A stretch of 32,000 bases of DNA. Source: Sinorhizobium meliloti (GTDB lineage: Bacteria; Pseudomonadota; Alphaproteobacteria; Rhizobiales; Rhizobiaceae). The translations under genes were made by a program, and so were the position numbers. Positions 1 through 32,000 of this stretch are shown one piece after another. The stretch covers positions 1,350,001 to 1,382,000 of the forward strand of contig NZ_JAGIOS010000003.1 of the NCBI RefSeq assembly GCF_017876815.1. Reading direction: 5' to 3'. Below the pieces are notes generated by a model, which saw only the letters and a program-made list of their open reading frames with translations, did no database searches and was not told where the DNA came from. Each line of letters starts with the position of its first letter. Position 1 is the stretch's first letter.

Positions 1-222
1 GAAATCTTCGACGTCGGACGCGAGGAAAAGCCGCATCTGGCCTTCTCCTACGGCCCGCACTACTGCATCGGCGTGGAGCTGGCCAGGCTGGAACTCAGGG
101 TGGTGTTCGGTTCTATCTTCCAGCGATTTCCCGCGCTGCGCCTGGCCGTGGCACCCGAAGAACTGAAGCTGCGCAAGGCGATCATCACGGGCGGGTTCGA
201 AGCGTTCCCGGTGCTCTGGTGA
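1..222 (+). CDS. cytochrome P450, C-terminal end (5' part lies outside the window)
   Basis: Frame 1 is open from base 1 to TGA at 220-222. The translation ...[25 protein letters not shown]... carries the heme-thiolate loop FxxGxHxCxG. Confidence 0.85.
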
Positions 223-316
223 TGCGCGGACGCCGCCGCGCATCGCGATCTTTTCCGCAATTTGCCGGGGCGCCTGGCGCGCACCGCCCGGATCAGCCAG
301 CCAAGAGGTAATCAAG

Positions 317-1035
317 ATGGACGTGCCAGAAACCACGGCAGCATGCCGGGACGCCTTCGCCGAAATGGCTTCGCCAACCTGCATCCACGACCCGTATCCG
401 TTCATGCGGTGGTTGCGCGAGCATGATCCGGTGCATCGCGCGGAGTCGGGGCTCTTTCTGTTGAGCCGCCACGCCGACATCCACTGGGCGCTCAAGGCGC
501 ATACGCGTCTGCGTCGGCTGATCTCGCGCGATTTCACCAGGCGCCAGATCGACAACCTGCGGCCGAGCATCGCGCGCATCGTCGCAGCGCGCCTGGACGG
601 CATGGCGTCCACGCTGGAGCGCGGGGAGGTGGTGGACCTGCATCGGGAATTCGCGCTGGCCTTGCCCATGCTGGTCTTCGCCTGCCCCAGGACGACATGT
701 TCGGGCTCGCCGCCGGCATCGGCGCGATTCTCGAAGGCCTAAGCCCGCACGCCAGCGATCCCCAGCTCGCCGCGGCGGACGCGGCCAGCGCCAGGGTGCA
801 GGCCTACTTCGGCGACCTCATACAGCGCAAGCGCACCGATCCGTGCCACGACATCGTATCGATGCTGGTAGGCGCACACGACGACGATGCCGACACGCTG
901 TCGGATGCGGAGTTGATCAGCATGCTATGGGGCATGCTGCTGGGCGGCTTCGCCACCACTGCTGCGACCATCGACCACGCGGTCCTTGCGATGCTGGCGT
1001 ATCCCGAACAGCGGCACTGGCTACAGGGAGACGCC
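317..1035 (+). pseudogene. cytochrome P450, frameshifted and 3'-truncated
   Basis: ORF 317-742 has a P450 N-terminus ([17 protein letters not shown]). The reading continues in another frame from about 690 ([11 protein letters not shown]...[26 protein letters not shown]-helix-like). No ExxR or heme loop follows, and similarity stops near 1035. Confidence 0.7.
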
Positions 1036-1587
1036 GTGGGCGCGTCCGAACGGGCCCGCAACAATTCGGGCCAATCCTATCGGTTACGGGGCCTTCATGG
1101 ACCCCCATTTTGCCGTCGTAAACCGTTACCGCGTTTACCTAAAGTGACATTGGTAGCGCGGGCGAGGACTGCGTCCCTCTGCTTTTCTGCTTCAGTCAGC
1201 ATAGCTACAAAGGCTGTCGCCTTCAGGGGGCGAACGGGAGCCGGGAGCTTCTGAAGAATTTTCGAATCTTCTGGCTAGCGGATTTTGCATCCGAAAGCAT
1301 TGTAAGCACCGACTCGGCGCAATCAGTAGTTTTACAGGGGTGTGCGAGACACCGCTTTGCGCTATATAGTTTGCGAGGCTGAAACGTAATGCACCTGTAA
1401 CCATCGGATGACCCTCTGGTTCTGATGGGTAACTTCTCATTGGTGAGAAGATTGGATCGGACAACTTCCTTCTATAAACATACGGAGATGAAGTGATCTT
1501 CAGACCTCAAGCTGAGGGCCTGTGTGTGTATCACTAACGTCATAGACAATACCCGCTGTCTCGCTCTTGCTCGTTTGGGAGGTTTGA

Positions 1588-3537
1588 TTGTTTGTATCTC
1601 ACAAAATTGCGCTCTTCGGTGTGGCGAGCGTTCTTTCGGCCGCCCATGTGCTATCGGCTGTTGCTCAAGAGGCCCGGACTGTGAGTAACCCACCAACCTA
1701 CATATTGGAGCCGATCACGAAATCGCGGGCGAAGCTGGAAACCTTCGCGCAGAACCGGGCGACCTTCCCGGGCGAGGTTCTGCTTGATATGAACGTCACA
1801 TACCTCGACCGTCAGGTCTACAATCCGGCCACCGCGCGATATGACCGAGTGAGGCTCCGCGGCTATCAGGACGCCCGCCAAGCCCGCCCATCCGGTGCCG
1901 ACACGCCGCTGGTCGGGCCGACGATCGATGTGCGCCCAGGTGAGACGGTGCGGACAACACTGAACAACATGCTCCCTCAGGATTCGACCTGCGGCATCGG
2001 CGGGGGCAGTGCTAATACCCCCCATTGCTTCAACGGTACGAACCTGCATTCTCACGGTCTCTGGGTAAATCCGTCGGGCAATGGCGACAATGTGCTGGTT
2101 TCGATCCGCCCCGGCGTCGAGTTCCAATATGAATACAACATCCCCGCCGATCATCCCGCGGGCACCTTCTGGTATCACCCGCACCTGCACGGATCGACCG
2201 CATTGCAGGTGTCGAGCGGCATGTCGGGAGCGCTGATTATCCGTGGCGATCGCATGCCGACCCCGACTGAAACCGGAGATCTCGACCGCCTGCTAAAGCA
2301 GCCAGACGGCTCCGATATCCCCGAGCGGGTCCTGGTGCTACAGCAGATCCAATATGCTTGCACCGACAGCGACGGCGGCATCACCTATGATTGCAAGCCA
2401 GGGCAGGTGGGGGGCATCGAAAGCTACGATCAGTTCGGACCTGGCAGTTGGCCGGCCTCGGGTCGCTTCACCAGCATCAACGGTCAGGTGCTGGGCCAAT
2501 TGGCGCCGGCGGTGGCTGGATCGATCGAGCGCTGGCGGATGATCCATGCCGGTGTTCGCGACACCATCAATTTCGAGATCCGGCGGAAGACCGGTACGGC
2601 CGCATTGCGCACGCTTACCGCGGCGGACACCCACAGATGGATTGACCAGAATTGCGGCAAGGATGCCATCCCGTATGGCGTGGTGGCCCAGGACGGGCTG
2701 ACAATGGCGCAGGTGCAGATGCGGCAGCAGGCGGTCCTGCAGCCGGGCTACAGGGTTGACGCGCTTGTGGTGCTGCCCGGAGCGGGTGAATACTGCCTCG
2801 TCGATGCCGCCGCGCCAGCAGCGGCCAGCGTCAATCAGCTTGGTCCGAGCCGCCGACTTCTCGGCATAGTCACTGCAGTGGAAGGCGATGCCGTCAACGG
2901 CGAGATTGGCGCCTATCTGCAGGATTGGCTGATTTCGGCGGCTGAGCGCACCATGGCGCAGGATGTTGCCGGCAAGGTCATCGACGACCTCAAGGGTGAA
3001 ATGCGGCTTTCAAGTTTCATTCCCCATCCGGACATCGCACCGGGGGAGGTCACGGGCGAGCAGCAGCTGGTGTTCAACATTGATGTCAAGCAGCCGGGCG
3101 GCACCTTCTTCGAGATTGACGGTAAGCCCTATGATACGAGCCGCATCGACCGGACGCTGCCGCTTGGCGGAGTCGATGAATGGACGCTCAGGTCGGATTT
3201 CGTCAGCCATCCGTTCCATATCCATGTCAATCCGTTCCAAATCATCAAGATCGTCGATGCGGCCGGCAATGATGTCAGCGCCCTTGGTGCCAATGATGAC
3301 GGCGACCCGCAATATGCGGGACTGAAGAATGTCTGGAAGGACACGCTGTGGATTAAGAATCCCGGCACCGACCCCTCGACGAGTTACACGATTACCGTGC
3401 GGACGCGCTACCAGCGCTACATCGGCGAGTTCGTCTTGCATTGCCACATTCTCGATCATGAGGACCAGGGGATGATGCAGAACGTCAGGATCACCCTGCC
3501 GGACGGCCATGGCGGCACCGTTACCGGCCATCACTAG
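1588..3537 (+). CDS. secreted multicopper oxidase (laccase-like)
   Basis: 649-aa ORF with GGGAGG 5 nt upstream of the TTG start. It has a signal-like N-terminus (...VLSAVA/QE) and four copper-ligand motifs: HSHGLWV, WYHPHLHG, HPFHIHVNPF and HCHILDHEDQGMM. Confidence 0.9.
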   Translation: MFVSHKIALFGVASVLSAAHVLSAVAQEARTVSNPPTYILEPITKSRAKLETFAQNRATFPGEVLLDMNVTYLDRQVYNPATARYDRVRLRGYQDARQARPSGADTPLVGPTIDVRPGETVRTTLNNMLPQDSTCGIGGGSANTPHCFNGTNLHSHGLWVNPSGNGDNVLVSIRPGVEFQYEYNIPADHPAGTFWYHPHLHGSTALQVSSGMSGALIIRGDRMPTPTETGDLDRLLKQPDGSDIPERVLVLQQIQYACTDSDGGITYDCKPGQVGGIESYDQFGPGSWPASGRFTSINGQVLGQLAPAVAGSIERWRMIHAGVRDTINFEIRRKTGTAALRTLTAADTHRWIDQNCGKDAIPYGVVAQDGLTMAQVQMRQQAVLQPGYRVDALVVLPGAGEYCLVDAAAPAAASVNQLGPSRRLLGIVTAVEGDAVNGEIGAYLQDWLISAAERTMAQDVAGKVIDDLKGEMRLSSFIPHPDIAPGEVTGEQQLVFNIDVKQPGGTFFEIDGKPYDTSRIDRTLPLGGVDEWTLRSDFVSHPFHIHVNPFQIIKIVDAAGNDVSALGANDDGDPQYAGLKNVWKDTLWIKNPGTDPSTSYTITVRTRYQRYIGEFVLHCHILDHEDQGMMQNVRITLPDGHGGTVTGHH

Positions 3538-3564
3538 ATAGCTGATCGCCTTTTGGGAGGACAT

Positions 3565-3957
3565 ATGAGCTTCGTCGGCACTTGGAGTTATCGGAGCCTG
3601 ATCAACAATCCCGACCTGTCGACCGATTTCAGTGCCCTGGAATTTGGTCAGGGAACGCTGGTGCTAACCGAGTTGGAGCCGGGCAGGGTTGGCGGAACCA
3701 TCGGCGGGCCGGGCTGGTCGTTAGAATTGACCGGCGCCGTGCAGCCGGGCGACCCGGTCGAACTGCAATTTACCGGAAAAGGCGAGGTGGCCGGAGAGAC
3801 CTGGATCTACAGTTATCGCGGCTACGTCGTGCCGAACTGGCCGAACGGCGTCGACCAGAGAGATGCCATTGTCGGCAGCGTCGTCCGCGACGTCCCGCAT
3901 TCGCACGGGACTGCTGCGGCCGGCTACGTCGCCTCTTGGTATGCCGTGCGGCAGTGA
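3565..3957 (+). CDS. hypothetical 130-aa protein between the oxidase genes
   Basis: ATG at 3565 is preceded by GGGAGG (the ORF track starts 12 nt earlier at a non-ATG codon). It lies 27 nt after the MCO stop and 63 nt before the tyrosinase start. There is no signal peptide and no motif I recognise. Confidence 0.6.
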   Translation: MSFVGTWSYRSLINNPDLSTDFSALEFGQGTLVLTELEPGRVGGTIGGPGWSLELTGAVQPGDPVELQFTGKGEVAGETWIYSYRGYVVPNWPNGVDQRDAIVGSVVRDVPHSHGTAAAGYVASWYAVRQ

Positions 3958-4020
3958 TGTTCCACCCCTTGCCGTAGCTGCAAGACATTCTGTCTAACAC
4001 CTGTTCAGGGGATAATCTCG

Positions 4021-5631
4021 ATGACACGCACGCGATTTCTGACGGTTTCACGCCGCTCTTTCGTCAAAGGCGCAACCGCTGCCGCCGGTACAGCCCTTTT
4101 CGCACCAAGCATTCTGCGGGCGGCGACCAAGCATAGGCGCAAGAACATGACCAGCGCCGATGGGCAGAAGGACTTGCAAACTTATATGGATGCCGTGACC
4201 GCGATGCTGAAGCTTCCGCCTTCGGATCCGCGCAACTGGTACCGCAATGGCTTCATCCACCTGATGGACTGCCCCCATGGCGACTGGTGGTTCACCAGCT
4301 GGCACCGCGGCTATCTTGGCTATTTCGAAGAGACTTGCCGCGAACTGAGCGGCAATCCGGATTTCGCCCTCCCATATTGGGACTGGACGGCCAATCCCGA
4401 GGTTCTGCCGCCGCTGTTCGGCACGATTCTCGATCCCGTCAACAGCTCCGCCTACATTCCCGACCACAACCGCTTCCAGGACATCATGCAGGAGCCGATC
4501 AAGGCCTATTGGGACAGTCTCAGCTCCGCCCAATTGCAGCAGCAGAACCTGCGCGGCTATCCGGATTTTGATGCGCTATGGAGCGACGCAATGGCGAGCT
4601 TCGCCAACCAGCCGAACGCCCGCTTCCTGACGGCGCAGAATCCGAAACTCAATCCCGCCACCCAAACCGCAGTCGACATCGACACCATCAAGGCATCGCT
4701 GGCGCCAACAACCTTCGCCAACGACGCGGGCGCTCCGGGTCTCGCTTTCAACAGTCCGGTATCGTCCAGCCACCAGGTGGCACCGGTCGGCTTCTCCATT
4801 CTTGAAGGCCAGCCGCATAACCGCGTCCATATGAGCGTCGGCGGCCAGAGCGCTCCCTATGGGCTGATGTCACAGAACCTGTCACCGCTCGACCCGATCT
4901 TCTTTCTGCATCATTGCAACATCGATCGGCTGTGGGATGTCTGGACCCGCAAGCAGCAGGCGATGGGCCTGCCCGTCGGGCCAACGGCTGACCAACAGAC
5001 GCAGTACGATCCGGAACCCTATCTCTTTTATGTCAACGCTGACGGCAGCCCGGTCAGCGACAAGACCAGGGCCGCCGACTATCTCGAAATCGGCGACTTT
5101 GACTATGATTATGAGCCTGGCAGCGGCGAAGAGGTGATCCCGGTTGCAACCGCCGGCCGCTCGGCCCCCATTCCGGCATTGGAAGCAGCCGTGTCTGCGT
5201 CCGCGGCCGTGGCCATAAACAAACCGGCGACTGCCAAGCTCACCGTTTCGCAGGAGCTCGTGGATGTTGCCGCGAAGCCTTCGGAACAGTCGCGTCAATT
5301 CGCGAAGGTCAGCATCGCGCCGCCTATGGACGTTGGCGGACTGAATTTCCTCGTTTTCATTTCCCCCGAGGGAACGACGCCTGATCTCAACCCGGACGGA
5401 CCGGATTTCGCCGGCAGTTTCGAGTTCTTCGGTGTTCGTCATCATCATACCGACACGGTCAGCTTCACCATACCGATCGACAAGGCGCTCGACAGGCTGA
5501 TCGACGATGGTAGGCTCAAAGCAGGCGAACCGATCGACTTCGCCGTTGTGGTCGCGCAAGAGGGCAAGCGTGTTGAAGGCAGCATGCCGGCGAAGGCACA
5601 GCTGACCGACATTCAGGTGGGCTCGTTCTGA
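4021..5631 (+). CDS. Tat-signal tyrosinase / polyphenol oxidase with C-terminal extension
   Basis: Twin-arginine signal VSRRSFVKGATAAAG...ILRAA. CuA region HGDWWFTSWHRGYLGYFE plus LPYWDW. CuB region HNRVH...DPIFFLHHCNIDRLWDVW. About 150 extra C-terminal residues follow. Confidence 0.9.
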   Translation: MTRTRFLTVSRRSFVKGATAAAGTALFAPSILRAATKHRRKNMTSADGQKDLQTYMDAVTAMLKLPPSDPRNWYRNGFIHLMDCPHGDWWFTSWHRGYLGYFEETCRELSGNPDFALPYWDWTANPEVLPPLFGTILDPVNSSAYIPDHNRFQDIMQEPIKAYWDSLSSAQLQQQNLRGYPDFDALWSDAMASFANQPNARFLTAQNPKLNPATQTAVDIDTIKASLAPTTFANDAGAPGLAFNSPVSSSHQVAPVGFSILEGQPHNRVHMSVGGQSAPYGLMSQNLSPLDPIFFLHHCNIDRLWDVWTRKQQAMGLPVGPTADQQTQYDPEPYLFYVNADGSPVSDKTRAADYLEIGDFDYDYEPGSGEEVIPVATAGRSAPIPALEAAVSASAAVAINKPATAKLTVSQELVDVAAKPSEQSRQFAKVSIAPPMDVGGLNFLVFISPEGTTPDLNPDGPDFAGSFEFFGVRHHHTDTVSFTIPIDKALDRLIDDGRLKAGEPIDFAVVVAQEGKRVEGSMPAKAQLTDIQVGSF

Positions 5632-5759
5632 ACCGCGCGAGGCACAGAAATCCGCGGGTTATGTTTTCGGTGATGCGCTGGTCGCAAAACATGCTCGCGG
5701 TTTCACGCTGCCTGGCACAGAGATAAACGGCAGCGCGCTGCTTGGGATTTAAGGCGGAG

Positions 5760-6089
5760 ATGGCCGATCAACGAAGAATTGTCATCAACCTGCCGCGGGC
5801 GCCGCAGCCCGACGAGATCGTGGGGCTCAATATCGTGACCGGTCCGTTACCGCTTGGTGCGGAAATCCGCTTTCGAACCACCTCCGGCCGCCCTATCGGT
5901 TCCGCCACTCCATTCGGCAGGGCCGATCCCAAGAACCAACTGGTATTCCAGCTATCGCTTCCCGGCCGCTATCTCAATGGCTCCCGACTGGAAATCTTTG
6001 CGGACATGCTTGACGCCGGAAGCTCCTTACCACGGGCGCCGACCGAACAGGAACTGGTCTCGGTAACGGGGTGGATTGTGCAACAGTGA
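5760..6089 (+). CDS. hypothetical 109-aa protein
   Basis: ATG at 5760 is preceded by AAGGCGGAG. The ORF is open to TGA at 6087-6089 and has no recognisable motif. Confidence 0.4.
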   Translation: MADQRRIVINLPRAPQPDEIVGLNIVTGPLPLGAEIRFRTTSGRPIGSATPFGRADPKNQLVFQLSLPGRYLNGSRLEIFADMLDAGSSLPRAPTEQELVSVTGWIVQQ

Positions 6090-6132
6090 AATTCCACCGT
6101 ATGACCGCTCGGAGCACCAAGGGCTCGATCTT

Positions 6133-7032
6133 GGCAAACTGTTCGATCGGAGCGAAATCGGGAGCTGTCGTTTGCCGGTTAAAAGGGCCGTGTCGCAAGC
6201 TGGCGATAGGACGCGTTGAGCCGAGATGCACCCTGCCTTCACGCTTTGTTAACCTTTTGAAGTCCGAAGAGGCGCGCGAGCAGATCGTTCTGATCGTTGA
6301 CGGTCCAGCCTCCGGCGAAGCCGAAGCCTTTCCGCAGCCACAACATCGCTTCGAAACCCGCGATCGTCCGCCGCGCCGTTTGGAAGGATTGAAAGCCGCC
6401 GATCTTCGGCATGTTCTTCTTCACTCTGAAATGGTCGCTCTCGATGCCTTGCTGCAGATGCTTGGTCGGGTCTGGATGCAGGAGCCCATCATCGACTGAC
6501 GTTTTGATCGCCGACGGAAATGTATTGGCGCCGTCCGTGCCGATCTTTTCGGGCCAGAGTAGCGGCTCCTCCTTGAGCATTTTACGGAAGAACCGCTTGG
6601 CGGCATCGAGGTCGCGCTTTGCAGTGAGCAGGAAATCAACCGGGCTTCCGTGCTTGTCGATAGCGCGATACAGATAGCGCCACCTGCCGCGGATCTTGAT
6701 GTAGGTCTCGTCAATCCGGACCGAACCGCAATGGGGTCGGCGAAACTGGCGCAGCCGCTTTTCGATCATCGGCGCATAGGCGAGGACCCATCGGTTGATC
6801 GTGCTGTGGTCTACTTCGATCCACGCTCTCGGAACATCTCCTCAAGGTTTCGGTAGCTGAGCGGGTAGCGCAAGTACCACGCAACCGCCTGGACGATCAG
6901 CCACGCCTCGAAATGTCGACCCTTGAAATCGTCCTTAGACTGGCGCTTCAGCTTCTCGGCAATGGCATTCAGAATCATCTGTACGCTCCACGACACTGGA
7001 ACGGGAATTTCTCAGCCGATCGTCAACATGCC
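6133..7032 (-). mobile_element. IS6-family insertion sequence (~900 bp)
   Basis: Imperfect terminal inverted repeats GGCAAACTGTTCGATCGG (6133-6150) and the reverse complement of 7016-7032, GGCATGTTGACGATCGG. Both resemble the IS26-type GGCACTGTTGCA end. They enclose the IS6 transposase reading frames. I did not see an 8-bp direct repeat. Confidence 0.65.
6239..6996 (-). pseudogene. IS6-family transposase, one frameshift near 6800
   Basis: The N-terminal ORF 6811-6996 (FKGRHFEAWLIVQAVAWYLRYPLSYRNLEEMFRERG) and ORF 6239-6769 (...RIDETYIKIRGRWRYLYRAIDKHG...TDGANTF...ESDH) together resemble IS26-type Tnp. They sit in different frames. Confidence 0.85.
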
Positions 7033-7305
7033 GTTAACCAAGAAAATTTGCGACACGACCGGTTGACGCCTGCCCCGTCCCCGAAGCCCGCCGCCTTGAT
7101 AAAAAAAGTCGATTGCAGCACCGGATTGATGCTGCAACTGGATTTGATGGACCGGAGCGTGACTCCGCTTGACCGGTAGCCGCGTTCTGATCCGCGGACA
7201 AGAGACATCCGCTATCCAAACTTGACACGTGACTTGTAGCAGCGCGAATCTGCCTCGGATCTCATGGAATGCGCTCGCCTTTCAAGCATAGGAGTTAGCA
7301 CCAGC

Positions 7306-8271
7306 TCAGAGCCACCCGGATTTCTTGAATCGGTAGAAAAGGAAGGCGCAAAGCCCGGCAATCGTTGCAAGGACAGCGAAATAGCCGTACCGCGTCTTCA
7401 ACTCGGGCATATACTCGAAATTCATGCCGTAAATTCCTGCTATTGCCGTCGGAACGGCGAGGATGGCGGCCCAAGCGGCAAGTTGGCGGGTGATGGTGCC
7501 CTGCCGCTGCTGTTCTAGCAGGTTGCTCGCCTCGAACACTGAGGTAATCACCTCGCGCAGACCATTGACCATGCCTTCGACGCGCATGACGTGGTCATGG
7601 ACGTCGCGGAAATAGGGCTTTGCGTGGTCGTCAATGCACGGCAAGTCCAAGTGTACCAGCTTGCCCACCACTTCCGACATGGGTCCAAGAATGCGCTGAA
7701 ACAGGATCACTTGTCGACGCAGGCGAAATATACGACGGATCTGATCGCGCTCAAGAAAGGCCACAAGCATGTGCTTTTCCATCGCCAGGACCTTGTCCTC
7801 GATCGTCTGTACGACCGGAAGATAGCCATCGACGATGAAGTCGATAATCGCATGCAGAACGTAATCTGGTCCCTTCTGCAACAGTTGCGGCGAGGCTTCG
7901 AGTTGAGAACGAAGCTGGGAATGCGCACGCGCTGACCCTTGCCTGACGGAAATGATGTGGTGTCGTCCGACGAACAGCGCTGTCTCGCCATAGGCGATTT
8001 TATCGCCTTCGAGGTGTGCGGTCTTGGCGACCACGAACAGTTGCTCGCCGTAAACGTCGACCTTCGGAATTTGCTGCGAATGGACCGCGTCCTCGACCGC
8101 AAGTTGATGAAGAGAGTAAGCCTGCTGGAGGACGCCCATCTCCTCGGCCGTCGGGGCTTGCAAACCAATCCACGCGAACTCATTGTCCCTGAAGGAAATC
8201 GGCGTGGGGGAGAGCGGTAAATCCTCTGCGCGCTTTCCGTCGCGATACATGAAAGAGGCGACGACAGGCAT
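7306..8271 (-). CDS. corA: CorA-family magnesium/cobalt transporter
   Basis: 321-aa ORF with AAGGAA upstream of the ATG. It has the YGMNF signature (IAGIYGMNFEYMPEL) followed by a C-terminal TM segment. Confidence 0.9.
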   Translation of the reverse strand: MPVVASFMYRDGKRAEDLPLSPTPISFRDNEFAWIGLQAPTAEEMGVLQQAYSLHQLAVEDAVHSQQIPKVDVYGEQLFVVAKTAHLEGDKIAYGETALFVGRHHIISVRQGSARAHSQLRSQLEASPQLLQKGPDYVLHAIIDFIVDGYLPVVQTIEDKVLAMEKHMLVAFLERDQIRRIFRLRRQVILFQRILGPMSEVVGKLVHLDLPCIDDHAKPYFRDVHDHVMRVEGMVNGLREVITSVFEASNLLEQQRQGTITRQLAAWAAILAVPTAIAGIYGMNFEYMPELKTRYGYFAVLATIAGLCAFLFYRFKKSGWL

Positions 8272-8350
8272 GCGATTTCCTTCTTGTTGCCGTGGTCGAG
8301 CTAAGAACCGCCCAATTTGATCAATCTACTTCCCGGTCCGACATGCCACC

Positions 8351-8641
8351 TCAGGCCGAGTTTTCAACCGAACTTCGGGCCATCTCCTTGCGACCAGATG
8401 CTGGAGGATCGATGGGCGTCGATGCCGTGTTCTTTCCTAGCCCAGACGCGCGTGCGAGTTCCGAGCGTTGTCTGGCATAGTTCGGAGCTACCATCGGGTA
8501 TTCGGCCGGGAGCTTCCACCTTTCTCGATACTGCTCCGGCGTCAGAGCGTACTTTGCCATCAGGTGCCGCTTCAGCGATTTGAATTTCTTGGCATCGTCA
8601 AGGCAGACTGCATTCAGCCCCACCTGTTCCAAGAAACACAA
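8351..8641 (-). pseudogene. MucR/Ros-family regulator, DNA-binding C-terminal part only
   Basis: VCLDDAKKFKSLKRHLMAKYALTPEQYRERWKLPAEYPMVAPNYARQRSELA matches the Ros/MucR domain. An in-frame TGA lies immediately upstream of the TTG at 8639-8641, and the N-terminal ~50-60 aa of the family are absent. Confidence 0.7.
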
Positions 8642-9296
8642 TCATTCCCTCTGCACCCGCCCCAGGGGTAGCTGAACGCAACTCAAATGTCATCATGTCC
8701 AGGAGGTCGAACGCAGGTTCTCGAACTGATGAGCACACTCAAACTCTTCGCCATGCGTAGGGCCCGAAGAGGTCTCCTGATGCTGCTCGTTGCGTGGACC
8801 TGTGAGCGCCCCTTGAGATAGCCGCTATCGGCCGGTCTACCCGATCGTCTAAAATGAAGTCGAATATACCCGTTGCCGTAAGTCGCAGGAGGGTCAAAGG
8901 AGACCTCGAAGCGTCGGACACGCCGCGCGCTGTCCCAATTGGACTTCCAGCGATTTGGACCGCAACAATCGAACGCTCTGCAAGCTTGTTGAGGACGGTC
9001 TGAGCTAGTCCATTTTGAGTAGAAATGAACGGAGCGATAACTATCGGAACTGGGCGGTAATGACAATGGCGCTCGACGATTGTATTGATAAAACATAATT
9101 AGTACCAAGTATTGGTGACGGCGCTAGCCTGATCTGAACGTATTTAATTTCAATAACGAATTAATTACAACACTGGATCAATATCGTACTGAAGGATTCT
9201 TCCGAAATATTTAGGAAATGTTCTCTGTAGGAATTTTAACGCACTCAGACAGTGACACAGAACCCGGAATCTATAGGGAGTGCCAAGGAGGGACAA

Positions 9297-10064
9297 ATGT
9301 ACCCGACGAGATCGACCGACTTTGAAGATAGCAACAAGGTATTGCCGAAGAAAAGCAAGATTGTAATGCTCGCAAAGAACGACCTGTTCGCCGAATGTTT
9401 GACACAGGCGATCAGCGCGCGTTTTCACGATCAGGACATCGTAAGCCTTTCCGATGCCGACGATCTCCTGGACGGCAATCTTATCGACGTAAGCCTGGTC
9501 ATGCTCTACCGCCTGCCGGCGGCAGCATTCCCGTCGATCATCAGGACGATCCACGAGTTCCATCCCAAGGCCGCGATCGGCCTGATGGTGCAGAACGCGG
9601 ACGAGCTTGACCCGTCGATCGCGGGTTTTGTCGACGAAGGGTCGGTCAACGGCGTCCTGCCCCTGAATCTCAATCTCGACCTATGCCTTACCGCCATCGA
9701 TCTCTTGATGAAGGGCGGCGAGCATTTTCCCGCCGCTTTGCTTCGGCGCCCGGCGCCAAGAGGGCTGGCAGGGGGCGGCCTTGTCGCGCAAAAACAGGCG
9801 TCTTTGGAAGACATCGATCTAGAACGCAAGATCGACTTTGGCCAAGACCTCCTGACGATGCGCGAGACCCAGATTCTCGATCTCATATGCGTTGGCATGC
9901 AGAACAAGATCATCGCCGATCGTCTCGGGCTTTCCGAAAACACCGTCAAGGTGCATGTCCGCAACATCTACAAGAAGATGAACGTGCGCAACCGGACGGA
10001 GGCGGCGGCGCGCTACTTCCGGAGCGACGCTGATCACGCCTCGCTCCGCACACCATCGCACTAA
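9297..10064 (+). CDS. LuxR/FixJ-type transcriptional regulator with atypical receiver-like N-terminus
   Basis: ATG 9297 is preceded by AAGGAGG. The C-terminal HTH reads ETQILDLICVGMQNKIIADRLGLSENTVKVHVRNIYKKMNV. The N-terminal domain lacks the acidic pocket and phospho-Asp context (SLVMLY). Confidence 0.8.
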   Translation: MYPTRSTDFEDSNKVLPKKSKIVMLAKNDLFAECLTQAISARFHDQDIVSLSDADDLLDGNLIDVSLVMLYRLPAAAFPSIIRTIHEFHPKAAIGLMVQNADELDPSIAGFVDEGSVNGVLPLNLNLDLCLTAIDLLMKGGEHFPAALLRRPAPRGLAGGGLVAQKQASLEDIDLERKIDFGQDLLTMRETQILDLICVGMQNKIIADRLGLSENTVKVHVRNIYKKMNVRNRTEAAARYFRSDADHASLRTPSH

Positions 10065-10089
10065 GCGCGCGGAAAACAGCCCCTTCGAC

Positions 10090-10215
10090 ATGAAAGACCA
10101 TCTGAAGGCGCCCGGCTATCGCTGGTCGGACGGCAGACGGCGGCCCGAGATCCTTGTGGATCGAGATTGCGGAAGAGCACTCGACGATGAGCTTCGGTAT
10201 CTGCGGGCGGAACCA
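10090..10215 (+). pseudogene. possible remnant of an exonuclease C-terminal KDxLKxxGYRW repeat region
   Basis: KDHLKAPGYRWSDGRRRP...LDDELRYLRAE recalls, from memory only, a repeat seen at the C-terminus of epsilon-like 3'-5' exonucleases. A neighbouring frame reads PRSLWIEIAEE, which suggests frameshifts. Confidence 0.3.
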
Positions 10216-10220
10216 GTGGG

Positions 10221-10596
10221 TATAAGCCGATCCACCGGGACGGCCGCCTGCGCTATGGCCGAGCAGACCGACAATCTCGGAGACCCTCCTTGTCCGGCGC
10301 GCATAAGGGGAAGCAATCGTCGGCAGTCGGTCGGTGAACGTTTGTCGTTCACATTTCTGATGCGCGCACCGCCAGCGGCTCAACCGAAGCTTTACCGTTA
10401 CGGTTTTGCCCTGGACCGGCAGACCTTGGAGGCTTCGGTTGGACCAGCCATGCCGATATCGGGTCCGCCGTCCGCAATCAGGGCAGATGCCGAAAGCTGG
10501 CCCGGCAGCGGAAACAACCCAACTTTCGTCATCTGTGAGCGCGACACCCAGAACTTTTGCCCCTCGGCCGGGCGACCATTTCATTTTCGTTCGCAT
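10221..10596 (-). pseudogene. ISL3-family transposase, N-terminal ~125 aa fragment
   Basis: CPDCGRRTRYRHGWSNRSLQGLPVQGKTVTVKLRLSRWRCAHQKCERQTFTDRLP...RRTRRVSEIV fits the ISL3 zinc-finger/HTH N-terminus. The rest of the 216-aa ORF is Arg/Pro-rich read-through that overlaps the LuxR gene. Confidence 0.65.
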
Positions 10597-10662
10597 ACCC
10601 GCCTATAGCGGCATCATGTCTAACGGCGAGTGAACCACACAAATTGAGGAAGGCCCTAATTG

Positions 10663-10900
10663 AATGCCAAGCCACAGTCAGATCGATGCTCGGGCTCAGT
10701 CCGAGCGCCTATCAGGAGGATTGCGAGATCCTTGGACCGGAGAACGCCGCCGCGGTCACGGCCCGCATCCTCGAAAGGGCAGGGCACATCAACTCGGCCG
10801 GCGGTTACCTGCGCGATCTGACGCGCAAGGCTGAGTGCGGCAAGTTTTCGCGGGGCCGATGTTGATGGCCCTGATTGCGGGCGAAAGCGTTTGCCGGCGG
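10663..10900 (+). pseudogene. repC: repC (repABC plasmid replication initiator), C-terminal remnant with frameshift
   Basis: VRSMLGLSPSAYQEDCEILGPENAAAVTARILERAGHINSAGGYLRDLTRKAECGKFS matches the conserved RepC C-terminus. The expected GPMLMAL continuation is present but in another frame after about 10855. Confidence 0.65.
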
Positions 10901-11241
10901 CAGGGCGTGCTAATGGATCGCTCCCATATCCGTCCGAGGTCGGCGATGAATGGCGTCTTGAGGTGCACTCCGTAGATTGTTGGGGGTACTATCTGTGATC
11001 CCTGTAATATTCAGGGGTACTAATTTATGGTTGCAAAAAAAGTGGCGCTCTGTTAGTGTATTCAACGTGCAAGGCTCGCCCGTGAGTTGACGCTGAGGGC
11101 TCAGCAATCCGATAAAATGAACTCTCTCCAGGGAGTATAATCGACGGTCAAAGCACGTCTGCGATCTGCTGCATTCGCATGCAAATGAATCATATAGTGC
11201 CGTAAAATCTCTGCGCCACTCTAGGGATAGGAGACTGGTAA

Positions 11242-12018
11242 ATGACTTCTGCTGCTTTGAAATTCATATCAGTAACGAAACTTCCAACAGACGATGATCT
11301 TGGGGAGCTGCTGGACAAGCTGCGGGGTGCTGCTGGCTATTCCGCGCCGCTCCGTTCTCTGGCAGACAATACACAAACTGCCCAGGTTAACGCGGGAAGC
11401 CTGACTTCCTTCACCCAGAATCTTTCTGGCGAAAACAAAGCCGACGTGCAGAACTCAACCCTTTTTGCCCAGTTAGCATCAGACAGAGCTTTCGATCGTT
11501 ATAGGGCCCCCATGGACTGGTACAGAAACTATATCAATGTCCTGGGTCAGATTGGTTGGAACCAGCCAGCCTTTGCCTTTGATACCTACACATCTGGCGG
11601 TTCCACGGTAAAGCTCGACGAGGCCGTTCTTGGTATTCTCGCAGCGATTGCAACCGGAGACGAAGTCGCCATGGTGGCCGCTACGATGGAGGGGCTTAAA
11701 GGTCTTAGCGACGATTCGAAGCAAATGACTATTTGGGATGCAAAGTCCAGTGACGGCAACAACGGAAATTTTCAGATATTCCCCGTTGACGCGCTACCCA
11801 ACGGTGACGTTGTGATGGTGCTTGATGGGATGCAGTTTAATGCATCCACTAGCCATGGCCGGTTCTTGTGGTGGACATGGGAGTCTACGAGCATCCGCAT
11901 ACAGCGAGCTGCTAACAAATTTGTGCTCAACGAAAGCGTCTATTCACAAGTTCGGCAGGCCATTATCGATAAACTCGGCGAGCGCGCCCAGCAGCTGGTC
12001 GCCGACATTCCAATTTAA
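11242..12018 (+). CDS. hypothetical protein, paralogue A of orphan cassette (258 aa)
   Basis: ATG is preceded by AGGAGA. The frame is clean with no Cys, signal peptide or TM segment. It shares collinear blocks with the next gene: QVNAGSL/QINEGAL, NSTLFAQLASDRAF...DWYRNY..LGQIGW versus NSLLFAQLAADKQF...DWQRTF..LSVMGW, and LNESVYSQVRQAIIDKLG versus LNESIYSKVRNSVIAKLG. Confidence 0.75.
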   Translation: MTSAALKFISVTKLPTDDDLGELLDKLRGAAGYSAPLRSLADNTQTAQVNAGSLTSFTQNLSGENKADVQNSTLFAQLASDRAFDRYRAPMDWYRNYINVLGQIGWNQPAFAFDTYTSGGSTVKLDEAVLGILAAIATGDEVAMVAATMEGLKGLSDDSKQMTIWDAKSSDGNNGNFQIFPVDALPNGDVVMVLDGMQFNASTSHGRFLWWTWESTSIRIQRAANKFVLNESVYSQVRQAIIDKLGERAQQLVADIPI

Positions 12019-12169
12019 CGCCAGGCGCAGACTCAACGTCGTGACCGTCAAAGATGCACTGCCTTTGCATCCGGGACGGCCACGACGATCGTTGCGTGAA
12101 CCGTCGTCCCACCTGGGTCCTTTGCAAGTCTGTGCCGAGAGTGCCGCTTGCGTGACGCCCAAATCAAGC

Positions 12170-12910
12170 ATGAGGCTTATGATGTCCGTACATTTCGATG
12201 CGATCACGCTCCCTGAGCTTTCCGCGCGGGAGCGCGCACTTGAGACCGCTTCACCACCCGAGACTACCCAGTTCTCACTGGTAGGAACGGCTTCAGCGCA
12301 GATTAATGAAGGAGCACTGTTGGCTTTCGACAGCGCTCTTCCAAAGCAAATGATCGATGATATCAGCAACTCACTTCTCTTCGCACAGCTGGCTGCTGAC
12401 AAACAGTTCAACAGGCATACAGCGACGGGCGATTGGCAAAGGACTTTCTTCGGCACGCTTTCAGTGATGGGATGGATAACTGGCAGCTTGAGCGAAAGAA
12501 CTGAAGTTGCGGCATCACCGGTCGACTGGGCGGAGCTGATTACATCGTACATGCCGGAAAATGTGGATCAACTCGTGCTCTCCAGCATCGCGGCATCTCA
12601 ACAGCTGCCCACCACAAGCAGTGCAATCCGCATATGGAGCAATGCAGCCTTGGTTGGTGACGAAGGGGTCGTCATTGTCGGGCCGAGTTACATTTCTGGC
12701 GACAACCCAAATATGGCAATCGCACTTCTAAAGTTCACATTTGAGAAAGAAGTGGCAGGTTTTTTAAGGTGGGACGTCAACTTCAACATCACGACATCGA
12801 TCGTGACCATGGAACTGAACGAGAGCATTTACTCGAAAGTGCGAAACTCGGTCATAGCGAAACTTGGCAATCGTCCGAAATACCTAATCGCTAGTGTGCC
12901 GATGAAGTGA
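12170..12910 (+). CDS. hypothetical protein, paralogue B of orphan cassette (~243-246 aa)
   Basis: It is collinear with paralogue A over its whole length. The start is ambiguous: ATG at 12170, 12179 or 12182, with GAGG at 12172-12175 favouring 12179 or 12182. The longer track ORF from 11822 overlaps gene A and is Arg/Pro-rich. Confidence 0.7.
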   Translation: MRLMMSVHFDAITLPELSARERALETASPPETTQFSLVGTASAQINEGALLAFDSALPKQMIDDISNSLLFAQLAADKQFNRHTATGDWQRTFFGTLSVMGWITGSLSERTEVAASPVDWAELITSYMPENVDQLVLSSIAASQQLPTTSSAIRIWSNAALVGDEGVVIVGPSYISGDNPNMAIALLKFTFEKEVAGFLRWDVNFNITTSIVTMELNESIYSKVRNSVIAKLGNRPKYLIASVPMK

Positions 12911-12923
12911 AGGGGACTCCAAA

Positions 12924-13492
12924 ATGCCACATGTGACGGATGCTAACGTTCCACCTATAACGCAATCGGATTGCTGCAGATTCGCTTCGGCAGTCTCGGG
13001 GCATGGGGAACCGCGTTACTCATTGACGAGCGATGTCTGTTGACGTGCGCTCACAACGTATTTTCTAAGGGGCAGGCCGCAGTGTCGGCCAGCTTTCACC
13101 GCGCCTACAATTCGGAGATGCCGCCCGTGACGACCGGAGTTGAGGTGGATTGCGCTTTCATCAAGCGCGTGTTCAAGGTAGGTCATGACAGAACCTGGGA
13201 CATTGCCGTCCTGCGACTGGCCGAGCCGATCTACAAAGTCCAACCGCTCCGACTTGGAGTGGTCACAGAACATCAGCAGCCTGACCCTAATTTGACTGTC
13301 GCCGGTTATCCTGGCAGCAGACATTATCGGATGTGGGAGGAACAGGAACTGGTTAGAGGTGTCGCTTGGCAGATAAATGTGAGAATGCGGCTGTTTCAGG
13401 CAGGTTTGGCATTTAAAGATGAGAATCCGAGCGACGGGATTGTCAAAACAACTGCAATTGCGAAGACGCCACCGATCGGCATGTACGGGTGA
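12924..13492 (+). pseudogene. trypsin-fold (S1, V8-like) serine protease, apparently frameshifted at the 5' end and lacking the Ser motif
   Basis: Motifs are YNAIGLLQIRFG...GTALLIDERCLLTCAHNV (His), WDIAVLRL (Asp) and VAGYPGSRHYRMWE. A good RBS plus ATG at 12924 is in a different frame from the domain (open from 12947, first start TTG 12971). No GxSGxP motif lies before the stop at 13490-13492 in any frame. Confidence 0.6.
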
Positions 13493-13620
13493 TGATCTCG
13501 TCGATAGTGCTGCTGAATCGCACTTGGTTCTGACCCATCATTTGGCCGCGCAGCATTTGCAGCATCTCCGGTCCTGCCCGCTCGACGAGCCGCTGAGGGC
13601 TGCCAAGTAGAGGTTTCATT

Positions 13621-14211
13621 ATGTTCGATCCTCGCGAGAAAATAGCGCTCTTTATCGACGGCGCCAATCTTTTCGCCGCATCCAAAAGCCTGGGCTTCGA
13701 CATCGATTATTGCAAACTGCTCCAGGCTTTTCGCAACCGCGCCTACCTCTTGCGGGCCTATTATTACACGGCCATCATCGAAGACCTGGAATTCTCCTCA
13801 ATTCGGCCGCTGATCGACTGGCTTGATTACAACGGCTACACCGTGGTCACCAAACCAGCCAAGGAATTTACCGACGCCCAAGGCCGACGCAAGATCAAGG
13901 GAAACATGGACATCGAACTGGCAATCGATGCCATGGAGCAATCGCGAACCGCCGATCATCTCGTGATCTTTTCGGGCGATGGTGATTTCACCACACTCGT
14001 CGAAACTCTGCAGCGCAAGGGGCGCAAGGTTTCCGTGGTCTCGACCATGTCAACACAGCCGCCGATGATCGCTGACGAGTTGCGCAGACAAGCGGATCAT
14101 TTCATTGATCTGGCTTCGCTTCGCAGTGAGATTGACCGCCATCCGCGAGACCATTTGACTCGTCCAGCCGCTCCGGTTTCAGGTGAGGTCGGCGTCGACG
14201 CTGGCGCTTGA
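13621..14211 (+). CDS. NYN-domain (LabA/DUF88-like) protein
   Basis: IALFIDGANLFAASKSLGFDIDY...YYYTA...KGNMDIELAIDAM...LVIFSGDGDFTTLVETLQRKGRKVSVVS is the conserved NYN/LabA pattern. Confidence 0.85.
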   Translation: MFDPREKIALFIDGANLFAASKSLGFDIDYCKLLQAFRNRAYLLRAYYYTAIIEDLEFSSIRPLIDWLDYNGYTVVTKPAKEFTDAQGRRKIKGNMDIELAIDAMEQSRTADHLVIFSGDGDFTTLVETLQRKGRKVSVVSTMSTQPPMIADELRRQADHFIDLASLRSEIDRHPRDHLTRPAAPVSGEVGVDAGA

Positions 14212-14874
14212 GCGAGAACGATCGCTCGCCACGTTTCTGAGCTGGTGTGCGATATCTGTCCGACACTCCCACGGCGCATAACAGGCGCAGCACGAGTAGA
14301 ATGACAAAGTCGGGAGCAAGGATGTCGAGAGCCGGGAGGCGAGAAGCTTCGGTGGCGCAGGGCTGCGTTCCCAAGATTGTATCCTCACGGTAGGACAGCT
14401 GTCGGCAGTCGATCGATGATCGGCGGTCGTTCTGTTTCAGTGGCTGCTGCGCGGCAATACGAGGTCACAAAATTCAATTCGTGGGAGGACTGATAATGAA
14501 TAGCTGCAAGCTGAGCCCTTCAGGCGGCGTAGTTTCAAGGCATGAGCGCGTCTATTCCGGCTCGGCCACCCACTGGCAATGCACTCAAGGGGTCTGAGTG
14601 AACGAGGTAAGCGGATCGACGTTGTTCATCATCGTGGTCTGCAGCAGCCAGCAACAGTGCTCGCGGAGGATGAGGCGTTATTGCTGCTTGGTTTCGAACA
14701 GGCGCTCCCCGAAGTAGGCTTCGGTGTCAAGCGGTCTCGATCGGATGGAAGGCGACGGTGCTTAAGCCCGTTGTTCCGAAACGCCTCAGCTGGTCGCCGT
14801 TCTTCGTTGGGGCCGACCAGGGCCGCTGTCGCGAGCGTCGAAAATCTAACAAAACTCCGAACGGATCAAAAAGA

Positions 14875-14896
14875 AACCCTCTATAAGTGGAGGGTT
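14875..14896 (-). terminator. orphan hairpin with T-run on the minus strand
   Basis: AACCCTC (14875-14881) and GAGGGTT (14890-14896) form a 7-bp stem with an 8-nt loop. On the minus strand it is followed by TCTTTTT. No credible minus-strand gene lies upstream of it. Confidence 0.3.
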
Positions 14897-14990
14897 GCTT
14901 ATGATCAGATCGTGCGTTGTATTATGCATTTACGGATCTGCCCTGCTCGATGGGGTTCTGCATCACTTCATGAATGCAAGGGAGCATTCC

Positions 14991-17131
14991 ATGCTGATCT
15001 CCGCCAGCCCTACACGTTCTTCGAATCCTTTGATCATTCTTGCTGGCGGGAGCTATGAGGAAGCCTCGTCGGTCGCCCGCAGCCTTCGGGAAATCGGGTA
15101 TTCGTGCGTTTGCTCTCCAGACTACCGGACCTTTGAGCAACATGCGCGCCTGGTAAAGCCGGACCTCCTATTGCTGGATAGCGATATCCATGGCGAATTC
15201 TTGAGAGATGCAAAACGTTGGGAGGAGTTTCAATCTGTTCCAATGATCCATCTCGTTTCGAGTGCCGCCGAGAGAGAGAGAACGCCTTTGCCGCGGGTGC
15301 GGTGGACTGCGTTGTCAAACCTGTGTTGACAGAAGAACTGCTGGCACGTGTAAAAGGCCGTCTCGACCTGCAGCAGGCGCAGAAACAGCTTGACCAGCGC
15401 AACATGCAATTCGCCACAACCCTCGAAAATATCGGCCAGGGGGTCTGCTTTTTCGACGCGGACCAGCGGCTGATTCTATCAAATCGGCGGTATGCGGAGG
15501 TATACGGCCTACCACCGGAGATGATCAAGCCGGGCATGACTTTAAGCGAGATCACCGAACTGCGCTATGCGGTCGGTGCCTGCCCGGTCGTGCCGCATGA
15601 TGAATATCTGGCCTGGTGCGATGCGATCAATTCCAAGTCATCCCCGCAAGATTGGTCGATGGAGCTGAAGTCGGGCAAGGCCATTCGCGTCCATCACGAG
15701 AGGACATCCGACGGCGGATGGGTTTCCACGCACGAGGATATTACCGAGCACCGAAACGCCGAACGGCAGATAGCGCGTCTGGCGCTGCATGATCCGTTGA
15801 CCGACTTGCCCAACCGCGCCGCGTTGAAGCAGAAACTCGATACACTGCTCGAGCAGCACCAAAAGCAAGGCACCCAGTTTGCGGTCCTGTGCCTCGACCT
15901 CGACCGCTTCAAGGAGGTCAATGACCTCTTCGGTCACCATGTCGGGGATCAAGTTTTGTGCCTGGCTGCCAAACGCCTTTGCGCAACTGCGGTGGGTGCA
16001 TTCGTCGCGCGCCTGGGTGGCGACGAATTCATGGTCTTGGCAGAAGCTGACGCGAGCTACGCGGCACAGCTTGCCGACCTGATCATCACCATTCTGAGCG
16101 AGGACGCCGAAATCGAGGGCACCCGGATCCGCATGGGTACGAGCCTTGGCGTAGCAATCTTCCCCGCCGACGGGGACAACGCCGCCGAACTCATGGGCAA
16201 TGCCGACGCAGCTCTCTATCGTGCGAAGGCTGACGGACGCGGTACGGCCCGTTTCTTCGAACCGCAAATGGATAAATGGCTACGCGAGCGGCGAGCACTG
16301 CAACGAGATCTGCAGGCTGCGATTTCTCAGCAGCAGCTGTCTATTGTTTATCAGCCACAGGCTGACATCGGCGGCGATGTCATTGGCTTCGAAGCACTGC
16401 TGCGGTGGAACCATCCGACCCGTGGCAATATCCCGCCTTCAGTCTTCATTCCGATCGCCGAAGAGAGCAGTTTGATGATCGAGATCGGCGAGTGGGTGCT
16501 ACGAGAGGCCTGCCGAGAGGCAGCTGCTTGGCCACGGAAGCTTTCGGTTGCCGTCAACCTCTCTCCGGTGCAATTCAAACACGGCGATCTCGATAGGCTC
16601 GTAAAGTCAGTTCTGATCGAAACGGGACTTGAGCCAGAACGGTTGGAGCTCGAGATCACAGAAGGCGTTTTGATCGACGACCTGGAACGTGCGATCTCGA
16701 CGCTGGGGCATCTGAAGGCGCTGGGTGTGCGGATCGCAATGGACGATTTCGGGACCGGCTATTCCTCGCTTTCGTATCTGCAATCCTTTCCGTTTGACAA
16801 AATCAAGATCGACCAGTCGTTTGTCCGCAACATCGGGCTTTCCCAATCTTCAGCAATCATCCGAGCCGTAATCGGACTTGGGCGCGGCCTCGATCTGCCC
16901 ATCATCGCTGAAGGCGTGGAATCGACGGATCAGCTTGCATTCCTGACCCGCGAGAGCTGCGATCAGGTACAAGGTTATCTTGTGGGCCGGCCCCGCCCGA
17001 TTTCGGACTATGCCAAATATGTGGGCCGCGCAGAGGACGTCGAGCAGCTTGCGCGCGTCCGGCCGGCGATCTCGGCCCGGCAAGAGCAAAGCCATGGTGC
17101 CGATTCCAGGCAAAACAGCGGCATTGGCTGA
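14991..17131 (+). pseudogene. REC-PAS-GGDEF-EAL c-di-GMP protein split by a frameshift in a (GA)6 tract
   Basis: AGGGAG plus ATG at 14991. The receiver-like domain (KPDLLLLDSD...PMIHLVSSAAE) continues in the frame of ORF 15218-17131 (NAFAAGAVDCVVKP...). Downstream are a PAS region, GGDEF (RLGGDEFMVL) and EAL (GFEALLRW, DDFGTGYSSLSYL, QGYLVGRP). Confidence 0.85.
15270..15281. repeat. (GA)6 dinucleotide tract at the frameshift point
   Basis: Read directly: ccgGAGAGAGAGAGAacgcc. Removing one GA unit fuses the REC frame to the PAS-GGDEF-EAL frame (SSAAERENAFAAGAVD). Confidence 0.95.
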
Positions 17132-17196
17132 GGCCGCTTCCTAGAGTGCGGCATTTTCTCGATTACCGATCTGTGGGGAAGGTGGGGTGGGCGCTG

Positions 17197-19320
17197 TCAC
17201 TCGATCTGCCCGGCTTGTATCACTTCGAACACCTGCTCCGCAGAAAGAGGGCGGGCGAATAGATATCCCTGCGCCTCATCGAACCCTTCGGCGTTGACGG
17301 CGGCTAGCTGGGTCTGTGTCTCCACGCCCTCCACAGTGGTGGTTATTCCTAAACTTCGTCCAATACCTGCCACGGCCCTGACAACTGAGAGAGGAGTAGC
17401 CAGTTCCAAAATCATCCATCGCGATTTTGGCGCCGACCTGCCTGATTTCCTGTAGGAGATGCAGGTTATTGTCACTTTCGTCGAGCAGCACCGACTCCTA
17501 TATTTCGAGCTGTAGGCGCGAAGCATCCAATCCGGCCTCTCGAAGTGAATCTGCCACGAGAGCGGCAAGTTTACGATTTCGAAATTGCAGTGGCGAAAGA
17601 TTTACCGCCACGCTGATGTGCGGCGGCCATTTGGCGGCTTCCCTGCACTCCTCGCCCAGGGTCCCCAAGCGGAATGATCAGTCCCGTTTCCTCCGCTATC
17701 GGAATGAACTCGACAGGCGAGATCAATCCTTTATCTGGATGTCTCCAGCGCACGAGCGCCTCGCAGGTCGTGATCTGCTTAGTTCCGAGGTTTATCAGCG
17801 GCTGATAGAACAGCTTCCAGCTCGCCCCTCTCGAGGGCGCGACGAAGTTCGATTTTCATTTCTTGCTTGGCTCGCAGGTGAGCGTCCATGCCCGGGGCAA
17901 ATTGCCTGTAGGTGCCGCGGCCGTTTGCTTTCGCCCGGTAAAGGGCAATGTCGGCAGCCTTGATCAGCTCATCCGCGGACCGGCCATCCTTCGGGGCAAA
18001 GGCAAGCCCGACACTTACTCCGACATCTGCATGCGTTCCATCGAGATCATAGGGTGCTCCAACCAAATCTATGATGCTCTTTGCCAGGCTAATTGCTTCT
18101 TCCTCATTGTGGAGGTCGGCCCTCAGGACAACGAACTCGTCGCCTCCCTGCCGAGCAACAACGTCGTTCTCATTGGCGCAGGCGCGCAGACGTTCGGCCA
18201 CGCGACGTAGCAACAAATCGCCAGCCGGATGGCCATAGGCGTCATTGACTGCCTTGAAGCCGTCGAGGTCCAGGTTGAGAATTGCCGTTGTGGCCTTTCC
18301 CTGCGACTCGTCCAATAGCCGTTCGAATGCCTCGCGCAGAAACTGACGATTAGCCAAGCCGGTCAGGGCGTCGTGCCGGGCCATATGATGAATTTGCCTG
18401 TGGGCGAGGGAGCACTCCTGCTCCGCCTTGCGCCGTTACGTTATGTCCCTGAAGAACAGCGACATACCCTCCGAAGTCGGCGCGGCATGCATTTCGAGCC
18501 AGATCCCACGTGGCTCCAGATATTCTTCGAAGCTTACGTTACTGCGATCCGCCATCGCCCACCGGAACTCGATCGCAAATACCGAGTTTCCGTCCGCAGG
18601 AAAAACCTTCCATAAATCGAGCCCGATCGCGTGTTTATCAAGTTGCAGGAGGCGCATGGCTTTGGAAATAGCTGATGCGCCAGCTTCGGTCGACGACCAG
18701 CACGCTGTCCATCGTGCTCTCGAGCACCGCTGAGAGCCGTTCAGCCAGGCGTTCGGCTTCGTGGCGCGCGGCTTCCGCCTCGTCCCTTGCCTTCCGAGCT
18801 TCGGTCACGTCGCGCCAGATTGCCAGCATGCGGATGGGCTTACCGGAAGCACCGAACACCGGAGCGGTGATGACGTCCATGTATCGTTTGAAACCCGCGC
18901 TGTCCCGCCGTTTCGACACGCGTCGTCCGGCCCTTCCGCACTTCGGTGCACCAGATCTCGCCACGCGACATCTTCGAGTGTCGCGTTCTCATCGAGCCCA
19001 AACAGTTGCCTTCCCGCGCGGTTCATAAGCAGGGGACGGCCATCGATATCAAGCAGGCGGATGCAATCGGGCGTGCTTTCAAACACGCTTGGATCAAGGC
19101 TTCGCTCTCCTCCCGGGCAAGTTCGGCCTGCCGCCGTTCCGTTATGTCGAGGACACTGCCGACATAACCGAGGAAGGCTCCGTCCGATGCAAATCGTGGC
19201 TGTCCGACGTCAATGACGCAGGCGTAATTCCCGTCGGCGCGTCGAAGACGGTACTCGGTGCGAACCGCTGTGCGGAGCCGGGCCGCGTTGGTGCACGGAT
19301 CGTTTAGCGGTCGTGGTGTA
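17197..19320 (-). pseudogene. multi-PAS-GGDEF-EAL protein, many frameshifts, 5' end removed by IS
   Basis: Minus-strand pieces lie in several frames. PAS: EYRLRRADGNY...DITERRQAE, FESTPDCIRLLDIDGRPLLMNRAG and WRDVTEARKA. GGDEF: ARQGGDEFVVL (17779-18384). EAL fragments: RWRHPDKGLISPVEFIPIAEETGLI, DDFGTGYSSLS and EGVETQTQL...AQGYLFARP. Confidence 0.8.
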
Positions 19321-19329
19321 GGCGATCGG

Positions 19330-20400
19330 CAACCTCAATAACCGATCTGTGACCTTGATGCCTTTCAAACATAACGCCGCCCGCCGCCATCACATCGGCA
19401 GGATGAAATTCAAGGTGACGAACTGGCCGGAATATGAGGCCGGGTTACGGCGACGTGGCAGCTTGACCCTGTGGCTGACACCGGAGGCGCTTGCCATGTG
19501 GCTTGCTCCACGCCGAACGACGCGTGGTGGCCAGCCGCGTTATTCCGATCTAGCCATCGAGACCGCCTTGACGCTGGGCCTGGTGTTCGGCTTGCGGCTG
19601 CGTCAGGTCGAAGGATTATTAGGATCGGTGCTGCCCTTGATGGGCTTGGCGCTCGCTATCCCCGATCATACCACCCTGGGCCGTCGGGCGCGAACATGGC
19701 AATCGCCCCAACAAGGCGCATGACCTCCAGGGTCGACCGGACGGGCCAGTGCATATTCTTGTCGACAGCACTGGACTGCAGGTCTACGGCGCGGGCCAAT
19801 GGTTGGAGGAGAAGCATGGCGCCAGATCCCGCCGTGGTTGGCGAACGCTGCATGTGGCACTGGATGCCGATAGCAGCGAGATCATTGCACATACGATGAC
19901 CGACCAGGACGCGGGCGACGCATCGCAGGTGGAGCCGTTGCTCAACCAGATCGATGGTCGGATCGGGCAGTTCACAGCCGACGGCGCCTACGACGGGAAG
20001 CCCACCTACGACGCGGTCACCGACCACAGTCCGGCTACCGTCATCGTCATTCCCCCGCGCGCCAACGCGATCGAACCAGCCGGCGGATGCATGAGAAGAA
20101 GATCAGTCAGGCGGAGATCGCGCCCGCCCCCTTGGCCGAGACCCTTCGACGATCTGCCGCGAGCTACGACGGAATCTCCGTTATCCTTGATTGGTACTGC
20201 GACAGACACATTCGGAGTTGGAAAGAGACGTATCGGGTTTCCTAACACGCCATGCTGGTCAGCGGTTACAAAGGCCGAAGGCAAATTGCTGTTCTAAGCC
20301 GTCTATCCGTTTGGTCCGCGCTGGGGTTATCTCATCCCTGGGGAAACGTGCGCGGATCCACGGAAGTTTTTCGTTATAACAGTCGACGAGGACAGCCTGA
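19330..20400 (+). mobile_element. IS5-family (IS903-group-like) element, decayed; ends not defined
   Basis: It contains the transposase fragments listed below and abuts the truncated PAS gene at about 19320-19335. I could not identify convincing terminal inverted repeats. Confidence 0.5.
19349..20090 (+). pseudogene. IS5-family transposase, frameshifted and C-terminally degraded
   Basis: NWPEYEAGLRRRGSLTLWLTPEAL...RGGQPRYSDLAIETALTLGLVFGLRLRQVEGLL...PDHTTLGRRA follows the IS903-like N-terminal pattern. It stops at 19723 and continues in another frame (LVDSTGLQVYGAGQWLEEKHG...ADGAYDG...VIPPRANA). The reading then degenerates. Confidence 0.75.
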
Positions 20401-20527
20401 TCCGACACTATTCGTTTTCACTGTCGGATCGACTGGAGATCGAACTGCGGAGGCGTGATCATAATCGGCTCGGCTTGCCATTCAGCTATGTAATGCGATA
20501 CCGGGCCGGTTAACCTGACGGTGCCAA

Positions 20528-21547
20528 TCAGCCGTCCCTGTAGTAATAGCTATAGCCGTTGAGCGCCGGGGCGCCGCCGAGATGGGCGTAGAGCACCTTC
20601 GAGCCCTCGGGGAAGAAGCCCTTGCGCGCGAGATCGATCATCCCCTGCATCGACTTTCCCTCATAGACCGGGTCGGTAATCATCGCCTCGGTGCGCGCCG
20701 CGAGCCGGATCGCCTCGTTGGTCTCCTCCGAGGGCACTCCATAGGCGGGATAGGCGTAGTCAGGGTTGATGACGATCTCGTCTTCACGCACCGACCGACC
20801 AAGGTTCACGAGTTCCGAGGTGGCATCGACGATCTTCCGCACCTGATCCCGCGTCTGCTGGAGGGTGCCCGAGGCATCGATGCCAATGACCCGGTCGGCC
20901 CTGTCTAGTGCGGCAAAGCCGACGATCATTCCGCCCTGGGTTGAACCGGTGACAACGCAAACGATGATATAGTCGAAGATGAAGCCGAGGTCCTTCTCCT
21001 GTGCCGCGACTTCCTCGGCGAAGCCGACATAGCCGAGGCCTCCGAACTTGTGTACCGAAGCGCCAGCCGGGATCGCATAGGGCTTGCCGCCCGCATCCTC
21101 TACCGACTGAATCGCATCCTCCCAACTCTTGCGGATGCCGATGTCGAACCCATCCTCGACCAGCCGGCTGTCGGCGCCCATCAGTTTCGTCATCAGGATA
21201 TTGCCGACACGGTCATAGACCGCATCGTAGTGCGGTACCCATTTCTCCTGGATGACGACACATTTCATGCCGATCTTCGCCGCAGTCGCAGCCACCATGC
21301 GGGTATGATTCGACTGGACCCCACCGATCGACACCAGCGTATCCGCGCCGGAGGCGATCGCGTCGGGCACGATATATTCGAGCTTCCTGAGCTTGTTGCC
21401 GCCCATGGCGAGGCCGGAATTGCAGTCGTCGCGCTTGGCATAGATCTCGACCTTGCCGCCCAGCGCCGCAGTCAGCCGCGGCAGGTGCTCGATCGGCGTC
21501 GGGCCGAAGGTGAGCGGGTAGCGTTCGAACTTTTCCAACAGTGACAT
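20528..21547 (-). CDS. acdS: 1-aminocyclopropane-1-carboxylate (ACC) deaminase
   Basis: 339-aa ORF with GGAGG upstream. [10 protein letters not shown] carries the PLP lysine, and [19 protein letters not shown] (Tyr-Glu pair) and LYAHLGG (Leu) are present. That residue set distinguishes ACC deaminase from D-cysteine desulfhydrase. Confidence 0.93.
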
Positions 21548-21690
21548 CGATCAGGGCCTCCGTGCCGAATTTGTGGCCGAAGGCTAGTAGATATAGTTTG
21601 AAAGGTGCTCTCTAATTTTGCTTTAAAAGTTTTCTTTATCGGCATAATTGTTCGATTGGAGAACCCAAGTCTTCAATTATATGAGGTAAA
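21548..21690. promoter_or_regulatory. divergent acdS-acdR intergenic control region (AT-rich)
   Basis: A 143-bp AT-rich spacer lies between the divergent starts. The architecture is the known LRP-regulated acdS arrangement. No specific operator was defined by eye. Confidence 0.5.
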
Positions 21691-22167
21691 ATGAAAGAGT
21701 CTCCCACAGAGGATGTCGATAGGATAGACCTCAAGATTTTGCGCGCCTTGCAATCGGAGGGCCGGCTGAGCAATGCCGATCTCGCCAAGCGCGTGAATGT
21801 CAGTGCTGCAACTTGCCACAGGCGAACTCAGCGCCTCTTCGAGGAGGGCTACATTACCGGCGTGCGGGCGGAAGTCGCGCCGGGCGCCGTAGGCCTCGGC
21901 GCGATGGTTATGGTTGGCGTGGTACTGGATCGCTCCACGCCTGAGAGCTTTGGTGCCTTTGAGGGCGCGGTCATGGAGCTGAAGGAAGTACTGGACTGCA
22001 ATTTGGTCGCCGGAGATTTCGATTATCTCCTGAAAATACGCGTCCGCGACATGGCCGATTTCAACAAGCTACACGGCCAGAAGCTGATCGCCCTCCCAGG
22101 CGTGCGCCAGACGCGCACCTTCTTCGTGATGAAGGAAGTCAAGGAGAACGCGAGGTTGCCCTTCTAG
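21691..22167 (+). CDS. acdR: Lrp/AsnC-family transcriptional regulator, divergent from acdS
   Basis: DRIDLKILRALQSEGRLSNADLAKRVNVSAATCHRRTQRLFEEGYI is the HTH_AsnC motif, with a C-terminal RAM-like domain. GAGG lies 5 nt before the ATG. Confidence 0.9.
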   Translation: MKESPTEDVDRIDLKILRALQSEGRLSNADLAKRVNVSAATCHRRTQRLFEEGYITGVRAEVAPGAVGLGAMVMVGVVLDRSTPESFGAFEGAVMELKEVLDCNLVAGDFDYLLKIRVRDMADFNKLHGQKLIALPGVRQTRTFFVMKEVKENARLPF

Positions 22168-22320
22168 CGTCGTCGGCAGCTATTGTGGATGCAGCATCTA
22201 TTGTCGGTTCCGCGCAGACAGCGGATGTCAGGCGACTTTTTCTGACATCACCGGCTCCACGCTCTGTGCATCAAACATACGGTCTCACCGTTCACACGAT
22301 GGAGGCACTCCATGGCGAGG

Positions 22321-22440
22321 TTATTTGTAGTCTGTGCATAGTTCAGTCTCCGGACGATCCTTGATGCGCCACTGCACCAGCTTGAAGCCGAGGGGTACCA
22401 GCCGGGCAATCCACTCGGCGCTGTCGACGATCAGGAAGAA
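22321..22440 (-). pseudogene. thiE: thiE (thiamine-phosphate synthase), N-terminal ~35-aa remnant
   Basis: [34 protein letters not shown] matches the rhizobial ThiE N-terminus and is then cut off. It is fused out of frame to the thiG fragment. Confidence 0.55.
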
Positions 22441-22441
22441 C

Positions 22442-22707
22442 TGATGTGTACGGGAAGACTTCGAAACCTTCGCTGACGAGAATGCGAGCCGCCTCGACGG
22501 GGCCGAAGACATCCGGCTGTAGCGTATCATGGTTGCCGATGACCTCGAGCTTGATCCAGTCGGTGGCGAACAGCTCGCGTGCTATCCTTGCGGTCAGCAC
22601 CGCTTCCGCGACGCTGTGGCAACCTGCGGTGTTGGTTAGGATACGAACGCCGAGCGCGCGGATCATCTCGAAAAAGGTGCCCACTGCGGCCGCCAGTGAC
22701 CTGCCAC
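22442..22707 (-). pseudogene. thiG: thiG (thiazole synthase), central fragment
   Basis: [80 protein letters not shown]. The C-terminal half of ThiG is missing. Confidence 0.75.
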
Positions 22708-22836
22708 TGAACTTTCATCCAGCGGCGATTGGACCGTATGTTCGCGGGATGAAGGTGGCCCGCCCCCGCGGTAAGCTAAATCGGGGGTTGCTCTGGATAG
22801 GCCGGAGCCTTGCCCCATGCTTAGCGAGGGCGAACC

Positions 22837-23955
22837 ATGAAAGAAGATAGCGTAATTTTCATCGGCCTGGATACTTCGAAGCTGAAGATTTCTGTGGCGA
22901 TAGCCGATGGAAGCCGCAACGGCGAGGTACGGTTTTTCGGCGACATTTCCTCGGAGCCGGCATCAGTAGCATCGATGGTCAGCAAGCTTTCCAAGCGCGG
23001 AGCTAAGCTTCACTTTTGCTATGAAGCCGGTCCCACGGGTTACGGTCTTTACCGGCAGATTGTCGAACTGGGGCATGATTGCGTGGTCGTGGCGCCGTCA
23101 CTGGTCCCCAAGCGTGCGGGCGATCGGGTGAAGACAAACCGCCGGGATGCCATGAGTCTGGCGCGCCTGCACCGGGCGGGCGAACTGACCGCGGTCTGGG
23201 TCCCAGATGAAGGCCATGAGGCGATCCGCGATCTGGTGCGGGCGCGCGAGGCGGCCAGCGACGCGCTGAAGCAGGCCCGTCAGCAACTTCAGTCCTTCTT
23301 GTTGCGTCATGGCAGGATCTATGCCGGCCGCGAACCATGGACGCGTGCCCATCGAAGATGGCTAACGTGCCAGGCCTTCGATCATCCCGCCCACCAAATC
23401 CTGCTGGCGGAATATTGCCAGGCTGTCGCGGATGCCAGCGTGCGCCTGGATCGGCTGACCAAGCTGGTCGTCGAGACCGCGGCATCCTGGTCAATGGCCC
23501 CGGTTGTGGCCGCCTATCAGGCGATGCGCGGCGTCGCGTTCATGACGGCGGTCACCTTTGTCGTCGAAATCGGCGATGTCAGGCGCTTTGATAATCCTCG
23601 CCAGCTGATGGCGTATCTCGGTCTCGTGCCGTCGGAAAGCTCAACCGGCGAACGGGTCAAGCGTGGCGGGATCACCAAGGCGGGCAACACAAGAGCGCGA
23701 AGGGTACTCATTGAAGGCGCTTGGACATATCGCTTTCCGGCTCGCGTGAGCCCGAAGATCCAGGCGCGGCTGGACGACCTGCCAAGAACGGTTCGCGAGA
23801 TTGCTTGGAAAGCCCAGGTAAGGCTTTGCGCAGGCTATCGAAAACTAATCGCGGCAGGCAAGCCGAAGGTCGTCGCGGTCACCGCCCTTGCGCGAGAAAT
23901 GGCAGCGTTCCTATGGGCGATCGGGCAGGAGGTCGCTCCCACAGCAAAAGCCTAA
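22837..23955 (+). CDS. IS110-family (DEDD) transposase/recombinase
   Basis: 372-aa intact ORF with IGLDTSKLKISVA, CYEAGPTGYGLYR, KTNRRDAMSLARLHRAGEL, and C-terminal LMAYLGLVPSESSTGERVKRGGITKAGNTRARRVL. Confidence 0.9.
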   Translation: MKEDSVIFIGLDTSKLKISVAIADGSRNGEVRFFGDISSEPASVASMVSKLSKRGAKLHFCYEAGPTGYGLYRQIVELGHDCVVVAPSLVPKRAGDRVKTNRRDAMSLARLHRAGELTAVWVPDEGHEAIRDLVRAREAASDALKQARQQLQSFLLRHGRIYAGREPWTRAHRRWLTCQAFDHPAHQILLAEYCQAVADASVRLDRLTKLVVETAASWSMAPVVAAYQAMRGVAFMTAVTFVVEIGDVRRFDNPRQLMAYLGLVPSESSTGERVKRGGITKAGNTRARRVLIEGAWTYRFPARVSPKIQARLDDLPRTVREIAWKAQVRLCAGYRKLIAAGKPKVVAVTALAREMAAFLWAIGQEVAPTAKA

Positions 23956-24024
23956 AGGCGAATGCCCAGCTCGAACAAAAAAGCTTAACCCGAAAATTGA
24001 AATCATCTTCTGTTGGACAAAGAT

Positions 24025-24181
24025 GGAGGCAGGGCTCCGGTGGGGAACCCTCGCAGGCTCTATGTGGCGGACAATTCCAAGCCCGAGATTAGACAGAGGC
24101 AGCCCCAGACGAATACACGGAAATGCGGTACCCAACCCGCGCATAAGAGTTTGCCAGCCGTCGTCAAAATGCCCTGCCTCC
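24025..24181 (+). ncRNA. candidate structured RNA in the IS110 3' non-coding end (bridge-RNA-like, hypothetical)
   Basis: A perfect 11-bp long-range inverted repeat, GGAGGCAGGGC (24025-24035) and GCCCTGCCTCC (24171-24181), closes a 157-nt segment downstream of the recombinase stop. Strand and function are not established. Confidence 0.3.
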
Positions 24182-24342
24182 TCCTTTGTTCAACAGCTTC
24201 ACGCATGCGTGCTTTCGTCCTCAAGGCCGGAAAGGAAAGAGTCATGATTAAGGAGCTTGCAAATGAACATAAGAGAGCCTCGGCGGTTTTTGAACCGCCC
24301 CAGGTTTCTGGACCAGCGGAGGCTAGAGTTTTCCGGCTTCGT

Positions 24343-25158
24343 TCAGGGAGGCGGGCTGGTTGCGCCTCCGGAATTCATCAGCGAGATCGGCACCTTATTG
24401 CCGATCGCGCCATGAGGCCGTTCCTCGTTGTAGTATCGACGCCAATCCTCCATCTTTTCGCGCGCATCCGCAAGGGTCAGGAACCAGTGCTGGTTCAGGC
24501 ATTCCGCCCGGAAGCGGGCGTTGAAGGCTTCGATGAAGGCGTTGTCCGTGGGCTTTCCCGGACGTGAGAAGTCCAGGGTGACGCCCTTGGCATAGGTCCA
24601 TAGGTCGAGATCGCGAGACACAAACTCCGTCCCCTGATCGACGCGGATCGTCCTCGGATAGCCGACTTGCCGGCATACCCGCTCCAATGTCTGCACCACG
24701 TCTTCGCCGCGATAGCTGTGACGCGGATCAAGCACCGGCACATAACGTGAGAAGGTGTCGACCACCGTCAGAACCCGCAGCTTCTTTCCGGTCGCGAGTT
24801 GGTCGTGCACGAAATCCATCGCCCAGACATCGTTCGGGCCGATGGCTGTCTGCCGATCTTCCCGCAGCTTTGCCTTGACCCTGCGCTTTGGAGTCTTGTT
24901 GCGCAGCTGCAGGCCCAAGTCCCTGTAAATGCGATAGGTTTGCTTGATGTTGGTGCCCCAACCTTCGCGTTCCAGCAGCACATGCACGCGCCGATAGCCG
25001 TAGCGCACACGGGTCTCGCAGATCTCGCGAATACGACGTTCCAGGCCGGCCTGATCGGCACGGCGAGAGGTGTAGTGGTAGGTCGACCGATCGAAGTTCA
25101 ACGCTCCATAGGCACGCCGGATCGAGATTGCCCAGTCCCGGCACATGCCCTTCACCAC
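24343..25158 (-). CDS. IS3-family transposase OrfB (DDE integrase domain)
   Basis: WAMDFVHD...VRVDQGTEFVSRDLDLW...SRPGKPTDNAFIEAFNARFRAECLNQHWF...YNEERPHGAIG. The frame stays open upstream in -1 relative to orfA. Confidence 0.9.
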   Translation of the reverse strand: MVKGMCRDWAISIRRAYGALNFDRSTYHYTSRRADQAGLERRIREICETRVRYGYRRVHVLLEREGWGTNIKQTYRIYRDLGLQLRNKTPKRRVKAKLREDRQTAIGPNDVWAMDFVHDQLATGKKLRVLTVVDTFSRYVPVLDPRHSYRGEDVVQTLERVCRQVGYPRTIRVDQGTEFVSRDLDLWTYAKGVTLDFSRPGKPTDNAFIEAFNARFRAECLNQHWFLTLADAREKMEDWRRYYNEERPHGAIGNKVPISLMNSGGATSPPP

Positions 25159-25178
25159 CTCACGCTTGCGAGCAGGCC

Positions 25179-25445
25179 TTAAAGCTTTCGGCGAATAACA
25201 CCCTGCAGCATTTCGCGGTCCAACGTCAGGTCCGCGACGATCTTCTTCAGCCGCGCATTCTCGTCCTTGAGCTGCTTCAGCTTCTTCATCTCCGGCGGCA
25301 ACATGCCGGCATACTTTTTCTTCCAGTTGAAATACGTCGCCTGGCTGATCCCCGCCTTCCGGCAGATCTCAGCGACTGGCACACCTTCATCACCCTGCTT
25401 CAGGATGAACGCCTTCTGGGCGTCCGAAAACTGCGATGCCTTCAT
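25179..25445 (-). CDS. IS3-family transposase OrfA (HTH)
   Basis: SDAQKAFILKQGDEGVPVAEICRKAGISQATYFNWKKKYAGM...LKDENARLKKIVADL is the typical IS3 OrfA HTH plus leucine zipper. Confidence 0.9.
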   Translation of the reverse strand: MKASQFSDAQKAFILKQGDEGVPVAEICRKAGISQATYFNWKKKYAGMLPPEMKKLKQLKDENARLKKIVADLTLDREMLQGVIRRKL

Positions 25446-25521
25446 CGTCTTCCGTTCCTTTCCCAGCCAGGAAAATGCACCGGAAAACTTTAACCAAAAC
25501 TGGTCCAGTTTGAAGGGTTCA

Positions 25522-25669
25522 GATCACCAGACATCTGATGACGAAGTGAGACGGTGACGATTTCCGTCGCCGATTGCCTGACGGCCTCGGAGAGGACGGC
25601 AGGAGAGGGATATCGCGCTGTGCCGAGCAGCAGACGGGAGTTTATTTCGGACCCATAAAGCGTCAGCAT
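25522..25669 (-). pseudogene. thiG: thiG, 5' fragment (first ~49 codons) cut by the IS3 end
   Basis: The ATG is 3 nt after the thiS stop. [43 protein letters not shown]... runs straight into the TGAACC end of the IS. Confidence 0.75.
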
Positions 25670-25672
25670 CCG

Positions 25673-25870
25673 TCAGCCTCCCTGCATCGGCGACAGGATT
25701 TCGATCTTGTCATTGTCGTTGAGCGAACGATCGAACCGGTCTTCGCGATGGACCAACTCATCGTTGATGGCTGTCGCCAGCCAGTCACCCTCGTATTCCA
25801 TCAGGACTAAAAGCTCCGACAGCGTCTCAGCCGCGACATCCAGAGCCTCGCCGTTAACGATCAATTTCAT
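25673..25870 (-). CDS. thiS: ThiS sulfur-carrier protein
   Basis: 65 aa ending in ...ILSPMQGG (C-terminal Gly-Gly). There is an ATGA start/stop overlap with thiO, and the thiG start lies 3 nt downstream. Confidence 0.85.
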   Translation of the reverse strand: MKLIVNGEALDVAAETLSELLVLMEYEGDWLATAINDELVHREDRFDRSLNDNDKIEILSPMQGG

Positions 25871-26710
25871 GGGGCATTCCTTCCCGTGGTATGTTGGTTG
25901 GAAACAAGTTCAGCCGCCTCGGCCGCCATGGCCGGCGCGAGCAGAAAGCCGTGGCGGTAGAGGCCGTTGAGCGAGATCACCTTTCCCTGATGGCTTGCAC
26001 GTGGAAGATTGTCCGGAAAGGCTGGGCGGATTCCGACACCCGTTTCGATTATGGTTGCATCGGCAAAGGCCGGAAATAGCGTGTACGCAGCGTTGAGCAG
26101 TTCCATCAGTGAGCGGGCGACAATCGGCCCGTCGAATTCCGTCTCGATCATCGTCGCGCCGACCATGAACAGACCGTCTCCACGCGGAACGATGTAGACG
26201 GGGAAACGCGGATTGAGCAGGCGGACCGGCCGGGAGAGGTCCACGTCTCAGCTTCTAAGGTAAAGCATTTCGCCGCGGACGCCGCGTAAGTCCTCGGCCT
26301 CGCCGATGCGCGCTGCGCCCGTGCAATCGACTACACTGTCGAAGCTCTCGTGCGGGCTCTTGCCCACGAAGGTGACCCCCTGAGCCGTCAGCTTGGTGCG
26401 CAGCAGACACAACACTCGCCGGGGATCGAGATGGGCTTCGCGGCGAAGAACAGCCCGTGCCGGAACCGCCCGGCAAGCGAGGGTTCCAGCGTCGCGATCG
26501 CCGCCTCTTCCAGCCATTCATAACCCGTCGTGCGACAGGCAAAGCGTCGCAGTTCACCAAGATCGCGAGCCGAGGCGACCACGAGCGTTCCGTTTCGTCG
26601 CACCTCTCCCGGCACCATTGCCATTATGGTCGTTCCGCTTTGCGAAGGCCGCCGACAGGTTTCCGCCAACTCGCAAGAAGTGTTTCAAGAATCGCGCCAA
26701 CCAGCTTGAT
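25867..26710 (-). pseudogene. thiO: thiO (glycine oxidase), 5'-truncated with an in-frame stop and a frameshift
   Basis: Pieces are GTLVVASARDLGELRRFACRTTGYEWL (26388-26669 frame), HLDPRRVL...VVDCTGAA...GVRGEMLYLRS then TGA at 26245-26247, then PVRLLNPRFPVYIVPRGDGLFMVGATMIE...GIRPAFPDNLP...GLYRHGFLLAP. No GxGxxG N-terminus is present. Confidence 0.75.
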
Positions 26711-26920
26711 TGAGCTAAAAAAAGCATTCGCTGCCCAAAACCGCGTGGATCGAGGGATGCAGTTCTGTCGAGAACCCGACAAAGGTGACAATATTGGCTT
26801 GAGTTCGCTGTCTGGTGTCAGACTCGCGATTGGTGTGCCGATCTACGACCTGCGTTGACGCAATATCAGGTATACAGTTGCGTGAGGTGCAGCCGAATTG
26901 CGAGCAACGCGCGACGATAG

Positions 26921-27976
26921 TCAAACGTTGAGGTGACTGAGGGACTTATTGACTGCTGGAATGATCTTATCTCCCCAGAGCTCTATCTGACGCAGCATCG
27001 TAGTCTGATCGAGGTCTCCCAGTTGGGTCTGAATCGCAATCTGGTCCGGCTTCAGAATTTCGATTTCTTGCAGGAGGCGGTCAATGACTTTATTTATGCT
27101 ACCGATCGGCAGGTTCTCCCGCATAGTCTCGAGAGACAAATCCAGCTGCGTCGGCGTTGCCTGCAGCATATAGCCATCGTGGCTCTGCTGACGACGCTGA
27201 TGAAGCGCTTCGGATAGCTGGCGCTGGAAACGTGCGTTGTCGAGATAGCGGTTGATCTCCGCTCCGTCAGCGCTCGCGTAACAGCAGCGCAGCAATGATA
27301 TCTTCGCGTCGCCAGGGCTCTTGAACTCGGCAGCTGCTGCCTCCTGGATCATTCCTCGCAAAGCACCCAAAGTCTCCAATCCGTTGTGTAGCGCGGTTAC
27401 GAGGAGATTATGTCTCTCACGATAAGCCCGCCGCATACTGCTCGGAGACCCCGTTGCGATCCAGATCGGCGGCGAGGGCTTTTGAATAGTTCGGACCGAG
27501 ATCGCAGTCGGAGGGATCTGCATAAAGTGGCCGCTGTGCGAGAAGATTTTCTGACTGAGACCTTTGAGCACAATATCAAGATATTCCGAAAACATGGCTG
27601 GCGCGTTATCAATGTTGACGCCGAAGCGCTCGAATTCGAACTGCTGATACCCTGAGCCAACACCGAGCTCGAGGCGGCCGTTCGAAACTACATCGGCAAA
27701 ACCGATTTCGGCGAGCAAGCGCTGCGGCTGATAAAGCGGCAGGACGCAGACAGCAGTCCCAAGACGAATTCTTTTTGTCACGCCGGCGCAATGAGCGACC
27801 ATCATCAGCGGCGACGGGACCAGGCTGTAGTTATTAAAGTGATGTTCGGCGAACCAAGCGGTATCGAAGCCTGCCTGCTCAGAAAGGACGGTTTGTTCAA
27901 TGGCGTCGTGGATGACGCTGTCCGACGTTTGGTGATAGCCGCGCTGGGTGGCAAGAATGAATGTCGCGAACTCCAT
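26921..27976 (-). CDS. LLM-class (luciferase-like) flavin-dependent oxidoreductase
   Basis: 351-aa ORF: GFDTAWFAEHHFNNYSLVPSPLMMVAHCAGVTKRIRLGTAVCVLPLYQPQRLLAEIGFADVVSNGRLELGVGSGY. Confidence 0.85.
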   Translation of the reverse strand: MEFATFILATQRGYHQTSDSVIHDAIEQTVLSEQAGFDTAWFAEHHFNNYSLVPSPLMMVAHCAGVTKRIRLGTAVCVLPLYQPQRLLAEIGFADVVSNGRLELGVGSGYQQFEFERFGVNIDNAPAMFSEYLDIVLKGLSQKIFSHSGHFMQIPPTAISVRTIQKPSPPIWIATGSPSSMRRAYRERHNLLVTALHNGLETLGALRGMIQEAAAAEFKSPGDAKISLLRCCYASADGAEINRYLDNARFQRQLSEALHQRRQQSHDGYMLQATPTQLDLSLETMRENLPIGSINKVIDRLLQEIEILKPDQIAIQTQLGDLDQTTMLRQIELWGDKIIPAVNKSLSHLNV

Positions 27977-28210
27977 GCAGTCTCCTTTGTTCGCTATCGG
28001 GAAGACCCGATGTAGGACGCAGGTCGTAAAGCCTTAGCCAATCCAGCTTTCGACGATCGAGTAAGCGGCCATCTCGCGAGAAGCTGCCTCTGCCATTTGC
28101 CTTGAACCGCAGAGCGTGTCTGCGGATTCAAGGAAACGTTCCATCGAAAAATGCCGCAGCATGCACTTTGCGCCCGAGTGTGCTGGCCTGGACTTAAACC
28201 CCTGGAATCC

Positions 28211-28378
28211 TCAGCTTCGTGCGATCGTCATCACATAGCGATTGCCAGTTAGATCAGATTTGCTGACGCAACTCGGCCCGAAGTTTGAAGTCAACCCGCC
28301 ATCCACATTGAGGATCGAGCCGGTGATGTAGGAAGCGTCAGCCGAAGCCAGAAAGCAAGCGGCGTCGATGTTGCAGAT
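28211..28378 (-). pseudogene. short-chain dehydrogenase (SDR), C-terminal remnant
   Basis: The minus-strand translation IDAACFLASADASYITGSILNVDGGL is the conserved SDR C-terminus. It starts directly at the stop of the upstream gene, so the Rossmann and catalytic parts are absent. Confidence 0.55.
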
Positions 28379-28959
28379 CAATCATGGTCGTTCGCCTCCG
28401 ATGTTGGTCCACATCTCGGACTGGTGCCTTTGAGAAGCGCATAAATCGGATCATTCGGATACGGCGCTCCAATTGGCCGCCGTGAAGCGAACCTTTCGCT
28501 TTCAGGCAGTCCGGGTGGGATCTGCTGCTCAATCCAATCGTAAATCACTGTTCGGGCTATGATGCGCCACTCCCCTTCCCGCTTGTGGAACAGATCGCCG
28601 TAGCGGCCGCACAGGAGCACCTGCCGTATCTCACCGCCTGCGTCCGGTCCACGTTGAAGCGCCGTGAAATAGCTCTCGACCGTGGCCTCTGATGGGCTGG
28701 AGAATTCAATCAGTATATTCGCTATCTGATGAACATTGCGCGGCTCGGTCTTGAAGATGCCAAGCGCAAGTCGGATAAAGCCCTCGGATGGACCAGAATA
28801 GCCCCCATGGTTGTCATGCGCATCCGGCCAGTACGTGCTGCGCAGCGCTGCCTCATCCCCCCGGTCGATCCCGCGGCAATACCGGTAGAGGCAGTCTCTG
28901 ATGGCCTCGCGGTCGAGTAGCTCACTGATATTGGCCTCGTCCATTGTTTTTCCCACCAT
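28378..28959 (-). CDS. SnoaL-like / NTF2-fold protein
   Basis: [42 protein letters not shown]...[26 protein letters not shown] is the typical SnoaL_4 pattern. Confidence 0.75.
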
Positions 28960-29022
28960 CGCTGAGTTTGTTAGAACCAGTCAAAATTAAATTTTTGAGC
29001 CCGAATACATGACCCCCATAGG

Positions 29023-29510
29023 TCATCGGTCGGCTCTCTCCGCAGCGATTCCTGATCCTCCAGATTGCGGGAGATTGGCCAGGTCAAAGCCTAACGCGGC
29101 AGCGACCGTGTCGAGTCCGGCAATAAAGAAGAGTACACCGATGCCCCGGACTTCCTCATCTGTTACGCTACGACCCTGGACCTGCGCCTGCACGATGTAT
29201 GTCATGAAATCGGCAGCCGATTGCTTCCGACGGCTCGCTGCAAGTTCGTCGATGAAACTTACGATTGATTGGGCCGCTTCGGTACGTTTAACATCATTGC
29301 CGTGGAGCAAGTCGCTCACCCAACCAATGAGCTCGTCGGATCCGCTGTTTGAGAGCCCCATAGAGTAGTCGAAGAGAAAGCGGTCGTAGTGGATACATTT
29401 ATGAAACGGCGAGCGTCATTTGCGACGTCGCGGTCCCTTGCACGGGTGAGGAAGGGCGCAATCGCTATTCTCGGCCACGATTGTTCGAGGGCAAGAAAGG
29501 GCCCGGCCAA
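29023..29510 (-). pseudogene. cytochrome P450, internal fragment
   Basis: DEEVRGIGVLFFIAGLDTVAAALGF is the I-helix AGxDT motif. Upstream sequence is in another frame, and there is no heme loop or N-terminus. Confidence 0.6.
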
Positions 29511-29549
29511 ACCGGGCGCTCGTATTTTGCAATTCTAGGTCTAAATGGC

Positions 29550-29873
29550 TCAACCTATTGCGTTCAAAATCCAGGAGATGAGTGCCGTCTTCGGTGCGGC
29601 TCCGACCCTGGTGTCGGCTACTTCCCCTGCCTTGAACATTGCAAGCATGGGGATCGAGCGGACGCCATACTCGGCCGTCAGCTCGGGATTTTCATCGATA
29701 TTGAGCTTAACGAGCTTGACCTTGCCGGCAAGCTCGGTGGAGATTTCTTCGAGGCTGGGTGCAATCATCTTGCACGGGCCGCACCATGGTGCCCAGAAGT
29801 CAACTACGACCGGTTCGGCCGAGTTCAGAACCTCTTTCTGGAAATTGGAAGTATCGACTTTCAAAGTAGGCAT
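29550..29873 (-). CDS. trxA: thioredoxin
   Basis: 107 aa with [17 protein letters not shown] (WCGPC active site) and the full Trx fold length. Confidence 0.9.
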
Positions 29874-30002
29874 TGCATTCTCCGTCCGGACGGGCAGTGT
29901 CCAGTTGTTATAGGACGCGTGCTATTCGATACCTTGATCTATGTCAAATCAGTACGCAGTTTATATTTCGATATATTTCCTCATCAGGCGACAGCAACCT
30001 GC

Positions 30003-30160
30003 CTAGGAACCGCAGCCGCAGTCGATAAGGAGGTCGAAGCCGTAGCAGAGGATGACGTCAGATTCGACCGGCGAAGGGAGCCGCCCGAGCGCCCGCTTCA
30101 GCATCCCGAAATCGGAGCGGCCCTTGTCGTCGAGAACAGCCGCCTCGCCATCCATACACG
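30003..30160 (-). pseudogene. ATP-dependent DNA ligase (LigD-like), short internal remnant
   Basis: The minus-strand translation DGEAAVLDDKGRSDFGMLKRALGRLPSPVESDVILCYGFDLLIDCG resembles the DGE(I/V)V...GR.DF..LQ......YYAFDLL block of ATP-dependent ligases. It is terminated by TAG. Confidence 0.5.
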
Positions 30161-31405
30161 ACGTCGACCAACTGCAGCGCTCCTTCTAAGTTGTGCTAGG
30201 GAGCGCTGCCTTTCCAGCAGTGCAAATATGGAGCCTTACGCCGGCTCATCAATGGCGAAGGTCTTAGCTTCCCGCCGAGCGAAACCTTTTGAATAATCCG
30301 GAGTTGTCAGTCCGGGCGGCACTCGTCAGCCGCTCGGTGAATGATGCCCTCAGAGCTGCACAAGCAGTCCCTTCTACGCAGCTTTGAGGCGCCACCACCT
30401 GTAAGCTAGGAACGAATAATGCAGGACCGACAAAATCACGAGCTACCGGAACAAAGTGCATTGACCGACGAGAATACCGTATCAGCCCAAGAGACAACTC
30501 TTGCGATGCGTCGGAAGTCTGTGGGCACCGCGGAGCCGATCCCGGTCGCCTGGGGCTGCGGTATATCTCGGCAGAAGATGGTTGTCGCTTCGCTAGAAGC
30601 CAACCGCATCAGCGGCAGGGAAGGCAGCGCCGCATGTGCGCGCCATCGCGTTGATCGGCGCTTATCGGGAGCGCTCTCGAGAGAGCTTCTGCGGTCACAG
30701 ATGGCTATAAAACTGAAAAAGGCCCTCCCGCCGGTCTGGCAAGAGAGGCCTTTTGCCCGATCGTTCGAGTTCACAGGCAGGAGTATATCTCGCGTTTTCG
30801 GAGCGCAAATGCAAGCACCGCGTACAGATGAGGCGCGCTCGACCTGCCCCGATCAGCGGTATTCCTGAGGTCATCTGGGCATCGAGTAAATCGGATTCGT
30901 CCGTGTGCCCCGCGTCAGTTCCACTATCTTCCATGGCAGGCCTCTTCGCAGCATCCAAGCCGGGCGATCCAGCTCATCTGTCTTTATCACAAGCACCAAC
31001 CACGACTATTATGGCTCGGGAAACTCTTCCCGTCGGTTCGAACTCATGTCCGAGCAACGATCTTTGTTGCGGAGCGTTTCGTTTTCAGGGGTTCACCGAA
31101 GGAGGAGAGCGATGCTTCCTGCCGAGCGCGTCAAGATAATAGACGGGCTGCAGCTCTCGCAGCAGTCGTTTTCGTAGCGGCCTTCATTGCCGCGTTACTG
31201 TCTTGATGGCTCGATTTTCAAATGATGCCGGAGAATCCTGATTCAGGCTGATCGTCGGGCTCGGCCAATGTCGGTCTGGGTTCGATCGGCCTAGACGATA
31301 GGGCTTTGAGGTCCTCGGCGAGGCCGGCAAGCTGTGCCGCAACGTCCAAAAGATTCGAAACGGCGCTATGTGCCGCGATCTCTAAGAGTCGGACTCGAAA
31401 AGGTT

Positions 31406-32000
31406 TCAACGATATCCATATCTTGCAAGGCGTCTGGTGAGCATGCGGATGTGAGCGATGGTGATCCACGCTTCTGCTGAAGCGACGGATTTTTCGAAGT
31501 CCTTGGCCAGTCTGCGGCATCGACCCAGCCAGGCGAAGGTCCGCTCGACGACCCAGCGGCGCGGCAGGATTTCAAAACCCTTGGCCTTGTCGGAACGTTT
31601 GATGATTTCGAGTGTCCATTTCCCGATTTTCTGCAGCCGCTTTTTGAGCTTGTCGCCCGCATAGCCGCCATCAGCGAAGACATGAAGCAACCACGGCCAC
31701 CGGTTTTTGATGGATTTCAGGAGATCGGGAGCGCCGTCGCGATCCTGAATATCGGCGCTGTGCACCATGAGGCCGACCATCAGCCCGAGCGTGTCGACAA
31801 TGATGTGGCGCTTGCGGCCCTTAATCTTCTTGCCTGCATCAAAGCCACGGATACCGCCGCTTTCCGTCGTTTTAACGCTTTGGCTGTCGATCGCGCCCGC
31901 TGTCGGCGAGGCTTCTTTCCCCTCCAATTCCCGCGCCTCCATGACGAGGTGATGGTTGATCCGTGGCCAAAGACCCATTGCCCGCCATTCATAGAAATAT
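31406..32000 (-). CDS. IS5-family DDE transposase, C-terminal part (continues beyond the window)
   Basis: AIDSQSVKTTESGG...GKKIKGRKRHIIVDTLGL...FADGGYAG...ILPRRWVVERTFAWLGRCRRLAKDFE. The frame is still open at base 32000. Confidence 0.85.
   Translation of the reverse strand, partial: YFYEWRAMGLWPRINHHLVMEARELEGKEASPTAGAIDSQSVKTTESGGIRGFDAGKKIKGRKRHIIVDTLGLMVGLMVHSADIQDRDGAPDLLKSIKNRWPWLLHVFADGGYAGDKLKKRLQKIGKWTLEIIKRSDKAKGFEILPRRWVVERTFAWLGRCRRLAKDFEKSVASAEAWITIAHIRMLTRRLARYGYR

Follow-up and report, generated by a model that had tools for sequence, protein, structure and literature searches.

Predicted cytolysin-like fold and recurrent protease neighbours of an unnamed family of bacterial proteins, represented by a tandem gene pair in Sinorhizobium meliloti

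In a window of 32,000 nucleotides from Sinorhizobium meliloti (the whole stretch of DNA analysed here), two adjacent genes, A and B, encode proteins of about 250 residues and are followed by protease-like sequence. A first-pass annotation, made from the sequence alone, left both proteins unassigned and proposed that they are an effector pair processed by this protease. We aimed to find out what A and B are, and whether a protease, here or elsewhere in the family, could control them. The features relevant to the question are the following.

9946-10596, minus strand: fragment of an ISL3 transposase (Zn-ribbon), upstream debris
10557-10865: fragment of the RepC C-terminus, upstream debris
11229-11233, plus strand: Shine-Dalgarno-like AGGAG, 8 nt 5' of the A start, read directly from the sequence
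11242-12018, plus strand: gene A, a clean ORF of 258 aa, representing the conserved "A-type" side of an unnamed family; predicted fold Cyt/Evf-like
12170-12910, plus strand: gene B, 246 aa, the fast-evolving "B-type" paralogue
12924-13492, plus strand: remnant (pseudogene) of a V8/glutamyl-endopeptidase-like S1 serine protease, with ATG 12924 and the domain ORF 12971-13492

Both A and B are clean reading frames, as had been described. For B, the NCBI start is the ATG at 12170, giving 246 aa; an alternative ATG at 12182, giving 242 aa, has GAGG upstream of it (12172-12175) and corresponds to the start called in S. medicae. The identity between A and B, previously estimated by eye at about 30%, is 29% over 215 residues (BLASTP, E=6e-25), and all three motif blocks noticed earlier are present in both proteins (AQ[VI]N.G.L..F; NS.LFAQLA.D..F.R.....DW.R.....L...GW; LNES[VI]YS.VR...I.KLG.R...L.A..P). 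We may conclude that A and B are true, old paralogues arranged in tandem. Both are alpha/beta proteins of ~28 kDa, predicted to be cytoplasmic, and contain no cysteines; again in agreement with the earlier reading, neither a signal peptide nor a transmembrane segment was seen by eye, and no catalytic motif was found in either of them. The IS and plasmid debris reported upstream is indeed there, and the window is an accessory, IS-rich part of a symbiosis megaplasmid, in which no defence island is recognisable. A scan of positions 10850-13750 for promoters and terminators yielded no signal exceeding the shuffled expectation.

The protease was said to start 14 nt downstream of B. An ATG is located at this distance from the B stop (12924), but it is outside the protease frame, which is shifted near 12945, and the domain itself is carried by the ORF 12971-13492, where the Trypsin_2 profile matches (E=3e-6) with only its N-terminal ~95 of 144 positions. 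The His (TCAHNVF) and Asp (WDIAVLRL) motifs are retained; the GxSGx serine motif, present in intact relatives, is absent from every frame of the remnant, and no single frame of the third gene holds a complete His-Asp-Ser triad. The intact relatives, 270-280 aa long, match glutamyl endopeptidases in PDB; in tblastn comparisons the remnant covers just their residues ~55-205, the likeness ending at about 13363, and the missing catalytic half was found neither in the other frames nor downstream (12900-13640). Given the out-of-frame start, the frameshift, the lack of GxSGx and the N-terminal-only match, the third gene is a decayed V8-like protease pseudogene rather than an intact gene. Hence the local cassette has no protease of its own that could process the pair. 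The S. medicae copy of the protease has even more indels and stops. In relatives such as loci L001, L003, L006, L012 and L031, by contrast, the putative effector gene shares an operon with a protease whose His and GxSGx motifs are intact. The triad of L001 occupies positions 8001-10454 of this locus, from Sphingomonas sanxanigenens (CP006644.1), and L006 is from Angustibacter.

By sequence, A and B indeed remain unassigned. In searches of Pfam, NCBIfam and PADLOC (E<=1) nothing exceeded the threshold, the sole sub-threshold Pfam match being that of B to dATP-dGTP_PPHyd (E 0.12; 13.1 bits against the cutoff of 23), and the suggested profile check that included the Trypco families gave no confident match for either protein. 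The family profile had no matches among PDB sequences (hmmsearch, E<=10), and each of the 65 close homologues of A is annotated as hypothetical. The family comprises 1,824 clusters (50% identity, E<=1e-3), and the identity of homologues is 55-80% across phyla; 80 genome loci from many phyla were retained in the census, and the neighbourhood figures below cover ~82 loci with mechanically called ORFs. Thus, A and B appear to belong to a large, unnamed family with no sequence-level assignment. No family homologue was found in phage genomes, and a structural search of BFVD gave just weak giant-virus matches (TM <=0.32, normalised to the query).

The predicted structures, however, do point to a known fold. 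The AF2 models of A (pLDDT 87, pTM 0.89) and B (pLDDT 92) are confident. Evf, Cyt1Aa, Cyt2Aa, Cyt2Ba and volvatoxin A2 account for all of the best 13 Foldseek matches of A in PDB (TM 0.28-0.47, probability 0.98-1.0, E 4e-5 to 1e-2), and for B, the best three are Evf and the Cyt1Aa protoxin; for both proteins taken together, the probability against these cytolysins is 0.97-1.0, with TM 0.34-0.47. No other structure matches A and B consistently, and the weak tails of the Foldseek results contain START/Bet v1-like ligand binders. In Cyt1Aa, a mixed sheet is surrounded by two helix hairpins (PMC7052140), and the order of elements in A (a beta-hairpin, a helix hairpin, strands, a second helix pair, three long strands, helices and a terminal strand) parallels this architecture, the helix hairpins and the long strands coming in a similar order. 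The features of the class, that is, an alpha/beta domain with two helix hairpins and a mixed beta-sheet, were seen in two independent AF2 models. Like these cytolysins, A and B are single-domain alpha/beta proteins of ~250 aa with no signal peptide. Because TM is below 0.5, the agreement is only moderate, and it is with moderate confidence that we regard the predicted fold of A and B as closest to that of the Cyt/volvatoxin/Evf lipid-binding cytolysins.

At the same time, A and B differ from the Cyt-like cytolysins in having no detectable sequence or profile similarity to them. The Cyt family alignment was rebuilt from Cyt1Aa and five homologues from Bacillus and Streptomyces plasmids, and the hhalign probability between it and the A+B family was 0.03; therefore we claim a resemblance of predicted folds, not membership in the Cyt family, and the homology of A/B to Cyt toxins is unproven. 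Assignment to the Cyt family by sequence is supported neither by this value nor by the searches, as there was no match to the Pfam Cyt profile (Bac_thur_toxin, PF01338) at E<=1 and the PDB hmmsearch gave zero hits. Cysteines form another difference: Evf is S-palmitoylated on a cysteine and Cyt1Aa has a disulfide, whereas A and B have no cysteines at all.

If A and B were produced in a latent form, the part most suited for removal would be the N-terminal one.

11242-11376, plus strand: variable N-terminal segment of A (residues 1-45), a conserved F[IV]....LP island followed by a hypervariable low-confidence linker
12170-12292, plus strand: N-terminal segment of B, an ITLPEL island and a linker, the counterpart of A residues 1-45 by alignment

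The column entropy in A is 2-3.3 bits at residues 1-45 and 0.4-1.6 bits from residue 46 onward, distant homologues align to A only from about residue 40, and the pLDDT at residues 31-40 decreases to 64 in A and 62 in B. Both proteins terminate 2-3 residues beyond the last core strand and, unlike Cyt toxins, have no C-terminal extension, so that only the N-terminal part looks dispensable. In Cyt1Aa, a protease removes 37 N-terminal and 7 C-terminal residues, and the N-terminal propeptide, similarly preceding the core, contributes to self-inhibition (PMC7052140). We propose A residues 1-45 as a candidate pro-segment and cleavage region.

In approximately 20 of 82 loci, the immediate same-strand neighbour of the family gene is a protease, and these proteases are of six kinds: V8-like, NAL1-like and EAD1-fused trypsins, subtilases, caspase/CHAT proteases and metzincins. 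As jackhmmer started from the local protease retrieved only its own clade, the other protease families were sought by Pfam in the sets of neighbours. The loci are distributed as follows.

V8-like trypsin: the S. meliloti locus (remnant), L001, L003, L006, L012, L031
NAL1/S64-like trypsin: L026, L040, L048, L083
EAD1-trypsin fusion: L071, L072
Subtilase: L049, L066, L056
Caspase C14: L073
Amidase_2-CHAT: L070
Metzincin: L059, L060, L064

Several of these protease genes overlap the stop codon of A or B. Against a 6% background, which is an assumed and not a measured value, the binomial probability of the protease adjacency is ~1e-6. In L071 and L072, an A-type gene is followed by EAD1-Trypsin_2 and then by a STAND NTPase (AAA_16/NACHT/NB-ARC), with EAD11 also present in L072, and L003 contains a divergent NB-ARC STAND gene. 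The coupling to a sensor NTPase through an adaptor domain is hence observed in the family, in L071 and L072, and is absent from the S. meliloti window. The recurrent adjacency of proteases, EAD1 and STAND NTPases is a signature of protease-gated conflict effectors. Thus, the proposed co-occurrence of homologues with proteases was observed, but not in the majority of loci: ~75% of them have no adjacent protease, among them numerous A+B pairs of Enterobacterales, Burkholderia and Nostoc, and clustering of neighbours by BLAST revealed no partner gene conserved throughout. The idea of a protease-processed effector consequently finds support in the neighbourhoods of a part of the family, with six protease kinds and two EAD1/STAND loci, rather than in the S. 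meliloti locus, whose protease is dead.

The repeated adjacency of the family to proteases and to sensor ATPases of the immune type makes it a probable new kind of protease-triggered cell-killing effector. The complete form of this reading, in which A/B would be a protease-gated, membrane-targeting death effector similar to the bacterial gasdermin, Pepco and EACC1, has in our estimate about an even chance of being correct. The protein would be made as a latent pro-form, with the N-terminal F[IV]....LP element holding the core inactive via the disordered hypervariable linker; a dedicated protease encoded by the neighbouring gene would cut the linker, and in some lineages an EAD1 adaptor would recruit the protease to a STAND NTPase sensor. 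The freed core may then bind and disrupt the inner membrane of its own cell, causing cell death by the logic of abortive infection or conflict. A would be the conserved executioner, and B a derived, faster-evolving partner, co-effector or regulator. Since the Sinorhizobium protease has decayed and A/B have been kept by selection, the local cassette would be triggered otherwise or be protease-independent. Several findings weigh against this reading: the moderate fold match, the hhalign result, the many loci with no adjacent protease, the persistence of A and B next to a dead protease, and the setting of the window, which is not a recognisable defence island.

The same neighbourhoods could alternatively be incidental, A and B being harmless lipid or ligand binders with a housekeeping or storage role. 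In most loci, the flanking genes (TetR regulators, transporters, NUDIX and others) are indeed unrelated, and both the TM below 0.5 to Cyt toxins and the START/Bet v1-like tails would agree with that. However, chance can hardly account for six kinds of proteases, frequent stop/start overlaps, EAD1 and STAND at the binomial value given above, and the patchy horizontal spread, with the high identity across phyla, is typical of accessory conflict genes and not of housekeeping ones; we hence consider this explanation very unlikely.

The death-effector reading places the family next to several published systems. Bacterial gasdermins, including the type II systems with CARD and NLR-like proteins (PMC10312443), are likewise effectors of ~250 aa adjoining trypsin-like, subtilase and caspase-like proteases and patchily spread across phyla, and the order in L071 and L072, an effector, an adaptor-fused trypsin protease and a STAND-type ATPase, resembles type II. 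The differences are that gasdermins are "almost always" encoded with a protease (PMC10312443), whereas the A/B family is protease-adjacent in just ~1/4 of loci, and that the latter has a conserved pair of paralogues and neither a C-terminal inhibitory tail nor an N-terminal cysteine. As had been remarked from the sequence, A and B are not gasdermin-like: PADLOC HMMs yielded 0 matches at E<=1, and there was no gasdermin chain among the best 50 Foldseek PDB matches of either protein. The HMMs, the fold and the missing C-terminal tail together rule out a gasdermin.

Pepco (Trypco1/2) and EACC1 are protease-activated pore-forming propeptides, small proteins of about 100-130 aa, EACC1 being cleaved into fragments of 7.1 and 5.7 kDa (PMC12642450). 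The activation logic is the same as that proposed for A/B, but the latter are ~28 kDa alpha/beta proteins of 258 and 246 aa, and their size, along with the absence of a Pfam match (E<=1), rules out Trypco1/Trypco2 and EACC1. Protease-nuclease pairs and trypsin-MBL modules (PMC12799240; bioRxiv 10.1101/2025.09.03.673762) share the modular, repeatedly acquired combination of a pro-effector and a protease; those effectors, however, are enzymes (nuclease zymogens), whereas A/B have a toxin-like predicted fold. The ten protease-associated families named by Evans 2025 (PMC12642450) do not include A/B, Wein 2023 names an endonuclease and a phospholipase as effectors replacing gasdermin, effector terms of the Cyt-like, gasdermin or endotoxin kind are absent from Kaur 2020, and Kaur 2021 contains none of the terms looked for. 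The A/B family is thus outside the published protease-associated effector families checked, and we found no paper tying Cyt-like proteins to phage defence, gasdermin or STAND systems.

The fold itself allows for a different direction of action. A and B could be outward-directed toxins or host-interaction factors, released by lysis or another route and acting on eukaryotic or competitor membranes, with the neighbouring proteases being maturation enzymes. The significant structural matches comprise solely cytolysins directed against eukaryotes and a virulence factor for gut persistence (Evf, Drosophila gut), and Cyt toxins too have no signal peptides and are activated by proteolysis. The bacterium carrying the cassette is a plant symbiont, and the plasmids concerned are symbiosis and accessory ones; family members are frequent in Endozoicomonas, a group of animal symbionts; and one homologue (P0184) is fused to a peptidoglycan amidase domain, Amidase_2, the only Pfam domain in the N-terminal extensions of longer family members. 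Nevertheless, we regard such a role as unlikely. EAD1 fusions and same-operon STAND NTPases are hallmarks of intracellular conflict systems (PMC7159879), and this context of proteases, EAD1 and STAND differs from the crystal-toxin plasmids of Cyt, as does the presumed target, the producer's own membrane. Moreover, an informal look revealed no secretion signals in the partner proteases, secretion-system genes are not recurrent nearby, and the family occurs in free-living bacteria from soil and water, belonging to many phyla, and tracks no host.

In 29 loci with pairs, the order is fixed, A then B. In these loci, the identity averages 49.5% for A-type orthologues and 32% for B-type ones, and in 98% of locus comparisons the stronger conservation is that of A. 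These tendencies, the many pairs without a protease (L002, L005, L009, L087, S. medicae L085) and the purifying selection on A/B that outlasts the protease loss in Sinorhizobium would agree with a self-contained two-component module, where B inhibits A in a toxin/antitoxin-like manner, senses the trigger and releases A, or joins A in a hetero-oligomeric membrane complex, proteases being optional in some lineages. Vice versa, single A-type genes are often accompanied by a protease but not by B (L026, L040, L048, L083, L070-L073), therefore B is not needed for the basic function of the family, and there are also pairs with proteases (L001, L003, L006, L012, L031, L049, L060, L066). Such a module seems to us improbable as the general explanation. 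Still, as A and B persist beside the dead local protease, cleavage by a cognate neighbour would seem not to be required.

Returning to the protease-gated reading, its widest extension is a speculation that we find rather unlikely: the Cyt fold may be an ancient executioner of bacterial cell suicide, like gasdermin, with interchangeable proteases and STAND sensors licensing the cytoplasmic Cyt/Evf-like pro-toxins of a family of ~1,800 clusters, and with insecticidal Cyt, fungal volvatoxin and Erwinia Evf as exapted, outward-facing offshoots. The conserved A/B heteropair could then gate the system at a second level without any protease, and this would be why Sinorhizobium has retained it after the loss of the protease. 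Gating of death effectors by proteases, with gasdermin, Pepco, EACC1 and MBL nucleases as examples, is coming to be seen as a dominant principle in the immunity of prokaryotes; if the reading is true, these would be joined by a widespread effector that attacks membranes with a different fold, Cyt-type toxins would gain an evolutionary context within bacterial immunity, and Sinorhizobium would be a natural case of an effector pair outliving its protease, bearing on how lethal modules are tamed or repurposed.

The stronger constraint on A is seen within Sinorhizobium as well: between S. meliloti and S. medicae, dN/dS equals 0.10 for A and 0.32 for B, and both genes appear to stay under purifying selection while the protease gathers indels.

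Genes A and B, two neighbouring paralogues of an unnamed family, and the protease remnant behind them lie in the window as follows.

11242-12018, + strand: gene A, intact ORF of 258 aa with a plausible ribosome-binding site
12170 or 12182 to 12910, same strand as A: gene B, intact ORF of 246 or 242 aa with a plausible ribosome-binding site
ATG at 12924, trypsin-like domain in a different-frame ORF at 12971-13492, + strand: protease remnant (Pfam Trypsin_2)

The paralogy of A and B, proposed in the first-pass annotation, is real (BLASTP, 29% identity across 215 residues, E=6e-25), and all three motif blocks quoted there were found. Neither protein matched a model at E<=1 in Pfam, NCBIfam or PADLOC, apart from one sub-threshold Pfam match of B (dATP-dGTP_PPHyd, E 0.12), and a search of PDB sequences with the family profile gave no match. 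Megaplasmids and accessory plasmids of many S. meliloti strains carry the window sequence at 100% identity, with the three genes annotated as 'hypothetical, hypothetical, trypsin-like peptidase domain-containing'.

The same annotation had placed a trypsin-fold protease 14 nt downstream of B. An ATG does lie 14 nt beyond B, and the His motif TCAHNVF and the Asp motif WDIAVLRL are retained, but this ATG is out of frame with the trypsin-like domain, and the GxSGx serine motif is absent from every frame of the remnant. The Trypsin_2 match (E=3e-6) is confined to ~95 N-terminal positions of the 144 in the profile; intact relatives (270-280 aa), every one with TAAHN and G[EQA]SG, align to the remnant only by their residues ~55-205. 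In Sinorhizobium the protease has decayed with A and B retained. Since the S. medicae remnant has extra deletions and stops, its homology stopping at about 13286, while dN/dS between S. meliloti and S. medicae is 0.10 for A and 0.32 for B, the window protease is a pseudogene in decay; A and B are maintained genes. The degenerate cassette is hence of lower value as a working example, and poses the question of the role of A and B without a protease of their own.

A has 65 close homologues, every one unnamed (39-88% identity), in Alpha- and Gammaproteobacteria, Actinobacteria and Cyanobacteria. Among 1.84 billion representatives searched by profile, the family has 1,824 clusters at E<=1e-3, of which 1,227 reach E<=1e-10. 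Among 80 genome loci and four more fetched by exact look-up, about half carry a single family gene, 29 a tandem pair and two a triplet. The order in pairs is always A then B, single-copy genes are A-type by score, and A is more conserved than B in 98% of locus comparisons (mean identity among orthologues, 49.5% for A-type vs 32.0% for B-type). These comparisons make A the conserved core of the family and B a derived, faster-evolving partner, which may be a co-effector or a regulator. One family protein of 517 aa (P0077) has two stretches matching the A-family profile in one polypeptide. It could be a naturally occurring fusion of A with A or of A with B, and as such would fit A and B working together. 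Five alphaproteobacterial and betaproteobacterial loci hold arrays of 5-6 highly divergent paralogues, each with one A-type gene and 4-5 extremely divergent ones.

L051, 2092-6081: tandem array
L053, 4041-8220: tandem array, preceded by an adenylate-cyclase-AAA_16 (STAND-like) protein
L056, 2684-6893: tandem array, preceded by a subtilase
L058, 4009-8262: tandem array
L062, 2663-6280: tandem array

Four of the five arrays have a conserved ORF (about 172 aa) behind them; one representative of it (L051) had no Pfam match.

AlphaFold2 models built from homologue alignments were confident for both A (pLDDT 87, pTM 0.89) and B (pLDDT 92, pTM 0.90). In Foldseek against PDB, the 13 best matches of A were all to Evf (2w3y), Cyt1Aa protoxin and toxin (6t14, 6t1a, 3ron), Cyt2Aa (1cby), Cyt2Ba (2rci) and volvatoxin A2 (1vcy, 1pp0), with E 4e-5 to 1e-2, probability 0.98-1.0 and TM 0.28-0.47; the top three of B were Evf and the Cyt1Aa protoxin. 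Neither list of the top 50 PDB matches contained a gasdermin chain. The predicted order of elements (beta-hairpin, helix hairpin, strands, second helix pair, three long strands, two helices, terminal strand) parallels the published architecture of Cyt1Aa, a mixed sheet with two helix hairpins around it (PMC7052140). Fold agreement is limited, however (TM <0.5), and hhalign of the A+B family against a Cyt family alignment assembled from plasmid records was null (probability 0.03). We therefore describe the predicted fold as Cyt/Evf-like and do not assign A and B to the Cyt family. An outward-directed toxin, as this resemblance to Cyt and Evf might suggest, seems an unlikely function given the neighbouring genes.

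No neighbour is universally linked to the family. Proteases of six kinds recur as immediate same-strand neighbours in about 20 of 82 loci, often with overlapping stop and start codons.

Downstream, V8/glutamyl-endopeptidase-like trypsin clade: window (dead), L001, L003, L006, L012, L031
Downstream, NAL1/S64-like trypsins: L026, L040, L048, L083
Downstream, EAD1-Trypsin_2 fusions: L071, L072
Downstream, subtilases: L049, L066
Upstream, subtilase: L056
Downstream, caspase (C14): L073
Upstream, Amidase_2-CHAT protein: L070
15-52 nt upstream, metzincins (HELGHxLGFRH): L059, L060, L064

Behind the EAD1-protease of both L071 and L072 lies a STAND NTPase (AAA_16/NACHT/NB-ARC domains; L072 also has EAD11), and a divergent NB-ARC STAND occurs in L003. 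Coupling of EAD adaptors and STAND NTPases to trypsin or caspase effectors is the defining feature of NTP-dependent conflict systems (Kaur et al., PMC7159879), and the EAD1-protease-STAND loci parallel CARD-protease-ATPase gasdermin systems (PMC10312443). Roughly three quarters of loci have no adjacent protease. With the background assumed at 6%, the adjacency has a binomial P of about 1e-6, and a harmless binder lying next to proteases by accident is very improbable. Many A+B pairs, including L002, L005, L009, L087 and L085 of S. medicae, also have no adjacent protease; they would suit an A-B two-component module independent of proteolysis, which we nevertheless consider rather doubtful beside the recurrent protease neighbours.

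Residues 1-45 of A are variable (column entropy 2-3.3 bits) and contain a small conserved island, F[IV]....LP, and after it a linker that is hypervariable and of low pLDDT; sharp conservation of the core starts at residue 46. Longer members carry unrelated N-terminal extensions ahead of the same island. The best-supported reading, to which we give about an even chance, makes the family a latent, membrane-targeting death effector, where proteolysis of the linker, at a presumed cleavage site behind a putative pro-segment, would license the protein to act on the membrane and kill its own cell. The family would then occupy the place of gasdermin, Pepco and EACC1 in protease-effector modules. This protease-effector logic is already known; a 2025 survey lists MBL, alpha/beta-hydrolase, Pepco/Trypco, EACC1, PCaspase, bGSDM, CATASP, MPE, CalpT and Csx30 (PMC12642450), with no ~250-aa Cyt-like protein among those named. 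Literature text searches found nothing that connects Cyt-like proteins with defence, with gasdermin or with STAND systems. No earlier description of the effector family, of its fold or of the A/B pairing seems to exist.

In L070 (440-2584) an Amidase_2 (PGRP-like) peptidoglycan-amidase domain and a CHAT protease form one fusion protein directly upstream of an A-type gene, and the family protein P0184 has a domain of this kind joined directly to the N-terminal end of its A-family domain. The amidase domain might serve in sensing or targeting. On a 77-kb Curtobacterium plasmid (L096, NZ_CP066342.1, 1079-7379) an A+B pair lies near DUF4365 and PDDEXK nuclease genes and a recombinase, a neighbourhood that looks like a defence island.

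The surroundings of the cassette in the window are as follows.

9252-10064, + strand: LuxR/GerE-type regulator, annotated as a response regulator; Pfam recognises the C-terminal HTH alone, with no receiver model match in the N-terminal ~190 aa
9946-10596, - strand: ISL3-family transposase fragment (Zn-ribbon only), just upstream of A and overlapping the RepC fragment
10557-10865, + strand: RepC C-terminal fragment, just upstream of A
13621-14211, + strand: NYN/LabA-like nuclease-domain gene (Pfam NYN E=2e-37; PADLOC NYN E=4e-20), starting 129 nt past the protease remnant
15218-17131, + strand: putative PAS-GGDEF-EAL signalling protein, a long ORF read from translation, its start codon uncertain because upstream ORFs overlap

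The NYN/LabA-like gene is probably unrelated to the cassette, as it is unlinked to A-B in S. medicae, where several IS elements likewise border the pair. Copies of the cassette with 100% identity are present on megaplasmids and on 110-350 kb accessory plasmids, so the cassette moves within the genus. Fragments of a second A-type gene (45-52% identical), limited to its first 74 to ~150 residues, are scattered over other Sinorhizobium plasmids (NC_013545.1 57359-57715, NZ_CP021215.1, CP140961.1 and others; homologue matches H66-H76). This pattern suggests that the family has been repeatedly acquired and decayed in Sinorhizobium.
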